A DNA stretch of 64,000 nucleotides. It comes from a virus. Its lineage: Duplodnaviria > Heunggongvirae > Uroviricota > Caudoviricetes. The translations under genes were made by a program, and so were the position numbers. The notes beneath the pieces are model-generated. The model made no database searches and was not told the origin of the DNA. It saw only the letters and a program-made list of their open reading frames with translations. The DNA lies in the IMG/VR virus record IMGVR_UViG_3300031087_000527, positions 81,384 through 145,383 of that record. One strand, given 5' to 3'. Below, piece by piece: positions 1 through 64,000 of the stretch; position 1 is the first letter of the stretch; every line of letters begins with the position of its first letter.

Positions 1-1
1 G

Positions 2-337
2 GGTTATGAAGGCACGCTGGTCTACGGTTATGACCATGATCGTAATACTGTTCACGTTTATGCGAAAGCGGGTCAGATTCATGCGGTAACCTATAATTTT
101 GATGGTGAAATTGTAAGTCATTCTTCTGGTGAAGAGGTTTATACTGGAAGCTGTCAGCCTCAAAAGCGTGCTTATCGCCAGACTACGCAGTATTTCTTTG
201 CGAGTCTGATGGCTAAAAAAGGTTATGAACTGGCTATTACTGAAGGCAATGAAAATGAAGAAAGTTTGCCTTTTGGTGTCTTCCTTGAGCGAGCTAATGT
301 TGTTGAAGATCTGAAAGTTATTGAATCACTGGCTTAA
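2..337 (+). CDS. Hypothetical protein, 5'-truncated by window start
   Basis: Open frame +2 from the window edge (GYEGTLVYGYDH...VIESLA*), followed by hairpin accgcc-tccg-ggcggt. Confidence 0.7.
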   Translation, partial: GYEGTLVYGYDHDRNTVHVYAKAGQIHAVTYNFDGEIVSHSSGEEVYTGSCQPQKRAYRQTTQYFFASLMAKKGYELAITEGNENEESLPFGVFLERANVVEDLKVIESLA

Positions 338-379
338 CTCATATACCGCCTCCGGGCGGTTTCCTTTGAGGATATATAC

Positions 380-469
380 ATGAATATGTATTTAAAAATT
401 GTATTCGTTTATGTTGTAGCGCTGGTTTTTGCGTTGAGCTTGGGTTATCACATGGGAATTTTTAAGTAA
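380..469 (+). CDS. Small hydrophobic peptide (29 aa)
   Basis: GAGGA RBS; MNMYLKIVFVYVVALVFALSLGYHMGIFK; below ORF-track cutoff. Confidence 0.5.
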   Translation: MNMYLKIVFVYVVALVFALSLGYHMGIFK

Positions 470-556
470 AGCCACGTAAATGACAACAAAGGAGTTGTGA
501 CTGATCGGATTTATTGCTATACTCTTTTTATCGAAACAAGCTGAGAGGCGATAAAG

Positions 557-787
557 ATGAGCAACACATATTATAATCGTAAAACGGGTAAATGGGTGAC
601 AAAGCGTAATCGCGGCTACCGTTCTTCTCGCGGTTATAATCGTAGTGGCTACTCTGGTGGTTACTATGGCGGTGGTGGTGGAAATGGAGCTGCTGCATGG
701 GTTGCTGGTATTTTAGCTGTCCTCTTTGTTTTGTTTATCCTTTTTTGTATGGCTGGTGACGTATATATCAGATACTTTCTTAAATAA
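557..787 (+). CDS. Gly/Arg/Tyr-rich protein with C-terminal TM helix
   Basis: ORF track; GAGAGG RBS; upstream TATACT -10. Confidence 0.75.
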   Translation: MSNTYYNRKTGKWVTKRNRGYRSSRGYNRSGYSGGYYGGGGGNGAAAWVAGILAVLFVLFILFCMAGDVYIRYFLK

Positions 788-790
788 CAG

Positions 791-812
791 ACCGCCTCCG
801 GGCGGTTTTTTT
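791..812 (+). terminator. Intrinsic terminator
   Basis: accgcc-tccg-ggcggt followed by T-run; same hairpin at 345-362 and inverted near 51432. Confidence 0.85.
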
Positions 813-828
813 ATAGAGGAATCATCAA

Positions 829-924
829 ATGAGGTTGCTTATCTTGTGTTATGCATTAGGCGTATTCGTTGGATTTAAGACTGTAGCGTATTATTTAAAG
901 AGTAAATCTTCCAAAAATAAATAG
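829..924 (+). CDS. Small hydrophobic peptide (31 aa)
   Basis: GAGGA RBS; MRLLILCYALGVFVGFKTVAYYLKSKSSKNK. Confidence 0.5.
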   Translation: MRLLILCYALGVFVGFKTVAYYLKSKSSKNK

Positions 925-950
925 TTTTTGTTGCAGATCAGAGAAGATTG

Positions 951-1196
951 ATGTATTATGACAACATAAACAACGATGAGGATGTTCTGATGAAAGCTAA
1001 CTTGTATAACCTGCTGATTAAGAAAGAGATGTCTTTACGTGATATGGGCGAAAAACTTGGCATGAGTCGTCAGCGCGTAGCCTCTCTGGTGAGCAAGTTG
1101 GAGAAGCGTGGTTATATTAATGTTAAGCGAGCACGTTCTCCGTATGTTGGTGGGAGCTATCTTCAGAACATTTATACTGGCAATCTTTTTAAATAA
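951..1196 (+). CDS. Winged helix-turn-helix DNA-binding protein
   Basis: MSLRDMGEKLGMSRQRVASLVSKLEKRGYINVKR is a typical wHTH signature. Confidence 0.75.
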   Translation: MYYDNINNDEDVLMKANLYNLLIKKEMSLRDMGEKLGMSRQRVASLVSKLEKRGYINVKRARSPYVGGSYLQNIYTGNLFK

Positions 1197-1213
1197 TCCT
1201 AAGAGGCAATGAA

Positions 1214-1528
1214 ATGGCTAAGGTGAAGGCTTTCACATTTAAGAATATGGCTAAAGCGACGGGCTAATGGCATTAGGAAACCATATTCCTGATGTGACCA
1301 TTAAGCATGAAGGCAAGCGCGTTGGCTGGATTGACTCACCAAAAGCGATGATTTTAGTGTCTACCTCTGCGTTAAAAAGAAAAGACTAAAGAAGATCCAG
1401 CGCCTTTTAAAAACGTAAAGCTGAAAATGCGCACAAATACTCTTGAAGAGATGAAAGTGTGGCTCAAGGCGAATACGGAATCACTGATTACGCATTACGA
1501 TCTGTATAAAACCGATATGGATGAATAA
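1214..1528 (+). pseudogene. Frameshifted hypothetical gene
   Basis: MAKVKAFTFK... start and ...KEDPAPFKNVKLKMRTNTLEEMKVWLK...DMDE* end lie in different frames, with about 3 frameshifts near homopolymer runs. Confidence 0.5.
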
Positions 1529-1537
1529 ATCAGAAAG

Positions 1538-3317
1538 GGTATTTAACAGCATACTAAAAATCTGAACAAACCTGATCATCTGCCTTATATTAACATAACA
1601 AATATTTGATTATTATAAAAATGTAGAATATTGTTAAAGCTAAAAGGAGGTCGTTATGGCAGAAAAAACAAAACAACTCAAAACCTTTTCACTTCATGAA
1701 AAGAATATGAAGTTTGTTGCCATAATGAAAAAAGCTGTCCTGCGATATAAGCACCTCGAAAATATGTTGAACATTATCCTTCGCAAAGAGGCTGAAAGCA
1801 TCTTTGCCCTGCCTAAAGAAAAAAGAGACTTCTCTTTTTTCAGCCTGCTCACCAACAGTATCATCATGAAAGCAGTTATCTCAGGCAACAGCGGTGGCGA
1901 GAAAACTCAAGACTCTATTTTGAAATGTAAAACCTTCCTGATCGAAAACCATAATGAAATCTATCAGCAGTTGCTGTCTGAAGGCCAACAGCTCAATGAC
2001 AAGAATATTTCTCAGATTGTAACACGCTTAGGTAAGGACTGGAAAAACAGCTTTAAAAACCTCAGTAAATACTATGCTAATCCCAGCAAGTTCACGGGAA
2101 AACCAGAGACACCTAAAACCAAGAAATTAAGTAAAGTGTTTAACTATTCGGTTCCGCTGGAAGTCAGCAAGTTTTCTCTTAAGAAGAAAGACCGTTTAGG
2201 TATTAATATCTGGAAAAAGATGGAGTATGTATTTTTCCGGGAAAATGATTACATCAAAGATAAAAAGATAAATAACGTGACCGTGGCGCTGTCTCACGGT
2301 CATATTTATTATCAGATTTCGTATGAGAGAAAAAAGGAATCTGAGGAAACTTCGGAGCAAAGACAAGAAAAGCCAAAGGTTTCAGAAAGAAAAGAAAAAA
2401 TAGCAGGCTTAGATATTGGCGTGCATCATTTGTTTTCACTGTTTGTTAATGATAACGATACCGACTCTGTGGTTTACCGTAATGCCAGGATGATTCATTT
2501 TAACTGCTCCTTCAATAAACACATGGCTAAGTTAAACAACGAGCTGACAAAGCATGTGACTGAATACAGGGAGATAACTAAAAAAGACGGCTCGGTTTCT
2601 CAGGTTCCTGAGAAATATACGTCTTATGGTCAGCATCTAAGAAAGCAAATGAGCAATATGTTTAACGCACGCAATCTGTTCTTTGACGGAGAGATGAATA
2701 AGCTGTCTTCAGTATTACTTTCTTATCTGAAAACCAATAACGTTTCTGATTTGGTGATTTCTAAAAATCTGTCTTTTGTAAAGACTAATGGAAACATAAA
2801 ACAGCATAAGAAAACAAAACAGAAGTTCTATCAGATTCCCTTTGGCAGATTGTTAAATCTGCTTGGAGAAAAAGCAATAAAATACGGTATTGATGTGGTG
2901 AATATAGACGAAAGCTATACATCAAAAACAAGCAGCCTGACGGCTGATGTAAATAAAGTAAAACAAATGGCCCTTAAAAAAGAGCCGATTACGCCTGCTG
3001 AACTGAATGGTGTTCGTGGTGTGAAGAAAGGAAAAATAACAAGAGGCTTGTTTCGGGACAGCGTATTGAACACCGTAATGAATGCAGATATCAATGCGGC
3101 GGTTAATCATATTAAGGTAGCTTTCCCCGGAGCGGTTTGTGCTAAGACATTATTAAGAAACAGACTAAAGCTAAATAATCCGCAGAAAATAAAAAGTGCT
3201 AACGAGTTTTCCTTCTTTGTGAAGGAGAATAGTGATAGCAGGAAAAAAGAGGTTGATGTTAGTTCACAACCTGCTTTATACGTTCATGACCAGGTTTGAT
3301 CACATTTAAAAGAACGG
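1538..3317 (+). mobile_element. Non-autonomous IS607-like element carrying tnpB only
   Basis: GG at both junctions (1538-39, 3316-17); removing the insert restores terminator aaagggcc-gaaa-ggctcttt-ttt; right end shared with the second copy exactly up to the GG; no tnpA inside. Confidence 0.75.
1656..3299 (+). CDS. tnpB: TnpB-family RNA-guided endonuclease (547 aa)
   Basis: RuvC-I AGLDIG, displaced RuvC-II IDESYTSK, RuvC-III NADINAAVN; AAGGAGG RBS. Confidence 0.9.
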   Translation: MAEKTKQLKTFSLHEKNMKFVAIMKKAVLRYKHLENMLNIILRKEAESIFALPKEKRDFSFFSLLTNSIIMKAVISGNSGGEKTQDSILKCKTFLIENHNEIYQQLLSEGQQLNDKNISQIVTRLGKDWKNSFKNLSKYYANPSKFTGKPETPKTKKLSKVFNYSVPLEVSKFSLKKKDRLGINIWKKMEYVFFRENDYIKDKKINNVTVALSHGHIYYQISYERKKESEETSEQRQEKPKVSERKEKIAGLDIGVHHLFSLFVNDNDTDSVVYRNARMIHFNCSFNKHMAKLNNELTKHVTEYREITKKDGSVSQVPEKYTSYGQHLRKQMSNMFNARNLFFDGEMNKLSSVLLSYLKTNNVSDLVISKNLSFVKTNGNIKQHKKTKQKFYQIPFGRLLNLLGEKAIKYGIDVVNIDESYTSKTSSLTADVNKVKQMALKKEPITPAELNGVRGVKKGKITRGLFRDSVLNTVMNADINAAVNHIKVAFPGAVCAKTLLRNRLKLNNPQKIKSANEFSFFVKENSDSRKKEVDVSSQPALYVHDQV

Positions 3318-3335
3318 CCGAAAGGCTCTTTTTTG
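3236..3335 (+). ncRNA. Predicted omega-RNA scaffold 3' part plus flank-derived guide
   Basis: Nucleotides near-identical between the two tnpB copies up to the element end; local pairings agcagg/cctgct and ggttg/caacc; 5' boundary not determinable. Confidence 0.5.
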
Positions 3336-3421
3336 TCTTTTGAGAGAGTATTTCAGAAAAGGTTTTTGTTGTATTTGCATGTAATTTTGAGGTATAATGT
3401 ATGCTTAAACGAGGAGATATT

Positions 3422-3589
3422 ATGAGCTTAACATTAGAAGAAAAGATTGAAGCAGTTCGTGAGTTGATGTTTGAGATGACTGCTTCACAGGATTTAGGTG
3501 AAAGCTGTGCTGAGACAATGGGTGTAGAAGAAGAAGATCTGCATGAGATTGCTGATTTTGTTCGTGGTTTGCTTAAACACGCTAAATAA
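3422..3589 (+). CDS. Hypothetical protein
   Basis: GAGGAG RBS before ATG 3422; TATAAT at 3393-98. Confidence 0.75.
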   Translation: MSLTLEEKIEAVRELMFEMTASQDLGESCAETMGVEEEDLHEIADFVRGLLKHAK

Positions 3590-3600
3590 AGAGGTGCGTG

Positions 3601-3804
3601 ATGGAAGTTAATATCAATATTCGTATTAATGATGATGTGCCGGAGCAATACAAAGATATCGTGATGGCAGATGTTATGAGTAAAATCCAGTCAGATATTG
3701 AGAACGGCTGTAATCAAGGTGAACTGATCAGCGAGTTTGAAGGAGATGGCGGAGAAGATTTTTATTTCCGGGGCTGGTGGAAAAAGCAGACTATTGAAAG
3801 TTAA
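3601..3804 (+). CDS. Hypothetical protein
   Basis: GAGGT RBS; followed by terminator. Confidence 0.75.
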   Translation: MEVNINIRINDDVPEQYKDIVMADVMSKIQSDIENGCNQGELISEFEGDGGEDFYFRGWWKKQTIES

Positions 3805-3898
3805 AAACTAAAGAGAGGTTTCCTCTCTTTTTTATTGCGTTAGATTTGCTGTTGTCGTATAATCATTTTAATCTAATACATAGTCGAGATAAACGAAA

Positions 3899-4264
3899 AT
3901 GGAACAAGTTGCTACTGAACTTTGGATTGATGATTTACGTGATCCGTCTAAAATCCTGCCTAACTTCTCTGATAAGGTAGTCTGGAAAAAAGAAGCGTGG
4001 GAAGCACGAAACTATCTTTTCCGCGATGCTGCGCCGATGCTGGAAGTGCTGTATCTGGATAATAACTTAGGTGATGCTGATGTTTCCGGTGAGGATTTGC
4101 TTAGCTTTGTGGCGTTTCGTCTTGAGCGTTATCCCAATTTGAAGCAAGTATATCTGCACTCAAGTGATGATGTGGCGATTGAGCGTATGCTGAGCTATAA
4201 ATCTCACTTTGATAAGGCAAATGTCGCATTGGATGTTGCGCCTTACCGTTCGCGTTGTCTGTAA
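3899..4264 (+). CDS. Stand-alone receiver-like protein (cyclic-phosphate-processing REC family)
   Basis: LWIDDLRDP...LYLDNNLG...SGEDLL...LHSS motif order. Confidence 0.65.
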   Translation: MEQVATELWIDDLRDPSKILPNFSDKVVWKKEAWEARNYLFRDAAPMLEVLYLDNNLGDADVSGEDLLSFVAFRLERYPNLKQVYLHSSDDVAIERMLSYKSHFDKANVALDVAPYRSRCL

Positions 4265-4321
4265 GTTATTCTGGCCCTATATTGCTGTAGGGCTTTCACT
4301 ATTTTAAAGAAGGGATGAGAA

Positions 4322-4672
4322 ATGGTTAAGCGTCTTTGGATTGATGATATGCGAAAGGCTGAGCGTTATCTTGATAATGTTGATGGTGTGGTTAGTGAGT
4401 CTGATGCGCGTCTTGCGCGTAAGCTGGTTATTGAGAGCGAGGATACCGTTGAGGTTATTTACTTGGATAACTTCTTGGGGCATCCCTCGATTACAGGTGA
4501 GCATATTATGGATCGGATTAACTATCGCATTGAACGATTCAAAAACCTGAAAACGATTTATCTTCACTCCAGTGATGATAAAGTGGTGGCTCGGACGCTT
4601 GAGCGTCATAAAGAGAGCTTTAAAGAATATGGCATTGATGTTATTGATGCTCCTTACCGCGAACATGATTGA
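4322..4672 (+). CDS. Second receiver-like protein, paralog of 3899-4264
   Basis: LWIDDMRKA...IYLDNFLG...TGEHIM...LHSSDD. Confidence 0.65.
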   Translation: MVKRLWIDDMRKAERYLDNVDGVVSESDARLARKLVIESEDTVEVIYLDNFLGHPSITGEHIMDRINYRIERFKNLKTIYLHSSDDKVVARTLERHKESFKEYGIDVIDAPYREHD

Positions 4673-4678
4673 GGCTCT

Positions 4679-4897
4679 ATGAAAAAGATTAACTATACGG
4701 TGCCAGGCGATTTCATGCCGTCAGCAACGCGCAAGCAGCGTCAGGATGCTTTTAATGCTCTGGTAATCAAACAAAGTGAGGCTTTTGCGAAAAAGATTGG
4801 CCAGCCTAAAAAACTGTCTGATGTTGAAGCGGGTCGCAGTAAGCCGAAATCTAAAATCAAACAGAAGCGCCGGAAAAGCGTTTTAAAGCGAGGATAG
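4679..4897 (+). CDS. Basic hypothetical protein
   Basis: ORF track; GAGG RBS; operon-like spacing. Confidence 0.7.
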   Translation: MKKINYTVPGDFMPSATRKQRQDAFNALVIKQSEAFAKKIGQPKKLSDVEAGRSKPKSKIKQKRRKSVLKRG

Positions 4898-4898
4898 T

Positions 4899-5279
4899 AT
4901 GACCGACATTAATCACAGGCGTAAGAATAAAGCGCCTAAAAATCAGCGTCACGTGCGATACAATAACGGCTATGGTTGTTGGCCTGATGAACCTGAACAG
5001 CGCGGGCGTGAAGATGCAAACAAACCGGTGCGAGGAAACATTCAGCGGGTAGGCAATACCGATCAGCTTGATAAATCTATGCATGGCTGGGGAGGTCGTG
5101 CAAAAGTAGGAGATGAAATTATTACTGCAGGCGCTGGTATTGGTAATGACTACTGTAATGGTCATCGAGGCATGGCGAAAGCTGTGCGTGGGGCGAAGAA
5201 GTTTGTAAGAACACGTATTCGCGCTAATGCGAATGCGGCAACGCAACGTCTTGCTAAGAAAGGTATTGAAAATGAATAA
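4899..5279 (+). CDS. Basic hypothetical protein
   Basis: GAGGA RBS; C-terminal RGAKKFVRTRIRANA shared with next gene. Confidence 0.75.
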   Translation: MTDINHRRKNKAPKNQRHVRYNNGYGCWPDEPEQRGREDANKPVRGNIQRVGNTDQLDKSMHGWGGRAKVGDEIITAGAGIGNDYCNGHRGMAKAVRGAKKFVRTRIRANANAATQRLAKKGIENE

Positions 5280-5511
5280 GCAGAATGCTCGTGATGACAA
5301 AATTCGTAAGAAATGGCGTCAGGGATATTTGACGAAAGTAAGCGTAGGTGGAGAATCGGTTGTGGCCCACGCCTCTATCGACTGCGATGGAAACAGTCGC
5401 ATGATTGCGAAGTCTAAGCGTGGAGCGAAGAAGTTTGTAAGGACACGTATTCGTGCTAACGCAAAAGCTGCTACGCGGAAACTTGTTTTAAAAGAAAATG
5501 ATGAGATTTAA
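5272..5511 (+). CDS. Basic hypothetical protein, partial paralog of 4899-5279
   Basis: AAGG RBS before ATG 5272; RGAKKFVRTRIRANA. Confidence 0.7.
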   Translation: MNKQNARDDKIRKKWRQGYLTKVSVGGESVVAHASIDCDGNSRMIAKSKRGAKKFVRTRIRANAKAATRKLVLKENDEI

Positions 5512-5598
5512 ACGAAAAGCCCTCCGGGGCTTTTGTTTTATGTGAAAATATCAGCCTGAACGAGAGTAAAATAAAAGCCACCTCATGGTGGCTTTCCT

Positions 5599-6444
5599 TT
5601 ATTCGTTTTCTGTAGGCTTCCATTCTTTGACAATCTTGTTAAACGTTTCAAGATCACGCTCAAGAGCTTTGATGTGATAGGTTTGGCGAGAAATCATATT
5701 CTCTTTATAAGAATTAAAGCCATTGTCGCCTTCATTGATTGTGGTCCATTTCTTATTGTAGTTCAGAAAGCTAAACGTTTTAGCAGCTTTGAAGTTTTCC
5801 AGATTCTGCTTTTCTTTTTCAATCATCTCACTGATGGTTTTAACCATATGGCGAGGGCCATCATCAGAGATTTCCAGGTGTTTAAAGCTGATGCCTGCGC
5901 AAGAATCTGTCTGATATCCATCACCAGGACGTTCAAAGCCGTGATGAACCATTGTTTTATCTTTACTAATGGCAATCTGACGCAGGCAGCATCCACAGGT
6001 TTTGATAATTTTATTAGGGTTTGCCGGAGGCGCGGGTTTTTTGTTAGGATCACGGCCTTTTACGACTTTAGATTTTAAGTCTTTCATTGTGAGAGCTAAA
6101 TCCAAAAGCTCTGCAGAGATACGATCATAATAGACAACCAGAGGCGCACGCTCTTTCATTTTTTCAACTTTCTTGCGAAGAGAGATAATGTTATGCAGAC
6201 TGTCAATGTAGCCAGCATTGTCAATAAAAGCACGCATGTCGTAAGAGCATTCTTCGTAGTTATAATCTGGTTTGAGTTTTTGGTCAGCACGATAACAAGC
6301 ACGATTCAGAGTATCTTTAGCATCGTTGTATACCACATTACGAATAGATCCCGTAGCGCTGGCATCTTCAATAACCTTAATAGCATCAATGGTTTTTTGC
6401 TTGAAAGGGTCATCCAGGCCACTTAAGAAAAAGTCATATTTCAT
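5599..6444 (-). CDS. Hypothetical protein with Cys/His metal-binding motif
   Basis: CAGGAG RBS before MKYDFF; TCGCC...HHGFERPG...SC. Confidence 0.8.
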   Translation of the reverse strand: MKYDFFLSGLDDPFKQKTIDAIKVIEDASATGSIRNVVYNDAKDTLNRACYRADQKLKPDYNYEECSYDMRAFIDNAGYIDSLHNIISLRKKVEKMKERAPLVVYYDRISAELLDLALTMKDLKSKVVKGRDPNKKPAPPANPNKIIKTCGCCLRQIAISKDKTMVHHGFERPGDGYQTDSCAGISFKHLEISDDGPRHMVKTISEMIEKEKQNLENFKAAKTFSFLNYNKKWTTINEGDNGFNSYKENMISRQTYHIKALERDLETFNKIVKEWKPTENE

Positions 6445-6553
6445 CGTCGTATCTCCTGTTAAGTTGAAACCATTATAGCTAAAATAACGGCTTAAAGTCA
6501 ACTTTTTAATGTCTTTATTTAAACTATTTTTTAATAAATAAAATAAATTTAGC

Positions 6554-6582
6554 TTGAATACGACAACATAAGCCGGTATGAT
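6554..6582 (+). promoter_or_regulatory. sigma70-like promoter with GACAAC in spacer
   Basis: TTGAAT-N17-TATGAT, GACAAC at 6562-67. Confidence 0.7.
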
Positions 6583-6598
6583 GGTTTAAATTGTTTAA

Positions 6599-7195
6599 AT
6601 GAGAGAAAAGATTATGATGGATAAGTTGAATGATAAATCGCTGGATGAAACGGTAGCTAAAATGTTTTTTGGCTGGTCTTTATCGTATAGCTCTGGACCA
6701 ACCTTTATGACTAAAAAAGCGCGTGAAGCGGCGCAATGGGTTGTGCGTAAAACTGAGCCTCCATTTAGCGCATTGAACGGTGAGTCAGTTTGGGAAGGTT
6801 CTACACCTTTTGAAGCGCTGGGTAAAGCAGTTGCGGCGTTTGATGTGAAAGTTAAGCCAGTAGTGGATGATGGCATTGAATATAATGAAGATGCTATCCT
6901 TGATGCGGGTGAGGTATTGAATGTTATTTATAATATTAATGCCCAAAATGAAGGCTATGATGATATTTATAAGGTGACTAACATCCTTAAAGACATGATG
7001 GGGAAATATACTGATCCCGATTCTGATTTGGTTGAGGCGAGTTTTCAGCAGTTTTTAGATGTTGTGAGTTCGAGTGAGTATATTCATGAGGTTGTTGAAG
7101 AGAACGCAAGCTTTATTAATTTTCTGCGTAATCAGGTTGTTGATGAGAATTACACATTATGTCATCATATCATTAAAAACGAACCAACGCTGTAA
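6599..7195 (+). CDS. Hypothetical protein
   Basis: ORF track; own promoter and terminator. Confidence 0.75.
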   Translation: MREKIMMDKLNDKSLDETVAKMFFGWSLSYSSGPTFMTKKAREAAQWVVRKTEPPFSALNGESVWEGSTPFEALGKAVAAFDVKVKPVVDDGIEYNEDAILDAGEVLNVIYNINAQNEGYDDIYKVTNILKDMMGKYTDPDSDLVEASFQQFLDVVSSSEYIHEVVEENASFINFLRNQVVDENYTLCHHIIKNEPTL

Positions 7196-7307
7196 ATCTA
7201 AGTTTTGTGTATAGCATAAGATTTAAAAGAGACGCTCAGGCGTCTTTTTTGTTGTATTTTATGACAACAAGAGAGATAATGCGTTATTGAATTTAATGAG
7301 GTGGCAT

Positions 7308-7628
7308 ATGGCAGATTTTGTTAGCGATCACGATATGATTTGGATAACTGAAGCATGTGAAATCATTGATAACCTTCGTGCTGAAAACGAGAATGGTAAT
7401 CATGATTCAGTTAAGGAAGATATATCGGAAATCTTTAGTGGCTGCGATTTAAGCATGTTCACTGAAAATGAAAAGACAGTGTATCAAAACTATATTGCCT
7501 CTATGTCCGAAAAGTTGTTGCCTGAACAAAAGCAGGAAGCGATTGATGACCTTCTTTATATTCTTCATGAGAGTATAGTGTGCTTCAATGAGCCACTGGC
7601 CCGGCAGGTGATAAAAATCATGTGGTAG
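7308..7628 (+). CDS. Hypothetical protein
   Basis: GAGGTG RBS before ATG 7308. Confidence 0.75.
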   Translation: MADFVSDHDMIWITEACEIIDNLRAENENGNHDSVKEDISEIFSGCDLSMFTENEKTVYQNYIASMSEKLLPEQKQEAIDDLLYILHESIVCFNEPLARQVIKIMW

Positions 7629-7638
7629 TAAATAAAGC

Positions 7639-7667
7639 TTGATTAAGACAACACGAAAAGCTATACT
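7639..7667 (+). promoter_or_regulatory. sigma70-like promoter with GACAAC in spacer
   Basis: TTGATT-N17-TATACT; first 14 nt (TTGATTAAGACAAC) identical to the promoter at 31148. Confidence 0.75.
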
Positions 7668-7695
7668 GATTTCAACTTAACGAGAAAGAGATTTT

Positions 7696-7989
7696 GTGAT
7701 GAAAACTGAAAAGCTGCAGCTGGCGAAAGAAATCAAGGCATTTATTGAGAAATATGCGAAGATTCGTGCTGATTTTGATCCTGAATGGGATGATGAGGAA
7801 GACCGTTTCAACGGCCCCGATTCTGCTATGATGGCGTCAGCCGCTGGACAGCTTGAGAACGGAGAGAAGCCTCTGCGTGTTCATTCTGACTGGCATAGCG
7901 GTTGTTATAAAACAACTCTTGATGATAAAGGTTTTGCTATGCATCAGTCTCTTGTTGAACGTATCTACCTCATCATTGATGGTAAATAA
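7696..7989 (+). CDS. Hypothetical protein
   Basis: ORF track; downstream of promoter. Confidence 0.75.
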   Translation: MMKTEKLQLAKEIKAFIEKYAKIRADFDPEWDDEEDRFNGPDSAMMASAAGQLENGEKPLRVHSDWHSGCYKTTLDDKGFAMHQSLVERIYLIIDGK

Positions 7990-7998
7990 GGAGTAATC

Positions 7999-8460
7999 AT
8001 GAAAAGAGTTACTGTTTTTGGACTCCGTTGCCGTGAACATGATGGCGGTGTGTTTTATGTGGTTATGGATGCTGACGGCACAGTCAAATCTTTTGATAAA
8101 CGCCCTTTCTTCAAAGATGGTGTTTGGACAAAGCTGGTTGGATCTAAGAGCTTTTCTGTTTATGGTAAAGTAATGTCCGTACCACAAGGCGTAGACCCAA
8201 GTAAATGTATTTGGGATTATGATGAGGCATGGAACACTCCAATCACTGTAAATAACTGGCAAGATATTTCTCTGTGCGATATTGAAACTGCTGATGCTGA
8301 ATTTAAACGCTTATTGAGAGATTATGCTATCAATCGTGTGAGCAAGGGTAGTGCAAAAGGTTTAAATATCAGAAGTGAATGGCTTGAAGAAAATGAAAAA
8401 GAAGCAGAGACAATCGAAAAAGACTTAATCTTGCTTTTTAGAAAAGTGCAGAAACGATAA
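7999..8460 (+). CDS. Hypothetical protein
   Basis: AAGGAG RBS. Confidence 0.8.
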   Translation: MKRVTVFGLRCREHDGGVFYVVMDADGTVKSFDKRPFFKDGVWTKLVGSKSFSVYGKVMSVPQGVDPSKCIWDYDEAWNTPITVNNWQDISLCDIETADAEFKRLLRDYAINRVSKGSAKGLNIRSEWLEENEKEAETIEKDLILLFRKVQKR

Positions 8461-8539
8461 CTAAACAATAAAAGAGTCTTGCTCAGCAAGGCTCTTTTGC
8501 ATATAAAAAAGAAAAATATTAACGAATACAGAGGATAAT

Positions 8540-9109
8540 ATGACAAAAAAAATCATTGAAGTAGTCGAGCCGCTGGATAAGAGTAGACTAAAGCGTCTGT
8601 TTTCAGGTGAGATGACGCTGCATGAGTTTAATTATTTTAAAGAGGAAATAGATAATCGACTGTTTTATTTTTTATCCTTAGCTGCGCAGATGTCAGATGC
8701 TGAGATTTCTTGGTTTGACTATGGTAATGGTGATAGCGAAAGCGAGAGTAATGGTCATTTTGATTATGAAGAATACAAGAAGGTCATTAAGGTGGTGGGT
8801 GCTACCTATAGTGAGGATGAGTATTTGCCAGAGCCGCCTCTTCTCGAAATGTATTTCAGAGAAGGACTTCCGGTTGAAGTGTTATGGTGCGATGCGGAAG
8901 AGAAAATCAAAAAGGATCTCGAAGATATTCACGCTTCTCTGAAAAGAGAGGAAGATGAAAAGCTGCGCAAAAGTCAGGAAGAAGCGCTAAAGCGAGAACA
9001 GGAACAAAAAGATTTGCTGAAAATGATGGAAGTTATTAAAGGCAAGCTTACACCAGAAGAGCTTGCGTATGTCAGTTTTTCTGTGCCTTCAGCTAAAAAA
9101 CGCACCTAA
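8540..9109 (+). CDS. Hypothetical protein
   Basis: GAGGA RBS; terminator gtcgcc-tccg-ggcggc follows. Confidence 0.8.
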   Translation: MTKKIIEVVEPLDKSRLKRLFSGEMTLHEFNYFKEEIDNRLFYFLSLAAQMSDAEISWFDYGNGDSESESNGHFDYEEYKKVIKVVGATYSEDEYLPEPPLLEMYFREGLPVEVLWCDAEEKIKKDLEDIHASLKREEDEKLRKSQEEALKREQEQKDLLKMMEVIKGKLTPEELAYVSFSVPSAKKRT

Positions 9110-9222
9110 TTAAGTCGCCTCCGGGCGGCTTTTTTGTTTTTCTCATCATATTTTTAATGATTTGGATTGATGTTTTTGGTATGATGTCATAATAAGTTTT
9201 AACAAACCAAACGAGGCTAAAA

Positions 9223-9432
9223 ATGTCCCTGATTATCCTGGCTACACCTGATGTGAAAATTGAGCAATCCCTGATTGAGTCCACGTTAGGTTCAGTAACT
9301 TTACGTGAAGAAGGCAAAACAATCTCAGGACAAGTATTTGCTATAAATGAAGGCGCAGTGGTCAATCTTAAAGGTGAGTTTTGGGTTTTTGATTATTGCA
9401 ATGCCTGTGAATGGAAAAAAGTAAGTTTTTAA
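9223..9432 (+). CDS. Hypothetical protein
   Basis: GAGG RBS. Confidence 0.65.
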   Translation: MSLIILATPDVKIEQSLIESTLGSVTLREEGKTISGQVFAINEGAVVNLKGEFWVFDYCNACEWKKVSF

Positions 9433-9570
9433 TAAGAAGCCTAGCTTCTTTGCTGTAAAAAATCATGGTTAGAGTAAATATTTTGTTGACTTTAACCTGA
9501 TGAGCGCGTAGAATAGCTTCATAGGTTGATAGAGACCTGAAACGTAAACTTAAACTTTGAGGTGATGTGT

Positions 9571-10089
9571 ATGAGCGGTATTAATAAGGTTATTCTGGTT
9601 GGTAATCTGGGTCAAGATCCTGAAATCCGTTATATCCCTAATGGTACGGCTGTATGCCAACTGTCTCTGGCGACAAGTGAAACATGGCGTGATAAGCAGA
9701 CTGGTGAAAACAAAGAGCTGACTGAATGGCATCGCGTGGTGCTGTGGGGTAAAGTCGCTGAAGTAGCCGCTGAATACCTGCGTAAAGGTTCTAAAGTTTA
9801 TATTGAAGGCGCTCTGCGCACTCAGAAGTGGAAAGACGATAAAGGTAATGATCGTTATACTACTGAAGTGGTCGTGTCTGGCAACAAAGGCACTATGCAA
9901 ATGCTGGGTAATGCTTCAGGCAATCAGCAAAGTGGTCAGCCACAACGCAACCAAAATCAAAATCGTCCGGCTCAGCAGCAGCCGCAACAACAAGCGCCGC
10001 AGCAGCAACAGCAGTTCTCTGGTCAGCCTCAGCAGGCGCAGTCAACCGCGAATACGCCGATGGATTTCGACGACGATATCCCGTTCTGA
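9571..10089 (+). CDS. ssb: Single-stranded DNA-binding protein
   Basis: [19 protein letters not shown]...TEWHRVV...KVYIEG; Gln-rich linker; DFDDDIPF C-terminus. Confidence 0.97.
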
Positions 10090-10168
10090 TAAACACACAC
10101 TATTAGGTCAGCATGTGCTGGCCTTTGGTTAAACTTAATCATTCATAACAAGACTTGGAGTAAATATC

Positions 10169-10426
10169 ATGGCAAAACCTGTAAAAGACACAAATAGCAT
10201 TGCGGATATCACCACTGAAGAGTTTGCGAAAGTAATCGCAAAGCTTGAGGGTTGGGCTGTTCGAACTCATGACATTTTGAAAGACATTTTACTAAAGCAA
10301 TGCAACGTTGTGGCGACTGCGAAGAAATACGATGTTTCTCGTCAGTATATCTACAAAACGGTTTCTCGCTTTAATGCCGTTCGTGATGAGCTGAAAACAG
10401 AAGAAGAAAAAGCAGGTCAGGCATAA
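10169..10426 (+). CDS. TrfB/KorA-like HTH transcriptional regulator
   Basis: DILL...VVATAKKYDVSRQYIYKTVSRF resembles plasmid KorA/TrfB repressors. Confidence 0.55.
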   Translation: MAKPVKDTNSIADITTEEFAKVIAKLEGWAVRTHDILKDILLKQCNVVATAKKYDVSRQYIYKTVSRFNAVRDELKTEEEKAGQA

Positions 10427-10533
10427 TGCTCTAATAAGGCAGCGTAGAAGTTGCCTTTAAATGAGAGATATTCAGTTAGGTTTATTTTCCTGAAAGCTTG
10501 CGCTGTGTTGAAAAATAGATTAATATTTAAATA

Positions 10534-10554
10534 ACCACCTTCGGGTGGTTTTTT
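10534..10554 (+). terminator. Intrinsic terminator (UUCG-loop family)
   Basis: accacc-ttcg-ggtggt-T run; near-identical copies at 35678, 36387, 58834. Confidence 0.85.
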
Positions 10555-10604
10555 GTTGCACGAAAATAAGCATTTGATATAATTAAATAAACTTAACAAA
10601 AGGA

Positions 10605-11078
10605 TTGATTATGAAAGAAGAGCGTGATGTATTTGAGGATTTGTTAATTGGTCGCACAGCAGATGGTGTTGCTGAGGCTTCGGATACTCTTGAAAAATCC
10701 ACTTATTTATATTTATGGAATAATGTGGTGAAAGATGGAAGCGGTGAAGTCAGAATGGAAAAGGTGTGGAAAGATTTGCCATTTGAGCATAAAGATAACA
10801 TTTTAAAAGATCTTGTAGTGCTTGATGAGCTTGAAAATGTGGAATCTCCTTCAGGTGATAAGGCTGTTTTATACAAGATGCGTGAAATAGATCTCATGGA
10901 AAGAATGATTTCAGGGAATATAGAAACAACAGATGCTGGTTTTGTCATCAAAATCAAAAAAGATGGTGTGGAGAGCATGGAAGGTTTTGTAACGGAAGAT
11001 CTGGCAAGAGAAAGGCATCTGCAGTTAGCTGAAGATTTTGATGTAGAGGCTCCGGCTCCGAAAAGACCACGTATATAA
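10605..11078 (+). CDS. Hypothetical protein with basic C-terminal tail
   Basis: AAGGA RBS; ends APAPKRPRI. Confidence 0.8.
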   Translation: MIMKEERDVFEDLLIGRTADGVAEASDTLEKSTYLYLWNNVVKDGSGEVRMEKVWKDLPFEHKDNILKDLVVLDELENVESPSGDKAVLYKMREIDLMERMISGNIETTDAGFVIKIKKDGVESMEGFVTEDLARERHLQLAEDFDVEAPAPKRPRI

Positions 11079-11160
11079 GTTAAAAAAGAAGGCGCTAAGC
11101 GCCTTCTTTAACATTATAAGAAAAAATATTTGCCGGGTCGCTTTAGGAAAAAATCTACTA

Positions 11161-11505
11161 ATGAGCAATTTTGGTTGTATCCAGAAAGCTCAAAGTGATA
11201 TGATAAACATGTTGAAACGAGTGGATGGGGATAGTCAAATGACGGCGATGATTAAAGCGAAAGAAGGTGTGTTGTGTCGTGATGCGTGGAACCCGGCTTT
11301 TATTGAGGCTGTAGCTGAGGGCGGTACCGTTGCTTCTAAAACACTAAAAGAGCACTATGCGTGTTTTAAAAGTGGCGCAACTGAAGATATAAGTGTTGCG
11401 ATGTTTGATGATAATAAAGAAGCTATGCGTGTGATGCGTGAGCTTCAGGCAGCAAATCAACTGAGCCTGACTGCAACCGTGTTGACGGTTGAGTTTTTGT
11501 TCTGA
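11161..11505 (+). CDS. Hypothetical protein
   Basis: ORF track; terminator follows. Confidence 0.7.
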   Translation: MSNFGCIQKAQSDMINMLKRVDGDSQMTAMIKAKEGVLCRDAWNPAFIEAVAEGGTVASKTLKEHYACFKSGATEDISVAMFDDNKEAMRVMRELQAANQLSLTATVLTVEFLF

Positions 11506-11550
11506 TCAAAAGAAAAACAAACATAAAGAGACGCTGCGGCGTCTTTTTTA

Positions 11551-11847
11551 TTGTCTTTAAATGGAATGTCTGATATGATAGTTATTCCTTTTCAAAGAGA
11601 GTTGCTTATGTTAAAGTTTCGTAGAAAATACTTTCTTGTTCAAGATCAAGAGTTCCCACGCACAAATAAAACTATTCGTGCTCCTTTTTTTGGACTAAGT
11701 AAAAGGTATTTAAAACTTGATGAAACCTACTCTACGTCTTTATCAAGAGCAAATAAGCATTTTAGTTTTTTGGGCTGGGCATTGATAGGCGTTGAGCCTT
11801 GGATGAAACTCACAGTGGAGGAGCGAGTTGCTCTTCTTGATGAATAA
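11551..11847 (+). CDS. Hypothetical protein (true start probably near 11608)
   Basis: ORF track; annotated start overlaps a promoter. Confidence 0.6.
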   Translation: MSLNGMSDMIVIPFQRELLMLKFRRKYFLVQDQEFPRTNKTIRAPFFGLSKRYLKLDETYSTSLSRANKHFSFLGWALIGVEPWMKLTVEERVALLDE

Positions 11848-11917
11848 AAAGAGATGCTTAGGCGTCTTTTTTGTTGTGTATGACTCCTCGTTTTGATATA
11901 ATGACAACACTTAAACG

Positions 11918-12628
11918 ATGAGAGTAAAGATGATGAAAAAGATTTCTGCTGCTGAGTTGCTGAAACTGAATAGTCAGGGTGTGTTATGGCATGGTGTTAA
12001 TGGTCATCACGTTCTGGATATTCTTAAGCAGGGATATTTTGAGCCACACACGTCTCATCGTTTTTGGGCTGATGGCATTCGTCGTAAAGACAACGATGCT
12101 GCCTATGAAGATTCTAAGTGGATGTATGGCTGGTCAATGAGTCGTGATCTGACTGTTTCTCGTGGTTTTGGTGATATTCTGTTTGTATTTGAAAAAGTCG
12201 AAATCCAGAAGCAATTTAAGGTTAAGCCTTACTGCTGGGGCTTTAGTATGAGAAACTCATTTAGCCATAAGCGCGAGAAAGAAGATTTCGTGTTAAGTGG
12301 TGGTGTGGTTAACTCTAAAAACAGCTATGAGCAGCGTTATGCTGAGCTGGAGAAAGAGCTTGATTCACTGGAAAATATTATCTATTCAAAAGAAAAGACA
12401 CTTGATCAGAAAGATGTGGCGCGTTTACGTCTGGCTGAGGTTGAAGCAGAAATGGATAAAACCAACTTCATGCGTGATTTTTGTAATCCTCATGGCAAGA
12501 ACCTGCCAGTTTCTAAAGCGAAGGGCTTCTTCATTAATATTTCTAAGGAAAGTATTATGGATGAGTCTGAGTTGAGTGCCGATCATAAGAAAATGATGGA
12601 ACATCCTATGTTCTTAGGTTTTATTTAA
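11918..12628 (+). CDS. Putative ADP-ribosyltransferase-fold protein
   Basis: LWHG...SMSRD...EKEDFV order mirrors the ART H/R-S-E motif layout. Confidence 0.4.
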   Translation: MRVKMMKKISAAELLKLNSQGVLWHGVNGHHVLDILKQGYFEPHTSHRFWADGIRRKDNDAAYEDSKWMYGWSMSRDLTVSRGFGDILFVFEKVEIQKQFKVKPYCWGFSMRNSFSHKREKEDFVLSGGVVNSKNSYEQRYAELEKELDSLENIIYSKEKTLDQKDVARLRLAEVEAEMDKTNFMRDFCNPHGKNLPVSKAKGFFINISKESIMDESELSADHKKMMEHPMFLGFI

Positions 12629-12645
12629 GCAAAGAGGAAAAATAA

Positions 12646-13095
12646 ATGTCTTATTATGTTAACGTGGAAAAAGAAGGTCAGGAAACTAAGGTAAAAGGCT
12701 TTGCTCTTGGGAAAGAGTTTGTTGTAGCTTCAGGCAAACCAGGTGGTGAATGGACAGTGGATTTCAAAGAAGGATTTCCGAAAGATCTGGATAGCTGCGT
12801 GGAGTTTGCTAATGTAGTAAATAGCGTCATGATTGAAGCTAAAAAACTGTGTATTGAAAGCAATGTCAGAATTGTAGATTTTGCTTTTGCGAGTTTTTCT
12901 GAAGAAGATCTGGAAACCCAACTTACTGATGAAATCTATGATTTAGGCACGCGCTATGACATGGAAGTTGAAGAAGTGCGTAAAGTTATGTTTCGTGATA
13001 CCGATGGGCGTCTATTTGAGATCACATATAGTTGTTATCTGGAGTATGATCATACTGAACATCTTCAAGTTGATTCATACGAAGAAATTAAATAA
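12646..13095 (+). CDS. Hypothetical protein
   Basis: GAGGA RBS. Confidence 0.8.
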   Translation: MSYYVNVEKEGQETKVKGFALGKEFVVASGKPGGEWTVDFKEGFPKDLDSCVEFANVVNSVMIEAKKLCIESNVRIVDFAFASFSEEDLETQLTDEIYDLGTRYDMEVEEVRKVMFRDTDGRLFEITYSCYLEYDHTEHLQVDSYEEIK

Positions 13096-13156
13096 TTATT
13101 GTCATTAAAATGGGCCTGTTATACAATGGGCCTACTTTAATAAAGAGGTCATAGTA

Positions 13157-13396
13157 ATGAAATCTGAAGGCGTAAAAGACGTAGCAAAATGGTTGAAAAA
13201 AGAGATTCGTAAGGCTAAAAAAGCGCTGGAATCTGCAAAGAAAGACCGTGCTGATTTTGGTATGTATGAGGATTGCGGCGATAGCTATGAAGGTAATGTT
13301 ATTGAAGCGCAATCGGCTCTTGACACGCTGATTCATATTAAGATTAAAACAGAGCGTTATGCCAAAAAGTTAAGACATCAAGAACAAGGTCAGTAA
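13157..13396 (+). CDS. Hypothetical protein
   Basis: GAGG RBS. Confidence 0.75.
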   Translation: MKSEGVKDVAKWLKKEIRKAKKALESAKKDRADFGMYEDCGDSYEGNVIEAQSALDTLIHIKIKTERYAKKLRHQEQGQ

Positions 13397-13447
13397 AACT
13401 TGATTAACGCGCCTTCTCTTTGTATGTTTAAAACAAAAGGAGGTGTG

Positions 13448-13678
13448 ATGAGGAAATATTTTAAAAGATACATTCAGATAGCATTGGTTATAGATTTCCT
13501 GATAATCATGCTGATTTATAGGCTTGACGTTGGATTAAACGATTATGTTCACTCAGGCGTATTTGGTTTTGTATCAGGTGCGTTTCTCTTCATAACAGGA
13601 GGGATGATGGCGTTCTGGTTGGTGGTCTATCTGTTAACTAAATTTATTTCACTGATTTCAAGTGTTATAAGATCATAA
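13448..13678 (+). CDS. Two-TM membrane protein
   Basis: GGAGG RBS; two hydrophobic stretches. Confidence 0.65.
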   Translation: MRKYFKRYIQIALVIDFLIIMLIYRLDVGLNDYVHSGVFGFVSGAFLFITGGMMAFWLVVYLLTKFISLISSVIRS

Positions 13679-13713
13679 AAGATAAAGCATAGCTTCGAAG
13701 CTATGCTTTTTGT

Positions 13714-14124
13714 TTAAAAGAAATCGCTATTCCGCACAAACTCAATATGAGTTATTATATCATTAGGAAACAGTTTTTCCATATTTGCTTTTTCTTCCAG
13801 ATATTCGCCTTGATCAAAATATGTAATCGTCTGAGAGTATGTAGACAAAGAGCCATCCTCGTCAAACTCCTCGCGGGAGATGTAACGATCTTCGATAATG
13901 ATACCAATAACAAAATCCGCATAGTCATCTACATCCACAAGCGAAACATCATCATGAAGACTAAGTTTGTTTGATACAACCTCATGTAAAGAGCTGTCTT
14001 CAATCTCATACATTTCTTCTTCAGTAAAGGTGATGCCTCTCTTTTCTAAAAACTTAAACAGGTTGGATGTGTCGCCAGAAATATAAACGCCAATTATACG
14101 ATAATAGTCTGTGTTAATACTCAT
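13714..14124 (-). CDS. Acidic hypothetical protein
   Basis: GAGGA RBS on minus strand. Confidence 0.75.
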   Translation of the reverse strand: MSINTDYYRIIGVYISGDTSNLFKFLEKRGITFTEEEMYEIEDSSLHEVVSNKLSLHDDVSLVDVDDYADFVIGIIIEDRYISREEFDEDGSLSTYSQTITYFDQGEYLEEKANMEKLFPNDIITHIEFVRNSDFF

Positions 14125-14261
14125 TTTTTTCCTCTTGTTGTTTGGGATATTTTACGTTGAGATGACGGGAGATGTCAAAAATAAAGAAACGCCTAAAATT
14201 AGTTGTTGTCTTTTATTATTAAGCTATTGTATAATGGTCTAAATCGAAAAACTGGAGTAAG

Positions 14262-14753
14262 TTGATGAAATTTTCTAAGCGTTATACTATTATGAATTTT
14301 TACGTTCGCGGTAGCAATCAGGTTCCTCAATATGGTCATGGTATGAACAACCTGTGGAAACAAGCGTGGGCCAAAGAGTTTTCTAAAGAGGCAAATGATC
14401 TCTTTATTGATTGGGCTTTTAAGGGTGAAACCGAAGTGTTTCTTCAGGGCGGCGATGATGAAGCTATGGAAAAACTGTTTGCTGAACTGGATGCGATCAA
14501 GCATTTACCTTCTGCGAAGTTTAATGAGCCGGGTCTGCGCGGAACCTGCACAGTAGTAACTTTCGTTGCGGATGAGCGCATTGTTTCAGGTAATGACTAT
14601 GTTCGAAACAACCGCCTGACTCCGGTGAATGTGGTAGAAAGTCTTAAAGGCACTCTGGTTGACCATGTGGATGCTTATAAAGAGCCATTTGTTTTGACTA
14701 ATGATGAGATCGCGATTATTTCAAAAATCGCCTTCATGCCGCTGGCATCGTAA
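14262..14753 (+). CDS. Peptidyl-tRNA hydrolase PTH2-like protein
   Basis: QYGH...W...EVFLQGG...LPSAKFNEPG...TCTVVTF matches the PTH2 motif order. Confidence 0.5.
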   Translation: MMKFSKRYTIMNFYVRGSNQVPQYGHGMNNLWKQAWAKEFSKEANDLFIDWAFKGETEVFLQGGDDEAMEKLFAELDAIKHLPSAKFNEPGLRGTCTVVTFVADERIVSGNDYVRNNRLTPVNVVESLKGTLVDHVDAYKEPFVLTNDEIAIISKIAFMPLAS

Positions 14754-14823
14754 TATAAAAGCCTCACTCCGGTGGGGCTTTTCTTTTTAAGAAGAATTTA
14801 TTAAATAATCAAAAAGGTAAAAT

Positions 14824-15126
14824 ATGAAGCGCAAAGTATCACAAAGAGGATTTCGGCTGAGTGAGTTTAAAGATAAGATGGGAGAGAAATGCAGCATTCA
14901 AGAAAGCAGCATTATGGATAATGGTGGGCTGATCTGGCTTGGCTGTGATGATGTTGGTATTAAGCATTTGAGCGAGGATGGTTGGAAAGATATTGATCTG
15001 AAAAAGCTGTTAGGTGATGGAGAGATTGTGTCAAATACACGTATGCTACTCTCTCAGTCAATGGTGAAGAAGCTATTGCCGCTGCTTGAACACTTCGCTG
15101 AGCATGGCTCTCTGCCTAGCGAGTAA
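14824..15126 (+). CDS. Hypothetical phage-type protein
   Basis: RGF...FKD...CSIQESS...IWLG...RMLLSQ. Confidence 0.75.
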   Translation: MKRKVSQRGFRLSEFKDKMGEKCSIQESSIMDNGGLIWLGCDDVGIKHLSEDGWKDIDLKKLLGDGEIVSNTRMLLSQSMVKKLLPLLEHFAEHGSLPSE

Positions 15127-15303
15127 TTTAGCTGCCTCAGTTATTTTTGACAAAATAAAATATGTAGATTATATTTGGGAAGGTTCGCAACCTTCCCTTC
15201 TCATTTTATGGTTAATAGCGATTAAGCCTCTTTCATAAACTTAATATTCATATTGTATTTTTGACAACGAGAAGACTCATTATAAATATAATAAGGATAA
15301 GCT

Positions 15304-16509
15304 ATGCTATTAACTAAAACTTTGAAAAACACTCCTCAAGATATTTCCTCTTTTGCTGAAAATATTGCAATAAAAACAGGTGTCGATTCCTATCATGTAA
15401 AAAATATTGTTTCACAAATAAAAGGCTATTCTGATTTTAGTGAACTTACTCAAAAAATAACACATGAAAATAATGATTCTTTGTGCTTAAAATATAACGC
15501 ATTCCTGTCTAAATGCGATTATGCATCTCTTGTCTCGTTGGTGGCGGAAATGGATAAAATGGAAGTCAATGACATCTGCGCCAATGATGTGAAGCCTCAA
15601 GAAATAATAATGATATCCAGAGGTAAAGCTGTAAATTTAAAAAACCCTTATGCTGAAATAAGCCTCTCTGCTGTGGGGTTTTACGCTGAGAGAATGAAAA
15701 ATATTAATAACTTGAAGCAGAAAAAATGCCTGACTGATCTTATTTGTGATTCTTTCAGTATAAAAATTGATGGCAAGATTTATTCTATCTATTTCAATAT
15801 AATGAAATGTTATTCGAATAATAACAAAGGTCCTAAATATTCGTTATGTTTTTCAATATTACATAAGCAAATAAAATCATTGTATGATTTTAATGATGAT
15901 TTGTTTATAGATAGAGATGTTATGAAAGATTTAAGTTTTAAAATAAAAGAAATTAATCCGATATTAAAGCATAATAATGTTCTTAATGAGATTTCAAAAT
16001 GCGCTGGTCTAAAAGGATGGAATGTCCATAATAAAATATTATCTGAAAGCGCTCAAGTTAATCACTGTATGATAATAGATGCTATTAAGGAAATAAATAA
16101 AATAAGTTTAGATAATTTCACATTGAGTATAAAAGAGCGGGAATTTTATACTGTTTTAAAAAAGATAGTGTTATGGATGTTTGATAATACAATCAAAGAA
16201 ATCGCCTTTTTTGATAAAACGATAACGTATGGCAAAATAAATCAAGAAGTAATCAATATAAGTGTCAGCGATAAAGGTTATTCAGATGCCTGCCTGTTAT
16301 TTAATAAAATATTTAATGATGAATTGTCGTTTAATTTAACTTTGTATTTGAATGATGATTGTATATCCCATAAAGAATACAGGAATGTGCGGTTGAAAAT
16401 ATGTGATTTAGAAACGGGGCATAATAGAAGATATGCGTATTGTTCAATACTTTTACATGAAAATAGTTTTAAGATAATACTTGATGGTATAGATAAAGAA
16501 GATCTTTAA
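15304..16509 (+). CDS. Very AT-rich hypothetical protein (401 aa)
   Basis: Long ORF, AAGGA RBS, visibly more AT-rich than neighbours. Confidence 0.75.
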   Translation: MLLTKTLKNTPQDISSFAENIAIKTGVDSYHVKNIVSQIKGYSDFSELTQKITHENNDSLCLKYNAFLSKCDYASLVSLVAEMDKMEVNDICANDVKPQEIIMISRGKAVNLKNPYAEISLSAVGFYAERMKNINNLKQKKCLTDLICDSFSIKIDGKIYSIYFNIMKCYSNNNKGPKYSLCFSILHKQIKSLYDFNDDLFIDRDVMKDLSFKIKEINPILKHNNVLNEISKCAGLKGWNVHNKILSESAQVNHCMIIDAIKEINKISLDNFTLSIKEREFYTVLKKIVLWMFDNTIKEIAFFDKTITYGKINQEVINISVSDKGYSDACLLFNKIFNDELSFNLTLYLNDDCISHKEYRNVRLKICDLETGHNRRYAYCSILLHENSFKIILDGIDKEDL

Positions 16510-16621
16510 ATATTATAGTTAAGATAACGAGAAAAAGCTGCCTGGAGGTGGCTTTTTTCGTATACAACAGCCTGAGAATCCTCTATACTAAGACAATACT
16601 GAATACTTTTAAGGAGATGGA

Positions 16622-18451
16622 ATGTCTAAGTTGATTGTTGGACCTAATGATGTTTTTGTGGTTGAAACTGCAGAAATCAGAGAAATGGCTGAGAAAAATG
16701 GAGTTACTCGCGCTGTAGAAATGCTGGATGAGACTGGCTCAACGTTCGTTAAGCTTATCTTTGAAGAAACTGAGAAAGGCTTTATCGAGCCGCGTCACGA
16801 GTTTCTCGATCAGAATAAAAGCAAGATTGAAAATGCTGAGATGCCTCTCAGCCCTGATGATATGCTCAGTTTTATTGGCAAATTCAATAATGTTGAGCAT
16901 ATTAAAGGCTTGCCTAATAATGGTGAAAAGCTTAGAACAAGAAATTCTGCTGTGAAAACAGATTATGACGTTTTCCATGATGGAGATGTTTTTCATATTC
17001 CTTATAATGATTTTATTGAGGCGATGAGAAGAATTTCGCATGAGCATTATCTTCCCAAATATGAACGTATGAAAGAATATGGTGTTGAGCATATCTTATT
17101 TAGCTTTCATTACCATGATGGGCGTAAGAATGCAGGTAATAAGTTATATGGTTTATTTGAAGAAGAAAAGGTGTCCCAAATTAATCCGTATTACACAATG
17201 GAGTTTGATATTTGGGCAGTAGGTGCTCAGGGTCGCTATTTTTATGAAGGCTACAGTAAAATTAAAGATGAAAGCCAAAGAGAGTTTGAGACCATTAATA
17301 GCCTTAAAACAATGAATCGTGATTATATTGAAGCAATGGATAATAAAGACATTAGTTTTAACCATTCTCGTATGGGTCATTTAAATATAGACCGTTTCTT
17401 TAATGATTATGATTTAGCACGTAATCTAAGTCATGTCGGTAATGTAAGTAATGATGAAAGAGCCTATGCTTCCCCATCTGAAATTATCCCATTAGTGAAT
17501 AAAGTTGTAGGTAGAAAATATACTGTTCAGGATGGGGATAGTTATCATATTCTAGCATCTAGCCTGAGTAATGAGATAAAGAAAAAATACGATATTGATG
17601 ATACTGTAAATATTCTTTTGGTTGACGTAAAAGCTAATAGTGTAGAGTCAAAATACCTTAATATTGAGACGAGCTTTGTGAGTGGAGTTAAATCAGTGAA
17701 AGGGCCGTCATTACTGGTTCGAGAATTTGATGAAATCCTTTCTTCTTCTGATCAAAGTCAAGGTCAGGTTTTAATCAACAGGAAAAATCCTGAGATATTA
17801 ATCTCAAGAAGAGAAAATCAGGATAAAAAACTCTCCGCTCAGATTCCAGGTGTGAGCCTTGACAAGCCCTACTTAATCAATGTGGCAGATCTTGAGGCTT
17901 TAAATAATGCTGGACTCAATAAGCAGCTTGAAAAAGTGAAAGCGTTAGGTAATACCGAAGTATTAGTGGCTATCAAAAAAGATTTGCCTTACAAGCTTAA
18001 TGGAAGGACAGATATTTTAACGCATAAGTATAACAAAGAAGTGGATTTCAACCTTGAGCAGTTCCCTGAGCTGGATGTTTATGTGTTTAATAATCAGACA
18101 GGTAAAGGCTATGATCCTGCTGTTCTTAAATCTATGACAGTTGAATCTATTTTAAAAGATCAGGATGCGGCTAATCAGGCGCTGACTGAAAAATCTGATG
18201 ATAGTGTTTTCCCGACTAATGACAGAAGCCTGAAAAGTGCCAGTATTTATTCATTAGGCGCTAATGATATCTTCACGCTGTTAAAAGATAAGTCTCCGCT
18301 TATGAAATCAAGCTTCAGGACTGGTTTTTTCAGTGAAAAGACAGAGTTTAACCTTTACATGGTAAGCGCCATCGGTAAAGAACGTGTAAAGGAACTGTCT
18401 CAAGATTTAAATGAAAATCAAGAGGTTTCTTCTAGGCCAAGAATGCGTTAA
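16622..18451 (+). CDS. Large hypothetical protein (609 aa), paralog of next gene
   Basis: AAGGAG RBS; shares GPND, EYG.HIL, PYY, LKALGN..VLV motifs; ends SSRPRMR. Confidence 0.85.
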   Translation: MSKLIVGPNDVFVVETAEIREMAEKNGVTRAVEMLDETGSTFVKLIFEETEKGFIEPRHEFLDQNKSKIENAEMPLSPDDMLSFIGKFNNVEHIKGLPNNGEKLRTRNSAVKTDYDVFHDGDVFHIPYNDFIEAMRRISHEHYLPKYERMKEYGVEHILFSFHYHDGRKNAGNKLYGLFEEEKVSQINPYYTMEFDIWAVGAQGRYFYEGYSKIKDESQREFETINSLKTMNRDYIEAMDNKDISFNHSRMGHLNIDRFFNDYDLARNLSHVGNVSNDERAYASPSEIIPLVNKVVGRKYTVQDGDSYHILASSLSNEIKKKYDIDDTVNILLVDVKANSVESKYLNIETSFVSGVKSVKGPSLLVREFDEILSSSDQSQGQVLINRKNPEILISRRENQDKKLSAQIPGVSLDKPYLINVADLEALNNAGLNKQLEKVKALGNTEVLVAIKKDLPYKLNGRTDILTHKYNKEVDFNLEQFPELDVYVFNNQTGKGYDPAVLKSMTVESILKDQDAANQALTEKSDDSVFPTNDRSLKSASIYSLGANDIFTLLKDKSPLMKSSFRTGFFSEKTEFNLYMVSAIGKERVKELSQDLNENQEVSSRPRMR

Positions 18452-18547
18452 GAAAGAAAAAGCCACTTTAACCAGTGGCTTTTTTGTATACAGGATTAAG
18501 CTAATCAGTTATAATGTTAAAATCAAAGAATACATTAAGGAAGCAAA

Positions 18548-20392
18548 ATGACTAAAGAAATGATAGGTCCAAACGATAGTTTTTCATTCGAGATTGCTAA
18601 GCTGAGGGATCTGATGGAAGCTGCGGAGAATCAAGGCTGGATTGATGAAATTGATGCTGTGCCTGAAGCTAAAACAGTGCGTATTGATTTTAAACAAGGC
18701 GAAAAATACAACAGGAAAAACGACTTTATTGAGCCAGTTTCTACCGTTTTAAACGAAAGTGGTAAACCTATTGATGGTACTGGCTTAAAGTTTAATGAAA
18801 GAGATATGCTGTATCTGATCAGTAATGTTGAAGGCGTTGTGAGAGCAAAAGGAGAGCAGGCCCCAAAAAGAGACGTTAGCTCGCCTGCAGTGATGGGGTT
18901 TTTTGCTATGAAGGATGGGGATGTGTATCGTATTCCCTTAAAAGATTACCTGTTAAATCTGTCTCAGAATGCGCATCCTGATTACCTTAAGAACGCAGAA
19001 CTAATGAAAGAGTATGGCATTAAACATATTCTCATGGTTATGCGTTATCCTGATGATAGAAAAATGAGTTCTCTCAAAAACTTTTCACCGAATAATGTGA
19101 AAAATCAAAAATATTTCCTTGATCCTTATTACAGCCCAAGTCTTGAGTTATTTGCGACAGATGAGTATGGCACATTCTTTTTTGAAGGTGTTGATAGCAA
19201 TATTGTTGCGTGTAAAACGGCTGAAGAGAGAAGGCCGTTGATTGCTGAATCTGTTATGGCGAGTCGCTTAAATCACGCGATTGAAACTGATTGGAGTAGA
19301 ATCGAAGAAAGTAAAGTGTTTAGCAATTCCTACATGGTGCTTGAGCCTAAAAGTATGGAGCTTCTGTTAAATGACGATAATATCTATAACCGCGCCCGTC
19401 TTATTGGTAATGTTCATAATAATGAATATGCTTTTACTTCTATTGCTGACATCCATAATGTTGTGTCAAAAGTTTATGGTTTCAAGATAACAGCGCAGGC
19501 AGGTGATGAATACAGTTTGATTGTTAAAGAGCTTAGTGAGCCTGTGAGAGAGAAATATGGCTTAATCAATGATGTGGATAGCGCAGTGGTAAACATTGTT
19601 CAGCTTGAGCGAGATGATCGCTACTGTGATATTCAGTTGAGCATGAGAAATAAAGAAGGCAATTTGATTCAACAACGTTCTTTAATGAAGCATGAGCTTA
19701 ACGAGATTCTTTGTGGAGTTCGGGCAGGTATGGGATTTACTCGCTCAGAAGAGATTAAGCATCCCTATTACGCGATAAAGAATGAAGCACACGTATTAAC
19801 TGAGAATGCTCAGGGCGATGTAGTATTAGGCGAAGCATATATGGTAAATATCAGTGATATGAAGGAGAGAGGAAATACTGAGCTTAATGCTACCCTGGAT
19901 AAACTTAAAGCCTTGGGAAATGATCACGTTTTGGTGAGCATGAAGTTTGATTTTGACTATATTCCTAATGGTCATACCGATGCGTTAAGTCGAAAGTTTA
20001 ACTCAATGGTCGGCTTTGATGCTTCTAACTTCCCGGAGATGAATATCTATGGCTTTGACAATGAAAAAGGTCAAGCTTATGATCCTAATATGCTAAAGGC
20101 TATCGGTATGGATGAGATAGTAGCAGATGCTGATAAAGTAAAAGGAATGTTGGTTGATAGCGCATTGAAAAATGAGCATAACTATCCTCGTTCAGCAATG
20201 AACTATGAATCAGCTTCTTTACATACTTTAGGCGTAAAGGATGTGTTTGCTTTGATTGACGACAATGCCTTAAGGCATGTTGATTTCGAAAAAAGAACAT
20301 ACCAATACAAGAGTGAGTTCAATGTTGCGTGTGTTAATAAAGCGGCTAAAAACGCACTGAGGCTAAAATCATCTGGCCCAAGGCCTCACTAA
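18548..20392 (+). CDS. Large hypothetical protein (614 aa), paralog of previous gene
   Basis: AAGGA RBS; ends SSGPRPH. Confidence 0.85.
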   Translation: MTKEMIGPNDSFSFEIAKLRDLMEAAENQGWIDEIDAVPEAKTVRIDFKQGEKYNRKNDFIEPVSTVLNESGKPIDGTGLKFNERDMLYLISNVEGVVRAKGEQAPKRDVSSPAVMGFFAMKDGDVYRIPLKDYLLNLSQNAHPDYLKNAELMKEYGIKHILMVMRYPDDRKMSSLKNFSPNNVKNQKYFLDPYYSPSLELFATDEYGTFFFEGVDSNIVACKTAEERRPLIAESVMASRLNHAIETDWSRIEESKVFSNSYMVLEPKSMELLLNDDNIYNRARLIGNVHNNEYAFTSIADIHNVVSKVYGFKITAQAGDEYSLIVKELSEPVREKYGLINDVDSAVVNIVQLERDDRYCDIQLSMRNKEGNLIQQRSLMKHELNEILCGVRAGMGFTRSEEIKHPYYAIKNEAHVLTENAQGDVVLGEAYMVNISDMKERGNTELNATLDKLKALGNDHVLVSMKFDFDYIPNGHTDALSRKFNSMVGFDASNFPEMNIYGFDNEKGQAYDPNMLKAIGMDEIVADADKVKGMLVDSALKNEHNYPRSAMNYESASLHTLGVKDVFALIDDNALRHVDFEKRTYQYKSEFNVACVNKAAKNALRLKSSGPRPH

Positions 20393-20473
20393 AATAAAAA
20401 GAGCTTCGGCTCTTTTTTGTTGTCTTTGATCTGACATTTTGATAAAATAATCCCTTACTTAAAAAGAGTACTT

Positions 20474-20695
20474 ATGACTGAGCAAGAGTTGAGTGCCTGC
20501 CGTGAGGCGCTAAATGAGGCAATAGAGCGAGAAGATCTTGAGTGTGCGGACAACTTCCGTTTTGCTCGTGTTGGTAATGAAGATGAAGAGTTTGCCTTTA
20601 ACCTCGCTATTGAAAATGGTTGCTGTGGATCATTCAATCAAAAGCTGATAATTGATGGTGTTGAGTATATGATTGGATGTAACTACGGGCATTAA
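20474..20695 (+). CDS. Hypothetical protein
   Basis: Own promoter TTGTCT-N17-TAAAAT. Confidence 0.75.
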   Translation: MTEQELSACREALNEAIEREDLECADNFRFARVGNEDEEFAFNLAIENGCCGSFNQKLIIDGVEYMIGCNYGH

Positions 20696-20701
20696 AAAAG
20701 C

Positions 20702-20730
20702 TTGTATTTGTTGTCATAACTTGCTATACT
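20702..20730 (+). promoter_or_regulatory. sigma70-like promoter with GTTGTC in spacer
   Basis: TTGTAT-N17-TATACT, GTTGTC at 20710-15. Confidence 0.75.
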
Positions 20731-20766
20731 CTTTTGACTGAACTGAGACAATTACTGGAGAATACA

Positions 20767-20991
20767 ATGGCTATCAAATCCCGCACTAACGAAAAACCAA
20801 CGATTGACCTTCATGGGCCGGATGGTAATGTGTTTGCTTTGATGGGACATGCTCGTAAGCTTGGTAAGCAGCTTGGTTTTTCTGCAGGGAAAGCTGATGC
20901 TTTGCGTAAAGAAATGATGTCTGGCAATTATCAAAATGCTATCGAAACATTTGACCGTGAGTTTGGCGACTACGTTGATTTAATCAAATAA
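20767..20991 (+). CDS. Hypothetical phage-type protein
   Basis: GGAG RBS; IDLHGPDGNVFALMG...SGNY motif. Confidence 0.8.
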   Translation: MAIKSRTNEKPTIDLHGPDGNVFALMGHARKLGKQLGFSAGKADALRKEMMSGNYQNAIETFDREFGDYVDLIK

Positions 20992-21001
20992 GGCGTTCTA
21001 T

Positions 21002-21214
21002 ATGAATATGAATATGAATATTCTTACAGTGATGTTGGGCGTAGTGCTTTTGGTGTGTATTTTTATGGCGCTGTTAGCATTTAAACAGTCAAAAATGTTT
21101 AAAGACAGTCATCCTGTAACATCGAAAGAGCTGAGAAAAGAAGCTTCCCAATTTTCAGTATTTGCTGTAATCTGTTTTATTTTTATAATCGGTGTTGTAT
21201 CATTAACTAAATGA
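21002..21214 (+). CDS. Small two-TM membrane protein
   Basis: Hydrophobic segments; operonic spacing. Confidence 0.65.
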   Translation: MNMNMNILTVMLGVVLLVCIFMALLAFKQSKMFKDSHPVTSKELRKEASQFSVFAVICFIFIIGVVSLTK

Positions 21215-21218
21215 GGAG

Positions 21219-21455
21219 ATGTCAATGAGTAAATCAGCTTTTATTGAGCAGCATTGCGATGCTGAAGTTTTCTTCAGAAACTACTACAAATATAGCTTCA
21301 CTTATCAAGGCGAAATCGATGGTAAGCAGGTGTTAGTCACATTTGGTGGTGATCCTGATGATATTTATCGCTCTGACCTCTCAGCTTCTGAAACACTCAA
21401 GGCTCTGAGTGATGAGTTTGATCTGGAAATCAGTGTTGATGGTGTAAGCCTGTAA
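21219..21455 (+). CDS. Hypothetical protein
   Basis: GAGGAG RBS. Confidence 0.75.
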   Translation: MSMSKSAFIEQHCDAEVFFRNYYKYSFTYQGEIDGKQVLVTFGGDPDDIYRSDLSASETLKALSDEFDLEISVDGVSL

Positions 21456-21474
21456 TGCTGGATAAAGGTGAGGC

Positions 21475-21660
21475 ATGATTCAATATTTTGTATTTATTGT
21501 ATTCGGTTTGCTGATGACGGTATTAAACGTCAGACAATTTCGGATGGTTTGTGAGTCAAATCCCGTTAAGTCCAGCGAGTTTAAGAATGCTGCCAAGATC
21601 TACATGATAATAACAATAATGGGCGGTATTATGCTTTACTCCCATATCCATTACGCATGA
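21475..21660 (+). CDS. Small membrane protein
   Basis: GAGG RBS; hydrophobic. Confidence 0.65.
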   Translation: MIQYFVFIVFGLLMTVLNVRQFRMVCESNPVKSSEFKNAAKIYMIITIMGGIMLYSHIHYA

Positions 21661-21825
21661 CACAACGATTAAAGAGCCATCACTGGCTCTTTTTTTTATA
21701 AGAGCATCGCAATCCATCTAGGCCTCTTTATAAGATAAATAATGACAATAAAGCCTTGTGCATGTTGGTGCTTGTTGTTATAATGAACCTAATACGAAGA
21801 CTAACTAACTTTCTAAGGGCATCAC

Positions 21826-23202
21826 ATGACCATATCTTCTATCTCTATGGCACGTTTTACTGTTCATGGTTCTGCTATTGTTGAAACTGCGCGTGATATG
21901 GTTTTAAGTGGAGAATGGGCTAAAGCATGGGCGTATTTTAACGACTATTTTGAAGATTTCCCTATGGAGCTATCTATGGCGATTCTGCGTGGCGATAAAA
22001 CGCTGACAGGCGCAAATGATGATATTCAAGTTGTCGAAGATAATGACTCTGAGGACTACAAGCAGACAGTTCGTGAGGTTTACGCAGAAGACTGTTTCTA
22101 TAGCAATGGTGAGTTTTTCCAATATTCCCATATGATTGAGCCAAAAGACTTTGAGCGCATGATGGAGAATTATGGTTTACAGCATGGCTCCCATTTTGAT
22201 CACGATAAAATGTTTGATGCGGCTGTAAAATATATGAGCAATAAAAATACAGAACGTCTTTTCCGTTTTGGCTCAACGTGGTTTATGGTTGCAGAGAAAA
22301 AAGATCCTAACACATCACCAATGTGGCTAAAAAAGTCTGACTTCGCTCGTTCAGCGATGGAGTGTTATAACATCATGAATGGCATTGAAGTGAAAAAAGA
22401 AGCGCCTAAGCCAGAGCCACAGCCCGATCCGGTCAAAGAAGAACAAAAGCGTGAACGGTCAAATGCGTATTTTAAAAATGCGCGTATGGCGTATCTTGAA
22501 GGCATGGCTCAGCAGTATAGCTATCCAAGTGTAGATATCATGGCGGATACAATGCGTGGTAAGGTGCTGGCTGCGTGTGCTGAGCGAAATGTTTCATGGA
22601 AAGAAGTTCAGTTCAAGCATAATGGTGAGGAAATCACTCAAAATGTTCCTGTAGAGCTGGTAATGGCTTATATCACCCGTGATTCAATAATCTGGAAACC
22701 AGTTTGTGAAAGCGGCCTGAAAATGGAAGGAGACTCCAGCTTCCACTCAGATTTATGGTTAGCAATGGGGAATGGCCTGAATGGTGAAGAATACAACTAT
22801 GATAATCCAGAGACAAACCGTTTCTATGACATGATCGACAGTATGCGTTTTTTCTATCAGGACGCAGGTGATTTCTCAGTGCTGAATGATGCGAAAATGG
22901 TGAAGTTCTCAGGGCGTGTGGTGTTTGAAAACAGTGAGAACATCACAGACAAAGATATTTTAGTGCTGCCGAATGCTAACCTGAAATATGAAGCGCTTGC
23001 GAAAAAAGCAGGTGTTGTGATCACTGAACGTGGAGGCCCGGTTTCTCACTTGGTGATTGTTGGTCGTGAAGATATGTTCCCGGTGCTTATCATGAAAGAC
23101 GCTATCCAGAAACTGCGTGATTATGAAAATGCTGAGATTGACTTCGAAACGAAAACCATCAAAGGGAACTATGGGCATAAAAGGTTTAATAGAGCGGAAT
23201 AA
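21826..23202 (+). CDS. Protein with C-terminal PEP-utilising enzyme mobile (phospho-His) domain
   Basis: VITERGGPVSHLVIVGRE fits the T-x-x-GG-x-x-SH phosphocarrier motif. Confidence 0.75.
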   Translation: MTISSISMARFTVHGSAIVETARDMVLSGEWAKAWAYFNDYFEDFPMELSMAILRGDKTLTGANDDIQVVEDNDSEDYKQTVREVYAEDCFYSNGEFFQYSHMIEPKDFERMMENYGLQHGSHFDHDKMFDAAVKYMSNKNTERLFRFGSTWFMVAEKKDPNTSPMWLKKSDFARSAMECYNIMNGIEVKKEAPKPEPQPDPVKEEQKRERSNAYFKNARMAYLEGMAQQYSYPSVDIMADTMRGKVLAACAERNVSWKEVQFKHNGEEITQNVPVELVMAYITRDSIIWKPVCESGLKMEGDSSFHSDLWLAMGNGLNGEEYNYDNPETNRFYDMIDSMRFFYQDAGDFSVLNDAKMVKFSGRVVFENSENITDKDILVLPNANLKYEALAKKAGVVITERGGPVSHLVIVGREDMFPVLIMKDAIQKLRDYENAEIDFETKTIKGNYGHKRFNRAE

Positions 23203-23323
23203 CCTTAAAGAATAAGCAAGAAAGGCGGCGAGTCCGCCTTTTTTATTGTCTGCCATAAAGATATGCAAAAAGAAAAGGTGGCTGGGCCACCTTTGAGAAG
23301 TTAAAAGTTAAACAGCTAAACGC

Positions 23324-23605
23324 TTAAAAAGAAAGTGTTTTAATCAGGCTCTCGCCTTCTTCAGTGAGTTCAATGGAAGGTGTGAAATAAAACTCTTCAT
23401 CATCACCATCAAACAAAATAGGATCTTCTTCGGTGATGAAACATAAACCTTTTTTAATCAGCTTTTTGTAGGTAGTCATACCTGCAGTTAGGCCATCAAG
23501 ATGGTCATTGATGTTTTTATCAGGAATCTGAGAGATAAGAATAGATCGCTTCTGAGAAAGCTGGCTTAATGCGCTCATTTCTGATTCTGTAAACTTGTGA
23601 GACAT
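23324..23605 (-). CDS. Hypothetical protein
   Basis: AGAGG RBS on minus strand. Confidence 0.7.
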   Translation of the reverse strand: MSHKFTESEMSALSQLSQKRSILISQIPDKNINDHLDGLTAGMTTYKKLIKKGLCFITEEDPILFDGDDEEFYFTPSIELTEEGESLIKTLSF

Positions 23606-23720
23606 ACTGTAAACCTCTCTGATATAGAGTTGTCATTATAGAGTAAGTGTGAAAGGCAATCAAGCTTTTTTTGATAATTCTGACAAGGAAATGGCATAAT
23701 AAAAAGAAAAGAGAGGATTT

Positions 23721-24509
23721 ATGGATAATACAGGCAATACTGTGAATAAAAATAAAATATTTGCGGAAATAATAGCAGGATATCAAAAAGAAATTACTGA
23801 TGGTTATGATAAAACTATTGATAGTTATTTAGGCTCTCTTGTTGATCAATATAATAAGAAATACGAAGAAAGCTATCCGCGAAGTGTTAAGCCAGAAGAA
23901 AGAGAGGTGTTGCTGGTTTATACGCACTCAGACAAGTCTAAGGCAGCGTTCTTTGATGCGGTCCTACAAGTAGACGTTGAGAATATAAAAAGGGCTGAGA
24001 TTGCGTCTCTGACGCTTTCAGAGCTTGAGCGGAAGTTTGTTGAACTCTCACTAGATTATACTTATATGGAAAACCATAGAGCCTCCGGCAAGGTGGTTGT
24101 AAATCCTATGAATATCTTTGGTGCTTTGGTGTTCAGAAACTTTGCTCAGGAAAAGATTGATCCAAAACTTTTAAAAGACAGCAGATATTCTCAAAAGGAA
24201 ATACTGGATTATTATTATAATGAAAGTGAAGGATACCGCAAAATCATTTCAGCTTTAGTTCATGAATTTTTATTATTGCTTTTAGAAGAGAAGGGTGTTC
24301 AGGAAAAAGAAGTAAGCATAGAGATTGCTAATAAACCAAATAATGAATACCTCTTCATGGTGAAGAAAAGAGGAACAGAAGAGGGTTTCTGGATCAGGTG
24401 TGTATTTGAGGGTGGTTATTATCAGTTCTGGAATGATAATGAAGATAGATTTGTTAATGAGTTTAATCTGGATTTAATCGTTCCAGACTATCGCGAGTCA
24501 TTAGTATAA
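23721..24509 (+). CDS. Hypothetical protein
   Basis: GAGGA RBS. Confidence 0.8.
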   Translation: MDNTGNTVNKNKIFAEIIAGYQKEITDGYDKTIDSYLGSLVDQYNKKYEESYPRSVKPEEREVLLVYTHSDKSKAAFFDAVLQVDVENIKRAEIASLTLSELERKFVELSLDYTYMENHRASGKVVVNPMNIFGALVFRNFAQEKIDPKLLKDSRYSQKEILDYYYNESEGYRKIISALVHEFLLLLLEEKGVQEKEVSIEIANKPNNEYLFMVKKRGTEEGFWIRCVFEGGYYQFWNDNEDRFVNEFNLDLIVPDYRESLV

Positions 24510-24573
24510 ACATATTGTCTTTAATCAGGAATGCTGGTACAGTAAGGTCAAATGATTAACTGAGAGATTCGCT

Positions 24574-25347
24574 ATGTTTTCTAAAATCGCTTTTAAAGGC
24601 TTGAGTAAAAACAAAGAGTTTGGTTATGCTGCTAAGCTTGATTTTTTTAGGAAAAACAAGAAAATCGAGTTTAAGCCGGGGCTGAATATTATCTATGCTC
24701 CAAATGGCACAGGCAAATCAACAATTTTGTCGATGATGGCTCTGTCTATGGCGTGTAAACAGTCAGGCGAGTCTATTGTAACAGACAAGTGGAACAGCAT
24801 GTTTGGTTTTGAAAATCTCGACGGTGTTGAGGTGTTTCACGATGGTCAGCCTGCGATGTATTGTAATCCTCGTGAAGCGGTTGGATTGATCGGTGGCTCA
24901 GCGGCTTTTGATGATGATTTCATGTCAGAAGGCATTGCCGAGTTGCGCCTTAGCGAATCAACAGGTAAAACGACACTTTATCGTATGGGCAAGATTGTCA
25001 ATGTTTTAATGGGCAATGATAAGATTGCTGATCAGGTTAAGTTCAAAAATGTAAGTCGTGAGTATATCAAGGCAGATCGAGCAAGGCTGTTAGAAGCGCG
25101 TATTCCTGTAGGGCAGAAATCGATTTTACTTGATGAGCCAGAATCAGGTTTGGCAGTGCCTGTTCAGCAGCGTCTCTTTGCTCTGCTGGATAAAGCAGCT
25201 AAAGAACAAGACCTACAGATAATCGTGGCAACGCACTCTGTATTTGCTTTAGGATGCGATGCAAACTTTATTGAACTTGAACCGGAGTATGTGGTTTCTG
25301 CAAAAGCAAGCGTAATGTGTTTGCTGTCAGCAATATTAGTAAAATAA
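24574..25347 (+). CDS. ABC-type (AAA family) ATPase, soluble
   Basis: Walker A APNGTGKS, Walker B ILLDEPE, H-loop VATHS. Confidence 0.85.
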   Translation: MFSKIAFKGLSKNKEFGYAAKLDFFRKNKKIEFKPGLNIIYAPNGTGKSTILSMMALSMACKQSGESIVTDKWNSMFGFENLDGVEVFHDGQPAMYCNPREAVGLIGGSAAFDDDFMSEGIAELRLSESTGKTTLYRMGKIVNVLMGNDKIADQVKFKNVSREYIKADRARLLEARIPVGQKSILLDEPESGLAVPVQQRLFALLDKAAKEQDLQIIVATHSVFALGCDANFIELEPEYVVSAKASVMCLLSAILVK

Positions 25348-25436
25348 AAGAAAGCAGCTTCGGCTGCTTTTTTGTTGTTTGTAATACATGATTATGGTAT
25401 ATTATCGCAATAAATAATAATCAAAGAGAGGCGATA

Positions 25437-26102
25437 ATGAGCTACAACGGCGAAACAATCCTTTATATCAGAAATGACAGTGTAGTGCCGTTTGCAAAGA
25501 AGAATGTGTTAACTTTTTTCGATAATCCTTTTATTGAGTTAATGGAAAATTATGGAGACAGCCAAAACAACGTAAATCTTTACAACTCCATCTGGAGTTT
25601 TGATGCTCTGAAAGAGCGTTATGGTTCACGTAAGGTGGTTATGCCTCTGTGGACATGTCAGGAAGACCTGATGACGCAAATCGACGTTAAAGACTTTGAT
25701 GACTATGTTTATGTGGGTGATGCGTTGTGGGCGAAGCCTGCGGCTTTCGGTTATGACAGAAAATCATTTGATCTAAGTTCACTTCAAATGGATGTGTTCG
25801 AAAAATGGAACGCATTGTCATTTGAAGGTCAAGACATCGTATATACGCCTGATTATGTAAAAACAGATGTTGAAGTAGAAGTTATTACCTTTGCGTTTGA
25901 AGTTGCTGAAAACACAGCGTCTCGTATTGATCGATATAACTTTAGAGATAACTATCCAAGAAGTTATCAAATCCATGCTGATTTGGCTTTTATCACCCGT
26001 CAGGATGATTATGAGGCGTGGTGTGGTATTAAAGATTTTTCTGATGAGTGTGAGCTGCCAGGTTTCATTGAAGGCAAACACATCGCAATGCTAAACTATT
26101 AA
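25437..26102 (+). CDS. Hypothetical protein
   Basis: GAGAGG RBS; own promoter. Confidence 0.8.
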   Translation: MSYNGETILYIRNDSVVPFAKKNVLTFFDNPFIELMENYGDSQNNVNLYNSIWSFDALKERYGSRKVVMPLWTCQEDLMTQIDVKDFDDYVYVGDALWAKPAAFGYDRKSFDLSSLQMDVFEKWNALSFEGQDIVYTPDYVKTDVEVEVITFAFEVAENTASRIDRYNFRDNYPRSYQIHADLAFITRQDDYEAWCGIKDFSDECELPGFIEGKHIAMLNY

Positions 26103-26113
26103 TAGGAGACAAT

Positions 26114-26452
26114 ATGAGTAAAGTAAGCAACATGGCATTGAATGAGATTAAAGATGGTCTGAATGGAATGTCTGAACCTATGTATTCTATGAAAAACGAC
26201 GCATATAATATTTCTGATGAAGCCGCCAAAAACTTTCAAAAGTTGAATGATGTGCTTAAAGCGCTTTCCCATGATTCAGTTGAGATCGCCAACAAAGATA
26301 ATCTGTTGAAGGCATTGACCGAAGTGGCCCTATCACAGAAAAATAACGTAGGATATCACAGTCGTTTTGAACAATCCCGGAATACCATCCAGGATAAAAA
26401 CATGAAATGCCAGCATTGGATTTCAGCATTAATCGAAGATTTGAAAGGATAA
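26114..26452 (+). CDS. Hypothetical protein
   Basis: AGGAG RBS. Confidence 0.8.
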   Translation: MSKVSNMALNEIKDGLNGMSEPMYSMKNDAYNISDEAAKNFQKLNDVLKALSHDSVEIANKDNLLKALTEVALSQKNNVGYHSRFEQSRNTIQDKNMKCQHWISALIEDLKG

Positions 26453-26459
26453 TTGAGTA

Positions 26460-26870
26460 ATGATTTTAACTCAGCCTAAACCTGTCATGCTAACCGTAGA
26501 GCAGGAGCGCGCCTTTACTGAGGCTAAAGAGTTTTATCACGAGAATATGTTAAAATACTCGTTTATCTACCGCTATTTTCCATTTTTATTTAAAAAGAAA
26601 ATCGCACAGTTTCTGGAGAAGTCTGATTATTATTTTGAAATCAGTCGGCGGAAAACAGAGGTCTTTAAATATAAAGTTGCTCAGGTTTTGGCATCAGGTG
26701 ATTATTATGTAAATGGTTTTAGTCATTATATTTTCAAAATCGATGGTGTTGAGCATAAGTATGGCGTTCTGGAAATCAGTGATGACATCTTTGAGACTGC
26801 TCGTTTTTTAATGGCTCAGCAAGAAAAAGAAAATAACCAATCTGCCAATATTATTCAGTTAAAAAAGTGA
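26460..26870 (+). CDS. Hypothetical protein
   Basis: Operonic spacing. Confidence 0.75.
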   Translation: MILTQPKPVMLTVEQERAFTEAKEFYHENMLKYSFIYRYFPFLFKKKIAQFLEKSDYYFEISRRKTEVFKYKVAQVLASGDYYVNGFSHYIFKIDGVEHKYGVLEISDDIFETARFLMAQQEKENNQSANIIQLKK

Positions 26871-26876
26871 GGAAGC

Positions 26877-27368
26877 ATGAAAGCAAGGTTTAACGTTCAG
26901 GAACTTATCGATTTATGTCGGCTGGCACCCGAAAACGAAAGTGCTAAAGCTCTGCTGAAATCGCTTCAGGATTCTCAGGTGGGTCATAAGCAAGCTACAT
27001 CACGTTTTGATTTGGTGCTTTATTTGAATATTGACCACAAGAAAGCGCATATGATTGATAATAAGGCAGTAAATATCAATGAGAAGGTAAGCTCTGATGT
27101 TGATGTTTATGATCATATTAAAAAAGTTGTGTTAAATACGGTTATTGTCTGTGATGATGATACGGTAAAAGAGAAAGTAAATAGCTCACTTGCTGCTTTG
27201 ACTGAAAAAATCGAGCAAAGCAAAGCCGAACTGCAGGATAAGGAATGTCATGAGGTCAACATGTTTTTTGATGATGGCCTGATTGAGTTTGACTGCACGG
27301 TCATGAGAACCACCAGTGTTTTAAGAAACCTGTCGTTAGGTGAGTTTGATTTTTCGACTAAAGAGTAA
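26877..27368 (+). CDS. Hypothetical protein
   Basis: GAGGA RBS. Confidence 0.8.
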   Translation: MKARFNVQELIDLCRLAPENESAKALLKSLQDSQVGHKQATSRFDLVLYLNIDHKKAHMIDNKAVNINEKVSSDVDVYDHIKKVVLNTVIVCDDDTVKEKVNSSLAALTEKIEQSKAELQDKECHEVNMFFDDGLIEFDCTVMRTTSVLRNLSLGEFDFSTKE

Positions 27369-27397
27369 AAGAAGATAGCCTTTATGCGAATAAAGGC

Positions 27398-27426
27398 TTG
27401 TACATGACAACAAGGCAATGTATAAT
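27398..27426 (+). promoter_or_regulatory. tRNA promoter with GACAAC in spacer
   Basis: TTGTAC-N17-TATAAT, 14 nt upstream of the tRNA. Confidence 0.8.
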
Positions 27427-27440
27427 CCCTTTTATCAAAT

Positions 27441-27517
<77 letters not shown>

Positions 27518-27535
27518 CTAACTCACTATACAGAG

Positions 27536-28057
27536 ATGAATCTAATGGAAAACCGTGTAAAAGCTGCTCGTTGTTTTGATACCAGTTCTGCCGATCTGAC
27601 AGTGGATAGCTGGATTTCTTTTATTGAAAATGATCGCCTGAATCTGGATGCCGCTTATCAGCGTGATTATGTTTGGGGCTATACTGAGCAAAATATGTTT
27701 TTGCTGAGCGTTGTTCGTGGTGCGCCGCTGAGTGCCATCTCTGTAGTAAAAACTCACAATGAGCGCGGCAACTTCATTCTTGAAGTGGTAGACGGTAAAC
27801 AGCGTCTGACCACTCTGAAAAAGTTCCTGAACAATGAGATCGCAGTTCGGCTGAATCAGCAGGATGTTTACTACAAAGATTTCAACAGTGCCGAGCAAAA
27901 CTCCTTTAGTTCTGTAGCACTGCCTAAAATCGAACTGCGCAATGCAACGACTGCGGATAAGCTGAAGTTTTTCCTGAGCATTAACTTCACTGGTGTTCCT
28001 CAGAGTGAAGAACATCACAAAAAAGTGCTGACCATGCTGGGCGAAACGGCCTGTTAA
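27536..28057 (+). CDS. Stand-alone DUF262 (GmrS/ParB-like) domain protein
   Basis: YQRDYVW and VVDGKQRLTT signatures. Confidence 0.85.
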   Translation: MNLMENRVKAARCFDTSSADLTVDSWISFIENDRLNLDAAYQRDYVWGYTEQNMFLLSVVRGAPLSAISVVKTHNERGNFILEVVDGKQRLTTLKKFLNNEIAVRLNQQDVYYKDFNSAEQNSFSSVALPKIELRNATTADKLKFFLSINFTGVPQSEEHHKKVLTMLGETAC

Positions 28058-28095
28058 TAATTTAAGCCCTTTGGGGCTTTTGAGAAGGAAAAGTT

Positions 28096-28704
28096 ATGAG
28101 CGAAGATCGTAAACTCGTTTTTATTCTTGCTAAAGAAGAGACGCAAGAGGTTGCCAACTCATTATGTACGCCTGAAAATATCATTGCGCGTCAGCAAGAG
28201 ATTTATAAAAAAGAAGGTATGACTACGAAAACGCTTGATGTGGCTGGCCCAACGGATATGCTACCACATTTTATTATGTTGGCATTCATAGGTGTCCTTA
28301 TTGTGGTGGGTAATAATATTTCCGTGCTTTTCGAGAGTTTTTGGAAATATTCTTTTATGGTTGCCCTATCCCTTTCGTTTTTCTGTTTTGCACTTCACCT
28401 GATCGATAATGGCATGTACGGGCTACGAGATAAATGGATTAAGCGCAACGTGATGGAGAACTTTAAAAAGAAATCGTCATTAAGGTATGTTGCGGGTCAA
28501 CTTTTTTACGAAAAAGCTGGACGGTATGAAATATCTCCACTTCTGAAGAAAATTATTGAAAAGACGGAAATCTTTACTGATACTGAGCTTTACCACCTCA
28601 AAGTAAAAGGAGAAGGTAAAATCAGGCTGGCAGATATTGAGGCGATAACAGAAAATGATTTCAAATATCTGCATTTTAAACAGCAAGCGAAGAAAATAGC
28701 ATAA
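28096..28704 (+). CDS. Membrane protein (two TM)
   Basis: AAGGA RBS; two hydrophobic helices. Confidence 0.75.
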   Translation: MSEDRKLVFILAKEETQEVANSLCTPENIIARQQEIYKKEGMTTKTLDVAGPTDMLPHFIMLAFIGVLIVVGNNISVLFESFWKYSFMVALSLSFFCFALHLIDNGMYGLRDKWIKRNVMENFKKKSSLRYVAGQLFYEKAGRYEISPLLKKIIEKTEIFTDTELYHLKVKGEGKIRLADIEAITENDFKYLHFKQQAKKIA

Positions 28705-28778
28705 TCACAGAAAGCCGCATAAGCGGCTTTTTTGCGTTGCTGATAAGAATAGATTATAATCACTAAAAAAGGTGAGCC

Positions 28779-29471
28779 ATGAGCAATAGAATACACAAAG
28801 ATATTGGTTATTTTTTAATGAGAGACCTCCATGAGATTTTGGTGGATGGGTATGATAAAATACTTTCTAAAAACATATTGACGAAAGAAGTACTGGAGAA
28901 TGTCTATCAAGCTATTCACAATGATAAGAATAAAAACAGGAATGGCTATTTATTTGTAGAATATGAAGCAAGAGCCTTATTGAGTTCTGAATCTGTTTTA
29001 CTATCTGATTTTATTTATCCCATTTATCATTTTGATGAGTTAAAAGGAATCATGTTTACCACGCCCTATTTTAAGAATAAAGGTCGGAATGATGATTATA
29101 TTGATTATTATGAAAACCAGCATGATTTTAAAATAAGGATGCTGGGGGTGCCACTGTATCCTGATAGCTCTTACGTATTTGTAAAACCTCTGGAGCAGAA
29201 TGAAAAACTAAGCCAAGTTTACCCTCATTTCTATCCTGACAGGAAGACGATTGAAGTGGGAGACGCTATTGGTCGTGATACAATCAGTGCGTGTTGTGGG
29301 TTAAAATATAAAGAATGGTCTGCGCCTAAAAATGATGAGCCTAAATATATTCATCCCTATATTAATCCGCTGATTTATCATATTATGCGTGAAATAAAAA
29401 TCATTAAAGAGATGAGCTATGTTGAGTTTATTACAGCACTTGAGCCAGCTATCATCACATATTGGAAATAA
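28779..29471 (+). CDS. Hypothetical protein, paralog 1 of 3
   Basis: IGYFL...FTTP...DYYE...EPAIITYW. Confidence 0.8.
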   Translation: MSNRIHKDIGYFLMRDLHEILVDGYDKILSKNILTKEVLENVYQAIHNDKNKNRNGYLFVEYEARALLSSESVLLSDFIYPIYHFDELKGIMFTTPYFKNKGRNDDYIDYYENQHDFKIRMLGVPLYPDSSYVFVKPLEQNEKLSQVYPHFYPDRKTIEVGDAIGRDTISACCGLKYKEWSAPKNDEPKYIHPYINPLIYHIMREIKIIKEMSYVEFITALEPAIITYWK

Positions 29472-29480
29472 GGATAACAA

Positions 29481-30188
29481 ATGGGCATTAGAATAAATAA
29501 GGCTATCGGGTATTTCCTGCCAAAAGAAAAGATAGAATGTATTCTTTCTGAGGGCTATGAGGATAAAATTGAGGAAAGTGAGGTGCTGAGTCGAGAATGG
29601 TTAAAAAGCGCCTTAGAGAAGCACTCAGGCAGCTTTCTGAACGAAAAAGGTTATCATGTAAATAGTCGATTTTCATTTTACTCATGGTTTTTAGATGGTC
29701 TTGATACTTTTAATAGCTATCGGGTTATTCAAGATATTGTAAATGGCTATAATCATGAGGGTGTATTATTCGCAACGCCGGACCTGGCAAATAAATCTCG
29801 TCATAATAACACGATAGATTATTATGAGGAAATCAAAAATCCGACATTTAAAATAAAACATCTTCGCTCAAGTATTTATCCAAACTTCAGCTATGTGTGT
29901 ATAAAGAAGCCAAAGCTAACGGGTGATGACGCAGAGGATTTTAAAAACTTAGACGTAGGTAGCGCCTTAACTTCAGATAAAATAGGCTGGCTTGAGATAA
30001 AGGGTATAGTAAAATCAGAACCGAAAGGCTGGATATATCCTGATAATCAGGAAGACAAATATTTTCATCCCTTTGTTGATCCGTTGATTTATATTGTAGC
30101 GTATGAGTTAGGCGTATTAAAAGAAGGCATTTCTTATGCTGATTTTATTCAGGCGCTTGAGCCTGCTATGATAACTTACTGGAGCTGA
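29481..30188 (+). CDS. Hypothetical protein, paralog 2 of 3
   Basis: IGYFL...FATP...DYYE...EPAMITYW. Confidence 0.8.
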   Translation: MGIRINKAIGYFLPKEKIECILSEGYEDKIEESEVLSREWLKSALEKHSGSFLNEKGYHVNSRFSFYSWFLDGLDTFNSYRVIQDIVNGYNHEGVLFATPDLANKSRHNNTIDYYEEIKNPTFKIKHLRSSIYPNFSYVCIKKPKLTGDDAEDFKNLDVGSALTSDKIGWLEIKGIVKSEPKGWIYPDNQEDKYFHPFVDPLIYIVAYELGVLKEGISYADFIQALEPAMITYWS

Positions 30189-30189
30189 A

Positions 30190-30915
30190 ATGGGACTTCA
30201 TGTTCATAAAAATATCGGTTATTATTTACCGGAAGAAAAAATAAGTAGTTTGCTTAATGATAATCATGAAAAGCTTTGTGATGATCTGTATTCTTTTAGC
30301 GTGAGTGTGGAGAGAATACAAGCGCTGTGGGATTCATGGAAGTCTGAGCATCCTCATTTGAAAAACGACTATCTGTTATTTACCCTACAGCTAAAAAAGT
30401 TGGCGAAGCAAAGCGAGGAAATCAAGTTAAACGAGATAATCAAGACGATTTTTGATGGTGATGATGTAAAAGGCATACTGTTCTCAACGCCTGATTTGCA
30501 TAAAAAATCACGCTATGACGATCTGATGGACTACTATGAAGGCTGTTATGATGTTGAGTGTCGTGAGCAGTTCCTGAGAGCGCCGATATCGCCTGAAAGT
30601 CATTATGTATGTGTGCGTAAGCCTGAGTGGTCAAAAGCCATTAAAGGCTACATTGAAGACGCAGAGCTTATACATATTGAGAACATCGAGCCGGGCAAAA
30701 TTATTTCAGAGAATGATTTTTTGAGTCTTGCAATGGTCAGTAAAGAAGAGATGGATCAGTCAGTCTATCCTGAAGGTGGCGTGAAAAGCTTTCATCCTTA
30801 TGTGAGTCCTCTGCCTTATCTGATGGCGTATGAAGCAGGACTGCTTCAGGATGGGATTGATTACTTGTCATTTATTCAGGCTGTAGAGCCTGCTATTATA
30901 ACTAACTGGTGTTAA
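30190..30915 (+). CDS. Hypothetical protein, paralog 3 of 3
   Basis: IGYYL...FSTP...DYYE...EPAIITNW. Confidence 0.8.
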   Translation: MGLHVHKNIGYYLPEEKISSLLNDNHEKLCDDLYSFSVSVERIQALWDSWKSEHPHLKNDYLLFTLQLKKLAKQSEEIKLNEIIKTIFDGDDVKGILFSTPDLHKKSRYDDLMDYYEGCYDVECREQFLRAPISPESHYVCVRKPEWSKAIKGYIEDAELIHIENIEPGKIISENDFLSLAMVSKEEMDQSVYPEGGVKSFHPYVSPLPYLMAYEAGLLQDGIDYLSFIQAVEPAIITNWC

Positions 30916-30924
30916 GGAGAAACT

Positions 30925-31110
30925 ATGAGTAATAAAGAAGAATCAGGCTATAAAGATAAGTTATTGGAAGAAATGGAAGATGCGCTACGCTTGGCCTTGC
31001 GATGTCTGGCTCCAGCGTCAGGTGAGGACGAGCCAACTTTTGTTGATAAAATGGAAGCAATTAATAAGGCTCATGCGGTGCTTGGTAGGTTGAATCTGGT
31101 CAAGCAGTAA
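30925..31110 (+). CDS. Hypothetical protein
   Basis: AAGGAG RBS. Confidence 0.7.
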   Translation: MSNKEESGYKDKLLEEMEDALRLALRCLAPASGEDEPTFVDKMEAINKAHAVLGRLNLVKQ

Positions 31111-31224
31111 AGATATTCTTAAAGCCACTGATGTGGCTTTTTTTATGTTGATTAAGACAACATGTGTTGCTATACTTACTTTATTGAAACGCGATACTCA
31201 CTTTACTCCTTAAAGGAAATCACT

Positions 31225-31359
31225 ATGAACGCTGTTTACTGTATCCTTGCTGTTATTGCTGTTGTTAACACTGGTCTGGCTGTTATCTATATGAAAAAAT
31301 GGAAGGCATATACTCGCAGCATGACTAACAAAATGACACTTAAAGCAATGGGGGTATAA
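31225..31359 (+). CDS. Small single-TM protein
   Basis: AAGGA RBS before ATG 31225; promoter 31148-31176. Confidence 0.65.
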   Translation: MNAVYCILAVIAVVNTGLAVIYMKKWKAYTRSMTNKMTLKAMGV

Positions 31360-31362
31360 GAA

Positions 31363-31647
31363 ATGGCTAAACGTAATGCTGGATTAAGCCGTGTAGGGAT
31401 GGTGGTGGCTGCTGTAGTGATTATTGCAGGTTCTGTTTATTATCATTGTTTTTCTGGTTCTTCAAAGGCTAAGTCCTTCCTTGAAGAGCAAGGCTATACA
31501 GAGGTTTCTGTTTCTATGGGTGGTCTTTTTGCCTGCTCTAAAAATGAAAGGTCAACGAGTTTTACAGCAAAAGATCCGGTAGGAAAAACAGTATCGGGTT
31601 CGGTCTGTAATCCCGTGTTTCTAAATCCAGCTATTCGTCTCGACTAA
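31363..31647 (+). CDS. Membrane-anchored hypothetical protein
   Basis: N-terminal TM; GY..V...AC...F.A...G..VSG.VC motif. Confidence 0.75.
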   Translation: MAKRNAGLSRVGMVVAAVVIIAGSVYYHCFSGSSKAKSFLEEQGYTEVSVSMGGLFACSKNERSTSFTAKDPVGKTVSGSVCNPVFLNPAIRLD

Positions 31648-31656
31648 GGAGAGGTC

Positions 31657-32352
31657 ATGTCAGTTATTAATGCTTTAGAGTTATTCAAAGAGGCACATGG
31701 CGAGGGAATGATAGGCGATGAGAGTTTCCCGCTTCCGTCTTTTCTGACTAAAGAAGCCGCCAGTAAGTTTCTTGTGGTGATTGGCAGTAATGCTACAGGT
31801 AAAAGTCTTATCACCAATACACTTTTAGTGGCGGGAAAAGGCTGGCATGGAATCAAAGGTTATAATATAAGCATGGCTCGGCGCACTGCTGGTGATTCTA
31901 TGGAAAAAATGTTTGTATATCAGGATGAGCGAGATCACTCCACAGGTGTTACCACACTTCATGCGATTGCTGGAGCTTTTCATAACATCAAGGCTTATGC
32001 TACTGATAAAGAGTCGCCTACACCAATGCTGCTTGTTCTTGATGAGCCAACGATTGGCTTGTCTTTAGGATATGAAAAGGCGATGGGAAAATATCTGGTT
32101 GAGCAATATAATGCTCTTAAGGATGAAGAAAATTTCGTGGGCTTGGTTGTTGTTACGCATTCAAAAGATATGATGAGGCAGATCCAGAAAGAAGGTGTTG
32201 AGCCTACGGTAATCTCTGCTGGTGAAGCCTTTACGTTAGACGACTGGTATAAGGACGACGAGGAAAAAAGTATTGAGGAACTTATGAGTTTGCGTGACAA
32301 AGGCCGGGATGGTCATAACGCGGTAAATAAATATATTCATGCGAATAAATAA
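31657..32352 (+). CDS. ABC-type ATPase, soluble
   Basis: GSNATGKS, LVLDEPT, VVTHS. Confidence 0.8.
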   Translation: MSVINALELFKEAHGEGMIGDESFPLPSFLTKEAASKFLVVIGSNATGKSLITNTLLVAGKGWHGIKGYNISMARRTAGDSMEKMFVYQDERDHSTGVTTLHAIAGAFHNIKAYATDKESPTPMLLVLDEPTIGLSLGYEKAMGKYLVEQYNALKDEENFVGLVVVTHSKDMMRQIQKEGVEPTVISAGEAFTLDDWYKDDEEKSIEELMSLRDKGRDGHNAVNKYIHANK

Positions 32353-32442
32353 GTAAAGTTAATCTTAAAAGCTACCTCCGGGTAGCTTTTTTGTTGGTCA
32401 AGACAAAGAAAACTGTTATGATGATGTTCCTGACACACAAGC

Positions 32443-32700
32443 ATGGCTAATAAAATGAAAAAATACTGGTTAGCATTTATTGAAAATTTGTTCGTTTTTC
32501 TGTTGATTCTTGAGTTTAAAATCCATTACTGGCTGAAAAAGCCCATCAAAGCAGATGTGGTTGAAAAGCATAAGAAATGGCTTTTCCCTCTGTATAAAAC
32601 TGGAAGCATGGCGGAAGATTTCATGTTTAAACAAGTCGGTGTGATGGTTTTAAGTGAGAAAGCCCAAAAAGAGTTTGAGGCTTATCTGAAGAAAAAATGA
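32443..32700 (+). CDS. Hypothetical protein
   Basis: ORF track; own promoter and terminator. Confidence 0.6.
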   Translation: MANKMKKYWLAFIENLFVFLLILEFKIHYWLKKPIKADVVEKHKKWLFPLYKTGSMAEDFMFKQVGVMVLSEKAQKEFEAYLKKK

Positions 32701-32821
32701 TTAGACAAACTAAAAATTAAAAATAAAAGACTGCTCAGGCGGTCTTTTTTATTTTTGACTCGGATTGGTTAAAAATGTATAAATAAAACAATATAAAAGC
32801 ATAAATCAATAGGAGATAGCT

Positions 32822-33163
32822 ATGAATACATTGTTTGACTCAGTGAAAGTTACTGATGCGGCGTTTAAACGTCTTGCGGTGCTGCTGAAGGATGAGGCGG
32901 ATAAAGACGTTAAGCTAAGAGTGTATATTACTGGCGGTGGCTGCAGCGGCTTTCAGTATGGGTTCACGTTTGATAGCTCGATGAATGAAGGCGATATCGT
33001 GATTGACAAAGGTGATGTGGCTGTTGTTGTTGATCCCATGAGTCTGCAATATTTGGTAGGAAGCACGATAGATTTTACGGAAGGATTAGATGGCTCAAGG
33101 TTTATCGTTGCGAATCCTAATGCGAAGACAACTTGTGGATGTGGCTCATCATTTAGCATTTGA
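32822..33163 (+). CDS. erpA: Iron-sulfur cluster insertion protein (A-type carrier, ErpA-like)
   Basis: [20 protein letters not shown]...SLQYLVG...[16 protein letters not shown]. Confidence 0.92.
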
Positions 33164-33244
33164 ATATTGTTCAAGTTTTATATTGATTTTAATGTGTTGT
33201 CTCTATATGATAACAACTCAAATCTAAAAATATGAGGCGGAAAA

Positions 33245-33340
33245 ATGGCTTACATCTTAAAATCATTGGCGTACAATGGAGTTCCTGTTGTATTTGGTCT
33301 CGTCTTATCATACTTTATCGCTTTTGAAGGTATTTATTGA
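33245..33340 (+). CDS. Small hydrophobic peptide (31 aa)
   Basis: GAGG RBS; MAYILKSLAYNGVPVVFGLVLSYFIAFEGIY. Confidence 0.45.
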   Translation: MAYILKSLAYNGVPVVFGLVLSYFIAFEGIY

Positions 33341-33447
33341 GGCAAGCTTAGGTGGAGAGTGTCAGCGATATTAGAATATAGTAAATAATCATAGTATTTG
33401 ACTGCTGGTTTTGCTATAATGACAACCACGTTAAGCTTAGGTGATGA

Positions 33448-33702
33448 ATGAACATGAAAGATAACTTAAAAGCTGCTGCAATAGGAATATCAATAGGTTT
33501 GGCCGTAATAAGTCCGTTTGCTGCATTTCTTATTTTTGATTCTAACGTGATGGAAGAACAGCACTGTCAGAAAACTGGCGAGACACGCGAAAGCTACTAT
33601 ATTCAGTATATGTATGGAGATAAAGGTCAAATCGTAGGGTCTTATCCTGTTGAAACGGAAGAGAATAAATACACCTGTGATGACGGTATTCGCTGGCGCT
33701 AA
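33448..33702 (+). CDS. Membrane-anchored hypothetical protein
   Basis: N-terminal TM; promoter with GACAAC right after the -10. Confidence 0.7.
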   Translation: MNMKDNLKAAAIGISIGLAVISPFAAFLIFDSNVMEEQHCQKTGETRESYYIQYMYGDKGQIVGSYPVETEENKYTCDDGIRWR

Positions 33703-33711
33703 GGAGCCAAT

Positions 33712-34068
33712 ATGAAGAAGCTTATTTCAGTCTGGATTTTTGCTTTTGTGTGCTTGCTGTCTGGTTGTGATGCGGGAAGCCCTCCAGATAAGTTAGTAGG
33801 ACGGGAGTATCGTCAGTATGAGTTGATGGAGCTTGATCCACCAAAGCATGTTTATATTACCATCAAGGATGTCAAAACAGGCTATGTGTGGAAAAGGCTT
33901 TATGTTTCGAAACACTGTAATAGCTGGCGAGATATCCCGGTAGGCAGCGTATGGGGCTTTGAGCTTGCCACTTATGAAAAAGCAGATGGCTCACGCTATA
34001 GCTTTGTTGAGAACTACAAGGACATTTGTTATCGCGTAAAAAATGGCGTCTCTTACGTGAAATACTAA
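33712..34068 (+). CDS. Putative lipoprotein
   Basis: AAGGAG RBS; lipobox LLSGC. Confidence 0.75.
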   Translation: MKKLISVWIFAFVCLLSGCDAGSPPDKLVGREYRQYELMELDPPKHVYITIKDVKTGYVWKRLYVSKHCNSWRDIPVGSVWGFELATYEKADGSRYSFVENYKDICYRVKNGVSYVKY

Positions 34069-34162
34069 ACCACCTCCGGGTGGTTTTTTGTTTAAAAAGG
34101 TTTGCCTAAAATCTGATGTTGTCATATAATGGGCTTAGAAAATCACATGGGAAGAACACATA

Positions 34163-34888
34163 ATGTTGCCTTACGAAGAAATCAAGAAATACTTTCGGTT
34201 TGTTCAGCGCAAGCGCGGTTATACTGTGTATAAAAAAGAGCTTGAGGAGCTGGAATCAACCTATTGGCGTTTTTCAGTTCTGGCTAAAGAGATGGGCTTA
34301 GAAGACTTTATAAGCTACTTCTCAAAGGCGGAGATCAGGCAAACACAAGCCTTTATGAAAGGCGGTTGTGGTCATTTCGCTGGATTTCTTGATTTACTCT
34401 TTGGCAATGAAAATAGCGGCTTCGCTATCATGACGATTGGTGATAAAAGCCATGAGTCCTCCCCGGATGAGATTATCTCAGAAAGTGCTTATGAGAAAAT
34501 GGATCTGATTGGCGTAAAAGCAGGATATAGCCATGTGCTTTATAAGCATGAAGGCAAGTATTATGATGCCTGTGGTGTTTATGATTCGGCAGAGGCTGTT
34601 CTGGAGCATTGCAAGCGTTATTACGCTGACTATCTGGAGTCTGCTAAAGAAGAAATAACCGGACATTTTTATGTATCGGATTTTTCCAATCAGGCGCTTT
34701 GGCCTGTAAAAGGAAAAGATGAAGCTAAGAAAAAAGGTTTAGTTCATTATCTTTTGAGTCAGCATACCAATAATCTTTTTACTGGAATGGCTGATATGTT
34801 AGATGGTATGAAGTTGAACATCACTCGCAATGAAGAATGCCAAACGATTTTTCGCTATGAGACTTACAGACACGGAACCGGATGGTGA
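34163..34888 (+). CDS. Hypothetical protein
   Basis: GGCGHFA...SHVL...YYDACG motif; own promoter. Confidence 0.75.
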   Translation: MLPYEEIKKYFRFVQRKRGYTVYKKELEELESTYWRFSVLAKEMGLEDFISYFSKAEIRQTQAFMKGGCGHFAGFLDLLFGNENSGFAIMTIGDKSHESSPDEIISESAYEKMDLIGVKAGYSHVLYKHEGKYYDACGVYDSAEAVLEHCKRYYADYLESAKEEITGHFYVSDFSNQALWPVKGKDEAKKKGLVHYLLSQHTNNLFTGMADMLDGMKLNITRNEECQTIFRYETYRHGTGW

Positions 34889-35003
34889 TCACAAAATGTG
34901 TAATGAAAAGCTGCCAGTAGGCGGCTTTTTTTATCTTTGAAGATGCTATTGATAACGCAAAGGAATTATTGTTTAATACGCATCGCATCTTAACCTTTTA
35001 TAT

Positions 35004-35669
35004 ATGGAACAATCCTCAATCATGGAATACGCTACAGAGCTTCTAAAGACGTTTATCGCACTTTTCGTTATCATCAATCCTCTTGCTATCATCCCGGTTT
35101 ACCTTTCTTTAACAAGCGGCATGGATTTGCCAACAAAAAATCGCGTGGTGAAAATAAGCGCTATCAGCACGTTTTGCGTGTTATTTATCTCAGCGGTTGC
35201 CGGAGAGATCATACTGAAGATATTTGGTATTAGTATTCCTGCCTTCCAGGTCGGCGGTGGTATTTTATTGAGCACTATCTCATACAACATGATGATGGCA
35301 AAAGATGAGCAACGCATACAGACGCCAGAGGAAAAGGCAGACAGCGCGGGAAAAGGTATTGGTATTGCGGTAGTGCCTTTGACGATTCCTATGCTTACAG
35401 GTCCAGGAACAATGAGCCTTGCCATAGTGACAGCTAGTAAATATCATAGCTTCTTAGGTTATTTTTACATTATTGTTTCGGCAGCGCTTATCTCAGTGAT
35501 TATCTATTACATTTTTAAGAGCGCGGATAAAATCAAGCGCATGATAGGTATTACCGGAATGAATATCCTGACAAAGGTATTGAGCTTGCTTCTGATGGCA
35601 TTAGCGATAGAGCTGATTGCTGATGGTGTGAGGTTGCTACTTCCCGGATTAAATCTGATGCATGTGTAA
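35004..35669 (+). CDS. MarC-family inner membrane protein
   Basis: FIALFVIINPL...FQVGGGILL...AVVPLTIPMLTGPGTMS...MALAIE. Confidence 0.92.
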   Translation: MEQSSIMEYATELLKTFIALFVIINPLAIIPVYLSLTSGMDLPTKNRVVKISAISTFCVLFISAVAGEIILKIFGISIPAFQVGGGILLSTISYNMMMAKDEQRIQTPEEKADSAGKGIGIAVVPLTIPMLTGPGTMSLAIVTASKYHSFLGYFYIIVSAALISVIIYYIFKSADKIKRMIGITGMNILTKVLSLLLMALAIELIADGVRLLLPGLNLMHV

Positions 35670-35761
35670 AAATAAGAGCCACCTTCGGGTGGTTTTTTGT
35701 TGTGACTTATTCATGGATAAGCTATAATGGCAACATTGAGGCGGCTTCTTAAAGGTGAAAA

Positions 35762-36034
35762 ATGAAAACGTTAGACTTTGATTTAGCTGTAGGCTTTGGG
35801 CCTTGTAGTGGCTGGACGCGTAAAGATTTTTCTGATGAGATGCGTGCTCAGCGCGAAGTGATAGAGTCGGCTTCTACTGCACTTGAGCAAAAAGAAGAGG
35901 CGCTGAAAGCGGCATGGGCATTAAAGATTCGTTGTGATGATCCTGATATGTTTGATGGCATCATTTATGCTCATGCGATAGAGCTGCAGAAACGCTTCTT
36001 TATGGTGCTCAATCTTGAGATAGAAAAGGCTTGA
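35762..36034 (+). CDS. Hypothetical protein
   Basis: AAGGTG RBS. Confidence 0.7.
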   Translation: MKTLDFDLAVGFGPCSGWTRKDFSDEMRAQREVIESASTALEQKEEALKAAWALKIRCDDPDMFDGIIYAHAIELQKRFFMVLNLEIEKA

Positions 36035-36098
36035 TTTGAGTTGCTGTTGACGCTATAATGTCAACAATAAAACGAAAACTGACTAATCTGAGGTTAAC

Positions 36099-36380
36099 AT
36101 GACTGATCTGGCTGTGGTGTCTAAAAGTGGTGAAGTGCTGGGACGTTTTGTGATTCATCCGGGCAATCCCGTTCCTGCTAACCGTAATAACCTGAAAGTA
36201 GCGATTGTGGTTAACGATGAAGTGCTGGAAACGCATGAGGCTTTCCTCAGTTCAACAAAAGGCAATATGGATAAGCTGGACGCGCTTTGTCAAGCGACAG
36301 GCGATCTGAACTGTGTAATCAAAGGATCTGGTTTTGGCTGTGAGCATGATGCTGATTTGGTTGCTTTAAAGTCAGCGTAA
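36099..36380 (+). CDS. Hypothetical protein
   Basis: GAGGT RBS. Confidence 0.75.
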   Translation: MTDLAVVSKSGEVLGRFVIHPGNPVPANRNNLKVAIVVNDEVLETHEAFLSSTKGNMDKLDALCQATGDLNCVIKGSGFGCEHDADLVALKSA

Positions 36381-36427
36381 TACTATGCCACCTTCGGGTG
36401 GTTTTTATTTGGCTAACCTAACGAGGA

Positions 36428-36736
36428 TTGATAATGACCAGTATTCCAGATTATCTGAATGGTTTAAGTGAAACGCAGTTGAAGTGCTGTTATGAAAAAG
36501 CAGGAGAAATGCTTGAAGCGAAACAAAATGAAAAAAAGAAAATCGTTTGGCGTGTGTGCGCGGGCCGCATGTGTTATGGGAGCTTCCGCACAGAAGATTA
36601 TTTGAAAGCATTAGATTGCGTGGTGGAAACCGGAAAAGAAGAGTGGGATCCGACTGATTTGGATAATCCTTGTTTAAATATTGAGGTTATCGCAGAACGT
36701 GTTCCTGAGTCAGAATATGAAAGCTATTTTCAATAA
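36428..36736 (+). CDS. Hypothetical protein
   Basis: GAGGA RBS. Confidence 0.75.
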   Translation: MIMTSIPDYLNGLSETQLKCCYEKAGEMLEAKQNEKKKIVWRVCAGRMCYGSFRTEDYLKALDCVVETGKEEWDPTDLDNPCLNIEVIAERVPESEYESYFQ

Positions 36737-36745
36737 AGGTGAGAA

Positions 36746-37246
36746 ATGAAACAAGCAAACTGGTTCACACTGAAAGAAGTTAAACCGCATTTTTTTAATG
36801 TGGTAATTGCGCCCGATTTCTTTGATATGAGTAGAACGGATTTTCCAGAAGGAATTCCTTGCTTCTCTACACTTTTTTATGCTGGGGAAGCAAATGATAA
36901 CCTGAAAGATTGCGAACAGTTTATTCAGGATAGTGTTGCGTCTTTGCTTGAGCAATCAGAGGAGGAAGGTGTCGATTCTACTGAAAGTTTAACGGCTTAT
37001 TGTCAGGCTAACCTGAAAGATTGTTTCGTTCGGGAATACGGTGCTGCGGATTTTGAGCGTGAGAAGATGCTTTATCATCCAAGGCTTGTCCATCCTTATG
37101 CTGATATGTCTGAGCCAGTATTCAGTCATGGTGTTCCATTGAGTTTTCAGATGGAAGATATTGAAGCGGCACGAACGCTGTGTGTTCAGTTAAATAAACT
37201 ATTGCTGGAAATCAGCAAAGCACATCTCAAGTTCATTCAGGCATAA
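36746..37246 (+). CDS. Hypothetical protein
   Basis: AAGGTG RBS. Confidence 0.75.
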   Translation: MKQANWFTLKEVKPHFFNVVIAPDFFDMSRTDFPEGIPCFSTLFYAGEANDNLKDCEQFIQDSVASLLEQSEEEGVDSTESLTAYCQANLKDCFVREYGAADFEREKMLYHPRLVHPYADMSEPVFSHGVPLSFQMEDIEAARTLCVQLNKLLLEISKAHLKFIQA

Positions 37247-37275
37247 AAAGCCCTTCGGGGCTTAATGAGGCGAAT

Positions 37276-37803
37276 ATGTCATTCTGGCAGGCTGTTTTCA
37301 TTCTGTGTGCTGTGGCACTGTTTTTTTATGTAGAGAAGCGCAATAAAGACGCTTTAGAAGCAAAAAAGGCTGCAGAGCAATATGCTCATAAGGATGATAT
37401 TGATTATCATTTTTCTCTTAACAATCCATCATTTAGGCATAAAGCCTTTACAGATGAGGAGGTGTCTGAGCTTTCTCGTATTATGGGAGTAAATATTCCT
37501 CGGCCTGATCCGTTCAGGCTGCGCTCTTTCTTAGGCACGACGCTTGACTGTAAACATGTTTCTGAAATGACCTTTCATCATCTTTGCGTAAAAATGCATA
37601 AATACACATGGCGTGATAAGGAATGGATTCTTTTTGATATTGAGCGACATGCTGGGCCGCCTGTGATGAAAGGTTCTGAAATAAGCTATCCTTTTTATCA
37701 TGATGAGGTGTCTTTTTGGATGGAAATTGAGTGTCTGTCTGATAAATGGCATGATTCAATAAAATCCTTGTGCAAGACAACAAAATATTGTAAAATAGCA
37801 TAA
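37276..37803 (+). CDS. Membrane-anchored hypothetical protein
   Basis: GAGG RBS; N-terminal TM. Confidence 0.75.
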   Translation: MSFWQAVFILCAVALFFYVEKRNKDALEAKKAAEQYAHKDDIDYHFSLNNPSFRHKAFTDEEVSELSRIMGVNIPRPDPFRLRSFLGTTLDCKHVSEMTFHHLCVKMHKYTWRDKEWILFDIERHAGPPVMKGSEISYPFYHDEVSFWMEIECLSDKWHDSIKSLCKTTKYCKIA

Positions 37804-37824
37804 TCTTAATCATAAAGGGCAACA

Positions 37825-38277
37825 GTGATGACAACTGAAAAAGAAGTATTTACTTCTGACGATCTGAGAGTTTTGAAATTTGCTGCTAAAAGCTATATAG
37901 AGAAACTGAAAGGTGAGCACTGGATGGTTATGCCATATCTGCCTGCTGGGGCGGTAAAGGGCTATACTGAAAACAGTCTTAAAATTGAAGAACGTGTAAA
38001 TAACCTTATAAGAAAAATGGAAGGTTTATTCACGAGTCAGTTTGATGAATCATGTCAAAAACCTGTCATAGATAACGAAGATTTTTCTTTGATGGCTATG
38101 ATTGTTTCTCTTGAAAATAACAAAATCAGCAATATTCGCTCTCAAGCGTTTACTCCTCTTTCGAGCGTAAGTGTTGAAGATAAATATCTGGAAGAAGTTA
38201 TTCGCAATATCGATAAAGATTTGCGCAAACTTGCCGAAGCTTTTGCTAGATATAACAATGCTCTACATGCTCACTAA
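37825..38277 (+). CDS. Hypothetical protein
   Basis: ORF track; terminator follows. Confidence 0.7.
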   Translation: MMTTEKEVFTSDDLRVLKFAAKSYIEKLKGEHWMVMPYLPAGAVKGYTENSLKIEERVNNLIRKMEGLFTSQFDESCQKPVIDNEDFSLMAMIVSLENNKISNIRSQAFTPLSSVSVEDKYLEEVIRNIDKDLRKLAEAFARYNNALHAH

Positions 38278-38375
38278 TAATACAAAGCCACTTCGGTGGC
38301 TTTTTTGTTAAATAATGATTGTGGTTGATGCTCGTTATGGTTATAATGACAACCTAAACAAAAATGAGGTAAGAC

Positions 38376-39029
38376 ATGAATAGCGCATTCTTAGCAGCTC
38401 AGGCGGCATACAAAAGCGAAGTAGAGAGCACGGAAGAGACACTGAAAGAGCTTGCGCGTCAGCGTAAAGAGATTCAGGATCGCAGGCTGGCTGCCCGTCA
38501 GCACATGCTCGATGTATTTCTTGAGAATTTCTCTGGCTCTGATGAAGATGTTGCGTTTTTAATGGATTATTCTCAGACGGGCCATCATGATGGAATTTAC
38601 AACTTCCATCATAAGTATTTTTGGGAGCATGGCCTGCAAAGCGATGGTCTGTATGGTGAAAATAATCAGGTGGCTCTGCAGATGCGTTTATCAGATAAAA
38701 CTGACGAAGAAATTCGGGCGATGTCGGCATATCTGATTAAGCAACCTCTGAAAATCATTAAACCGATTCAAAAAGAAGTTAACTTTAATGATGAAAAGAT
38801 TTCAGGTTATCGTTTCTTTGAAATCCTGTTGAATGATACTTTCGACTATGACAGCTTTGAAGGTGGTCTTCATTTGATCGAAAAAGACGGTAAATATGCT
38901 GTAGGGAGTGCTACACGTTTTCATAGCGTGGTTCTGGTTGACTGGAATGATGATTTGGCTGAAACGCTGATTAAGGCAAAAGCTATTCTGGTCGAACAAT
39001 ACACTTATTGTGAAGAAGATCGCTTTTAA
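38376..39029 (+). CDS. Hypothetical protein
   Basis: GAGGT RBS; promoter TATAAT-GACAAC. Confidence 0.8.
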   Translation: MNSAFLAAQAAYKSEVESTEETLKELARQRKEIQDRRLAARQHMLDVFLENFSGSDEDVAFLMDYSQTGHHDGIYNFHHKYFWEHGLQSDGLYGENNQVALQMRLSDKTDEEIRAMSAYLIKQPLKIIKPIQKEVNFNDEKISGYRFFEILLNDTFDYDSFEGGLHLIEKDGKYAVGSATRFHSVVLVDWNDDLAETLIKAKAILVEQYTYCEEDRF

Positions 39030-39044
39030 CTCAAGGAGCTAAAA

Positions 39045-39287
39045 ATGCATGTAAGTTTCCTTTCAATGGTGGTGGGCGTGGTGTATCTCACTACCGCTAT
39101 GACGGTTTACATGATCCACACAATCATGCTGGATGATGTAAAAGCGGAAAATGTTAAACGCATTAAATATCTTAAAGTGATGCATGTGGTGTTCTCAGCG
39201 GTTCCCGTTGTAAACTGCTTGTTTATGCTTTCTGCTGGCATTGCCTTCAACATTAAGCGATTAAAGTCGCTCTGCATGAGAAAGTAA
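39045..39287 (+). CDS. Small two-TM membrane protein
   Basis: AAGGAG RBS. Confidence 0.7.
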   Translation: MHVSFLSMVVGVVYLTTAMTVYMIHTIMLDDVKAENVKRIKYLKVMHVVFSAVPVVNCLFMLSAGIAFNIKRLKSLCMRK

Positions 39288-39374
39288 AAAATAGCAAAAA
39301 ACCGACTTATCTTGTTGTCATAAAGGGATAAGTCGGTTATACTATTTCTCATAGACACTAATGAGAGAAAAGCC

Positions 39375-40016
39375 ATGATCAAATCCTCCTTGCTAAACAA
39401 AACCACGTTATCCGGTGCGCCGTCTGAAGAAGTATTACGTGATATCATTACGCGTCTTGAAAAGCGTGTAAAGGAAGTGATTGCTCAGGCTGATGTGTTA
39501 GATTTGCCTGGTAAGATCAGTCATTCAGGTGTCTCATTATCTTTTCGTCAGGGAAGCCGTGCGGTAGCGCTGGCAACATTTAAGAGAGATGCTAGCGCAG
39601 TAATGGGCTATAAGTTGGGTCTTGAGTTTGACATCCGCGCCATCTCTGAAGATGTAGAGTATGTGCTGGATAAAGTAGTCCCTCATGAGGTGGCGCATCT
39701 GGTATGTTTTATTAACTTCAACGTTAAGGGGCGAAAAATAAAACCTCATGGCAGAGAGTTTAAAGCTATTTGTGCAATGCTGGGTGGAGAACTATCCGCA
39801 TCTACAAGAAGATTTAAAACAATGGCACCTGCCAGAAAGCCTCGCGCTATTTACCGCTTTAAGTATCTCTCAGTAGAGGGTGAAGAGGTTCTTTTAACGA
39901 AAGCACAACATGATCTGCTGCAGAAAAAACGTTGCCTGACTTTTACCAACAGTAAAACGAAAAAACAACGAGTGGTAGCAAGCCGGGATTTCTATGGTAA
40001 AGTTCAGATTCGTTAA
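39375..40016 (+). CDS. SprT-like zinc metallopeptidase
   Basis: VPHEVAHLV (HExxH)...PHGREFK. Confidence 0.85.
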   Translation: MIKSSLLNKTTLSGAPSEEVLRDIITRLEKRVKEVIAQADVLDLPGKISHSGVSLSFRQGSRAVALATFKRDASAVMGYKLGLEFDIRAISEDVEYVLDKVVPHEVAHLVCFINFNVKGRKIKPHGREFKAICAMLGGELSASTRRFKTMAPARKPRAIYRFKYLSVEGEEVLLTKAQHDLLQKKRCLTFTNSKTKKQRVVASRDFYGKVQIR

Positions 40017-40113
40017 AAAGTAAAGCTGCCTTCGGGTGGCTTTTTTGTTTTAAGTGTTGTACTTAATAATCAAATAAAGTATACTTGGCATGATAAAATA
40101 GGATAAAGTTATT

Positions 40114-40761
40114 ATGACAAATACCACTGAAAATGAAGCAGTTAACGATATTGTTGAAGCAGCAAAAGCAGGAATTAAAGGACTTAAGCTTGATGAGAAA
40201 AATCAGCTTGAGATGTATCCATTAGATATTGATACCGATGTGTTAGGTTTGGGTGTCTATGATACGTTTAAACTCACTGAAGTTATCAGGGGGCTTTCGG
40301 GTGTTCAGGTTGATCCGGTTCTACAGGACGAGTTTGAGAAAGCATTGACACATCTCAACAATATTAGTTTACATATTGAAAACAATCAGAAGATGCGTCA
40401 TAAGATAAAGCAAGATTTTATCGAAAAACGGCAGAATCTGATAGAGACGACTAAAGATGAGGTGTCGAAAATCACAGGTGGTTCCGATCAAATTCGGGTA
40501 AAAATCAATACGGGATCACTGAACAAAAACCAACGCAAAGGCGTTCGCGAGGTTATGGGGAAATTGGGCTTCTCTCTTGAAAATGATAACGGTAGTGTGA
40601 AGCTGGTTTATGTGGGTGAGATGCAGCTTTGTTCAAAGCCACAGCATTGGCTTTACGAGCAGATTAATAGCGTAAGCCCGATTAATAATAACTTTATAGG
40701 TTGTATCCATGTAGAGGATAAATGGGCGGACGTGTATAAAGAAATTGACAACCTTAAATAA
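40114..40761 (+). CDS. Hypothetical protein
   Basis: AGGA RBS; own promoter and terminator. Confidence 0.8.
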   Translation: MTNTTENEAVNDIVEAAKAGIKGLKLDEKNQLEMYPLDIDTDVLGLGVYDTFKLTEVIRGLSGVQVDPVLQDEFEKALTHLNNISLHIENNQKMRHKIKQDFIEKRQNLIETTKDEVSKITGGSDQIRVKINTGSLNKNQRKGVREVMGKLGFSLENDNGSVKLVYVGEMQLCSKPQHWLYEQINSVSPINNNFIGCIHVEDKWADVYKEIDNLK

Positions 40762-41000
40762 AATAAAGAGCCTCTTCGGAGGCTTTTTTTATAAGGAGTA
40801 GTTATGCTTAAAAAAGATTGTTGAGTGAAGATAATAGTCTTCCGATGAGTCTTTCTTTGTGTAAAGGAAAATCACTTGATATAATCATCAATTAAGACTA
40901 TGATTTTGAAAGCTTTAAAGTTATAGAAAGGCAAAGAAAAAGCTTTAAAATCACACTGTTTTTTGGTATAATTCCTTATCAAAAACAGTGAGGAAAGAAG

Positions 41001-41606
41001 ATGAGCTTACGTTTTTCTAAAGAAGATATTGAAGCTATTTTGAATAGATCGCCTTTGGTAGAGAAGAAGGGCTTTAAGGTTTCTCATGATCTGGTTGCGA
41101 CTCACCCTAAGAGCAAAGAGTATGTTGTTAAGGGTGTTGGCCCTAAAGGTGATAAGTTTTCTTTTGGCTATGCTAAAATCGCTGATCGCGCATTAACGAT
41201 TGACTCTGTATTAAACAGCGGTCGCAATGGGTTCTGGATTGAAAAAGCAGCGAAGGAAGAAGACCATCTTATCTTTAAAGTGGATCGCCCTAAAACTGAA
41301 CTTGAGGAGCTTTTTGAGCGTCTTCAGGATATCCCTAATAAGCTGACCAGTAATGTATTTTCTGTCATGACAGAAGAGGAAGTAAAGCGTATTTATAATG
41401 AAGCTTATAAGAAGTTTGAAAAAAATGAAATAAACTTTACTAACTATAAGGTTTATCTGTTTAAAGAAGCGATTGCTTATGGTTTAGATGTTGATGCGCT
41501 TCATCGAGCACTGATTACTCTGAATCAGGATATTAAGAAGTTTAAACCGTCGCCGTCTTATGTTCTTTCTGAGGTTGTTAAGAAAACTCAAAAGAAAAGT
41601 CATTAA
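41001..41606 (+). CDS. Hypothetical protein
   Basis: GAGGA RBS. Confidence 0.8.
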   Translation: MSLRFSKEDIEAILNRSPLVEKKGFKVSHDLVATHPKSKEYVVKGVGPKGDKFSFGYAKIADRALTIDSVLNSGRNGFWIEKAAKEEDHLIFKVDRPKTELEELFERLQDIPNKLTSNVFSVMTEEEVKRIYNEAYKKFEKNEINFTNYKVYLFKEAIAYGLDVDALHRALITLNQDIKKFKPSPSYVLSEVVKKTQKKSH

Positions 41607-41628
41607 TCAAACGTGAAAAGGAATAAAT

Positions 41629-42084
41629 ATGTCAACGATTAAAAGCATTCTTCAGTCCGCGCTGGCGGAAAGTTTCAAAAATAGCGGCTCTTATCATCGT
41701 TATTATGAATTTCATGTCGATGCTGCTTGTAGTGATCTGGAGAAAAAGGGCTACAGTATTGAATGCGAAGAAGTGTCCGAAGGTGAATGGACTGACGAAG
41801 GTCGATACCAAAATGTGGAAGATGCTGTAATGAAAATTACAGTTGATGGTGAGGTGTTCTATTTAGAAGTTAGCCAGTCTCGCTCAAGTTGTGGCGGTGG
41901 TGATTATTTTTATAATGAACCTAGTGTTCAGTCCCTGATGACAGAGGCTGAATATAATGCGCCAGACTTCGTTACTGATTTTATTTTTAATGGTTATACC
42001 GTTAAGATCATGTCAGATAAAAGCGCTAAAGTTGATAACCATTCATTTCGAAGCGTTCAGGAAGCGATTGAGGCAATCCTGTAA
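41629..42084 (+). CDS. Hypothetical protein
   Basis: AAGGA RBS. Confidence 0.8.
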   Translation: MSTIKSILQSALAESFKNSGSYHRYYEFHVDAACSDLEKKGYSIECEEVSEGEWTDEGRYQNVEDAVMKITVDGEVFYLEVSQSRSSCGGGDYFYNEPSVQSLMTEAEYNAPDFVTDFIFNGYTVKIMSDKSAKVDNHSFRSVQEAIEAIL

Positions 42085-42135
42085 TACAAACAACAAACAG
42101 GCTGCCACGTGCAGCCTTTTTCTTTGAGGTGAGCA

Positions 42136-42492
42136 ATGATAGATAACAAAGCGTGTATTTTTCCTGAAGGTGTTGAAGGTTATTGGCGCAGAACAGAAGA
42201 AAAGGATGAGACTGGCTTGCCTTTTCCGGTGATTGAAGATGTGGAAGGTTATGACCGGACTGCATTTATGGAAGCGCTTCAACTTCTTGAAGATAAAGCT
42301 GACAGGCAGCATTATCGTGGCTGGTCAATGCACAGGCTAACCAATAAGCCTAATGGTAGCATTGAGTTTACGTTGAATGATTGGTCGTGGCCTGAAGGAT
42401 ATAAGTATTATATTTTGATGGGTGTTCCTCCGAGTCAAAAATTCTATGCGTTTGTAATGAATCAGGAAAACAAAAACCTACCAGATTTCTAA
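42136..42492 (+). CDS. Hypothetical protein
   Basis: GAGGTG RBS; YRGWS.HRL...NGS.E...W.WPEGY..Y motif. Confidence 0.8.
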   Translation: MIDNKACIFPEGVEGYWRRTEEKDETGLPFPVIEDVEGYDRTAFMEALQLLEDKADRQHYRGWSMHRLTNKPNGSIEFTLNDWSWPEGYKYYILMGVPPSQKFYAFVMNQENKNLPDF

Positions 42493-42514
42493 ATATAAAG
42501 GCCGCTTGGCGGCC

Positions 42515-43633
42515 TTATTTGTTTTTAATGGTAAGCAATGTGATTTCTGCGGGATAGCCTAAGCGCAGTGGAAAACCATTCCAAATACCTGTCCCATTGC
42601 TTAAGTAAAGCTGAGCGCCCTCAACAAAGTAATGACCTGAGTTAAATCCTTTATTCGCCTTTTTAACGATTTGAGCAAGTAAAGGCATCATGCCGCCATG
42701 TGTATGACCGGATAACTGCAGATCGACGCCTGCTTTTGCGTTCTCATAGATACTGTCTGGACGATGATCAAGTAGAATAATAGCTTTTGATTCAACACAT
42801 CCGATAGCCTTTTTGATATCAGGTGAAGCCTGATGGTGTGCTTTTGCTGCTGGATCGGCTACGCCTGCTAAAATAAAGGAATGGCTTTGTTTTGATATCT
42901 CTACATGCTCATTAATCAAAAGATGCACGCCATTTTTTCTATATTCTTTTGTCCATCCATCATAGTCATAATAGTAATCATGATTCCCTAAGCAACCATA
43001 TACACCATGATGCGCAGAAAGCGTTTTAAGCGGTTTTATATTCTCGGCATACATAGACGGGAATCCATCGGTAAAATCGCCGGTAATGACGATAATGTCA
43101 GGATTTAAGGCATTGGTTTGACTCACGACAGATGATAGCCATTTTTGAGTAAGCAGATTGCTCACGTGGAGATCGCTGAGTTGAGCAATGGTGAAGCCAT
43201 TCAGAGCATTAGGCCAGTTTTTGAGTATAATAGTCTTACGTTTTACCAATGGCACTTTATTTCCCTGATAAAAGCTGTAAAAAGCCAGTAGAGCAGATAT
43301 GCCGATAAGTCCATATTGGGCTGACGTTGAGTTAACAGCTTCAAAAATAGTGTTTAAAGAGAGTAGCCATGTAAAAGCTTTGACAAGGTTGACAGGCAAG
43401 GAGATGAGAAAAAGAATGACAGCAAAGGCAAAAAGGTATTCCCATGCGTAAAGCAAAGGTTTTGGATAGTTGGCTATCATCATTCCACTGATTTTCCGTG
43501 AAACGTAGTGTAGCTGAGTTCCAGCGAGCAATAGCAGGCCTAAGCACGCTTTAAGATAAACTGGTGCTGGAAGTGGTATGATGATGGTGATTAATAAATA
43601 AGAGAAAAGTATCCCGGTATAGACAAAAAACAT
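42515..43633 (-). CDS. Membrane-anchored calcineurin-like metallophosphoesterase
   Basis: N-terminal TMs; QLSDLH, ITGDF, GNHD, DHRP, SGHTHGG. Confidence 0.92.
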   Translation of the reverse strand: MFFVYTGILFSYLLITIIIPLPAPVYLKACLGLLLLAGTQLHYVSRKISGMMIANYPKPLLYAWEYLFAFAVILFLISLPVNLVKAFTWLLSLNTIFEAVNSTSAQYGLIGISALLAFYSFYQGNKVPLVKRKTIILKNWPNALNGFTIAQLSDLHVSNLLTQKWLSSVVSQTNALNPDIIVITGDFTDGFPSMYAENIKPLKTLSAHHGVYGCLGNHDYYYDYDGWTKEYRKNGVHLLINEHVEISKQSHSFILAGVADPAAKAHHQASPDIKKAIGCVESKAIILLDHRPDSIYENAKAGVDLQLSGHTHGGMMPLLAQIVKKANKGFNSGHYFVEGAQLYLSNGTGIWNGFPLRLGYPAEITLLTIKNK

Positions 43634-43753
43634 AAAGCCTCCTTTTCAAATCAAAAATAGCATAAAAATTCAACTATCTCAAATCAGAAAAGCTTGAGTT
43701 GAATGAAAGGATGGTCTATAATGTCAACATTGAAAGCAAATGAGGATTTAAAA

Positions 43754-43960
43754 ATGTCTAAAACGTCTTATGTGCATTGCCTGGTTAAAAAAGGTGAAGG
43801 TGATTTCGACCGTGCTTTAGCTGCTGGATTTGCGATTAATAACTACTGTAAAGAAGATGAAATGTGGTTGGTGTTGCCTACAACGTCTAAGCAAGTAGTA
43901 GAAGATATGATTGCACAGCATGGCTTTGAAAAGCTGAGCGAAGTGTCTTTCAAAGACTGA
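43754..43960 (+). CDS. Hypothetical protein
   Basis: GAGGA RBS before ATG 43754. Confidence 0.7.
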   Translation: MSKTSYVHCLVKKGEGDFDRALAAGFAINNYCKEDEMWLVLPTTSKQVVEDMIAQHGFEKLSEVSFKD

Positions 43961-44054
43961 TTAAGATATTAGTCTGTTGAAGAAAAAGCTTGTGCATGAT
44001 GGTAAAGTGGGATATAGTGTCTGTATCGAAACGAGAGATGAGAAGGAAATAAAA

Positions 44055-44357
44055 ATGAGCAAACTTGATCTGATGACTTTTTGTAATAGCTGTTCAGACC
44101 GTCAAAACGCTAACTATCGTGAGTTTCCTAACAGTTGGTCTGATCGCAATCAGGGGAATGAGGCGATTAAAGAAGATTTTAAAGAAAAAGTGTCTGCACA
44201 TTTCGGTTATGCTGATGCTCCACAGGCTGTAAAAGATAAAGTGTTTAGTATGGCGTGGGAAGCGGGTCATTCTGCGGGGTACTACGAAGTGGCGGATAAT
44301 ATGGGCGAGCTGTTTGAGCTGGTTGCTCTGGTTCAGGCTTCCACCGTAGAAGCATAA
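44055..44357 (+). CDS. Hypothetical protein
   Basis: AAGGA RBS before ATG 44055; AWEAGHSAG motif. Confidence 0.75.
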   Translation: MSKLDLMTFCNSCSDRQNANYREFPNSWSDRNQGNEAIKEDFKEKVSAHFGYADAPQAVKDKVFSMAWEAGHSAGYYEVADNMGELFELVALVQASTVEA

Positions 44358-44409
44358 CGACTTCATAATCATAAAGGGCTACTCAGGTAGCCTTTTTTAT
44401 TGGATTCCC

Positions 44410-44628
44410 ATGAAAAGCATTCTGATTACCATCACGTTAAATCCTAAAAATGAGTGGCTTGTGAGCCTTTTTAATAATGATGCTGATCGTGAAGATTGGT
44501 GTGATGAGGAAAAGCATGAGCATCTTTATAAAGATTACGATTCAGCGGTAGGTTTTGTAAAAGGATTGATGCGCTCCTATATCAGTATGGGCTTAAAAGT
44601 AGAGATAAAAAACATCTTGGAGCAGTAA
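44410..44628 (+). CDS. Hypothetical protein
   Basis: ORF track. Confidence 0.6.
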   Translation: MKSILITITLNPKNEWLVSLFNNDADREDWCDEEKHEHLYKDYDSAVGFVKGLMRSYISMGLKVEIKNILEQ

Positions 44629-44697
44629 AAACATGTTGTCATTAATAATCTCTTTTGCTATACTGTTTTTAACGAAATCACTTAAGAGTAAATCAAA

Positions 44698-45066
44698 ATG
44701 CTGAATGTAGAAATCCTTGGAAACAACCGTCTGACACGTCTTTATAACGAAACTGTTTGTCGTATTGAGATGGCAGATCATGGTTTTGAGAACCTACAGC
44801 TTGCTAAGATTGAAGCTGAAAAACTGTATGATGACGTTAATTGTGTGGCGATTTCTGAGACTGATGTTGTGCGTAAAAGAGTAATGTTGGAGTTTGTTTC
44901 ATTCAAGAATTCGATTGAAGACATGAGTGTTTTAGAGTTGAGTCAAAGTCTGAAAAAGTCGCTTATCCATTATATGTATTCACTGGCTTCTGATAAAATT
45001 CGTGAAATGAAACATCTTCGCTCGAACATTGACCGCGTAGTTACCAAATCTAAGCGAGTTGCTTAA
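44698..45066 (+). CDS. Hypothetical protein
   Basis: Promoter TTGTCA-N17-TATACT upstream. Confidence 0.75.
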   Translation: MLNVEILGNNRLTRLYNETVCRIEMADHGFENLQLAKIEAEKLYDDVNCVAISETDVVRKRVMLEFVSFKNSIEDMSVLELSQSLKKSLIHYMYSLASDKIREMKHLRSNIDRVVTKSKRVA

Positions 45067-45129
45067 ATACATTTTAGAGAGGGTTCCCAAAAGGAGTTCT
45101 CTTCTTTTTTCTTCTTTCTGTGAGGTTTT

Positions 45130-45567
45130 ATGAAAAAAACATTAATCAGTAAAGGTAAGAAGCCGGGTTTCGAGATTCATTTCGCCATGTATTCGCCTTT
45201 GCATGTGGACTTGTCTGATTCAGAGTTTGAGAGCTTCTGGAAAACCTTTTCTGAACTGAATAAGAAAGTCAAAGAATGGTGCGAAGCGAATATTTGTATC
45301 ACATCAAAGATTAACGATGTTTTACGTGGAAGTATTGCCAGTCTGAATATTGACAGTATCAGCACAGAAGCGGATGGCCTGACAGTCCATATTTTAGGTC
45401 AGAAGGTTGTATTTGAGCGTCATACTCAGGAAAACGAGGCGCTTCTGACATTCAATAGTTATAATGTTATTCTGATTGACTATTTTGATGAGCTTGGCAA
45501 CCGCTTTGATGTGAATATGAGCGAATCGGCTTCGTCTAATCTTGGTCCGGGTCCCGTTGTTTTTTAA
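45130..45567 (+). CDS. Hypothetical protein
   Basis: GAGGT RBS. Confidence 0.75.
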   Translation: MKKTLISKGKKPGFEIHFAMYSPLHVDLSDSEFESFWKTFSELNKKVKEWCEANICITSKINDVLRGSIASLNIDSISTEADGLTVHILGQKVVFERHTQENEALLTFNSYNVILIDYFDELGNRFDVNMSESASSNLGPGPVVF

Positions 45568-45582
45568 TAGAGGGAATTTCCA

Positions 45583-45816
45583 ATGGTGTGTATTCAGGTT
45601 AAAGCAGTAGAAGATGAGCATGATGGTTGTGAGTATGATTGCTGGAACTCGGCTTATGGTTTTGAGATCAAGGTAGATGGTGTGGAGGATGATGCTCTGC
45701 TGCCTCACGCTTCTTGTTGTGAGAGTGAAAACTTCACGGCGATTGATCTTGCTAACTATGTTCTTGAGAAAGCGCGTATTCATGGTGTTGAAAACATTCA
45801 TGTGGAACAAGCATGA
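45583..45816 (+). CDS. Acidic hypothetical protein
   Basis: GAGGG RBS. Confidence 0.65.
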   Translation: MVCIQVKAVEDEHDGCEYDCWNSAYGFEIKVDGVEDDALLPHASCCESENFTAIDLANYVLEKARIHGVENIHVEQA

Positions 45817-45908
45817 TATTGTCAAAATAAAGCTTGTGCATAAGCACAGGCTTTGCTATCATTACCTCATCAAGTAAATACTTCTCACCATATTTAAAAA
45901 GGATTACC

Positions 45909-46286
45909 ATGTTAGAACTTTCTCTGGAACAGCGTTGCACTATGCTTTTTTCTCCTTTCACTCGCGATGTTCAGGCTATGCTCTTTCAGCATAACCGCGC
46001 ATTAAAAGCTGTTCTGATTCACGGTGTTTCTGCTGAAGATAAAAAATCAGTAAAAAGCCGGAAGAAATACGCTGAGGCGGTAAGCGAAATTGACGGTGTG
46101 GTAAAATACCTTTCGAAGAATCTGGAAGGTAATCTCAAAAAGATTGGCTATCTTTTGGAAAACTTCTCTGCAGAAGAACTAAAAGCTATGTCAAACCAGA
46201 AAAAAGAATACCGCGCCTTTGTTGCTAAGGTTCAAAAGAATCTTAAGCGTGTTAAATATCAGCTAAATCAGCATCTTCACGGTTGA
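45909..46286 (+). CDS. Hypothetical protein
   Basis: AAGGA RBS before ATG 45909. Confidence 0.75.
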   Translation: MLELSLEQRCTMLFSPFTRDVQAMLFQHNRALKAVLIHGVSAEDKKSVKSRKKYAEAVSEIDGVVKYLSKNLEGNLKKIGYLLENFSAEELKAMSNQKKEYRAFVAKVQKNLKRVKYQLNQHLHG

Positions 46287-46464
46287 TTTGAAGAAAGAAA
46301 AAGGCCAGCGATGGCCTCTTTTATTGCTTGAGTAAGAGAAGTAACGTTGGTATAATGGCTTAAATGAAATATGAAGGATATCACTAAGGTTATAGGTATT
46401 ACTTTGGTTTCATAAATGCTTATAATCTTTGCTTTTTCTGATGTTAAATGTAATAGAGGCTAAT

Positions 46465-46830
46465 ATGGAATACGCGATTAATGTAGGCGATGTTAAAGTT
46501 GGTTCTGTGGTTTTTTCTCTGTTTAATAAACATTTCAAGACAATCAAGAAAGAAAAAGTAAAGCTGACCAATGCTAATGCCCTGAAAGTATTGGCTATTT
46601 CTGAATTCAGGAATAGCGGTCATGAGGAATATGGTAATAGCACGACCGTATATGAACTGATGGATGCGAATGGCAATATTTTCTCCATTAATGCCAATCA
46701 TGTGAGCTTAAAGGCTAAAGATACCTCTTCAATGCTTTATTATGTAATCTCTAACCTCGGAAAAGTTGCTGTATTAATGCTGTTTGGCTGGTTAATCTTC
46801 GAGGCTTTAACAACAACCAATATTTTTTGA
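46465..46830 (+). CDS. Protein with C-terminal TM
   Basis: GAGG RBS; architecture resembles next gene. Confidence 0.7.
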   Translation: MEYAINVGDVKVGSVVFSLFNKHFKTIKKEKVKLTNANALKVLAISEFRNSGHEEYGNSTTVYELMDANGNIFSINANHVSLKAKDTSSMLYYVISNLGKVAVLMLFGWLIFEALTTTNIF

Positions 46831-46966
46831 CTAAGGGGCCTTTCGAGGCTCCTCTTTATTTCGGTAAAAATCGCATCAGATAAAGGAAAAGAATTGTTCA
46901 TGATCTTTAGTTAGTGTATATTGTCTTTATTACGTTAAGTTTAACTGCTATGTAATCTGTTAGGAG

Positions 46967-47344
46967 ATGAAAGTGGAAAAAATTGTTAATAATACTGTAA
47001 TAGATGTTGGCGATACAGTTTACCTTATTTTTAAGCGGACTTTGCCATTAAGCCGTAAAGAAAAAGTGAGCTATAATACTCATGATGCTTTTAAAGCGTT
47101 GTCTATCTTTAATCATGTTTCGGATGATGATGAAGATCCGATTGTTACGCCTTATTGCGAAGTGGAGGATTCTAACGGTAATGTTTTTAGCATCCCTTTG
47201 GACGAACTAAGCGTGATGCCTGACGACAACGATAAGCGTATTATCTACTATAAAAAATTAGCGCTTAGAATTGGCTTTGGTGTTACGCTGATTGCTGGAT
47301 GTGTAGGTTTTCTTATTTGGATGGCTTTTTTTAAACACTACTGA
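46967..47344 (+). CDS. Protein with C-terminal TM
   Basis: AGGAG RBS; V.VG..V, D.NGN.FSI motif shared with 46465-46830. Confidence 0.75.
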   Translation: MKVEKIVNNTVIDVGDTVYLIFKRTLPLSRKEKVSYNTHDAFKALSIFNHVSDDDEDPIVTPYCEVEDSNGNVFSIPLDELSVMPDDNDKRIIYYKKLALRIGFGVTLIAGCVGFLIWMAFFKHY

Positions 47345-47693
47345 TTATTGAGATAGTCCTGATATGGCAAAAGATAAGGTTATGATCATGAGTAAAGTTA
47401 TGAGGGATTTGGAGGATTTACGTTTTGTACCATTAGCTATTATTGGTTTCAGTTTTGGTGTGGCTATGGGCATGTATGTTTTCTCACTGATGATGTAAAA
47501 TAATTTAATCCATTCGATGTGTTTAAAGACTGAACTGTGTTTCGGTCTTTTTACATTTGTAATGAGTGCTTTACTACCGATTAAAGACAATAAATAGTTG
47601 AAATAAAGCTTGTGCAGTAGGTCATAGTTGGCTATACTATCTTTATTGAAGCAAGACACTTAACTAAACACTCACTGAACTGGAATAAAAAAC

Positions 47694-48296
47694 ATGAAAC
47701 TTTATACTACTGCTAAAGAACTGGTAAAACCAACGGCTCGTTATGTTGCTCGTAAGCTGAAAGGTGCGACGAACGGTGGTGTGGCGCTGAAAGAAGTACG
47801 CCGGGCAGTTCTGGAAGAGTATAAGCCGATGATGACAATCATTGATGGGCATCACAGTGGTGGTAAAAACCGTATGATTGACCGTAGTTTTAACAGCATG
47901 ATTTATGCGGGTTATCTGGCGAAGAGTGGCTATGGCGTTTACGACAAGGCGACTAAAGAAGTTTATATTACCGATAAAGCGGTTAAAGAGTTTGGCGTGA
48001 AGGTTCGTCTGTCTCAGCTTGATCTGGTGATCCCCGCTCTGGTTAGCCTACGTGAGCTGGCGGCGCTGAGTGAAGACGGTCGTGTTAAATCTTCTGATCT
48101 GCTGAAGGCGCTGAATGAGCAAGTTGCTCACGAGCTGGTTTCTGAGGATATGGCAATTAATAAAGGTAATCAGCCTAAATACCGCCAGATTATCCGCAAC
48201 CTGATTTCCAACCGTGTTTTAGATAAAACAGGTCTGGTTAAGTATCACGCCGATACGAAAGAGTTTGAGTTAATGATTCTGCCCATCGCAGCGTAA
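47694..48296 (+). CDS. Putative winged-helix DNA-binding protein (Mrr N-terminal-like C-half)
   Basis: LVIPALVSL...SSDLLKAL...YRQIIRNLISNRVL...GLVKY. Confidence 0.5.
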   Translation: MKLYTTAKELVKPTARYVARKLKGATNGGVALKEVRRAVLEEYKPMMTIIDGHHSGGKNRMIDRSFNSMIYAGYLAKSGYGVYDKATKEVYITDKAVKEFGVKVRLSQLDLVIPALVSLRELAALSEDGRVKSSDLLKALNEQVAHELVSEDMAINKGNQPKYRQIIRNLISNRVLDKTGLVKYHADTKEFELMILPIAA

Positions 48297-48402
48297 TCCG
48301 AAAAAAGCCTCCAGTCGGGGGCTTTTTTATTGTCAGAAAATCGTAGCAATCAATTAGCAATAGCGTTATAATATTGTCTTAATCAAATAAGAGGCTCTTC
48401 GT

Positions 48403-49161
48403 ATGTTTGTTAACACAGGTAATCGCAAACCAAAAGCGGTAATGACACTGGATTTCGCCTATGATGCGGAAAATAACTATTATTCTCGCGATCTGATTAA
48501 TGAGGCAATAAGTGTGTTTGCTTATAAGAATGAGTTTCTCATTGAAAGATTTTCGATGAAGGCTCCTTTGCTGCTTAAGACGCTGACCGTTGAGAAGCTG
48601 GAAGAACTGGTGGCGATTGCTAATAAGTATAATGGCAAAATCTTATTCCTGTTTGATAGCCCGAATAAAAATCTTGATAAGCGAAGCCATCGTGTTAACT
48701 TCTACGTTATTCCCAATGAAGCCTTCGGCTTTGAGAAGGCGGTCGAGCGGACAAAACATAAACCTTATCGTAATGTTGATATTTTCCTAAAAACGGATGT
48801 GGTTCTCCCGGATGAGTTGACATCTGGAACACCTTTAGCAGAAAAAGAAAAGTTCAATAAAATCGTGTTTGAAGAGATTGCTAATCGTGGTAAGTATATC
48901 GATGTTAAAAATCATGACTATACATTCAGCTACAACCGTAGTTTTTGTTTTGATGAAAAAGTGAAAGATTTGCCAACTGGCATCTATCGTGTTGATGTTA
49001 ATGGCGTTGAACATCATCTTTCTATCGATAAAGAATATCACGGTAGTGAGGGATATCCTCATTTTACACTGTTTGAGTATCCTCATCATACAAAAGAGAC
49101 GCTTGCTCTGTATAAAGAGGCTGGTATATTTAAAGAGCTACCAGATAACTGGAATAAATAG
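48403..49161 (+). CDS. Hypothetical protein
   Basis: GAGG RBS; own promoter. Confidence 0.8.
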   Translation: MFVNTGNRKPKAVMTLDFAYDAENNYYSRDLINEAISVFAYKNEFLIERFSMKAPLLLKTLTVEKLEELVAIANKYNGKILFLFDSPNKNLDKRSHRVNFYVIPNEAFGFEKAVERTKHKPYRNVDIFLKTDVVLPDELTSGTPLAEKEKFNKIVFEEIANRGKYIDVKNHDYTFSYNRSFCFDEKVKDLPTGIYRVDVNGVEHHLSIDKEYHGSEGYPHFTLFEYPHHTKETLALYKEAGIFKELPDNWNK

Positions 49162-49192
49162 ATATCGGCATTGTAAATAACAGGAGAAGACT

Positions 49193-49660
49193 ATGCGTTT
49201 TATTGATAAGGCTTATATTATCCATCACATGCCATTTTTCACTGTAATAGCATGGACGATTGTTTGCGGCTTGTCTTATATTATCTATCCAAGTGGAAGT
49301 GATCAAGTGGCTTTAATGAGGGCCGGTATTAGTATGCTTGTTGCATTACCAGTAGCTCTCATGTTGTGTGTTTATAATGTTCACCAAAAGATTAAAAAAC
49401 ATACTATGACGCCTGAATACAAAGTAAGGCGCATGGCATTAACTTTGATAACTAAACTTAAAACACCTCATTGTTGGGATGATTTGGTTGATTTGGCTAA
49501 CTGTATGAATGAAAATGGTTATGATTTTTTAAAAAGCATGAATGCTCTGGTAATGTATACATGTATGATGTCGCCTGCTAATAAAATGTTGCCGGAGGCT
49601 ATCAGTTGGAAAGTTAATAACCAAGAAAGTTATAATAACTTTGTAAAAAGAGCGTTTTAA
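49193..49660 (+). CDS. Membrane protein (two TM)
   Basis: CAGGAG RBS. Confidence 0.75.
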   Translation: MRFIDKAYIIHHMPFFTVIAWTIVCGLSYIIYPSGSDQVALMRAGISMLVALPVALMLCVYNVHQKIKKHTMTPEYKVRRMALTLITKLKTPHCWDDLVDLANCMNENGYDFLKSMNALVMYTCMMSPANKMLPEAISWKVNNQESYNNFVKRAF

Positions 49661-49662
49661 TT

Positions 49663-49890
49663 ATGAAAAGTATACTTAAGAAAACTAATAAAATAGCTTG
49701 TCTGATTGTGTTGAATCTATTTCTAACTTTCTACAGTATTGTAATCAATAGTGAAAATCTTGCGATGTTTTGCTTTGTCGCTGGAATGCTGCTGGTCAGT
49801 TATGATGCTGGAGTCAAACAAGCTGAAAAAAAGCTTTTTGAGGCAAAAATCAGGCATATCTTTAAAAAATATTGCTTGAGAAAAACCTAA
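49663..49890 (+). CDS. Small membrane protein
   Basis: Operonic spacing; hydrophobic. Confidence 0.6.
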   Translation: MKSILKKTNKIACLIVLNLFLTFYSIVINSENLAMFCFVAGMLLVSYDAGVKQAEKKLFEAKIRHIFKKYCLRKT

Positions 49891-49936
49891 GTCTGAGTTA
49901 AAATGTTGTCTTAATCTATTATGGCGGAGAAGTGCG

Positions 49937-50326
49937 ATGACGCAGATTACAGTTCCACACATTAAGACCATTGAGTCAGTGAAAGAGTTTGAGAAGATTT
50001 TTACCAAGGCTTTTGGTTATTCTGATTTTCACGCATCCAAATGGTGGAGTTTGGGTGGTGCCTCTGGTGGGGATTGTTATGGTAGCGTGGCGCAAGCGTA
50101 CTCTGGAGATGATGACCCCGATCCACAGTTAGAAGATCGCGTGTTTAAAATCATGACTGCCTTTTGGCCTGACATGACGATTACCGAGTTTAGCCAGCTT
50201 CGTGAAGAAAAAGGGTTTTTGAAGTTGAAAGTTGAGGATGGTGGTAGTGATTATTATAACAACTTTTCGACCAGTGCGTCTGTGTCTGCAGACTTCAAAG
50301 ATTTTTACGCATTTGCTCACCGTTAA
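49937..50326 (+). CDS. Hypothetical protein
   Basis: GGAG RBS; WSLGGASGGDCY motif. Confidence 0.75.
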   Translation: MTQITVPHIKTIESVKEFEKIFTKAFGYSDFHASKWWSLGGASGGDCYGSVAQAYSGDDDPDPQLEDRVFKIMTAFWPDMTITEFSQLREEKGFLKLKVEDGGSDYYNNFSTSASVSADFKDFYAFAHR

Positions 50327-50364
50327 ATAAGGGCGCTTCGGCGCTCTTTTATATTTTAAAGAGG

Positions 50365-50664
50365 ATGAATATGAAACTGATTGTAATTCCTTCTGAGAAG
50401 GCTCTGTTTGAGCATGAATACCGCATGGATGCCTGTGAGTTAGGTCTTTATAAAGAAAGCGATGTAGACGCCATTAAAGGCGTTGTATTTGAAGACACCC
50501 GTAAGTGTATCGGTTACCTGCCAATCTTCTATTATGACAGCGATGGCTACATCTCAGGATTCGAAGGCTGGGGTGGCGATGATGAGGTTGATTTCGGCGT
50601 TTTGCCAGAAAGTGTTTGCATTGATGATAAAGGTATTATTGAGTTTCCACCTTCCATGATTTAA
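50365..50664 (+). CDS. Hypothetical protein
   Basis: GAGGA RBS. Confidence 0.75.
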   Translation: MNMKLIVIPSEKALFEHEYRMDACELGLYKESDVDAIKGVVFEDTRKCIGYLPIFYYDSDGYISGFEGWGGDDEVDFGVLPESVCIDDKGIIEFPPSMI

Positions 50665-50740
50665 TAAAGACAACAAATAAGTAGCTTTGTTGCTCTGGAG
50701 TTGTTATAATGCCTCATACCGAAACGATGAGGCATTTTCT

Positions 50741-51424
50741 ATGAGTCAGACGCATGTTTTCACACTCTCAGGCTTGGGCCAGTCACCTTTTTACCTGCAT
50801 AATCCGGTTGGTCAGGAAATCGCAGATACTGCAGGTGTTTTCTTCTGTGAGCATTGTGGCACTGTGTTAAAAAATCGTCATTTCATCAAGTCTTCAGATG
50901 GTAAAGTGTCTGTAGTGGGTATTGATTGCCTGAATAAGAGCGGAGACAATGGTCTTATTGATGCGTTCAAGGAACAGCAGCGTAAAGCTAAGCAGGAAGC
51001 ACGTATTAATCATATTGAAGCAAAGCAAGCTGAACATAAAGACCGTGAGATTGCGCGTTTTGGTGAAACAGTGGATGTTCTGGTTGGAAGCCTCAACAAA
51101 GAAGCTGAGGTGCTCACAGCAGAAATTGAAAATGAGCTTGAGATTTCAGCAGTGGGTGGGATGCTTTCAAAAAGCAATTTCGGTCAGTCTATGCTGAGAA
51201 ATATGGCTTGTGGCGAAAAGCTGTCAGGGAACATGATTGCGGTTATCAAAGAAATTATTACCAAAGATGTGTCTGGTTCCAAGAAAAACAGTAAAGCATA
51301 TAAAGAAGCGATTCCTGTTGCTGAGCAGATGTTTGATGATCTGATGAAAAGCATTGGTGCTAAATCAGAGAAATTGGCAGAACTGAAAGCCAGAAGGATT
51401 GAGCTACTGAATACACGAGTATAA
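50741..51424 (+). CDS. Hypothetical protein with Cys/His Zn-ribbon-like motif
   Basis: GAGG RBS; FCEHCG...H...VGIDC. Confidence 0.8.
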   Translation: MSQTHVFTLSGLGQSPFYLHNPVGQEIADTAGVFFCEHCGTVLKNRHFIKSSDGKVSVVGIDCLNKSGDNGLIDAFKEQQRKAKQEARINHIEAKQAEHKDREIARFGETVDVLVGSLNKEAEVLTAEIENELEISAVGGMLSKSNFGQSMLRNMACGEKLSGNMIAVIKEIITKDVSGSKKNSKAYKEAIPVAEQMFDDLMKSIGAKSEKLAELKARRIELLNTRV

Positions 51425-51452
51425 AAGAGAAACCGCCCGGAGGCGGTTTTTT

Positions 51453-52370
51453 TTATGTGTTCAATGTGCTATTTATCAGAGCCTGCGTCTCTGTGTCGAT
51501 GATAAGGCCAAGACTTATCCAGCTATCAATTTTTCTTTGGTAGTAAGGACGGATACGATCCATAATAGAAGAGTATTCATCGATATCGATAAAGAGGTGC
51601 TGAATCAGATTATGACCTTTATTATTTTGAGCATTAATATCTACGCCAAGCAGAGAGATGGCTGGATAAAGGCTTTCGTTATGATGGTAGGCTCTTTGAA
51701 AAAAGAGATTGTTTCCATCTTGGTCGATTTGTAAAGGATCAACACCAAGAGAAACGTAGAAAGCTATAATTTCTTCTGAGTCAGCGCAAGACAGAACATT
51801 GCGGCCTTCGTTATCAATCTGGTGTGGGTTTGCGCCTGCAGCAATAAGACGCTTAACATCATTTAAAGACAAACCATGATAAAAAAGTATATTTTGACCA
51901 AACTCGTTTATAGATGAGGTGTCGATACCCTTATCCAAAAGATAATCAAAACTCTCATAGGCTTCATAATGCATGCGGTCAAAAAGGACGTTCTGACCGT
52001 ATTTGTCTACGACATTAATATTGATTCCTGCCTCGACTAACGCTTCAGTATAAATAAGCGAGTTGCAGGCAAACAACGCGTTTTGCCCATGCTCGTCAAC
52101 CGCGTTGAGGTCGGCACCGTTATCGATGAGAATGCGCATTTTATCATAGTTGTCGTAAGGGAATCTTACGGAAAACATGAGAGGTGTGAAGCCTTGTTTG
52201 CTCTGATGGTTAACATCTAGGCCTTGCTTAATCAGAAATGAGATAACAGCAGGATCTTCGCAAAAGAAAAGTGCAGTGAATCCATTATCATCAACATGGT
52301 GGATTTTGTCGAGGTTGTTTTGGGCATCTGAAAGAGTTTTGAAAATAAGCGCTTTGTTGGCTTTTATCAT
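51453..52370 (-). CDS. Ankyrin-repeat protein
   Basis: Repeats GFTALF, GFTPLM, GQNALF, GQNVLF, GQNILF, GRNVLS, GNNLFF, GHNLIQ with LIDNGADLN-type linkers. Confidence 0.88.
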   Translation of the reverse strand: MIKANKALIFKTLSDAQNNLDKIHHVDDNGFTALFFCEDPAVISFLIKQGLDVNHQSKQGFTPLMFSVRFPYDNYDKMRILIDNGADLNAVDEHGQNALFACNSLIYTEALVEAGININVVDKYGQNVLFDRMHYEAYESFDYLLDKGIDTSSINEFGQNILFYHGLSLNDVKRLIAAGANPHQIDNEGRNVLSCADSEEIIAFYVSLGVDPLQIDQDGNNLFFQRAYHHNESLYPAISLLGVDINAQNNKGHNLIQHLFIDIDEYSSIMDRIRPYYQRKIDSWISLGLIIDTETQALINSTLNT

Positions 52371-52568
52371 GGAAATAGAGAATCCTATATTATGGCCTGC
52401 TCAAGTCAGGATATTTCATAATACATAATACGAAATGATAAATCAAATTATTTTTGATATTGGTTAGAAAAGCGTGTTTTATCTTACCAGCATGAAATGC
52501 TGATAATTGATTTTATGTGAAAATAGCAGTATAAATAAATAAATAATTAAAATAAATAAGGAATAGAT

Positions 52569-53402
52569 ATGACTGAAATATGTAATGTTGCCGCAAGATT
52601 AAAAAACGGTCAGGTTGTATGTGCTGAAGTTGAGCTTCCTGATCTTTTTAGATTGTGTTTTGATGAGTCTGACTTTTTAGATATGATGAGATGTTGTTCA
52701 GAGAGTGAGGGCTGGAAGTTTGACTTAGAAACGCATAAGCCTTCATCAATAGTCCCTTCTGGAGCAGGCGTTGTGTTTTATGATTATAAAAATAAAAAAC
52801 TGTTTTCAGCTCAGGATTATTTTATTGCGTCTAAGTTTCCTTTGCTGAGTCTGTCATCAGACACTTTATTTTCAGAATATATTAAAGAAAAAGATGAGCA
52901 AAGTAAAAAAGAGTTATACAGCAATCTTTCCCATTATATATGTGGTGAAAAAACTTTGATTATTGAAGACAAAATAATTAAAGAACTTGATAAAAAATAT
53001 AAGATATATGGTAAAACGTTTTATGATTTATTTGATGATATCCATTCTTATGCTTTTGATGATGAGCGGTCAGAATATCTTTATTCAATGTTTAAAAAAA
53101 TAAATGATAAAAAAGGCTTTAAAAACAGAATTAGTGGTGAAAAAATTTATTTTAATAAAGGTAATATTTTTAAAGATGTTTACTCTTTATTTATTGATGA
53201 TAAAACTATATCAGGTAAACCAATAAAAGAATTAAATAGTGATTACTATTATTTGGATGTTGATTACGAAGACTGGGAAACTCATGAGGTTGCACGTAAT
53301 CTGGATAGTTATTATGCATTAAGAGAATATTTGATTTCAGAAAATCTTATAAACTCAGAAGATAAAAAAGAATGGGATGATTTTCTTAATGAAAGAGAGT
53401 AA
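52569..53402 (+). CDS. AT-rich hypothetical protein
   Basis: AAGGA RBS; long ORF. Confidence 0.75.
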   Translation: MTEICNVAARLKNGQVVCAEVELPDLFRLCFDESDFLDMMRCCSESEGWKFDLETHKPSSIVPSGAGVVFYDYKNKKLFSAQDYFIASKFPLLSLSSDTLFSEYIKEKDEQSKKELYSNLSHYICGEKTLIIEDKIIKELDKKYKIYGKTFYDLFDDIHSYAFDDERSEYLYSMFKKINDKKGFKNRISGEKIYFNKGNIFKDVYSLFIDDKTISGKPIKELNSDYYYLDVDYEDWETHEVARNLDSYYALREYLISENLINSEDKKEWDDFLNERE

Positions 53403-53438
53403 TAACAAAGGAGCTTAGGCTCCTTTGTTATTTAAATA

Positions 53439-54383
53439 TTAAGAGATTTTATTTTTAAGTTTTTCTATACGTGTTTTCGCCATGCTGAGTAAAAGCCGTT
53501 TTTCTGTCTCTGTTTTGAATCCATGATAGAGATAAGCGATACTGTTCTTCTCACTTTCAGCAGGCTGTGGAATATCAGAGAGCGCCTGAGTAATAACAGG
53601 ATCGTTGTCAAAAAGTCCTGCCTCAAAAAGATGAGTAAACCGATTATTAAACCTATCGATTTCATGGCTTGATTTTTCCGCATCCTTGAAGCGACTATTT
53701 TTAATGCGATTAGTTTGAATTCGAACAATCTGTTCAAAGTCAAATTGATTAATGTCCATATAAGAAAGCGTGCTGTCATAGTTAACAGAATAATTGCTGT
53801 AATGATGTTGAAGAAGTATTAGATTAAGAAAGTTTTGCTGATTAAGGCCTCTTGTGGTTAGTAATGCTTTAAACTCATCAAGAGATTCAGGGTAATTTGT
53901 TTTAACAAAATCCATGACAAAGGCGATAGGTTCAAAGCTGAAGTTAGCGATAAGATTGCTTAACAAAACTTTGAGATCATCAACAGGAGTGTCATTTTGA
54001 AGACTATTAACAATCAAGTCTTTAGGCGATATACTGCGAGTATACTTGATGGCATGGGCTACCACATCCATATAGTGAAGGTTAAAAATATGGACATTGC
54101 TGAGCCAACGATGCATGCGAAGCTTTAAGGGGTCTTCGCTTTCGTCTTTACCTGTTTCATCAAACAACAGGGCAATCTCAAGCTGTTCCAAATAGGCTTG
54201 CTTATTGATCTCGATGATAGCCAAGAGTTGAGCCTTAAGCGTCTCATCGGTAGTGCTTTGATAAAGGTCAAAGGTCTTCTCAGCACTTTTAATGATATAG
54301 TGCGGTGTTGATAAGAGATAGCGTTGAGTATCATTCCTCATCAAAGTATGCTCTTGTGATTGTTTCATGCTGATTCTGGTCAT
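53439..54383 (-). CDS. Hypothetical protein
   Basis: AAGGAG RBS on minus strand. Confidence 0.8.
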   Translation of the reverse strand: MTRISMKQSQEHTLMRNDTQRYLLSTPHYIIKSAEKTFDLYQSTTDETLKAQLLAIIEINKQAYLEQLEIALLFDETGKDESEDPLKLRMHRWLSNVHIFNLHYMDVVAHAIKYTRSISPKDLIVNSLQNDTPVDDLKVLLSNLIANFSFEPIAFVMDFVKTNYPESLDEFKALLTTRGLNQQNFLNLILLQHHYSNYSVNYDSTLSYMDINQFDFEQIVRIQTNRIKNSRFKDAEKSSHEIDRFNNRFTHLFEAGLFDNDPVITQALSDIPQPAESEKNSIAYLYHGFKTETEKRLLLSMAKTRIEKLKNKIS

Positions 54384-54532
54384 GTTATCTCCTTTTATAA
54401 TCTCTCGATTCTATCATAATGCTGGCTTAAAAGCGATATTTATTTAATGGGCTTATACTTACTAATCCGATAAAAAGATAGAGTTGGATAAGCCTATGTG
54501 ATATGATAGAGAAAACATTGAGAGGAAAAAAG

Positions 54533-54976
54533 ATGAGCTTTACGTATATTTTGAAAAGCGATACTTACGGTGAGATCGTGATGCGAGCCATAGCGGTGGT
54601 AGACCCGCGAGCGCTGAAGTTTAAGAACGAAGATGATTTACCTGCGATATTATATGATTATGCACCACGAGGTTATTTCTTTGATAAGCATCATGCCATT
54701 TATTCTTTCTTTAAACTGGAAGAGGGAAATCTAGGTAGTGCTGTAGTGTGTGTGGCTGTTCATGAGGATAATCTTGACTGGAAGCCACTGCCTGAGTCAA
54801 GTTATTATGAGACGTGGAAGAAACGAAAGAAAGCTAAGCCGCCTTTTGTGGTTTCTGAGGCGAACGTTAACAAGTGGCTTGAAAAAGTTGGTGATACTGC
54901 CTTACCTGAGTATTTTTTAAATGCTAAAAATATCGAAGAGGTAAGGGCTAACTTTAATAAGCATTACGATCTGTAA
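54533..54976 (+). CDS. Hypothetical protein
   Basis: GAGGA RBS before ATG 54533. Confidence 0.75.
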   Translation: MSFTYILKSDTYGEIVMRAIAVVDPRALKFKNEDDLPAILYDYAPRGYFFDKHHAIYSFFKLEEGNLGSAVVCVAVHEDNLDWKPLPESSYYETWKKRKKAKPPFVVSEANVNKWLEKVGDTALPEYFLNAKNIEEVRANFNKHYDL

Positions 54977-55271
54977 TAAAAGACTGGTAAAGGTTTTTAC
55001 TTTTGAGAATAAACCTTAGTATACTGATATTTTAAAACTCAAAAATGAGGTGAACTATGTTTTTCAAACTTAAGCCCGTTTATAGTGAGATGGATTTGGG
55101 ACTTGTTGGTGGAGAAGGCACGTTGTCAAGTAGTGGTTATAGTCTTTACGATTGGTTAAACGAAAAAGACGAAGAAAGCGAAGACGACTGATTTCAAGAA
55201 GGCCTGTTAGGGCCTTTTATTTTAATGAATAAAGCCTGAGTAGGCTTAACGCTGTAAATGCGCCTCATTTT

Positions 55272-55670
55272 TTAAACAAAATTCTCTATTTCTGTTATTC
55301 CTTTGGCTAATACATTAAAGTCATCAGCTTTCGGATAGCCATGTTCTTCACAGAAACTGACAAGCATATCATATTCGCCATCAATGTAATCCGAAGATTC
55401 ATAGCCTCTGAGACCAACTTTATCTTTGGCATGAGCTTCAAAGTTTACATGAGTAAAAATAATCTCTTCGTCAGAGCATTGAGCTAAACTACAGACTTTT
55501 TTGACAAACTTCCTTTTAATGAGTTCAGCAAAGAGATCATCATCATCGCCTAAGACAAGCATAATTTTACCATTACAAGAAACAACAGCATAGCGACAAT
55601 CGTATAAATAGAATATTTCAACCACACATTTTTCTTTAATGCCTAATACTTTTTCACTAATAGTGTTCAT
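55272..55670 (-). CDS. Hypothetical protein
   Basis: GAGGA RBS on minus strand. Confidence 0.75.
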   Translation of the reverse strand: MNTISEKVLGIKEKCVVEIFYLYDCRYAVVSCNGKIMLVLGDDDDLFAELIKRKFVKKVCSLAQCSDEEIIFTHVNFEAHAKDKVGLRGYESSDYIDGEYDMLVSFCEEHGYPKADDFNVLAKGITEIENFV

Positions 55671-55718
55671 ACACAATCCTCGTTTATAACATTCGAGTAA
55701 TAATAGTATAAAAGAGGA

Positions 55719-56228
55719 TTAAAGGTAAAATTTATTTAACTCTGCAATTTCCCTATCAAAAATAGCTTTAGCTTTTGCTTCGAGTATTGGTGTGATTTCT
55801 CGATCAACACGTTTTTTAATGCTGGGCCAATAAAGGCGTGAAAGTTCCATTCTGCTGTTCTCTGACTTAGCATAATAAATGAAACTACTCAGCAAAAGAC
55901 AGTTTGTATTGCTTCCTTTTACTTCTCCAAAGAATAAGGCGTATATGAAAGCGCCAAAGAAAAAAAGTATCGCTAATAAAAAGATTACAGTGGCTTTTTG
56001 TTCATAATAATCATTGTCTTTAGTATAATAGCTTGGTGGAAAGGCGGATCTTAAAATCCGAATAAAAGCCATTTTTTCATATAAAGGGCCATTCTTTTCG
56101 AAAAAAATCTCATCAATCCCTTCTTTATCAGCTTTATCCAAAACATAAGGCAAGAAGTTATCATTTTCCTTTATTCGATAGTTTTTCCTTATGTGATATT
56201 CTACTTCTTCACGTGTGAAATATTTCAT
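55719..56228 (-). CDS. AT-rich membrane protein
   Basis: AAGGAG RBS; central TM. Confidence 0.7.
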   Translation of the reverse strand: MKYFTREEVEYHIRKNYRIKENDNFLPYVLDKADKEGIDEIFFEKNGPLYEKMAFIRILRSAFPPSYYTKDNDYYEQKATVIFLLAILFFFGAFIYALFFGEVKGSNTNCLLLSSFIYYAKSENSRMELSRLYWPSIKKRVDREITPILEAKAKAIFDREIAELNKFYL

Positions 56229-56486
56229 AAAATCTCCTTTTAAATGTTTTCTTTATTGATAGGAGATAAAAAAGTAATGTCAAACAACACCAGATAAATG
56301 AAAAATCCGATAAAAAGATAAAATATCATCACAATTTGTGCAAAAATGATACTATTTTGTCACAATGTGCTTCTTTTCCAAGAAACAAGAAAAACCTTTT
56401 GTCTAAGACTAAGGGATTACGTATACTTCTCATCGTTGTCAGGAAGTGTAAATAAACATACTATTAATCGTTAAAAAGGAAAATTT

Positions 56487-57614
56487 ATGAAGTCGAAGAA
56501 TATGTTAATCAAGTCAGTCCTACTGTTGCTGCCACTGAGTTTTGCCTCTCATGCTCAGACTTCTGTATATGTATCAAACTCTGATTCAGGTCATATCTCG
56601 CATTACACTCTGAATGAAAAAAGCGGATCGCTGTCTCTGGTTAATGAGATTGACGCGGGTAAAAAAGCAATGCCGACAGTAGTTAGTCCTGATAAAAAGC
56701 ATTTATATGCTGCGGTTCGCCAAAAACCTTACAGTATTGTTTCATGGGATATCGATGCTAAGACAGGTTCTGTATCAAATAAAACGGTAAACCCGATTGA
56801 TACCTCATATGCTTATATTGCTCTGGATAAATCCGGCAAATATCTGCTGGGTGCCTCATACGATAAAGACGTGGTGGAAAGCTATGCGGTTAATGGCCTG
56901 AAGCTGTCAGAGAAGCCTGTAGATGTTTATCATGCTGGCCCTCATGCGCATTCCGTTATTGTGGACAACACTAACAAATCACTGTATGTGGGCAATCTTG
57001 GCACAGATAAGGTTCTGCAGCTAAACCTGAGCAAAGATGGTAAGATTTCACCTATCGGCAATGGCTTTGCGGAGACAGCGAAAGATAATGGCCCTCGTCA
57101 TTCCGTGATTTCTCCTGATAACCGTTTCGTCTATAATATTGGTGAGATGGGTGGTATTGTGACGCAGTTTGAGCGCAAAGCTGATGGCTCACTGGTAAAA
57201 GTTTCTGAGTTTGCCTCACCTGTAGCAGAAAGTTATAAACTGGAGCATGGTAAAGAGCGTCCGGCTGGTTATAGCGATCCCACTCCACGTATTTGGGCAT
57301 CTGATCTGAAAATTACGCCTAATGGTAAATGGCTGTATGTTGCAGAGCGCACCAGTAGCACTGTAGCGGGTTATAAAGTTGATAAGGCGACAGGCAAGCT
57401 GACCCTGATTAACGTGTGGAAAACTGAGAAACAGCCTCGTGGGATTGCGATTGATCCTGAAGGTAAGTTCCTGATTACCACAGGCGAGAAAAGCGGTTAT
57501 ATCAGCAGCTATGCGATTGGTAAAGATGGTTGGCTGAAAGAAGCTTCTCGTGTTCCGGCTGGTAAAGATACCGCTGTAAATGATGCAAACTGGATTTCAA
57601 TCGTTAAGTTTTAA
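56487..57614 (+). CDS. Secreted 7-bladed beta-propeller lactonase (6-phosphogluconolactonase family)
   Basis: Signal peptide; HAGPHAHS, GPRH, YNIGE, WLYVAER, TEKQPRGIAIDP. Confidence 0.88.
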   Translation: MKSKNMLIKSVLLLLPLSFASHAQTSVYVSNSDSGHISHYTLNEKSGSLSLVNEIDAGKKAMPTVVSPDKKHLYAAVRQKPYSIVSWDIDAKTGSVSNKTVNPIDTSYAYIALDKSGKYLLGASYDKDVVESYAVNGLKLSEKPVDVYHAGPHAHSVIVDNTNKSLYVGNLGTDKVLQLNLSKDGKISPIGNGFAETAKDNGPRHSVISPDNRFVYNIGEMGGIVTQFERKADGSLVKVSEFASPVAESYKLEHGKERPAGYSDPTPRIWASDLKITPNGKWLYVAERTSSTVAGYKVDKATGKLTLINVWKTEKQPRGIAIDPEGKFLITTGEKSGYISSYAIGKDGWLKEASRVPAGKDTAVNDANWISIVKF

Positions 57615-57720
57615 TCCCGCGCTGAGCGGAAGAAAGGCATCCTTCGGGATGCTTTTTTTATAGAAAAAATAGCTTGCATTAGTCGTCTGGTCATGCAATA
57701 ATCGGGTTATTGACAACATA

Positions 57721-58815
57721 ATGGTGAATATAATGAATATTAATGATAACGATACTGTTCTGACATTTGGTTTTACGGCGGGTGCGCTGTTTGACATGAA
57801 AGAAGCAGAAGCAGTATTTGAGTCGCATTCGGAAGAAGATCGCCTGTCGGCATACAATGAGTATTTTGCTCAGATGAATGCTGAGGGTAAAGTATTTAAG
57901 CCCGGCCCGGCACTTGGTTTTTATATTTCCCTGATCAAGCTGCGTAATAGCCGTAAGGTTCCATGTGATGTGGCTAAGTTCCGTTTTGGCATGAGCGCAC
58001 GTTTTGACACTAACCATGCGGGTGCGATTACCCTGATGAACAGTATTGATCATTACCTGTTAGATGAAGTGAATGATTTCGTTCCAGACTATATCTCATG
58101 GACGGGTGGGCTTGAGCAGGCATCTTCTCATAAGATGCAGGGCGCTGATGTGGTGTTTACCTCGTCTGATGCTTCTGCGAAGGAATATCATAAGCGTGGC
58201 GTGGCGGCGGTTCACATTCAGAATATCAGTGAAATCCAGAACATGAAGATGTTCAACAACCGCGACAACAAAATCAACTTTATCTGTGACTTTGATGGTG
58301 TGATTGTCGATCCTACCTCAGAGATGGTTTATCAAGCGGCAAAGCAGATTAAAGGTCTGGAGCCTCTGGAAGAGTTTCGTCTCAATGAGATTAAACATCG
58401 CCATACTCCTATGGAGCTTGGCCCATTAGGTGTTGTGGTTCAGAAACTGAGTCGTGTTGTGGCATATTTCAATAAGAAGATGCTGGCAAACGAAATCAAG
58501 GCAAATGATATCCCATTAGCGACAACGATTTTAACGGCTCGCGGTGGTGCGGCTTCTATGCGTATTGTTAAGACAATGGCGCATCATAACATTCAGGTGA
58601 CCCGTGCGGACTTCGCTGATGGTCGGCCTAAGCATATTGCGCTGTCTATGCTTGATGAAAGCCATATTAACCTGTTCCTTGAGGATTCTTTGGTTCATGT
58701 GGATGGCGCACGTAATAACGTATCTCATGTTCTGGCAGGTTTGGTCTTCAATGACTTTACTTCCGGTGATATGTCTCTGAACGGGGCAGTAGAGCAGCTT
58801 CGGGCGCGAGCCTAA
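57721..58815 (+). CDS. 5'-nucleotidase (HAD-related bacterial family)
   Basis: AGALFD...CDFDGVIVD.TSE.VYQ...GPL...TARGG...GRPK...FLED. Confidence 0.8.
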   Translation: MVNIMNINDNDTVLTFGFTAGALFDMKEAEAVFESHSEEDRLSAYNEYFAQMNAEGKVFKPGPALGFYISLIKLRNSRKVPCDVAKFRFGMSARFDTNHAGAITLMNSIDHYLLDEVNDFVPDYISWTGGLEQASSHKMQGADVVFTSSDASAKEYHKRGVAAVHIQNISEIQNMKMFNNRDNKINFICDFDGVIVDPTSEMVYQAAKQIKGLEPLEEFRLNEIKHRHTPMELGPLGVVVQKLSRVVAYFNKKMLANEIKANDIPLATTILTARGGAASMRIVKTMAHHNIQVTRADFADGRPKHIALSMLDESHINLFLEDSLVHVDGARNNVSHVLAGLVFNDFTSGDMSLNGAVEQLRARA

Positions 58816-58938
58816 TAAGTAAAAATCTGACAAGCCACCTTCGGGTGGTTTTTTGTTTATAAAACATTAAAATGTTGTCTCTGATCATAGATTTAAGGTA
58901 TAATAACGTTATTAAATCGAATGGATAAGGATAGAGAA

Positions 58939-59487
58939 ATGAGTTTATATGTGTATATTGGTCGTTTTCAGATTCCACACTTTGGACACGCGAGTGTAAT
59001 GAAACATGCCTTAGAAAAAGGTGATAAAGTATTGATTCTGATCGGCAGTGCGAATACTGAGCGCAGTCGTAAAAACCCGTTTTCTTTTGAAGAGCGTCGG
59101 GAGATGGTGGAAGGTGTGATTGCTGGATTAAAAGAGGAAACAGGGCGAGATATTACTGTTGATATTCTGCCTCTGAATGATTTTGAAAGCGATCAGGCGT
59201 GGGTTGATGAAGTTAAGCGTTTGGTTCCGCAGGAAGCTGATACGTTTATTACAGGCTGTCGCAAGTCGGGTGATGAGAGCACTTTCTATCTTAACTTGTT
59301 CCCTGAGTGGAAAGAAGATTTCATCGTTGAGGTTAACGTTGAAGGCATGGATGTTATCAGCAGCACAAAAGTCCGTGAGTTGTTTTATAAAGGTGAGGCA
59401 ATTCCTGATGTGGTTGCGTTATCTACCAAAACATTTCTGGAACGATTTCGTGTCGGTAATGGTGATATCTTAGCGTCATTATCGTAA
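58939..59487 (+). CDS. Nicotinamide-nucleotide adenylyltransferase (NadM-like)
   Basis: YIGRFQIPHFGH, IGSAN...KNPFSFEERREMV, SSTKVRE; no Nudix fusion. Confidence 0.85.
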   Translation: MSLYVYIGRFQIPHFGHASVMKHALEKGDKVLILIGSANTERSRKNPFSFEERREMVEGVIAGLKEETGRDITVDILPLNDFESDQAWVDEVKRLVPQEADTFITGCRKSGDESTFYLNLFPEWKEDFIVEVNVEGMDVISSTKVRELFYKGEAIPDVVALSTKTFLERFRVGNGDILASLS

Positions 59488-59672
59488 TAAAACATGGCCT
59501 GCTTGCTGTTTTTGGTGGTAAAACAGGCAGGCTTTATAAAATATGTGCAAAAAGCGATCAGTTGATTAAAATAGTGAAAAAAAGAGTTGTACTTGATGAT
59601 CGGATAGCGTATTATTCTCTACATCGAAACGAGAGATAGTTTTTAAAAATCAAAACGTTGAGATAAAAAATA

Positions 59673-59701
59673 TTGTACGGATAAGTGAAATAGAGTAGAA
59701 T
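59673..59701 (+). promoter_or_regulatory. tRNA promoter
   Basis: TTGTAC-N17-TAGAAT, 8 nt upstream of tRNA-Arg. Confidence 0.8.
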
Positions 59702-59709
59702 AAAACAAT

Positions 59710-59786
<77 letters not shown>

Positions 59787-59805
59787 CTTTTACTAAGGAG
59801 TTATT

Positions 59806-59967
59806 ATGTGTGCTGATAGTTGGTCTTTAGAAAAAGGTGAGGTTGCTGATGGTGTATGTCCTGATTGTGAAATGGATACACTTGATGGATATGCTGTGGA
59901 GGGATGTAATTATTCTCCGGTTGTATGTGAAACGTGCGGACATGCTCCGTGTGATGCTTCTTGTTAG
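59806..59967 (+). CDS. Cys-rich mini-protein (53 aa)
   Basis: AAGGAG RBS; CPDC, CETC and additional Cys. Confidence 0.7.
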   Translation: MCADSWSLEKGEVADGVCPDCEMDTLDGYAVEGCNYSPVVCETCGHAPCDASC

Positions 59968-59972
59968 TGAAA

Positions 59973-60048
59973 GGCCCCTTAGCTCAGTGGTTAGAGCAGG
60001 CGACTCATAATCGCTTGGCCGTTGGTTCAAGTCCAACAGGGGCCACCA
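59973..60048 (+). tRNA. tRNA(CAU), Ile2 (ileX-like)
   Basis: GGCCCCT acceptor, GGCGA-CTCATAA-TCGCT arm, nearly the enterobacterial ileX sequence as I recall it. Confidence 0.92.
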
Positions 60049-60130
60049 ACACTTCATATTCTCCTATGTGGGTGTTCTTTACTGCTTGTGTTAAAAAATA
60101 AGTAAAGGAAGCTGGTTAACTTCCTTTTAT

Positions 60131-60216
60131 GCCTCAGTGGTGAAATCGGTAGACACAAGGGATTTAAAATCCCTCGGCTTATGGCTGTACCAGTTCGAGT
60201 CTGGTCTGAGGCACCA
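60131..60216 (+). tRNA. tRNA-Leu(UAA)
   Basis: Type II body, loop TTTAAAA, long variable arm, CCA. Confidence 0.93.
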
Positions 60217-60244
60217 AAAAAGCAATAAAAAGTTGAAAAAAGAG

Positions 60245-60273
60245 TTGTGCATCATGATAGAGTTTGATATGAT
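60245..60273 (+). promoter_or_regulatory. Promoter of distal tRNA/tRNA-like cluster
   Basis: TTGTGC-N17-TATGAT; related to promoters at 59588 and 62960. Confidence 0.75.
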
Positions 60274-60317
60274 GATGTTCTTGATGTGAAGCAGTAAATA
60301 GTTGATTTAAAAGTAAT

Positions 60318-60394
60318 GCGCCGTTAGTTCAGTTGGATAGAACAACCGCCTTCTAAGCGGTAGGTCGCTGGTTCGAGTCCAGCACGGTGCACCA
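60318..60394 (+). tRNA. tRNA-Arg(UCU)
   Basis: GCGCCGT/ACGGTGC, ACCGC-CTTCTAA-GCGGT, CCA. Confidence 0.95.
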
Positions 60395-60399
60395 GAGTT

Positions 60400-60721
60400 T
60401 TCCGGTATTGCTGGTTAAACTTGTCTTATTTAGGTTGTAACTTAAAAAATTCATCCTTCTGATAAAAGTGTACAAAGCTTAACAGTTGTGAAACAGGTAA
60501 GCTTTATTTGGCCCGTTAGCTCAGTTGGTAAGAGCAATCGACTCATAATCGAGAGGTCGCTGGTTCAAGCCCAGCACGGGCCACCAAATCTGTGATATAT
60601 TTACGATGGCTACATCTTGCAAAGATGCGCCAGAAATAAATAGAGGTTTCTTTAATGGGTGGAGCTTTCGGGCGTTGAACCCTGTTAAAAGAGAATCACT
60701 TTCGGACGCCAGTAACCGGAA
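60400..60721 (+). ncRNA. Structured RNA region enclosing the tRNA at 60510
   Basis: Long-range helices 60400-14/60709-21 and 60458-70/60697-706 plus internal hairpins. Confidence 0.45.
60510..60586 (+). tRNA. tRNA(CAU), probably Ile2
   Basis: GGCCCGT/ACGGGCC acceptor, loop CTCATAA, CCA; Met identity not excluded. Confidence 0.9.
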
Positions 60722-60728
60722 TATTTAT

Positions 60729-60951
60729 GTCTCCCTTAGCTCAGTGGTAGAGCCGGGGCTGTAGTTGACAGTGGTTGCGAGATAAAAAGATATTTACGTT
60801 AATCGATGCGTATCAGTTCAAGTCTGATAAGGCTCCAGTAGGAAGCCTTTAGCTCAATGGTAGAGCCTTGGCGGGAAGTTTCCGTGGTCGAGTAAAGAAG
60901 GTGTTATCTCAATAGCAATGCGCGTTGGTTCGAATCCAACAGGGGACACCA
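60729..60951 (+). ncRNA. Two-headed tRNA-like RNA (outer tRNA domain plus inner circularly permuted tRNA domain)
   Basis: Two D-arm/T-arm units whose acceptor and connector helices pair only crosswise; ends in ACCA; no anticodon loop. Confidence 0.8.
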
Positions 60952-60953
60952 AT

Positions 60954-61033
60954 AGGAGAGTGATGGAAGGGGTAGACATCTCTGAAAGGAGTGGCGGCAG
61001 TCATTGAAGGTTCGAATCCTTCCTCTCCAACCA
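60954..61033 (+). ncRNA. tRNA-like RNA with truncated, GAAA-capped anticodon arm
   Basis: GGAGAG/CTCTCC acceptor, D arm, TCT-GAAA-GGA, TGGC-GGCA-GTCA variable arm, GAAGG-TTCGAAT-CCTTC, ACCA. Confidence 0.75.
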
Positions 61034-61040
61034 ATAAAAT

Positions 61041-61175
61041 GGTTTTTTAGCTCAGTTGGTAGAGCGCGAGCGCCAAAAGATCGTTTCTACTTCGGTAGAC
61101 AGCTCCGGCTGGTCAAATGACAACGATTCGATCTTAGGCCAGAGGTCGCTGGTTCGAGTCCAGCAGAAACCGCCA
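61041..61175 (+). ncRNA. tRNA-like RNA with multibranched insert replacing the anticodon arm
   Basis: GGTTTTT/AGAAACC acceptor, canonical D and T arms, GCCA end, about 75-nt folded insert. Confidence 0.8.
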
Positions 61176-61595
61176 GTATTTTTAATCTTTATTTCATTAA
61201 AAAGCAGTATCTTTTCATTAAATCAGCAACGAACGTAACAGTTTTTATTTAGATTTTTATATTGCTGTCAAATACCCATTTTTCATCCATAAAACCATTC
61301 CAGCTATACTTTTCACCTGTATAATTCTCATTTACTTTCACGATATGTTTTTCATATTTTCAGTACATCATTTTAAAGTTCGTTTAAATTGTTAATTTTT
61401 CACAGAAAGCATGTAATGCGTGATTTTTCTATTTTTACTTCTTTCGCCATTATAACTCGTTTAAATTATGTAATAACAAGTTATTCGACCGTTTGTCTTT
61501 CTTTATTGCTTAATTACTATTATTTACTGGTGTTTATTTTATTTTATTTTATTTTATTTTATATATTAATTATTATTTATATTAAAGGGCAAGAA

Positions 61596-62111
61596 ATGAA
61601 AAGAAATAAAAAAGGATTTTCCTTATTAGAGTTACTCTTAACGTTAGGAATCATAGCGGCATTAATAATAGCGGCTTTCATCGTATATCCTAAAGTTCAA
61701 GCGGCTCAAAGAGCGGAATCAGAGTTAAAAAATGTTGCAACTATACAAGCAGGCGTTAAATCTCTTTATAGCGGAATGGCAAATTATCAGGGGCTTAATA
61801 ATAGTGTTCTTATCAATGCTAATGTATTTCCAGAAAACTTACTAAAAGATGGAGATTCTGGAACACAAGCAGTAAATGCATTTGGTGGTAATGTAGAAGT
61901 AAAAAGCACATCTGCTTCTGGAATAGCGGATGCGGGGATTTCTATAAAATATTACAATGTTCCAAGTGATGAGTGTATAAGAATAGCAACAGCATTAGCT
62001 AATAACGTATCCTCTGTGCGAATTAATAACATAGCTACAACGTATACTTCGTTATTGGCGACAAAATGCAGTTCCACTAATAGTAATACTATCGAAATAG
62101 TGTCTTTATAA
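61596..62111 (+). CDS. Type IVb major pilin (PilS-like prepilin)
   Basis: KKG-FSLLE prepilin cleavage/methylation motif, hydrophobic helix, AFGG.V, YYNVP.DEC, C-terminal Cys pair. Confidence 0.88.
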   Translation: MKRNKKGFSLLELLLTLGIIAALIIAAFIVYPKVQAAQRAESELKNVATIQAGVKSLYSGMANYQGLNNSVLINANVFPENLLKDGDSGTQAVNAFGGNVEVKSTSASGIADAGISIKYYNVPSDECIRIATALANNVSSVRINNIATTYTSLLATKCSSTNSNTIEIVSL

Positions 62112-62193
62112 TTTTGAAATCATATTTAAATAACATAAAGCCAGCCTTTTCGGAATTGGTCTGAGACACGAACATAGAAAATAAACGAGAACC

Positions 62194-62895
62194 TTAGTGG
62201 TTCTTGTTTGTTTTTAAATCAAAGAAAAAAGGCTTAATAAAATCAGCAGGGCCTTGATTTTCTTTATGGCGCGTCTCATCCATAAGATAAAGATAATCTT
62301 CTTGAGGGATAGTAAAAGTGCTTTTTATGTCTTCCCACATTTCAAGCGTTAAGCTTTCAAAATCAGGATTTCTTCTAAAAAACTCTCCAGCAATATAATA
62401 TTCAATTTCATTGTCCTCCCCATCCATCCATGATCTAAGCGTCTTCTTGCAGGGCTTATTGAAAAATATCTTTGCTCGGTCAACACCTGCGAAGTTTACA
62501 TCCCATGCAGAAGGCGGCTTGGTCAAATACAGGTCAAAGTTCCCCGGTGTATCGCGCCTGATCAAATCAACTTCAAGTTCACCAATCCATTTATGGTGTC
62601 GATTGTGAAGTGTTTCTGAGAAATCATCATTGATTGACTGCCTGATCATCTGGCGTATTTCTTCTTTGACTTCTCCTTCTGGAAAATATTTAAATAGAAT
62701 GCTGCACCTATAACGCGATCCCCAAGGTCGCAAACAAAAACCACCTCCAAAGATATCCATAAAAGGTTTTTCTAAGTAAGGCTTAATAAACCAGACCATG
62801 CTATGTTCAATCAAATCATCCACAGTGGCAAAAGGATTCTCAATAGGGATGGAGCCGTATTTGGTGTGTTTTGGTTTAGTGATATATATTTTCAA
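62194..62895 (-). CDS. Hypothetical protein
   Basis: ORF track 233 aa; GAGAA upstream of TTG start. Confidence 0.7.
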   Translation of the reverse strand: MKIYITKPKHTKYGSIPIENPFATVDDLIEHSMVWFIKPYLEKPFMDIFGGGFCLRPWGSRYRCSILFKYFPEGEVKEEIRQMIRQSINDDFSETLHNRHHKWIGELEVDLIRRDTPGNFDLYLTKPPSAWDVNFAGVDRAKIFFNKPCKKTLRSWMDGEDNEIEYYIAGEFFRRNPDFESLTLEMWEDIKSTFTIPQEDYLYLMDETRHKENQGPADFIKPFFFDLKTNKNH

Positions 62896-62959
62896 GTTAT
62901 TTTCTCTTTTAATGTAGTCTTATAAGAATACATTTTGCCCGATATTAACGCAAAAAAAG

Positions 62960-62988
62960 TTGTACTTCATCCAGTATAGGATTATGAT
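62960..62988 (+). promoter_or_regulatory. tRNA-type promoter facing the second tnpB 3' end
   Basis: TTGTAC-N17-TATGAT followed by GTTCTTGAT as at 60245-60285. Confidence 0.7.
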
Positions 62989-63085
62989 GTTCTTGATTTA
63001 AAGTGTAAAAGTTATGTTTTGATTGTTCAGTCCTGATAACCTCCTGCTTTTCAAAACAAGTTGAGTTATTGTTTATTACAGACAA

Positions 63086-64000
63086 CCGTTCTTTTAAATA
63101 TGATCAAACCTGATCATGAACGTATAAAGCAGGTTGTGAACTAACATCAACCTCTTTTTTCCTGCTAGCACTATTCCCCTTCACAATGAAAGAAAACTCG
63201 TTAGCACTTTTTATTTTCTGAGGATTATTTAGCTTTAACCTGTTTTCTAACAGCGTTTTGCCACAAATCACTCCCGGAAAAGCTACCTTAACATGATTCA
63301 CCGCCGCATTGATATCTGCATTTATCACGGTGTTCAACACGCTGTCCCGGAACAACCCTCTCGTTATTTTCCCTTTCTTTACACCACGAACACCATTCAG
63401 TTCAGCAGGCGTAATCGGCTCTTTTCTCAAAGCCATTTGTTTTACTTTATTCACATCAGCCGTCAGGCTGCTTGTCTTCGATGTATAGCTTTCATCTATA
63501 TTCACCACGTCAATACCATACTTTATCGCTTTCTCTTCAAGTAGATTTAATAAACGACCAAAGGGAATCTGGTAAAACTTCTGTTTCGTTTTCTTATGCT
63601 GCTTGATGTTTCCACTGGTCTTTACAAAAGACAGATTTTTAGAAATCACCAAATCAGAAACCGCATTGGTTTTCAGATAAGAAAGTAATGCCGAAGACAG
63701 CTTATTCATCTCTCCGTCAAAGAACTGGTTGCGTGCGTTAAACATATTGCTCATTTGCTTTCTTATATGCTGCCCATAAGACGTATATTTCTCAGGAACC
63801 TGAGAAACCGAGCCGTCTTTTTTAGTAATCTCCCTGTATTCAGCCACGTGCCTTGACAGCTCGTTGTTTAACTTAGCCATGTGTTTATTAAAGGAGCAGT
63901 TATAATGAATCATCTTAGCATTACGATAAACCACGGAGTCGGTATCGCTATCATTAACAAACAATGAAAACAAATGATGCAAGCCAATATCCAAGCCAGC
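63086..64000 (-). mobile_element. Second IS607-like tnpB element, runs off the window
   Basis: Right end identical to copy 1 up to the GG (CC at 63086-87 on plus strand), then diverges. Confidence 0.75.
63104..64000 (-). CDS. tnpB: TnpB-family endonuclease, 5'-truncated by window end
   Basis: AGLDIG...IDESYTSK...NADINAAVN; 23 substitutions over about 295 aligned aa versus copy 1 (manual count). Confidence 0.9.
   Translation of the reverse strand, partial: AGLDIGLHHLFSLFVNDSDTDSVVYRNAKMIHYNCSFNKHMAKLNNELSRHVAEYREITKKDGSVSQVPEKYTSYGQHIRKQMSNMFNARNQFFDGEMNKLSSALLSYLKTNAVSDLVISKNLSFVKTSGNIKQHKKTKQKFYQIPFGRLLNLLEEKAIKYGIDVVNIDESYTSKTSSLTADVNKVKQMALRKEPITPAELNGVRGVKKGKITRGLFRDSVLNTVINADINAAVNHVKVAFPGVICGKTLLENRLKLNNPQKIKSANEFSFIVKGNSASRKKEVDVSSQPALYVHDQV

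Follow-up and report, generated by a model that had tools for sequence, protein, structure and literature searches.

In a giant phage-like element, one promoter precedes three anticodon-less tRNA-frame RNAs

INTRODUCTION

The reason phages carry tRNA genes is still debated. The tRNA operon of phage T4 ends in two stable RNAs, rnaD (species 2) and rnaC (species 1), and we know of no function that has been assigned to them in about fifty years. This operon is the nearest precedent for the locus described in this work. One 1.75-kb primary transcript is the precursor of the T4 tRNAs as well as of rnaD and rnaC (PMC2330249). These two stable non-tRNA RNAs (119 and 139 nt) lie at the distal end of the operon after tRNA-Arg, they are separated by spacers of 1 and 6 nt, and rnaC has a canonical T arm and an acceptor-like helix.

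Three other kinds of RNA that borrow the tRNA shape have been described. The bacterial and mycobacteriophage Y RNA known as YrlA (RF02553) is modified by tRNA enzymes, and in Mycobacterium smegmatis RNase P cleaves it and CCA is added to it; the paper reporting this itself warns of dimeric tRNAs (PMC4201824). In tmRNA, the upper half of a tRNA is kept, but a long helix that connects to additional domains takes the place of the anticodon arm; RNase P processes the tRNA-like domain of tmRNA (PMC3985003). In the engineered tRNA scaffolds of Ponchon and Dardel, a foreign folded insert sits in the anticodon stem of a tRNA whose acceptor, T and D arms remain; such RNAs are processed and stable in Escherichia coli (PMC3753655).

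RESULTS

Layout of the locus

The window analysed in this work is a stretch of 64,000 nt (positions 81,384 to 145,383 of IMG/VR record IMGVR_UViG_3300031087_000527). The record is called a giant phage-like element here on the strength of IMG/VR only. Terminase_6N has no match in the record, and 10 ORFs of the window gave no structural match against PHROGs. Twenty ORFs outside the window (up to 656 aa) have no informative PHROG or Pfam match, except for TnpB-like transposases, an M49 peptidase and a PcfJ-like protein. The features of the locus are as follows.

60245..60273, plus strand: promoter (TTGTGC, 17-nt spacer, TATGAT), with the transcript expected to start near 60280
60318..60394, plus strand: tRNA-Arg(UCU), canonical, with encoded CCA (ARAGORN; Rfam 70.5 bits)
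60399..60724, plus strand: possible long-range helix, 60399-60415 with 60709-60724, around the spacers of the CAU tRNA (RNAfold, putative)
60510..60586, plus strand: canonical tRNA with CAU anticodon (ARAGORN; Rfam 69.2 bits)
60729..60951, plus strand: AB, a two-headed tRNA-like RNA of 223 nt (67 pairs by RNAalifold, with compensatory changes)
60954..61033, plus strand: C, a class II (Leu-like) tRNA frame of 80 nt (Rfam tRNA 28.2 bits)
61041..61175, plus strand: D, a tRNA frame with a conserved module, 135 nt (Rfam tRNA 43.6 bits, 74-nt insert)
61389-62111, downstream of D: PilS-like (pilin-like) gene

The promoter scores 29 bits against a matrix made from 35 sites of the same record. It belongs to a recurrent motif family (TTGTGCAT, 17-nt spacer, TATxxT) with a strong strand bias, where 52 sites of at least 15 bits are on the plus strand and 1 is on the minus strand. 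No further TTGTGCAT/TATxxT-type site was found between 60245 and 62000, which upholds the single promoter that the first-pass annotation had placed ahead of the cluster. The promoter is not among the sites listed by a generic sigma-70 scan, and its sequence is 100% identical in G001. The tRNA-Arg slot in G001 is occupied by another Arg paralogue (~82% identity) between near-identical flanks. No ORF of at least 80 aa lies between 59487 and 61389.

The CAU tRNA is of the elongator Met or Ile2 type and is not an initiator because it has G1-C72. It had also been described as enclosed by structure, and this description was not confirmed. The fold of 60395-60729 gave z -3.1 against shuffles, a value for 335 nt that include a tRNA, whereas the flanks folded alone gave only z -0.8 to -0.9. 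The sole relative that spans both strands of the putative enclosing helix is too similar to be informative on covariation.

Three consecutive tRNA-shaped RNAs, separated from one another by 2 and 7 nt, were found at 60729-60951, 60954-61033 and 61041-61175, as had been noticed at first reading. Their close spacing and their position at the distal end are similar to those of rnaD and rnaC. However, there is no sequence homology to T4, where the only common words are 7-11 nt long and the best is an 11-nt T-loop word. The T4 RNAs also do not have a full tRNA frame that includes a D arm and an encoded CCA, and T4 has neither a two-headed form nor a knob module.

Common features of the three RNAs

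In AB, C and D alike, the D and T arms are present, the acceptor stem has 6-7 bp, and there is a discriminator base as well as a CCA that is encoded. The 5-bp stem with a 7-nt anticodon loop is absent from all three, which therefore cannot decode because the anticodon arm is replaced in each. The earlier observation that the frame is kept and the anticodon arm altered in a different way each time is thus borne out: the replacement is a connector in AB, a 4-bp stub in C and a long insert in D. With the Rfam tRNA model RF00005 (gathering score of 29 bits), D (43.6 bits) and the 3' half of AB (29.4 bits) are above the gathering score and C (28.2 bits) is just below it. No Rfam family besides tRNA reaches its gathering score in the stretch.

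The combination of a tRNA upper half with a replaced anticodon arm is similar to tmRNA. However, the G3-U70 pair of tmRNA is absent, since pair 3-70 is C-G in AB, G-C in C and U-A in D. There is also no evident tag reading frame, the three RNAs are much smaller than tmRNA, and ARAGORN found no tmRNA. Literature searches returned no description of AB-, C- or D-type RNAs; the bacterial tRNA mimics treated in a 2026 preprint belong to other families.

The two-headed RNA

AB consists of an outer head, a connector and an inner permuted head.

60729-34 with 60942-47: acceptor of the outer head, followed by A73 and CCA at 60949-51
60739-53 and 60924-40: D arm and T arm of the outer head
60774-85 with 60904-19; 60793-97 with 60892-96; 60803-07 with 60887-91: connector helices
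60811-29, 60830-48 and 60852-66: T arm, closed acceptor hairpin and D arm of the inner head
60758-72 and 60871-85: short capped hairpins, one in each head

In the alignment of AB (n = 4 sequences), 98.5% of cells pair. Two-sided pair changes number 9 in these four sequences, compared with 2.2 in shuffles and 0-1 when the partners were slid. These strands pair across the two halves: half A offers its 5' strand to the 3' strand of half B, and the converse also holds, instead of each half closing on itself. The capped hairpins have loops of 4-5 nt with variable letters. The elbow of the inner head may be non-canonical because position 56 of its T loop is A instead of C in two of the four copies.

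AB has no match beyond its own lineage, and exact-pattern scans of viral and species-genome contigs returned G001 only or nothing. A paralogue at G000:162018 is a stand-alone gene with its own promoter-like site, a TTGTGCAT-type motif directly 5' of the RNA whose -10 end is ~9 nt before its first base.

The inner head (60811-60866) has the order of YrlA, in which the T arm is followed by a closed acceptor and the D arm. AB was nevertheless rejected as a YrlA because it scores 25.1 bits against a gathering score of 69, the TROVE domain (PF05731, Ro60) has no match in the whole record, and weak YrlA matches of this kind are found in 13/14 control genomes, where they arise from any tandem tRNAs. 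AB also ends in a second complete tRNA head, whereas YrlA ends in a Ro-binding helix.

The stub-armed RNA

C has the following parts.

60954-60 with 61023-29: acceptor, with an A1-A72 mismatch here and U1-A72 in relatives
D arm: 3-bp D stem with a GGUAGAC-type D loop
60980-91: anticodon-arm remnant, a 4-bp stem with a GAAA loop
60992-61003 and 61006-22: variable arm and T arm, followed by A73 and CCA at 61031-33

C belongs to a class with a class II frame and A73-CCA in which a 12-nt hairpin replaces the 17-nt anticodon arm. Across the alignment, the stub loop is GAAA, GAGA or UGAG on a 4-bp stem. C is 86% identical over its full length to sequences of Shigella phages Ag3 and MK-13 and Enterobacter phage EspM4VN. 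Four two-sided pair changes were found in alignment A8, 2 of them in the stub hairpin. The covariance model of C (R2) gave 109-114 bits in G000, G001 and Ag3, the only ones with C among 9 records, compared with at most 48 bits for ordinary class II tRNAs.

In C and in its relatives from phages, A73, U8 and the CCA are retained, as are the long variable arm, the canonical T loop and a D loop of Leu type that contains GG. Judged from these sequences, the frame itself is probably the working part of C. A73, U8-A14, the core of G18G19 with the T loop, and the long variable arm are reported determinants of leucylation by bacterial LeuRS, for which the anticodon arm is dispensable (PMC2377443). The retention of these elements raises the reading that at least C is charged by LeuRS as a non-decoding carrier, for or against the use of Leu-tRNA outside the ribosome, or that it titrates LeuRS or EF-Tu. 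L/F-transferase provides an example of Leu-tRNA as a donor outside translation (PMC4105747). This reading is nonetheless quite unlikely in our judgement: it draws purely on identity elements studied in other organisms, the copy of C in the window has the A1-A72 mismatch, and the reading has no basis in AB and cannot be carried over to D because of its variable discriminator and 3' end.

The knob-bearing RNA

D consists of a frame and a module.

61041-47 with 61165-71: acceptor, followed by G73 and CCA
61050-65 and 61148-64: D arm and T arm
61072-61139: module of 68 nt, a three-hairpin knob with a GCC/GGC clamp and a 7-bp helix (61077-83 with 61129-35)
61086-99 (UUCG loop), 61100-11 and 61112-21: hairpins of the module
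61122-28: conserved strand of the module

The clamp, the 7-bp helix, the three hairpins and the conserved strand (AACGAU) that together define the knob module replace the anticodon arm in D. In alignment A7 (n = 7 sequences), 97.7% of cells pair, two-sided cells number 26 compared with 9.6 in shuffles, and the module helix covaries from G-C to C-G. The module is carried by 11 plasmids and by phages Jgk1 and Littlefix, while an exact-pattern scan of species genomes gave no match. The phage-plasmids with relatives of D are those of E. coli, E. albertii and Salmonella. On other tRNA frames, the knob is found again in phage-plasmids of enterobacteria and in a Pseudomonas phage. The module is 84-90% identical in the enterobacterial phage-plasmids and Jgk1 (67% in Littlefix), whereas the acceptor and T stems of the phage-plasmid and Jgk1 copies are only 38-46% identical, with compensated changes. 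Because the knob is far more conserved than the frame, it would be the selected working part of D.

The encoded CCA is not universal among relatives of D, since Jgk1 and the G002 lineage have CCC or CCU at the 3' end and the CCA is lacking in Littlefix. The discriminator varies among G, A, U and C, which speaks against one fixed amino-acid identity. By analogy, D resembles a natural version of the engineered tRNA scaffolds; these are man-made, whereas the insert of D is a natural module conserved across phages.

The compensatory base changes in AB, C and D agree with the earlier argument against random pseudogenisation. A related reading is that the three RNAs are decaying tRNA genes, or intron-bearing tRNAs that are spliced to working tRNAs. 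Run with introns permitted, ARAGORN reads a 44-nt intron in D, which it labels tRNA-Val, and one of 128 nt in the AB paralogue, which it labels tRNA-Tyr. However, excising the called introns leaves no 5-bp stem with a 7-nt loop (judged by eye), the inserts themselves are maintained by compensatory changes, and the module of D is conserved on different frames. The intron-bearing form of the reading was rejected because there is no match to a group I intron or another Rfam match, RtcB was not found in the record, and no joint that removes an insert is among those listed for the RNA runs. Decay or splicing is therefore hardly credible as an explanation.

Expression and processing

The contig that carries AB to D was compared with the upstream contig in two seed metatranscriptomes. 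Its depth in the RNA runs is 494 vs 62 and 723 vs 69, and in the DNA runs the same contig pair has depths of 7 vs 8 and 45.6 vs 50.9. The ratio is 8-10 in the RNA libraries and 0.9 in the two DNA runs. Contig depth is only a rough measure, but the comparison makes DNA carry-over a less likely source of the AB-D depth. Stretches left uncovered by the runs were given no weight as evidence. Contigs of the RNA libraries bridge 60498-61175, and their ends do not mark the 5' or 3' ends of the RNAs or their processing. Release of AB, C and D by the tRNA maturation machinery can reasonably be inferred because of the tRNA shape, the spacing of 2-7 nt and the T4 precedent.

Separate histories of the three RNAs

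The cluster had been proposed to act as one co-adapted system. The distribution of its members contradicts this. C is missing in L058 and in runs X15, X16 and X2, and it is replaced by 333 nt in run X4, so that it is lost in close strains. D is found alone after tRNA-Met in G002, L059 and L060, and without AB or C in a related 341-kb record. C occurs in Ackermannviridae phages, AB is restricted to its own lineage, and the relatives of C and D in unrelated phages or plasmids never occur with the other two RNAs of the cluster. The matches of the whole cluster by BLAST (59600-61300 vs phages and plasmids) are ordinary tRNAs only. The reading as a system is therefore only partly supported, because the distributions are separate. 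AB, C and D are separate RNA genes that are mobile as cassettes between phage tRNA arrays and were collected here by chance.

The separate distributions bear on the proposal that AB, C and D are co-adapted decoys or sponges against tRNA-targeting or tRNA-sensing immunity (anticodon nucleases, PARIS, toxin tRNases, RelA). Three papers describe phage tRNAs that counter tRNA-cleaving defences (PMC10264068, PMC11464382, PMC11555353), and this precedent speaks for the proposal. So do the cassette-like gain and loss between close strains and the position of the cluster among accessory genes and ordinary tRNAs. Extra tRNA-like matches, from a home-made tRNA-shape scan that is crude, noisy and only a pointer, also suggest many such RNAs in the record. 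However, the three RNAs do not travel together, and the selected part of D would be the knob and not the tRNA frame. Known anticodon nucleases act on the anticodon loop; since AB, C and D do not have it, decoys of this type could trap an enzyme only if it recognises the CCA end or the upper body. We consider counter-defence as a joint system unlikely. The link that the first-pass annotation had drawn to REC-like and PTH2-like genes finds no footing in the domain scans, as neither Response_reg (REC) nor PTH2 domains of Pfam were found anywhere in the record. PolyA_pol (CCA-adding) and TROVE/Ro60 domains were likewise not found in the record, which yielded no partner protein for the RNAs.

A cis-acting role was also considered. 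tRNA-like punctuation is established in mitochondria, and the three RNAs might similarly serve as processing or stability signals for the operon transcript or for the downstream PilS-like gene (61389-62111), which has no promoter of the element's own motif type. On the other hand, AB, C and D abut one another and not ORFs, D is followed in relatives by tRNA-Leu and not by the PilS-like gene, and the AB paralogue stands alone with a promoter-like site of its own. The knob of D and the second head of AB are also far more elaborate and conserved than a cutting signal requires. Punctuation in cis is thus very unlikely.

DISCUSSION

The findings in this work support AB, C and D as real, constrained, non-decoding tRNA-frame RNAs behind one promoter. 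We consider it fairly probable that the locus forms the distal portion of a tRNA operon carried by a giant phage-like element, where one promoter serves two tRNAs and three independent tRNA-frame RNAs. The promoter at 60245-60273 would drive a precursor of ~0.9 kb that carries tRNA-Arg(UCU), the CAU tRNA, AB, C and D. Each unit would present its acceptor/T-arm stack, its D/T elbow and its discriminator with CCA to the tRNA-maturation enzymes of the host. Cleavage by RNase P would generate 5' ends at 60729, 60954 and 61041, while trimming would remove the spacers of 2 and 7 nt as far as the encoded CCA. The expected products are stable RNAs of 223, 80 and 135 nt. In these RNAs, the anticodon arm is replaced by a connector to a second, permuted tRNA head (AB), by a 4-bp tetraloop stub (C), and by a long helix capped with the three-hairpin knob (D). 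The tRNA frame may give processing, stability and entry to tRNA-binding partners. We favour a role in trans, with a conserved factor of the host as target that belongs to its translation, tRNA-metabolism or defence machinery.

A bolder version of this operon reading is offered tentatively, and we think it somewhat doubtful. AB, C and D, together with a dozen or so others in the element, might constitute an undescribed class of phage effector RNAs built on a tRNA chassis, in which the frame is a vehicle for delivery and stability. The knob of D might bind a conserved proteobacterial factor, AB might bridge two tRNA-binding sites, and C might be a chargeable non-decoding Leu acceptor, so that together they might manipulate host translation, tRNA metabolism or tRNA-directed defence.

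Relatives of these RNAs have been annotated only as undetermined or serine tRNAs ('tRNA-OTHER' and 'tRNA-Undet', with 'tRNA-Ser(tga)' in Ag3). These unnamed phage genes have the modules and folds of D and C but differ in their tRNA frames and arrays. Databases thus file such RNA genes as odd tRNAs ('tRNA-OTHER', 'tRNA-Ser', 'tRNA-Undet'). The locus indicates that stable RNAs at the end of a tRNA operon are not an oddity of T4. Behind its one promoter are three different designs of tRNA-frame RNA that lack an anticodon, and purifying selection acts on each of them. RNAs of the C and D types are also found in phages and phage-plasmids that can be cultivated, from E. coli, Salmonella, Shigella, Enterobacter and Pseudomonas, which makes them testable in the laboratory.

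Organisation of the locus

The window covers positions 81384-145383 of G000, a 259-kb record of the 'provirus' class that is 91% complete according to CheckV, and the phage nature of this record is taken from the IMG/VR classing alone. The longest ORF of the whole record has 656 aa. The longest ORFs had no PHROG or Pfam match except several TnpB/IS605-like transposases, an M49 peptidase, and a PcfJ-like protein, and Terminase_6N was not found in the record. The G+C content of the window is 38.7%. The cluster is located in a gap between a gene end at 59487 and a gene start at 61389, where no ORF of at least 80 aa was found in the ORF scan and five ordinary tRNAs were identified using ARAGORN and Rfam. 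Over the cluster, tRNA was the sole Rfam family to reach its gathering score. Three tRNA-shaped RNAs (AB, C, and D), each with a discriminator base and a CCA end, were identified by direct reading of the sequence.

60318-60394: tRNA-Arg(TCT) (ARAGORN and Rfam)
60510-60586: tRNA(CAT) (ARAGORN and Rfam)
60729-60951: AB
60845-60948: Rfam tRNA-model match, 29.4 bits
60954-61033: C
60954-61030: Rfam tRNA-model match, 28.2 bits
61041-61175: D
61041-61172: Rfam tRNA-model match, 43.6 bits, with 74 nt replacing 15 model positions

The spacers read from the sequence are 2 nt (AB to C) and 7 nt (C to D), as claimed in the first-pass annotation, which had described three consecutive tRNA-shaped RNAs 2-7 nt apart. 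AB, C, and D are all incapable of decoding.

The gene 3' of the cluster (61389-62111) encodes a type IV prepilin (PilS/bundlin type; PF08805, PF05307, N_methyl) and lacks a promoter with the motif of this element. A module that consists of a hairpin (AAAGGAAG...CUUCCUUU; window 60104-60127) followed by tRNA-Leu(TAA) is located 5' of the promoter in G000, and also 3' of D in the close relative record G001 (stretch L019) and in the metagenome contig L058. ARAGORN also identified a CTA (amber suppressor type) tRNA (G000:C1:248866-248939), and one whose anticodon has four bases (agaa; G000:C1:155071-155147). When introns were allowed, it additionally called a 'tta' tRNA carrying an insert of 144 nt (G000:C1:251764-251996).

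Structure of AB

AB is a single RNA with two heads. Its 5' acceptor strand (60729-34) has its partner at 60942-47, 3' of the second T arm, and not in the strand that follows the first T arm (60830-36), which instead closes a hairpin with 60841-48 before the second D arm. RNAalifold returned 67 pairs from three sequences, namely the window AB, its G001 copy, and a paralogue outside the window (in G000:C1:161980-162238) that is 82% identical to the window AB. The outer head comprises an acceptor, a D arm, and a T arm, and the inner head a T arm, a closed acceptor, and a D arm. The remaining helices are a connector in three parts and one short capped hairpin per head. When L058 was added, 98.5% of cells paired and nine pairs changed on both sides, compared with 2.2 +/- 1.3 in shuffles and 0-1 with partners slid; these counts are biased in favour of the structure, as they come from only four rows that had been fitted to the model. 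Each head is a five-helix junction where either the connector or the short hairpin would occupy the anticodon-arm position. No conserved 7-nt loop was found on the connector or the short hairpins.

The D arms of the two heads are nearly alike and AUGCG 5' of the T arm is common to both. A one-headed relative of the outer head, with a tRNA frame, a tetraloop hairpin, and a long arm, is present in the related 341-kb record G002 (L050:1501-1626 (-), corresponding to G002:C1:181000-181125), and it shares GAGAUAAAA at the long-arm start with AB. These similarities suggest that AB originated by tandem duplication. The 3' end of this relative is CUA, not CCA. Position 56 of the inner T loop (window 60821) is C in the window and L058 and A in G001 and the paralogue, and the inner D loop (60861-60862) changes from GG to GA in G001, thus the inner elbow may lack the usual G19-C56 pair. 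The full AB form was found only in G000 (twice), G001, and L058 (2.1 kb), and its central part had no match in phage or plasmid collections. The layout of YrlA is matched by the inner head. AB was rejected as a YrlA RNA since its Rfam score for that family was 25 bits against a gathering score of 69 and no TROVE gene was found in the record.

Structure of C

C has a 7-position acceptor (A1-A72 mismatch in the window, U1-A72 in relatives), a D arm with a 3-bp stem and a GGUAGAC-type loop, and a stub of a 4-bp stem and GAAA loop in place of the 17-nt anticodon arm. Its variable arm is 4 bp long, its T arm is canonical, and A73 and CCA are present. Full-length C is 86% identical in Shigella phages Ag3 and MK-13 and Enterobacter phage EspM4VN, all under Ackermannviridae, where the relatives are annotated as tRNA-Ser(tga) or tRNA-Undet. 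In the three distinct C sequences, pairing holds in 98.6% of cells. Two-sided changes affect four pairs, of which two lie in the stub, and the stub loop is GAAA, GAGA, or UGAG. The covariance model of the C family scored 109-114 bits in G000, G001, and Ag3, whereas ordinary class II tRNAs scored at most 48 bits in the nine records searched. For a bacterial LeuRS, the anticodon arm has been reported to be dispensable for leucylation, and the determinants reported for this enzyme are retained in C (PMC2377443). The working part of C may be the frame itself.

Structure and distribution of D

Between its D and T arms, D has a module that consists of a GCC/GGC clamp, a 7-bp helix, three hairpins that form the knob (UUCG caps the first of them), and the conserved strand AACGAUU. 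The insert alone (61066-61145) was used as the query for the family search. It matched 11 non-mobilizable plasmids of ~100-115 kb from E. coli, E. albertii, and Salmonella (87-91% identity), Escherichia phage Jgk1 (86%), and Pseudomonas phage Littlefix (76%). The three D-bearing plasmids whose records were examined carry IncFIB or IncY replicons. Among RefSeq complete E. coli genomes, the insert was found in 6 of 5,426, always plasmid-borne and annotated as tRNA-OTHER.

Seven sequences were aligned, and the module shares 84-90% identity with the enterobacterial copies, compared with 38-46% for the compensated acceptor and T stems. In this alignment 97.7% of cells pair and 26 cells changed on both sides (9.6 +/- 2.1 in shuffles, 0-4 slid). 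The 7-bp helix has a G-C to C-G swap, GUAA in Littlefix occupies the place of UUCG in other copies, and the discriminator and the final base of CCA are variable in the family. Since the knob is more conserved than the compensated frame stems, selection acts on the knob and a generic tRNA shape and not on a particular acceptor identity. On this sequence evidence, the knob is taken as the working part of D.

The enterobacterial phage-plasmids have a D relative inside a small array (L075:1086-1169 and 1533-1617, and likewise in L078 and L079). A low-scoring 84-nt tRNA (41.6 bits) is located 5' of the D relative in E. coli plasmid L075, and a tRNA-Sec-like match (43-46.6 bits, gathering score 47) is located 3' of it in all three. 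In isolate DNA run X4, a joint of 61066 to 61143 yields a gene with the D and T arms of D and an ordinary 17-nt GUU (Asn) anticodon arm, which may be the kind of frame that D was built from. Another record (G003, 358 kb, direct terminal repeats) has a tRNA frame (L043:1402-1525 (-), 47 bits) with its anticodon arm replaced by a different ~50-nt insert.

Conservation of the array

The first-pass annotation had read the cluster as a candidate system, an operon of tRNA-scaffolded non-coding RNAs. G001 is collinear over 59600-61176 (92% overall, 97% over 60590-61200). AB is joined straight to D, with 86 nt containing C skipped, in L058 and in contigs of seed metatranscriptome runs X15 and X16 and DNA run X2, and X4 has 333 other letters in place of the C stretch. 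On both sides of the C cassette lies the repeat ACCAAT, which the CCA ends create. D lies ~100 nt after tRNA-Met without AB or C in G002, L059, and L060, and a neighbouring protein in G002 is 63% identical to that of the window. The tRNA-Arg(TCT) slot (window 60318-60394; L019:7401-7479) holds different paralogues in G000 and G001 (~82% identity, many compensated changes) between near-identical flanks, a pattern that resembles cassette swapping or gene conversion. The array is therefore a shuffled collection of cassettes, and AB, C, and D form a unit only loosely.

The stretch 60300-61200 is widespread among sequencing runs. At least half of its sampled words were found in 14 runs, and any part of it in 20 rows from 16 studies. 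The metagenome runs are mostly from plant, phyllosphere, seed, soil, and silage.

Proposed processing and accumulation

The operon layout of T4 matches that of this cluster. T4 tRNA-Arg, rnaD, and rnaC are 1 and 6 nt apart, comparable to the 2- and 7-nt spacers here, and a 1.75-kb T4 transcript is the precursor of eight tRNAs and both stable RNAs (PMC2330249). Engineered tRNA scaffolds with a foreign insert in the anticodon stem, a design as in D, undergo processing and remain stable in E. coli (PMC3753655). The tRNA features read by RNase P and 3'-trimming enzymes are present on AB, C, and D, and the precursor would be cut into stable RNAs of 223, 80, and 135 nt. Given these features, the T4-like spacing and single T4 precursor, and the stable scaffolds, such processing is the most economical reading. 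A functional link to REC-like and PTH2-like genes had also been proposed, but no receiver, PTH2, TROVE, CCA-adding, or RtcB domain was found in the whole of G000. No description of the AB, C, and D RNAs was found in the literature; one survey goes no further than noting many tRNA-like candidates on phage contigs.

Expression was read from contig depth, where contigs show neither ends nor strand and the upstream comparison contigs extend into the upstream gene.

Table. Contig depth (run; type; AB-D contig; upstream contig; ratio).
X15; seed metatranscriptome; 494; 62; 7.9
X16; seed metatranscriptome; 723; 69; 10.4
X2; DNA; 7; 8; 0.87
X4; DNA; 45.6; 50.9; 0.90

One RNA contig spans 60498-61175, and a loose end among the run contigs holds the sequence of the AB paralogue. 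These contig data provide moderate evidence that the AB, C, and D RNAs accumulate.

Promoter and its record-wide motif

The proposed promoter at 60245-60273 was absent from the list of a generic sigma-70 scan. The promoter word TTGTGCATGA was taken as a lead and tested over the whole G000 record. TTGTGCAT has 30 copies on the + strand and a single copy on the - strand (expected ~5 per strand), and in most of them TATxxT follows TTGTGC at a distance of exactly 17 nt. The full motif runs from an A-rich stretch through TTGTGCAT(GA) and a 17-nt spacer (counted from TTGTGC) to TATxxT. A matrix search identified 52 sites of at least 15 bits on the + strand and one on the - strand. The 60245 site scored 29 bits with this matrix, which was built from 35 sites including the 60245 site itself, and no second site was found within 60245-62000. 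A weak variant (7 bits) is present at 59587, 5' of the first three tRNAs. The single promoter of the first-pass annotation is thus credible, given the strand-biased motif, the 29-bit site, and its being the sole one over 60245-62000. The motif is also located directly 5' of the AB paralogue at G000:162018, where the -10 element ends ~9 nt before the first base of the RNA, so the paralogue is a gene with its own promoter. The record-wide motif could define the transcription units of the element.

Follow-up and report, generated by a model that had tools for sequence, protein, structure and literature searches.

The 223-nt stretch at 60729-60951 is a real structured RNA gene of a giant phage from plant-associated samples, and its architecture is unusual and apparently unpublished. 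Two homologous tRNA-derived units are joined in one RNA, and their acceptor and long-arm strands pair across the units and not within them, as had been claimed in a preliminary description made from the sequence. Very probably, the RNA forms one rod with a tRNA-shaped body at each end, the strands being swapped between the two tRNA-derived halves. As that description had also held, the outer body is CCA-ended, the inner one is closed and has its tRNA parts in circularly permuted order, as YrlA RNAs do, and the element is non-decoding, with no anticodon loop anywhere in it.

The window, i.e., the whole stretch of 64,000 nt that was analysed, corresponds to G000:C1:81384-145383 of the 259-kb IMG/VR virus record IMGVR_UViG_3300031087_000527 (CheckV completeness, 91%). 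Judged by one neighbouring gene, the closest cultured relatives of this phage are RaK2-like jumbo phages (44% protein identity). The hosts of this phage lineage are probably Enterobacterales associated with plants. The 223-nt element closes a phage tRNA array consisting of tRNA-Arg, Met, Leu, Arg, and Met at 59710-60586 (ARAGORN and Rfam). The array is followed by a 142-nt spacer, the element, and two anticodon-less tRNA-like units at 60954-61035 and 61041-61175, the former beginning 3 nt past the CCA of the element. The proteins encoded upstream were assigned by Pfam as a lactonase, a 5'-nucleotidase, and an NMN-adenylyltransferase-like protein, and those downstream as a PilS/bundlin-like pilin and TnpB. 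No RNA-binding partner was suggested by the Pfam names near either copy of the two-headed RNA (a paralog is described below) or by the PHROG matches elsewhere in the window. Besides, a promoter/terminator scan gave no convincing promoter of its own for either copy; the TTGACA inside hairpin 1 is not kept in the paralog.

Several features around the element were recorded in their own right. The spacer between tRNA-Met and the element (60587-60728) is near-identical in the second phage contig L016, with a few substitutions and a 1-nt indel that breaks a 52-aa ORF (60606-60764). It is covered by RNA-library contigs, its fold is not distinctive (z-score, -0.9), and it might serve as a leader or represent another small RNA. 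The unit at 60954-61035 has acceptor, D, and T arms and an ACCA end with an aberrant anticodon region; it scored 28.2 bits on the tRNA model, just below the gathering score, was not called by ARAGORN, and is 86% identical to genes annotated as tRNA-Ser/tRNA-Undet in Shigella phage Ag3 and Enterobacter phage EspM4VN. The 135-nt tRNA-like RNA at 61041-61175 scored 43.6 bits and has an encoded CCA; its anticodon arm is replaced by a 74-nt three-hairpin domain inside an AAGATCG/CGATCTT stem, and over ca. 117 nt it shows 84% and 79% identity to unannotated sequences of Escherichia phage Jgk1, a phage of N4-like size, and of Pseudomonas phage Littlefix, respectively. Directly after the RNA cluster lies the gene of the PilS/bundlin-like type IV pilin with an N-terminal methylation motif (61389-62111), followed on the minus strand by the tnpB gene (OrfB_IS605/Cas12f-like TNB; 63104-63994). 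Outside the window, ARAGORN called in the same phage record a tRNA with a four-base anticodon (agaa; G000:C1:155071-155147) and a tRNA with the anticodon CTA (amber-reading, labelled Pyl; G000:C1:248866-248939), which are possible frameshift or stop suppressors.

Units 1 and 2 share one order of parts: an acceptor strand, TA, a D arm with a GCTC/GAGC stem, C-NN-G, a 5-bp hairpin, GG, a strand of ca. 31 nt, TGCGY, a T arm, and an acceptor strand (Table 1). The long strand of unit 1 forms four helices (4, 7, 5, and 4 bp) with that of unit 2. These are TTGC 60775-78 with GCAA 60915-18, GAGATAA 60779-85 with TTATCTC 60904-10, TTTAC 60793-97 with GTAAA 60892-96, and TCGA 60803-06 with TCGA 60888-91, and together with both acceptors they were found where the preliminary description had placed them. 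The same is true of the interruptions of the rod, namely, a central loop of 7x7 nt and two bulges, GTTAA and AATA. In the inner acceptor, AAGGCTCC (60829-36) pairs with GGAAGCCTT (60841-49), and this helix and the adjoining T stem make an 8 + 5 bp coaxial stack of tRNA length. In each of the three sequences compared, the outer head shows T as base -1, an acceptor of 7 bp, a T stem of 5 bp, canonical loops with GG and TTCGAAT, and A73-CCA. No stem carries a 7-nt anticodon loop: the loops of the extra hairpins are 4-5 nt, the rod ends in the inner head, and removal of the inner part leaves a 4-bp stem with a 4-nt loop.

Table 1. Parts of the two-headed RNA, with positions in the window.
Feature	Positions	Strand	Pairing, conservation, or basis
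Whole predicted mature RNA, 223 nt	60729..60951	+	unit 1, 60729-60840; unit 2, 60841-60951
Outer acceptor 5' strand, T60732 bulged	60729..60736	+	pairs with 60941-47; base -1 (60728) is T
D arm 1, GCTC/GAGC stem, loop AGTGGTA with G18 G19	60739..60753	+	stem invariant
Extra hairpin 1, D arm 1/rod junction, 5 bp, 5-nt loop	60758..60772	+	loop sequence varies
Rod strand from unit 1 (R1-R4), with 7-nt side of central loop and bulge GTTAA	60775..60806	+	pairs with 60888-60918
TGCGT connector, read as variable loop of inner head; T60811 is position 48	60807..60811	+	invariant in all copies
T arm 1, ATCAG/CTGAT stem, loop TTCAAGT	60812..60828	+	pair probability 0.94
Inner acceptor hairpin, 8 bp, A60843 bulged, loop AGTA (60837-40)	60829..60849	+	comparison and YrlA alignment
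D arm 2, GCTC/GAGC stem, loop AATGGTA	60852..60866	+	sequence, fold, and three-sequence alignment
Extra hairpin 2, D arm 2/rod junction	60871..60885	+	fold and three-sequence alignment
Rod strand from unit 2 (R4'-R1'), with 7-nt side of central loop and bulge AATA	60888..60918	+	three-sequence structure counts
TGCGC connector, read as variable loop of outer head; C60923 is position 48	60919..60923	+	invariant
T arm 2, canonical loop TTCGAAT	60924..60940	+	pair probability 0.96; stem covaries
Outer acceptor 3' strand (60941-47), then discriminator A and encoded CCA (60948-51)	60941..60951	+	ACCA invariant in three of three sequences

Minimum free energy (MFE) folding without constraints recovered both acceptors and both T arms as well as the rod. 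This bears out the arrangement given in the preliminary description, although the MFE z-score of the element was weak (-1.6). Joining units 1 and 2 yielded -11.5 kcal/mol as compared to -6.0 ± 3.2 kcal/mol in shuffles, and 16 of 300 segment shuffles matched the observed value. With an energy gain only marginally above that of shuffles, thermodynamics by itself would give a weak case for the joined fold; the case for a fold beyond chance is made by the comparison of three sequences and not by thermodynamics.

The comparison set consisted of the element, a paralog, and an ortholog, i.e., three sequences from two phage genomes (alignment A1, 63-pair structure). The paralog (218 nt, 82% identical) is located 20 kb off in the same phage record (G000:C1:162018-162235; L002:1496-1713), where it stands alone among protein genes with no tRNA called nearby by ARAGORN. 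Since the paralog sits outside the tRNA array, the two-headed RNA is taken as a discrete gene. The ortholog is found in the same array context on the minus strand of a second IMG/VR phage contig (L016:677-899). The preliminary description had staked its fold on compensatory changes in homologs, and such changes were present: 99.5% of the cells were paired in the 63-pair structure, and both sides had changed in nine pairs, which, coming from three sequences of two phage genomes, represent few independent events. The double changes fell in the outer acceptor (1), R2 (2), R3 (1), R4 (1), the inner acceptor (1), hairpin 1 (1), and T stem 2 (2), five of the nine lying in helices that exist only across the units. 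In the paralog, two C-G pairs of the outer acceptor differ, one having become U-A by a double change and the other U-G; hairpin 1 carries a U-A to C-G double change, and T stem 2 two double changes. The inner acceptor has a C-G to U-A double change in the ortholog and one mismatch in the paralog, and the rod has four double changes, in R2, R3, and R4. None of 500 shuffles reached the observed values of pairing and double change, and sliding the partners by 1-3 columns lowered pairing to ca. 40%. Separate folding of the units was less well supported: that model gave 94% pairing, and its own helices contained 12 unpaired cells and no double change.

The changes are not spread evenly over the RNA. 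The inner head (60807-60866) is identical at 56 of 60 positions between the paralogs, while the stems elsewhere covary. R1, GG, and both TGCGY connectors are invariant between the paralogs. Variation, mostly compensated, is seen in the hairpins and the centre of the rod as well as in T stem 2 and the outer acceptor. The central loop is 7x7 in the element versus ca. 5x1 in the paralog, and the rod length also differs. Judged from these alignments, the heads and junctions look constrained in sequence and the rod only in pairing, and the spacing between the heads looks not to be fixed. A covariance model (R1) built from A1 scored 279, 230, and 278 bits on the element, the paralog, and the ortholog, respectively, as compared to at most ca. 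40 bits on ordinary tRNAs.

Both heads of the element carry the tRNA core (U8, A14, G18 G19, A21, T54 T55 C56, A58, and G53-C61). In the outer head, G60744 of D loop 1 and C60923 give G15-C48, and in the inner head, A60857 of D loop 2 and T60811 give A15-U48, both of which are Levitt combinations. Because these standard 15-48 combinations arise only when the D loop and the variable loop come from different units, they point to heads assembled across the units. Chen et al. made the same 15-48 argument for YrlA (PMC4201824). The 15-48 match favours reading TGCGY as a 5-nt variable loop, the rod as the equivalent of the anticodon stem, and the hairpin as an additional arm located at position 26. 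If only the order of the arms is considered, the hairpin might equally be what is left of an anticodon arm, the rod then being a long variable arm. The earlier statement that a permuted module occupies the anticodon slot of the outer tRNA thus holds only if TGCGY is read as the variable loop; by arm order, the extra hairpins could take that slot. Of the two elbows that had been described, the outer one stood, with G19-C56 kept in three of three sequences. The inner one is less secure, as its 19-56 combination is G-C in the element, G/A in the paralog, and A/A in the ortholog, C56 being replaced by A in both. A precise two-elbow geometry therefore seems unlikely from the sequences compared, since the inner 19-56 combination varies and the rod length and central loop differ between the paralogs. 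A rigid bivalent scaffold is likewise disfavoured by the variable rod geometry. Unit 2 closely resembles tRNA-Met (59973-60048) in its T arm and 3' end. No claim is made on the ancestral isotype of the units: alignments with the neighbouring tRNA-Met gave two conflicting short homologies (hairpin versus rod), and the 5' half of unit 2 matched the D arms of several isotypes in blastn.

No Rfam family was found to fit the element; the preliminary description had made its case depend on the absence of such a match. At gathering thresholds, the sole match was a borderline one to tRNA (RF00005) on unit 2, with 29.4 bits against a threshold of 29 and a 45-nt insert; unit 1 scored 18.9 bits on the same model. 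With permissive settings, YrlA (RF02553) gave a partial match of 25.1 bits (E = 0.006 in a 721-base search; gathering score, 69), in which 60811-60866, i.e., T arm 1, the inner acceptor, and D arm 2, aligned to model positions 30-81, and the D arm matched the consensus. ARAGORN made no tRNA or tmRNA call for the element and none for the paralog locus. The Ro60-binding motif GNCGAAN0-1G is missing from all three sequences. The preliminary description had proposed a search for Ro60/Rsr; neither a TROVE (Ro60/Rsr) nor an RtcB gene was found in the 259-kb, 91%-complete phage record, the controls of these searches being positive. A CCA-adding enzyme was likewise not found in the phage record.

Similar DNA was not found by blastn in GenBank phages or PLSDB plasmids, and pattern scans of IMG/VR yielded nothing besides the ortholog in L016 and the paralog. 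A pattern scan of JGI metagenomes gave chance matches only, one of GTDB genomes gave no homolog, and a protein-anchored search with the gene upstream of the paralog gave no further homolog. With covariance model R1, the element was absent from the related jumbo-phage records G002-G006, and no further rod-linked form was present in 44 of 119 IMG/VR loci having a T arm followed by a D arm. Those 44 loci proved to be ordinary or tandem tRNAs together with a few closed-acceptor modules. The latter are YrlA-type modules of T arm, closed 6-8-bp acceptor hairpin, and D arm on other IMG/VR phage contigs (L165:951-1031, L170 at ca. 6950-7020, and L103 at ca. 1690-1760 on the minus strand). A related 341-kb phage has a 122-nt single-headed tRNA-like RNA (L065:1501-1622, minus strand; G002:C1:181003-181124) whose acceptor is normal and whose anticodon slot is taken by a hairpin of 6 bp and a 4-nt loop; a second, long arm and a T arm follow. 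In appearance it corresponds to a single unit of the two-headed RNA that has folded back on itself. In the literature searched, no description of a double-headed tRNA-like RNA was found, and the two-headed design is not covered by a 2026 preprint in which three other bacterial families of tRNA mimics are treated.

Part of the stretch occurs in 20 public runs from 18 studies, and 11 of these runs contain at least half of its sampled words. They are phyllosphere, plant, seed, food, and insect metagenomes, together with some runs that have coded organism names. Two seed metatranscriptome runs of one study contain contigs of 594 and 604 nt that are unbroken from the upstream tRNA or spacer to 60950 and then join directly to 61037-61175/61180. 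This join implies a relative without the unit at 60954-61035, which corresponds to an 86-nt skip in the relatives from the two RNA runs. Molecules, or DNA, that bridge the inner loop thus exist. A loose contig end with paralog-type letters indicates that paralog-type sequence is present in the RNA library too, and no cover was seen in the RNA runs past 61371, where the relatives diverge. In the two RNA runs, the contig of the element was ca. 8-10 times deeper than that of the neighbouring gene upstream (494 versus 62 in X5 and 723 versus 69 in X16); in DNA run X4, the depths were 19.5 and 20.5, respectively. These depths give a weak hint of accumulation as a stable RNA, as contigs give neither the ends nor the strand of an RNA and could originate from DNA.

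The best explanation overall, on which our judgement is evenly balanced, is a single non-decoding RNA of ca. 223 nt that is strand-exchanged, tRNA-processed, and a tRNA mimic. Its open, tRNA-like head with the CCA end would be made of the 5' end of unit 1 together with the 3' end of unit 2. The other two ends, 3' of unit 1 and 5' of unit 2, would make up the closed T-acceptor-D head, which is of the YrlA type, and the long arms of both units would pair into an interrupted rod of ca. 20 bp. The RNA would be transcribed together with the phage tRNA array, excised like a tRNA by an RNase P cut at 60728/60729 and trimming of the 3' end to the encoded CCA, and would then accumulate as a stable RNA. 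Maturation of the outer head in the manner of a tRNA is probable; the U at -1, the 7 + 5-bp coaxial stack, and the encoded RCCA are the reasons why RNase P cutting, trimming, and stability are expected. The RNA would act by tRNA mimicry, occupying or diverting proteins that read the acceptor/T-arm helix and the elbow without entering decoding, of which it is incapable because it has no anticodon loop. Candidate targets would be tRNA-directed host defence enzymes and tRNA maturation or modification enzymes. As there is no anticodon loop to offer to anticodon nucleases, a decoy would by pure inference be aimed at acceptor- or elbow-binding factors. Such a decoy or mimic function is put forward tentatively, and its likeliest specific protein contact would, from the conservation pattern, be the near-invariant inner head. 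It is also conceivable, though on balance doubtful, that large phages carry an undescribed class of two-headed tRNA mimics, of which the 223-nt rod-linked form is one lineage, and that these engage the tRNA-binding machinery, e.g., by neutralising immunity enzymes that act on the acceptor or elbow or by spanning both sites of a dimeric tRNA enzyme.

The tRNA-like ends might instead serve merely as handles for processing and stability, allowing excision by RNase P and shielding from exonucleases, with any function residing in the rod, bulges, and hairpins or with no role in trans at all. This reading would suit the position of the element, which lies in a tRNA array with further anticodon-less tRNA-like units immediately behind it. 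Protection by a tRNA fold has been discussed for YrlA by Chen et al. (PMC4201824). A role of this kind has also been proposed for the stable RNAs of the T4 tRNA cluster. However, we regard it as unlikely: the rod centre (7x7 versus ca. 5x1), hairpin loops, and bulges are the least conserved parts between the paralogs, the inner head and the junction connectors are nearly invariant, and the paralog is kept outside any tRNA array. A two-piece complex, which we consider quite improbable, would arise if RNase P also opened the inner loop before G60841 or G60842, giving two RNAs of ca. 110 nt that remain paired, so that either head would have free ends; the new 3' end would be trimmed and CCA-tailed, as in YrlA of M. 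smegmatis. The inner stack of 8 + 5 bp has the length found in a tRNA, and none of the three sequences has lost the closing GG:CC pairs. [quoted passage not shown] Against this stand the RNA-library contigs that bridge the inner loop, though precursors or DNA could explain them, and the distortion of the inner stem by the bulged A, to which a mismatch is added in the paralog. Besides, CCA is not encoded at the inner 3' strand, and the phage record yielded no CCA-adding enzyme, although that of the host could serve. In a two-piece complex, the 8-bp inner stem ending in G:C would resemble the G-1:C73 mark of histidyl-tRNA synthetase, a likeness confined to that one base pair and the 8-bp stem.

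Two further explanations have little in their favour. One is that the element is a Y RNA of the YrlA family working with Ro60/Rsr of the host or of the unsampled part of the phage genome, as might be supposed from the YrlA topology of the inner head, its alignment to model positions 30-81, and the match of its D arm to the YrlA consensus. This is very improbable, because the score of 25.1 bits is far below the gathering score of 69, the ends form a CCA-ended acceptor stem and not a Ro60-binding stem, GNCGAAN0-1G is absent from all three sequences, and the 91%-complete record contains no TROVE or RtcB gene. The other is that the units are decaying tandem tRNA pseudogenes, or an intron-bearing or permuted tRNA gene giving rise to a decoding tRNA. 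The units do resemble neighbouring phage tRNAs, as in the T arm and 3' end that unit 2 has in common with tRNA-Met, and unit 2 barely attains the gathering score of the tRNA model in Rfam. Nevertheless, the cross-unit helices are maintained by compensatory changes, neither unit closes an acceptor stem of its own, and ARAGORN calls nothing. Since a decoding product would be without an anticodon loop even in the excised form, with its 4-bp stem and 4-nt loop, this origin too is hardly to be expected.

The YrlA RNAs (RF02553), tRNA-like Y RNAs of bacteria and mycobacteriophages, share with the inner head the order of a stem strand, a short variable loop, a T arm, a closed acceptor hairpin, UA, a D arm, and a stem strand, as well as the Levitt-type 15-48 match and a head sequence that is near-invariant between copies. 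A similar conservation pattern, with a near-invariant head and covarying stems, was described for the YrlA effector module by Chen et al. (2014; PMC4201824) and Wang et al. (2018; 10.1101/312249). In YrlA, however, the ends form a Ro60-binding stem with its motif, and the gene lies beside rsr and often with rtcB, whereas in the element the ends form an open, CCA-ended second head. YrlA also lacks the extra hairpin, one of which is present in each head of the element, and the element has neither the motif nor a Ro60 gene in its record. With tRNA (RF00005), the outer head shares the 7-bp acceptor, the discriminator and CCA, and the D/T elbow, and differs in that the 5-bp/7-nt anticodon arm is absent. 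The tRNA-like domain of tmRNA and the viral 3' tRNA-like structures have in common with the element the mimicry of acceptor and T arm, the CCA end, and the lack of decoding, whereas the element has no G3:U70 (outer 3-70 is C-G), no mRNA-like part, and no pseudoknotted acceptor. Permuted and split tRNA genes of the Cyanidioschyzon type retain an intact anticodon arm and have their halves rejoined, unlike the element, which has no anticodon arm in either head.

The stable RNAs known as species 1 and 2 of phage T4 (rnaC and rnaD) are non-decoding, lie within a tRNA cluster, are presumably matured by the tRNA machinery, and have no known function. To our knowledge, no double-headed, strand-swapped architecture is known for them, and their likeness to the element is limited to the setting in a phage tRNA cluster. 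The topology of the element recurs in the same phage, in a 147-nt RNA (G000:C1:250104-250250) in which, by folding, an outer CCA-ended tRNA body encloses a T arm, a closed acceptor, and a D arm. This RNA is compact and shows no sequence similarity to the element or the paralog, which are distinguished from it by their length of 218-223 nt, the ca. 20-bp rod, the central internal loop, and the extra hairpin in each head.

Taken together, the element falls within the tRNA-mimic and YrlA-like RNAs, and its fusion of a CCA-ended with a closed YrlA-type head is apparently unpublished. Mobile elements repeatedly use tRNA mimicry to exploit or obstruct the machinery of translation and tRNA processing, and a connection is now being drawn between the tRNA clusters of phages and their escape from host defences directed at tRNA. 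The two-headed RNA is present in two copies in one phage and is supported by covariation. If it were bound by defined host or phage proteins, it would represent a new structural class among tRNA mimics, place YrlA-type modules in a Ro60-independent context, and offer a tractable handle on the role of the many anticodon-less 'tRNA' genes of jumbo phages.

Follow-up and report, generated by a model that had tools for sequence, protein, structure and literature searches.

The tRNA operon and its 80-nt element

The DNA analyzed here, which we refer to as the window, is a stretch of 64,000 nt (bases 81384-145383) from a 259-kb IMG/VR phage record with ~38% G+C, and the sequencing runs that contain the stretch are mostly plant-associated metagenomes. 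Within it lies a dense array of RNA genes, in which ARAGORN and Rfam identify tRNA-Arg, tRNA-Met, tRNA-Leu(UAA), tRNA-Arg and tRNA-Met at 59710-60586. Four units of tRNA-like form follow these genes, all uncalled by ARAGORN and with 5-12 nt between units. The subject of this study is an 80-nt element inside the cluster, co-oriented with its neighbors and 2-7 nt from them. The features of the locus are as follows.

60245..60273, + strand: predicted operon promoter TTGTGC-17-TATGAT, read by eye and not called by a consensus promoter scan
60733-60832: uncalled tRNA-like unit, Rfam tRNA score 18.9 bits
60845-60948: uncalled tRNA-like unit, Rfam tRNA score 29.4 bits
60951..61036, + strand: presence/absence cassette of 86 nt, the element with spacers of 2-3 nt; relatives join 60950 directly to 61037
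60954..61033, + strand: full extent of the tRNA-like gene, position 1 through the encoded CCA; Rfam tRNA score 28.2 bits; basis of alignment A4 and model R1
61041-61172: uncalled tRNA-like unit after the element, Rfam tRNA score 43.6 bits

The predicted promoter precedes a tRNA-Arg, a tRNA-Met, a two-headed RNA, the element and the next tRNA-like RNA. A near-identical promoter-like motif is found at 59586-59620. On neither strand does an ORF of at least 50 aa overlap the element, and the neighboring ORFs (a lactonase, a 5'-nucleotidase, a cytidylyltransferase-like and a pilin-like protein) include no tRNA-related function. A small protein shared with the Shigella phage Ag3, which carries a copy of the element, was considered and rejected: the 53-aa Cys-rich ORF of the window (59806-59967) has no likeness to Ag3 orf00220.

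The element itself divides into the following parts, all on the + strand.

60954..60960, + strand: 5' strand of the acceptor stem, AGGAGAG; A1 is unpaired with A72 (U1-A72 in the L017 and Ag3 copies), and pairs 6:67 and 7:66 are changed on both sides between lineages
60961..60979, + strand: U8, G9 and a Leu-type D arm with a 3-bp stem plus G13/A22 and the loop A14 A15 G16 G17 G18 G19 U20 A20a G21, invariant across copies
60980..60991, + strand: stub replacing the anticodon arm, CUCU-GAAA-GGAG, 100% paired in four variants, with two pairs changed on both sides
60992..61005, + strand: variable arm UGGC-GGCA-GUCA, then U47x and U48; the stem varies only between wobble and Watson-Crick pairs, and the GGCA loop is invariant
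61006..61022, + strand: T arm GAAGG-UUCGAAU-CCUUC; the X2 variant has G for A at one loop position
61023..61033, + strand: 3' strand of the acceptor stem CUCUCCA, discriminator A73 and encoded CCA; ACCA is invariant across copies

Taken together, these parts give the shape of a class II tRNA, with an acceptor helix of seven positions in which six standard pairs are joined by the unpaired A1/A72. The stub, in tRNA numbering, consists of a 26:44-equivalent pair and pairs 27:43 to 29:41, one of them U-G, closed by four bases; it adjoins the D stem directly and fills the place of the 17-nt anticodon arm. The D arm, UGAUGGAAGGGGUAGACAU, equals in length and register the D arms of the phage's own six tRNA-Leu genes, which read UGGUG(A/G)AAUNGGUAGAC(A/G)C, and the layout of the variable arm (4 bp, a 4-nt loop and UU) is as in T4 tRNA-Leu. 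The tRNA hallmarks U8, A14, G18G19, U54 U55 C56, A58 and an NCCA acceptor end are all present and invariant in four variants, as is the discriminator A73, at 61030, in every copy.

A preliminary description of this locus had listed a 6-bp acceptor with A-A at 1:72, A73, CCA and a Leu-like D loop, all of which our reading of the sequence confirms. It had also equated the T arm with that of enterobacterial tRNA-Tyr, and this holds letter for letter for E. coli tRNA-Tyr. The same T arm occurs in Ag3 tRNA-Ser(GCU), however, so it is not diagnostic of identity. The arms were further described as GNRA-capped. There is indeed a 4-bp stub closed by GAAA and a variable arm closed by GGCA, but with C as its third base, GGCA falls outside the GNRA class. 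The argument that two stable tetraloops suggest design is not supported in that form, since the stub loop is not conserved in sequence either: it is GAAA or GAGA in the window lineage, UGAG in Ag3 and UGCG in the phyllosphere X2 variant, and is a GNRA loop only in the window lineage.

With Rfam RF00005 the element reaches 28.2 bits, just below the gathering score of 29, and is absent from the gathering-threshold scan; ARAGORN at default settings does not call it as a tRNA. It lacks the canonical arm, in which a 5-bp stem carries a 7-nt loop (U33, purine at 37) with a conserved anticodon. Model R1 scores the element at 106 bits and finds it as the sole copy in the 259-kb genome. Among the acceptor/T-arm/CCA units picked up in that genome by a crude and noisy scan, no other stubbed unit was seen to have a Leu-type D loop.

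Conservation, fold and possible decay

Same-length copies with 86% identity to the window were found by BLAST against GenBank phages in the Shigella phages Ag3 and MK-13 and the Enterobacter phage EspM4VN (Ackermannviridae, Agtrevirus). These three copies are identical to one another and are annotated as tRNA-Ser(UGA) or tRNA-Undet; they are the same gene as the element. A pattern scan of IMG/VR added a further variant, L017, on a 135-kb contig of a related giant phage with the same operon, and this variant occurs again on a 369-kb metagenome contig (L174). The exact version of the window, including A1, was recovered without differences in X2 (record 3), a second phyllosphere sample distinct from the likely source sample. 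The X2 contigs also hold a fourth variant, with the stub UCUC-UGCG-GGGA, which was rebuilt from a difference table and is therefore approximate, with position 1 uncovered. In all, the element is known from four sequence variants in two lineages.

Wider searches returned little else. Scanning with a 14-mer from the D loop gave at least 120 chance matches, and among the matches listed a T arm lay downstream only in known copies. Stricter scans of IMG/VR, metagenomes and genome collections added only L017 and L174, and a pattern scan of 185,579 prokaryote genomes found no copy; because these patterns demand exact matches to words in the D and T loops, they would pass over diverged copies. In the literature and in Rfam we found no paper or family for this RNA.

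A normal 17-nt anticodon arm in homologues had been named in the preliminary description as the sign of a recent deletion or an assembly error. The closest homologues, 86-96% identical and taken from independent isolates and assemblies, are all of the same length, carry the stub and lack the 17-nt arm, which excludes both explanations. The nearest sequences with a full anticodon arm form a separate family that scores 53-59 bits with R1, against 106-109 bits for true members.

Comparison of the copies indicates that the element is conserved beyond chance and that its same-length homologues keep all five helices. Covariation among homologues, proposed earlier as a check, bears this out: in the cloverleaf with stub, 98.6% of cells are paired across the three full sequences, a level reached by 4 of 500 shuffles, and four pairs are changed on both sides, namely acceptor pairs 6:67 and 7:66 and two pairs in the stub. 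Between Ag3 and L017, 14 of the 80 positions differ. All of these belong to a set of 34, made up of the stub loop together with the helices of the acceptor, stub and variable arm. No difference falls in the remaining 46, which comprise the D arm, the T arm, the joints and ACCA; uniform expectation for such an outcome would be ~6e-6. Every stem change preserves pairing. With the fourth variant included there are 18 variable columns; of the 30 unpaired positions not in the stub loop, a single T-loop base is the only one that varies. With four variants and two lineages, this covariation is based on few events.

This pattern bears directly on whether the element is merely a decaying class II tRNA gene (Leu or a related NNGUUUR-loop family) that drifts neutrally and is carried along by recombination or homing-endonuclease traffic. 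The idea has some appeal, in that relatives further removed (L004, L005, L006, L013, L018, L021) share the D and T arms and have 17-nt arms, which implies that the stub arose by loss. The A1/A72 mismatch of the window copy, the dispensable and patchy nature of the element, and the homing endonuclease genes annotated at the same locus in some Ackermannviridae also fit decay. Neutral drift is nevertheless hard to reconcile with 14 substitutions since the lineages split of which none fell in the 46 core positions and none broke a pair, with a stub that was remodeled in a compensatory way, or with the same 80-nt form in a 259-kb giant phage and in 158-kb Ackermannviridae. A decayed-looking look-alike does exist (L007, L164), and in it the acceptor stem is broken and CCA is missing. 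We therefore regard decay as quite unlikely. The aligned copies show the pattern of an RNA in which, once the stub had arisen, purifying selection preserved a tRNA-like fold.

The fold itself was not recovered by thermodynamics: neither MFE folding nor RNAalifold returned the cloverleaf, and nearest-neighbor folding favors an alternative hairpin, G16-U20 with positions 25-29, by 2.6-4.8 kcal/mol. The stub changes are all transitions, and this hairpin would tolerate them too. We retain the cloverleaf despite the folding energies because of the homology to tRNA and the covariation of the stub. Judged from its sequence, the element is a real, conserved phage gene for a tRNA-Leu-shaped RNA with a capped stub.

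Lack of decoding and patchy presence of the element

The copies in cultivated phages have so far been treated as decoding tRNAs. In the genome paper on Ag3 the gene appears as a second seryl-tRNA, missing from phage ViI (PMC3121705), and ARAGORN calls tRNA-Ser(tga) in Ag3, EspM4VN and MK-13. Both favor the annotated reading, a tRNA that decodes (UGA) through an anticodon arm of unusual form, which we consider highly improbable. In the ARAGORN model for Ag3, the 5-bp stem must borrow the 3' strand of the D stem, and the loop, CCUGAGG, has C-G pairs that would close; for the EspM4VN copy, tRNAscan-SE returns 'Undet'. At a relaxed threshold, ARAGORN turns the window copy into tRNA-Phe(GAA) with a C/A mismatch. 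Forcing a 7-nt loop on the copies yields Phe(GAA) in the window, Leu(GAG) in L017, Ser(UGA) in Ag3 and Ala(UGC) in the X2 variant, all on nearly the same body; a would-be anticodon that differs in this way between copies implies that the RNA does not decode. The forced model is also the poorer one structurally, with 86.7% of cells paired, C at position 33, 27:37 unpaired in two of three sequences and no double change. Translation requires an anticodon loop of 7 nt (PMC9976931).

Nor do the identity elements suit the annotated amino acid. Serine identity in E. coli involves G73, G1-C72, G2-C71 and a Ser-type shape with a long variable arm (PMC9976931). The element has A73 rather than G73, A/A or U-A at 1:72, a Leu-type D loop and a variable stem of 4 bp, and only G2-C71 fits. 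Bacterial tRNA-Tyr was also considered, as A73 and the T arm match; tyrosine identity calls for A73 and U35 (PMC9976931), and the element has no anticodon (U35, G34) and no G1-C72. By these comparisons the element is non-decoding, as had been proposed in the preliminary description, and this view is strengthened by compensatory changes in the stub in two unrelated phage lineages and by the variable forced anticodon. The 'second seryl-tRNA' annotation in Ag3 should be dropped.

Relatives of the window phage that lack the element retain the flanking neighbors, which are then adjacent. Contigs from the DNA run X3 and from the RNA-library runs X5 and X20 contain the 60950-61037 junction, in each case bridging it by at least 139 nt. 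Within X5 and X20 the operon is present only in the element-less form, from relatives, and contigs from RNA libraries cannot reveal RNA ends. Ackermannviridae show a precise presence or absence of ~80 nt directly after a conserved promoter-like site: within Agtrevirus, the element is found in Ag3, MK-13 and EspM4VN and is missing from phage 38 and Ds5CZ, and Kuttervirus SPTD1 has a different 80-nt insert at the same site. There is no clean target-site duplication and no clear signature of transposition, as both junctions lie simply at ...CCA-A(A/T). Such precise gain or loss in both lineages marks the element as a self-standing module that a phage can do without and that has passed between unrelated phages whose hosts are of enterobacterial type.

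The same comparisons weigh on a purely local role, in which the element would be a cis-acting landmark for RNase P or 3' trimming, or a protective end for its operon neighbors, and the released 80 nt would have no function. RNase P requires an acceptor and T-arm minihelix with CCA, and the element offers this, 2-7 nt from its neighbors in a tRNA operon. Ag3 adds to the case, with the element placed between a promoter and a conserved downstream region. Against this, relatives carry, or express, the same neighbors joined directly without the element, and Ackermannviridae that lack it retain the same promoter and downstream region; the neighbors thus do not need it. Punctuation would also not call for A73 or a Leu-type D loop, nor for upkeep of the stub and variable arm. 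On balance, we think a cis-acting role unlikely. The Ag3 arrangement has a further consequence for expression: the best sigma-70-like promoter in a promoter scan of that phage, TTGACA-18-AATAAT, ends 1 nt before the element, and its predicted start falls inside the 5' acceptor strand, so that a full-length RNA would require read-through from upstream.

Leucine identity elements and possible function

Leucine determinants in E. coli are A73, A15-U48, G18G19, A20a and the contacts that join the D loop to the T loop, and the anticodon and variable arm are not needed; a tRNA-Leu without its anticodon arm is still active, and activity is lost only when A73 is changed or the D/T-loop contacts are disrupted (PMC9976931). 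The element has all of the E. coli leucine features in its sequence: A73, A15-U48 (as a predicted pair), G18G19 and A20a, with U48 immediately 5' of the T stem and the D loop in the Leu register. None of the features by which LeuRS would recognize it lies in the anticodon arm. The best canonical match to R1 is T4 tRNA-Leu, at 46.3 bits.

The element is thus probably leucylatable. Because it has the whole leucine set, only G2-C71 of the serine set and only A73 of the tyrosine set, the host LeuRS would be its most likely synthetase partner. SerRS and TyrRS appear to be poorer candidates, given that the element has A73 where serine identity calls for G73, a D loop of Leu type, and neither G1-C72 nor U35. 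Pfam profiles for CCA-adding enzyme, L/F-transferase, Ro60 and the class Ia synthetases (tRNA-synt_1, the profile that includes LeuRS) have no match in the phage record, so partners of those kinds would have to be host proteins. The acceptor stem also offers a weak hint of a donor role. E. coli L/F-transferase prefers G3-C70, A4-U69, C68 and C72 (PMC4105747), and the element, with G3-C70, A4-U69 and C68, has four of the five positions favored by this enzyme and is without C72. The serine-type G2-C71, and A rather than C at position 72, make both the specificity of charging and the use by L/F-transferase uncertain.

Several known RNAs offer comparisons. Canonical class II tRNA-Leu, from the phage's own genome and from T4, shares with the element the acceptor/D/variable/T architecture, A73, the D-loop register, UU before the T stem and an encoded CCA; the element differs in having no 5-bp anticodon stem with a 7-nt loop, in G16 G17 where pyrimidines are usual, and in a weak or mismatched 1:72. 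Closer in this respect are the 'minimalist' E. coli tRNA-Leu molecules without an anticodon arm (Larkin et al. 2002), which PMC9976931 reports to be LeuRS substrates for both charging and editing. As described there, they combine a Leu body, A73 and intact D/T-loop contacts with the absence of an anticodon stem-loop. They are engineered transcripts, whereas the element, known here from sequence, is natural and conserved and keeps a variable arm and a 4-bp stub. By these features, engineered tRNA-Leu lacking the anticodon arm would be the closest functional analogue.

The closest natural context is provided by the species 1 and 2 stable RNAs of T4, RNAC and RNAD, although there is no homology. 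These RNAs lie in the T4 tRNA cluster, and their function is still unknown (PMC9697503). The likeness is one of context only: they are small non-coding RNAs arranged head to tail with phage tRNA genes and ending in or near CCA. In length (119-139 nt) they differ from the element, and they have no sequence or overall structural likeness to it and no Leu-type cloverleaf with a stub; R1 gives 15.7 bits on the T-arm (3') end of rnaC and no match on rnaD. YrlA and Y RNAs (RF02553) are likewise non-decoding, with a tRNA-like D/T elbow, and bind Ro60. In YrlA, the ends are placed in the Ro-binding stem, whereas the element has an open acceptor stem with CCA. We rejected an assignment to this family: the score was 24.5 bits against a gathering score of 69, the match spans the 3' half of the element and the start of the next gene, and a TROVE/Ro60 gene is absent from the 259-kb phage record. 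YrlA-type RNAs occur in phages as well (PMC4201824).

We tentatively favor a model in which the element is a self-contained, trans-acting, non-decoding and probably leucylatable mimic of tRNA-Leu, although we rate this account at somewhat less than an even chance. It would be transcribed within the polycistronic tRNA operon and trimmed like a tRNA by host processing enzymes, the latter being probable because of its acceptor and T-arm minihelix and its encoded CCA. The product would adopt a class II L-shape whose anticodon limb is sealed by the 4-bp stub, and a limb that ends in this way permits no codon pairing. It would then dock on the host LeuRS, be leucylated and act in trans, off the decoding site, as a leucyl carrier for non-ribosomal transfer. 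Alternatively, its role in trans could be that of a competitor for LeuRS and other proteins that bind the tRNA body. The donor, decoy and nuclease-resistance roles suggested in the preliminary description are likewise putative. Counting against this explanation, close relatives in both lineages manage without the element. A bolder version of the model is speculative, and we hold it to be doubtful: a mobile leucyl carrier, blind to the ribosome, that is charged by the host LeuRS and passes leucine to a non-ribosomal acceptor, for example host L/F-transferase (N-degron), or else a LeuRS trap that retunes host translation.

The most serious challenge to a leucine-specific role is a decoy or sponge that acts uncharged, in which the tRNA body and CCA would bind proteins that recognize the acceptor end or the elbow and aminoacylation would be irrelevant. 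Candidate targets include toxins that modify or cut the 3' end or acceptor, body-docking nucleases that cut the anticodon loop, and enzymes of modification or processing. The unchanged parts of the element are precisely the tRNA elbow, the T arm and ACCA, and its patchy distribution as a cassette in two lineages is typical of accessory counter-defense genes. The operon and the genome also contain further anticodon-less tRNA-like RNAs on other tRNA bodies, which suggests that shape, and not leucine identity, may be the common requirement. However, most known anticodon nucleases read the anticodon loop, which is absent here, and a stoichiometric decoy against a catalytic toxin would need tight, non-productive binding. 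The exact leucine set (A73, A15-U48, A20a and the D-loop register) would be unnecessary for a decoy, and the analysis turned up no candidate partner. We consider the decoy model somewhat unlikely.

The genes for tRNAs in phages are usually explained by codon usage or by the replacement of tRNAs cut by host defenses, and a non-decoding element fits neither explanation. Our results also show a practical hazard, in that calls of the ARAGORN type can make tRNA mimics into spurious decoding tRNAs in analyses of codon usage. The element is small, has a complete leucine identity set and is present in cultivable phages; since the gene occurs in cultivated Shigella and Enterobacter phages, its charging, its partners and its phenotype are directly testable with E. 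coli enzymes and genetics. If the leucyl-carrier reading is true, this gene would be an entry point to the function of anticodon-less tRNA look-alikes in phages.

tRNA-like genes with complete anticodon arms, short variable loops or probable decay

The D and T arms of the target, the 80-nt tRNA-Leu-like gene at 60954-61033 (+) in which a capped 4-bp stub replaces the anticodon arm, recur in class II tRNA-like genes that form one family:

L004:3698-3784, (-), IMG/VR contig, target's D and T arms
L018:9559-9645, IMG/VR contig, target's D and T arms
L006:5102-5190, (-), IMG/VR contig, target's D and T arms
L005:1340-1442, IMG/VR contig, target's D and T arms
L013:1879-1978, (-), IMG/VR contig, target's D and T arms
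L021:3153-3252, IMG/VR contig, target's D and T arms

The family has U1-A72 and G73-CCA at the acceptor end and a complete 17-nt anticodon arm that retains the 7-nt loop motif NNGUUUR, seen as CUGUUUA, CGGUUUA and UUGUUUG. This motif places a pyrimidine at position 37 and, in some members, leaves no U33. Either the loop holds a putative GUU anticodon of Asn type, carried by a body of Ser or Leu shape, or it contains no anticodon.

Two look-alikes have the target's D and T arms on a broken acceptor stem:

L007:4786-4859, (-), look-alike
L164:2226-2303, (-), look-alike

Both lack CCA and have an irregular middle part; they are probably decayed relatives and provide a useful contrast to the intact target.

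Further tRNA genes have a CAG anticodon and a variable loop of class I size:

L014:1012-1091, tRNA gene with Leu-type D arm
L147:807-883, (-), tRNA gene with Leu-type D arm
L160:643-721, tRNA gene with Leu-type D arm
L167:2890-2967, (-), tRNA gene with Leu-type D arm
L173, tRNA gene with Leu-type D arm

These five have a Leu-type D arm and A73, yet their variable loop is short; in this they are reminiscent of type I tRNA-Leu from Streptomyces (PMC6614811).

The target's slot in Ackermannviridae

In the kuttervirus SPTD1, a different insert lies at the exact slot that the target occupies in Shigella phage Ag3 (L001:1500-1579), and a conserved region lies just 3' of the promoter slot:

L143:529-612, Salmonella phage SPTD1, alternative insert of ~80 nt
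L001:1586-1690, Ag3, conserved region

In the SPTD1 insert the ends form a 9-bp helix (GCAUCAGAG/CUCUGGUGC) and a further hairpin is capped by GAGA, so that it could be one more structured RNA of small size. The downstream region, which is without annotation in Ag3, shows 83-96% conservation across Ackermannviridae (Ag3, phage 38, Ds5CZ and SPTD1). It starts with GGGGCGAUAG, ends with CCCCGCCA and contains a T-arm-like hairpin (GAGG-UGAAAAU-CCUC); an Rfam search gave no match at E up to 1. This region is possibly one more RNA with a tRNA-like end.

The RNA array and its neighbouring genes

Further features of the phage are these:

61389-62111, (+), 240-aa ORF directly after the RNA array, with type IVb pilin family matches
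G000:C1:155071-155147 and 248866-248939, beyond the window, tRNAs called by ARAGORN, with a four-base (agaa) or a CUA (amber-reading) anticodon
61066-61143, 78-nt insert within the neighbouring tRNA-like RNA (61041-61172)

The ORF matches PilS N-terminal (7.9e-27), Bundlin (5.6e-10) and the N-methylation motif; such a pilin-like gene is unusual for a giant phage of lytic appearance. Both ARAGORN calls lie in the same phage genome.

One study includes two seed metatranscriptome runs in which contigs of the element-less operon form (60950 joined to 61037), covering 60600-60950 and 61037-61175, have high word depths of ~490 and ~720. These depths hint that the relatives' tRNA-like operon is abundant in RNA libraries, with DNA carry-over as a possible alternative source.

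In relatives from runs X2 (a second phyllosphere sample), X3 (DNA) and X20 (an RNA library), 19 letters stand in place of the 78-nt insert and restore an ordinary anticodon arm with the loop CUUACAA (anticodon UAC) on an unchanged tRNA body. Thus, related phages carry this neighbour both as a normal tRNA and in an anticodon-less form.

Follow-up and report, generated by a model that had tools for sequence, protein, structure and literature searches.

The stretch of DNA analysed here (the window) comprises 64,000 nucleotides, corresponding to bases 81384-145383 of a 259-kb IMG/VR virus record that has been classed as a provirus. On its plus strand, five ordinary tRNA genes are followed on their 3′ side by several odd tRNA-like genes, the last of which, at 61041-61175, is a real and conserved phage gene for a tRNA-shaped RNA without an anticodon. 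The features of the array and of this gene are listed below, together with the evidence on which each assignment is based.

59710-60586, plus strand: five ordinary tRNA genes, Arg-TCT, Met, Leu-TAA, Arg-TCT and Met (ARAGORN, Rfam)
61041-61175, plus strand: whole gene, a 135-nt tRNA-framed RNA without anticodon (Rfam tRNA 43.6 bits, with a 74-nt insertion; family model R1 154.6 bits, a score obtained by construction, as this sequence is in the seed)
61041-61047, plus strand: 5′ strand of the acceptor stem, GGTTTTT, partner at 61165-61171 (7/7 pairs covary, 99% of cells paired)
61050-61065, plus strand: D arm, GCTC / AGTTGGTA / GAGC (canonical in the Rfam alignment; stem 100% paired, n=20)
61067-61074, plus strand: irregular connector CGAGCGCC, left of the anticodon-stem position (GCC at 61072-74 pairs with GGC at 61137-39)
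61077-61083, plus strand: 5′ strand of the closing helix P1, AAGATCG, partner CGATCTT at 61129-61135 (covariation of the outer pairs)
61084-61085, plus strand: junction UU (invariant in alignment A2)
61086-61099, plus strand: hairpin 1, TCTAC-TTCG-GTAGA (stem identical in 20/20, loop varies)
61100-61111, plus strand: hairpin 2, the variable hairpin, CAGC-TCCG-GCTG (4/4 pairs covary; loop and length vary)
61112-61121, plus strand: hairpin 3, GTC-AAAT-GAC (GUC/GAC stem in 18 sequences)
61122-61128, plus strand: near-invariant junction strand AACGATT, alternative partner ATCGTT at 61080-85 (AACGA invariant in A2)
61129-61135, plus strand: 3′ strand of the closing helix P1, CGATCTT (evidence as for the 5′ strand)
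61136-61147, plus strand: 3′ strand of the connector (A GGC CAG) and variable loop AGGTC (goes with the module; sister tRNA-Thr genes have ATGTC)
61148-61164, plus strand: T arm, GCTGG / TTCGAGT / CCAGC (3/5 pairs covary)
61165-61175, plus strand: 3′ strand of the acceptor stem, AGAAACC, discriminator G (61172) and CCA (61173-75) (read directly)

A tRNA frame with a branched module in place of the anticodon arm

The Rfam tRNA model (RF00005) matches 61041-61172 with 43.6 bits, against a gathering score of 29 (E 5.7e-6). Acceptor, D and T arms all align to the model, and 74 nt stand in place of the 15 anticodon-arm positions. The acceptor stem GGTTTTT/AGAAACC includes one U-G pair, and its position 3-70 is U-A. 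Direct reading revealed no 7-nt anticodon loop anywhere in 61066-61147, and ARAGORN in its default mode makes no call at 61041-61175. The cassette that replaces the anticodon arm and the variable loop was shown to consist of an irregular connector, a closing helix of 6-7 bp, and a four-way junction with three short hairpins.

An initial annotation of this gene, made from the sequence alone, had already described the acceptor, D and T arms, the GCCA end, the GCC/GGC pairing, the closing helix and the three hairpins, and each of these was found exactly where it had been placed. The alternative pairing proposed there, between ATCGTT (61080-85) and AACGAT (61122-27), is likewise present in the sequence. 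It is the register chosen by the minimum-energy fold of RNAfold, and the centroid fold adopts the P1 register. The fold energy of 61041-61175 is by itself unremarkable (z -1.72); it is the existence of 20 homologues with strong covariation, and not the fold energy, that places the gene beyond chance.

The record as a whole contains at least 21 tRNA genes according to ARAGORN, six of which are tRNA-Arg(TCT), and the tRNA set of this phage is without Thr, Lys and Asn. The same program called a CTA tRNA of the amber-suppressor type (genome 248866-248939), a tRNA with a four-base anticodon (agaa; 155071-155147) and a 233-nt tRNA-like sequence with a 144-nt insert (251764-251996). At 60729-60951, two adjacent tRNA-like halves make up one nested RNA, in which the first half contributes the 5′ acceptor strand and the D arm, and the second half the T arm and the 3′ acceptor strand with which they pair. 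The tRNA-like domain enclosed by these parts is circularly permuted and runs from a T arm through an acceptor hairpin, closed by AGTA, to a D arm. In a paralogue with 82% identity, located at genome 162018-162235 (L077:16818-17036), compensatory substitutions are seen in the outer acceptor stem, in the outer T stem and in the central helix. At 60954-61033 lies a tRNA-like gene of 77-80 nt that scores 28.2 bits, just under the Rfam threshold; its acceptor stem, T arm and ACCA end are well formed, and its D and anticodon regions are aberrant. In the relative L062 this gene is absent, and the two-headed RNA is located directly 5′ of the family gene.

A second tRNA-framed RNA is present in the same phage at L082:5904-6051 (genome ~250103-250250). 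This RNA, of 148 nt and with a variable arm besides its acceptor stem, D arm and T arm, carries a different closing helix, GUCUGA/UCAGA, and three unrelated hairpins at the anticodon-arm site. The gene directly downstream of 61041-61175, at 61389-62111, is type IVb pilin-like (PilS N-terminal, bundlin and N-methylation motifs), which is unusual phage cargo, and a TnpB-like ORF (63104-63994, minus strand; OrfB_IS605 and Cas12f1-like TNB domains) is found near the end of the window. A scan of 59400-61500 for promoters and terminators identified sites near the gene that were no commoner than in shuffled sequences.

Members of the family and their conservation

Approximately 20 distinct homologues of the gene were found through exact-pattern scans of public contigs combined with BLAST, and these are distributed over the following elements:

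Near-identical sister phage: L009, L023, L071
Other giant-phage contigs of 171-342 kb: L024, L025, L068
Smaller viral contigs: L057, L060, L063, L064, L094, L116
E. coli phage Jgk1: L053
SSU5-like IncFIB plasmids of E. coli, E. albertii and Salmonella: n=11
P1-like elements: L033, L034, L038, L039
Lambdoid prophages related to Yersinia and Erwinia phages: L026, L027

A covariance model (R1) was built from 17 homologues. The 20 members score 100-162 bits under this model and ordinary tRNAs at most 57.6 bits; the later members L094 and L116 are independent of the seed. A search with R1 returned a single copy of the family in the genome to which the window belongs. An Rfam search with the module alone, at E up to 10, gave noise only, with no ribozyme or riboswitch match. 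In the open literature no paper was found that contains the motifs of the module or describes such RNAs, nor was an Rfam family found for them. An 18-mer of the module had 11 matches in species-representative genomes, all of them random and none in a tRNA frame. Among E. coli genomes, the module was recovered from six plasmids, and one 20-nt exact match was located between ylaC and pdeB in 560 chromosomes; the latter adjoins an ordinary hairpin and was taken as chance, not as a member of the family. Features annotated in RefSeq as “tRNA-OTHER” on SSU5-like plasmids belong to the same family, as exemplified by the 133-nt feature at L055:1228-1360; the label states that no isotype could be assigned and does not describe the family.

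In the model alignment of the 20 members, 98.1% of the pair cells hold standard pairs and 21 of the 38 pairs show changes on both sides. None of 500 shuffled controls reached the observed values, and partners that were slid against each other paired at 30-49%. The covarying parts comprise the seven acceptor pairs, three T-stem pairs, the GCC/GGC pairs of the connector (helix 3, all three with two-sided changes), the outer pairs of the closing helix and the whole of hairpin 2. The second pair of the closing helix, for instance, is G-C, C-G, U-A, A-U or G-U depending on the phage. Hairpin 3 has one pair that counts as changed on both sides in this alignment; it is GGC/GCC in L116 and shortened to GG/CC in L094, both of which were found with a pattern that left the hairpins free.

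A different pattern is seen in the junction. Hairpin 1 has the stem UCUAC/GUAGA in every one of the 20 members, with loops that read UUCG, UUAG, UCCG, GAAA or GUAA. Together with the UU, AACGA and the inner AUCG/CGAU this stem is invariant or nearly so, while all acceptor pairs vary; at the level of sequence the module is conserved more tightly than the tRNA body. The junction core can be written as AUCG-UU-UCUAC...GUAGA...AACGAU-Y-CGRU, and the whole core is found at 61080-61132. As the loops vary while this core is fixed, the loops are only stable caps, and it is the junction core on which selection acts. Phage Jgk1 has AACGAC instead of AACGAU in its junction strand, and both Jgk1 and L060 carry a wobble change (CGGU) that is compatible with the main register and also with the alternative one. 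Since both CGAT copies are almost invariant, the P1 register and the alternative are not separated by covariation. The alignment also showed the acceptor, D and T arms to be under selection, including the D-loop and T-loop bases that form the tRNA elbow.

The initial annotation had suggested a natural analogue of engineered tRNA scaffolds, and this architecture was borne out: a whole tRNA frame holds a foreign, independently conserved and structured module at the anticodon-arm site. The aptamer or protein-binding domain that it had further proposed is a candidate reading of this module. It had also allowed for an insert that is conserved in neither sequence nor structure, and both are kept across the approximately 20 homologues.

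Group I introns occur in some bacterial and phage tRNA genes, and an intron-bearing tRNA gene, from which the insert would be spliced out to give a decoding tRNA, has to be considered for 61041-61175. With introns allowed, ARAGORN does yield a call here, a tRNA-Val(GAC) with a 44-nt intron. This call is an artefact, as its cut leaves no anticodon stem, and no other excision leaves a 5-bp stem with a 7-nt loop either. The insert of ~60-74 nt is, as had been argued from the outset, far under the size of group I and II introns, and it matches no Rfam intron or ribozyme family. At 61041-61175 there is no group I or group II intron, and no bulge-helix-bulge, whose removal restores an anticodon arm. 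Moreover, the insert is more conserved than its would-be exons, and in the sister allele the stem, the loop and the variable loop all differ, having been swapped together.

Transcript data point, weakly, in the same direction. The complete, unspliced gene of the P1-like copy is present in metatranscriptome contigs from two studies, in which DNA carry-over is possible, and one such contig of 147 nt corresponds exactly to the 133-nt gene plus 14 nt upstream. RNA-library contigs of this kind show no RNA ends, strand or level. No joined form was present among the metatranscriptome contigs, which represent the P1-like copy and include none from the phage of the window. The excision that the initial annotation had kept in view is thus neither seen nor possible. 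The gene is neither an intron-bearing tRNA nor a decayed tRNA, and we consider a spliced, decoding product hardly credible.

Exchange of the anticodon arm and genomic placement

The SSU5-like plasmids provide a direct view of how the module is related to ordinary tRNA genes. In these plasmids the slot X in the order Asn-Tyr-[X]-Ser is occupied either by a 76-nt tRNA-Thr(UGU), as in hundreds of sister plasmids, or by the 133-nt RNA. The two alleles are identical in acceptor stem and T arm and differ in the D loop, the whole anticodon arm and the variable loop, which indicates that the whole arm was exchanged and that no insertion into a loop took place. A corresponding arrangement is found in P1, which carries trnA(Asn)-trnT(Thr), and in P1-like elements, where Asn is followed by the family RNA at that place. 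The cassette sits on many different tRNA bodies in unrelated phages; the presence of a conserved module on such diverse bodies points to a working, non-decoding RNA. Common to all copies are the tRNA elbow and the module.

In the window, the 23 nt from 61143 to 61165, which comprise the variable loop, the T arm and the base that follows it, recur without mismatch in the local tRNA-Arg(TCT) gene at 60362. Together with the breakpoints of the enteric alleles, this match suggests that the conserved D-arm and T-arm sequences serve as sites of recombination through which the cassette is carried from one tRNA gene to another, and such recombination may have been the route by which it spread. The identity of the body itself seems to be of minor importance. 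The discriminator is G in the window and A in the near-identical sister phage L009, the CCA is unencoded in several family members, and in the lambdoid prophages the acceptor stem is extended to a helix of ~19 bp with one bulge. These three features make it unlikely that a fixed amino-acid identity matters, and the family RNA is probably not charged.

Most copies of the family are located in phage tRNA arrays, and no conserved protein-gene neighbour of the RNA was found across the compared loci. In the prophages of the L027 type, the RNA is located between a nutL-like site, whose boxA/boxB look-alikes were judged by eye, and a gene with an N antiterminator peptide domain, downstream of the repressor region. 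Judged from its sequence features, this context is an early leftward leader. In the Erwinia phage vB_EhrS_49 (L083:1540-1700), the region from the nutL-like site to the annotated N gene contains the same closing helix of ~20 bp with a different cargo of ~110 nt. Different small RNAs seem able to take each other's place within this N-leader hairpin. Viewed across these placements, the family RNA would behave as a cargo small RNA put into highly transcribed positions, some of them early.

Comparison with known systems and candidate roles

The engineered tRNA scaffold of Ponchon and Dardel (PMC3753655) keeps the acceptor, T and D arms for processing and protection, and uses the anticodon stem-loop as the insertion site, with the foreign RNA placed on a closing helix. 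The family RNA shares both characteristics, but it is natural and phage-encoded, and its cargo is one conserved four-way junction instead of an arbitrary insert.

The T4 RNAs rnaC and rnaD (species 1 and 2) are small stable RNAs of ~120-140 nt at the end of a phage tRNA cluster, in which they resemble the family RNA. A T-arm-like hairpin is present in rnaC; however, neither RNA has a complete tRNA frame and their folds differ. A search of T4 with R1 matched ordinary tRNAs only and nothing at rnaC/rnaD (L056:1909-2172), so that no homology was found. Similarity also exists with tmRNAs, which combine a tRNA-like body with a multi-helix domain at the anticodon-arm site, at a length of ~350 nt against 135 nt for the family RNA. 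Identity with tmRNA was rejected because the gene has no G3-U70 pair and ARAGORN calls no tmRNA; a reading of the insert as coding for a tag peptide was rejected as well, since indels in hairpin 2 shift the frame and there is no conserved tag ORF.

YrlA RNAs carry a helix that binds Ro60/Rsr and are circularly permuted, ending in a long helix and having the acceptor closed by a loop, whereas the family RNA has the normal tRNA order. YrlA (RF02553; PMC4201824), a tRNA-like Y RNA that occurs in bacteria and phages, is a non-decoding RNA in which the tRNA elbow is kept and the anticodon arm is replaced by a helix, features that it has in common with the family RNA. Matches to the YrlA model reach ~25 bits, against a gathering score of 69, and span the junctions of adjacent tRNA-like genes, for which reason identity with YrlA was rejected. 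Genes for TROVE proteins (Ro60/Rsr) and for RtcB are absent from the 259-kb record. By these comparisons, the family RNA belongs neither to YrlA nor to tmRNA, nor to T4 rnaC/rnaD.

We regard it as reasonably probable that the product of 61041-61175 is a small, stable RNA that uses a tRNA frame and does not decode. The frame would cause the transcript to be handled as a tRNA: RNase P would cut it, its 3′ end would be trimmed and receive CCA, and it would be modified and resist nucleases; in the lambdoid phages the long closing helix would lead to release by RNase III instead. By analogy, the frame probably supplies processing and stability and the module is the working part. Within the module, the junction core would be the active element and may bind a partner that is conserved among Proteobacteria or their phages. 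As no neighbouring protein gene is conserved, this partner probably either belongs to the host or is a widespread factor of phages. The invariant helix sequence could also reflect a ribozyme, a ligand pocket or a base-pairing target.

The likeliest specific role, though in our view still rather unlikely, is that of an uncuttable tRNA mimic by which tRNA-cutting defence nucleases, such as P2 Old and PARIS AriB, would be occupied or misled. The leftward operon of lambda carries gam, the trigger of Old. P2 Old has been reported to kill lambda-infected cells by removing the anticodon arm, chiefly that of tRNA-Thr(UGU) (PMC12445682). In the enteric phage-plasmids, the family RNA takes exactly the slot of tRNA-Thr(UGU), beside or near tRNA-Asn, and the part replaced by the module is the arm cut by Old-type nucleases. 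Together with the placement in the lambdoid operon, this makes a role as decoy or inhibitor plausible. A decoy would be made beside the phage's own tRNAs, or from the early leftward (pL) operon before Gam triggers Old, while in an inhibitor version the junction that replaces the cuttable anticodon arm would trap or block Toprim nucleases or another tRNA-cutting effector.

The module is equally conserved on bodies that do not derive from tRNA-Thr, including that of the window, so the link to a tRNA-Thr nuclease may be an accident of the enteric lineage. In the study of Old, an over-expressed resistant tRNA-Thr gave the host tRNA no protection by competition (PMC12445682), and a plain decoy may be insufficient. 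The paired CNG motif of hairpin 2 (CAGC/GCUG) was considered as a cutting site for Old and rejected, as other members carry CGC/GCG or CAC/GUG. As a separate observation, the tRNA-Thr(UGU) of the SSU5-like plasmids (L054:1228-1303) reads U36-A-A-G39-C-A. The host motif of AriB is U36-A-A-U39-C-A, and a change of U39 abolished the cutting of tRNA-Lys (bioRxiv 10.1101/2025.02.04.636281). Given G39 in the plasmid gene, this plasmid tRNA may be a PARIS-resistant spare.

Several other explanations of the conserved module were weighed against that of a small RNA on a tRNA frame. The presence of one cassette on unrelated tRNA bodies, with breakpoints in conserved D-arm and T-arm sequences and with the 23-nt exact match of 61143-61165 to the neighbouring tRNA-Arg gene, would be expected of selfish DNA that overwrites the anticodon arms of phage tRNA genes by recombination and brings the phage no benefit. 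The cassette encodes no protein to drive its spread, however, and its compensatory changes and invariant core in very distant phages indicate selection on the RNA fold. The tRNA frame is moreover intact in every copy and the cassette also occurs in a non-tRNA setting, the N leader; we regard a selfish origin as decidedly improbable. Alternatively, the function of the element might be confined to cis: as a signal for processing or punctuation it would let RNase P or RNase III separate transcripts, for example the N message from nutL. This would agree with the lambdoid prophages, in which the module is found inside the closing helix of ~19 bp at the place taken in lambda by the RNase III hairpin, and with Erwinia phage 49, in which another cargo is enclosed by the same closing helix. 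This purpose would nevertheless be served by any tRNA or hairpin, so that the invariant core shared by jumbo phages, phage-plasmids and lambdoid phages is left unexplained, and the copy in the window ends its tRNA array with nothing downstream to free. A role purely in cis is improbable.

Ribozyme and riboswitch cores typically combine an invariant junction with peripheral loops that vary, and the closing helix has two mutually exclusive registers; both features would suit a catalytic RNA or a small-molecule aptamer on a tRNA frame. We give this reading a slim chance, since an Rfam search up to E 10 brought up neither a ribozyme nor a riboswitch, the gene is followed by no expression platform, and no conserved metabolic gene is located nearby. 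Finally, hairpin 1 and the preceding UU might mimic the crRNA handle of Cas12a-family effectors, making the RNA an anti-CRISPR. The pseudoknot of that handle needs the bases that flank it, and direct reading revealed that the family RNA has other bases in place of the two A's that precede the handle and of the U that follows it, so that the pseudoknot cannot form. E. coli and Salmonella, whose plasmids conserve the family RNA, are not known to have a type V-A system. In favour of mimicry, the Cas12a repeat handle AATTTCTACTCTTGTAGAT (PMC10583194) has a stem with exactly the sequence UUUCUAC-loop-GUAGA, and in the family RNA the loop alone varies, as it does in Cas12a repeats. Phage RNA anti-CRISPRs against type V-A have been described (PMC10651486), and the Cas12a3 effector cuts tRNA ends (PMC13594972). 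The validated V-A anti-CRISPR RacrVA1, in contrast, matches its repeat at 36/36 positions, whereas here only the 5-bp stem and the UU match, and the motifs of the module are absent from the supplements of the RacrVA1 paper. Mimicry of a Cas12a handle is very improbable.

In its architecture, the gene at 61041-61175 represents a natural use of the tRNA-scaffold trick that RNA engineers invented, in a class of genes that genome pipelines label as tRNA-OTHER or miss. The natural plasmid pairs that differ only in carrying tRNA-Thr or the family RNA allow direct testing in E. coli. If the RNA were a decoy for tRNA nucleases, a role we hold to be rather unlikely, it would represent a new class of counter-defence. 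Current readings of phage tRNA genes see them chiefly as spare parts with which tRNA-cutting immunity is countered. With its tRNA shape lacking a decoding function, and with an occurrence that extends from soil giant phages to P1-like plasmids of E. coli, the family RNA suggests that phages put the tRNA shape to a second use, one that does not involve decoding.
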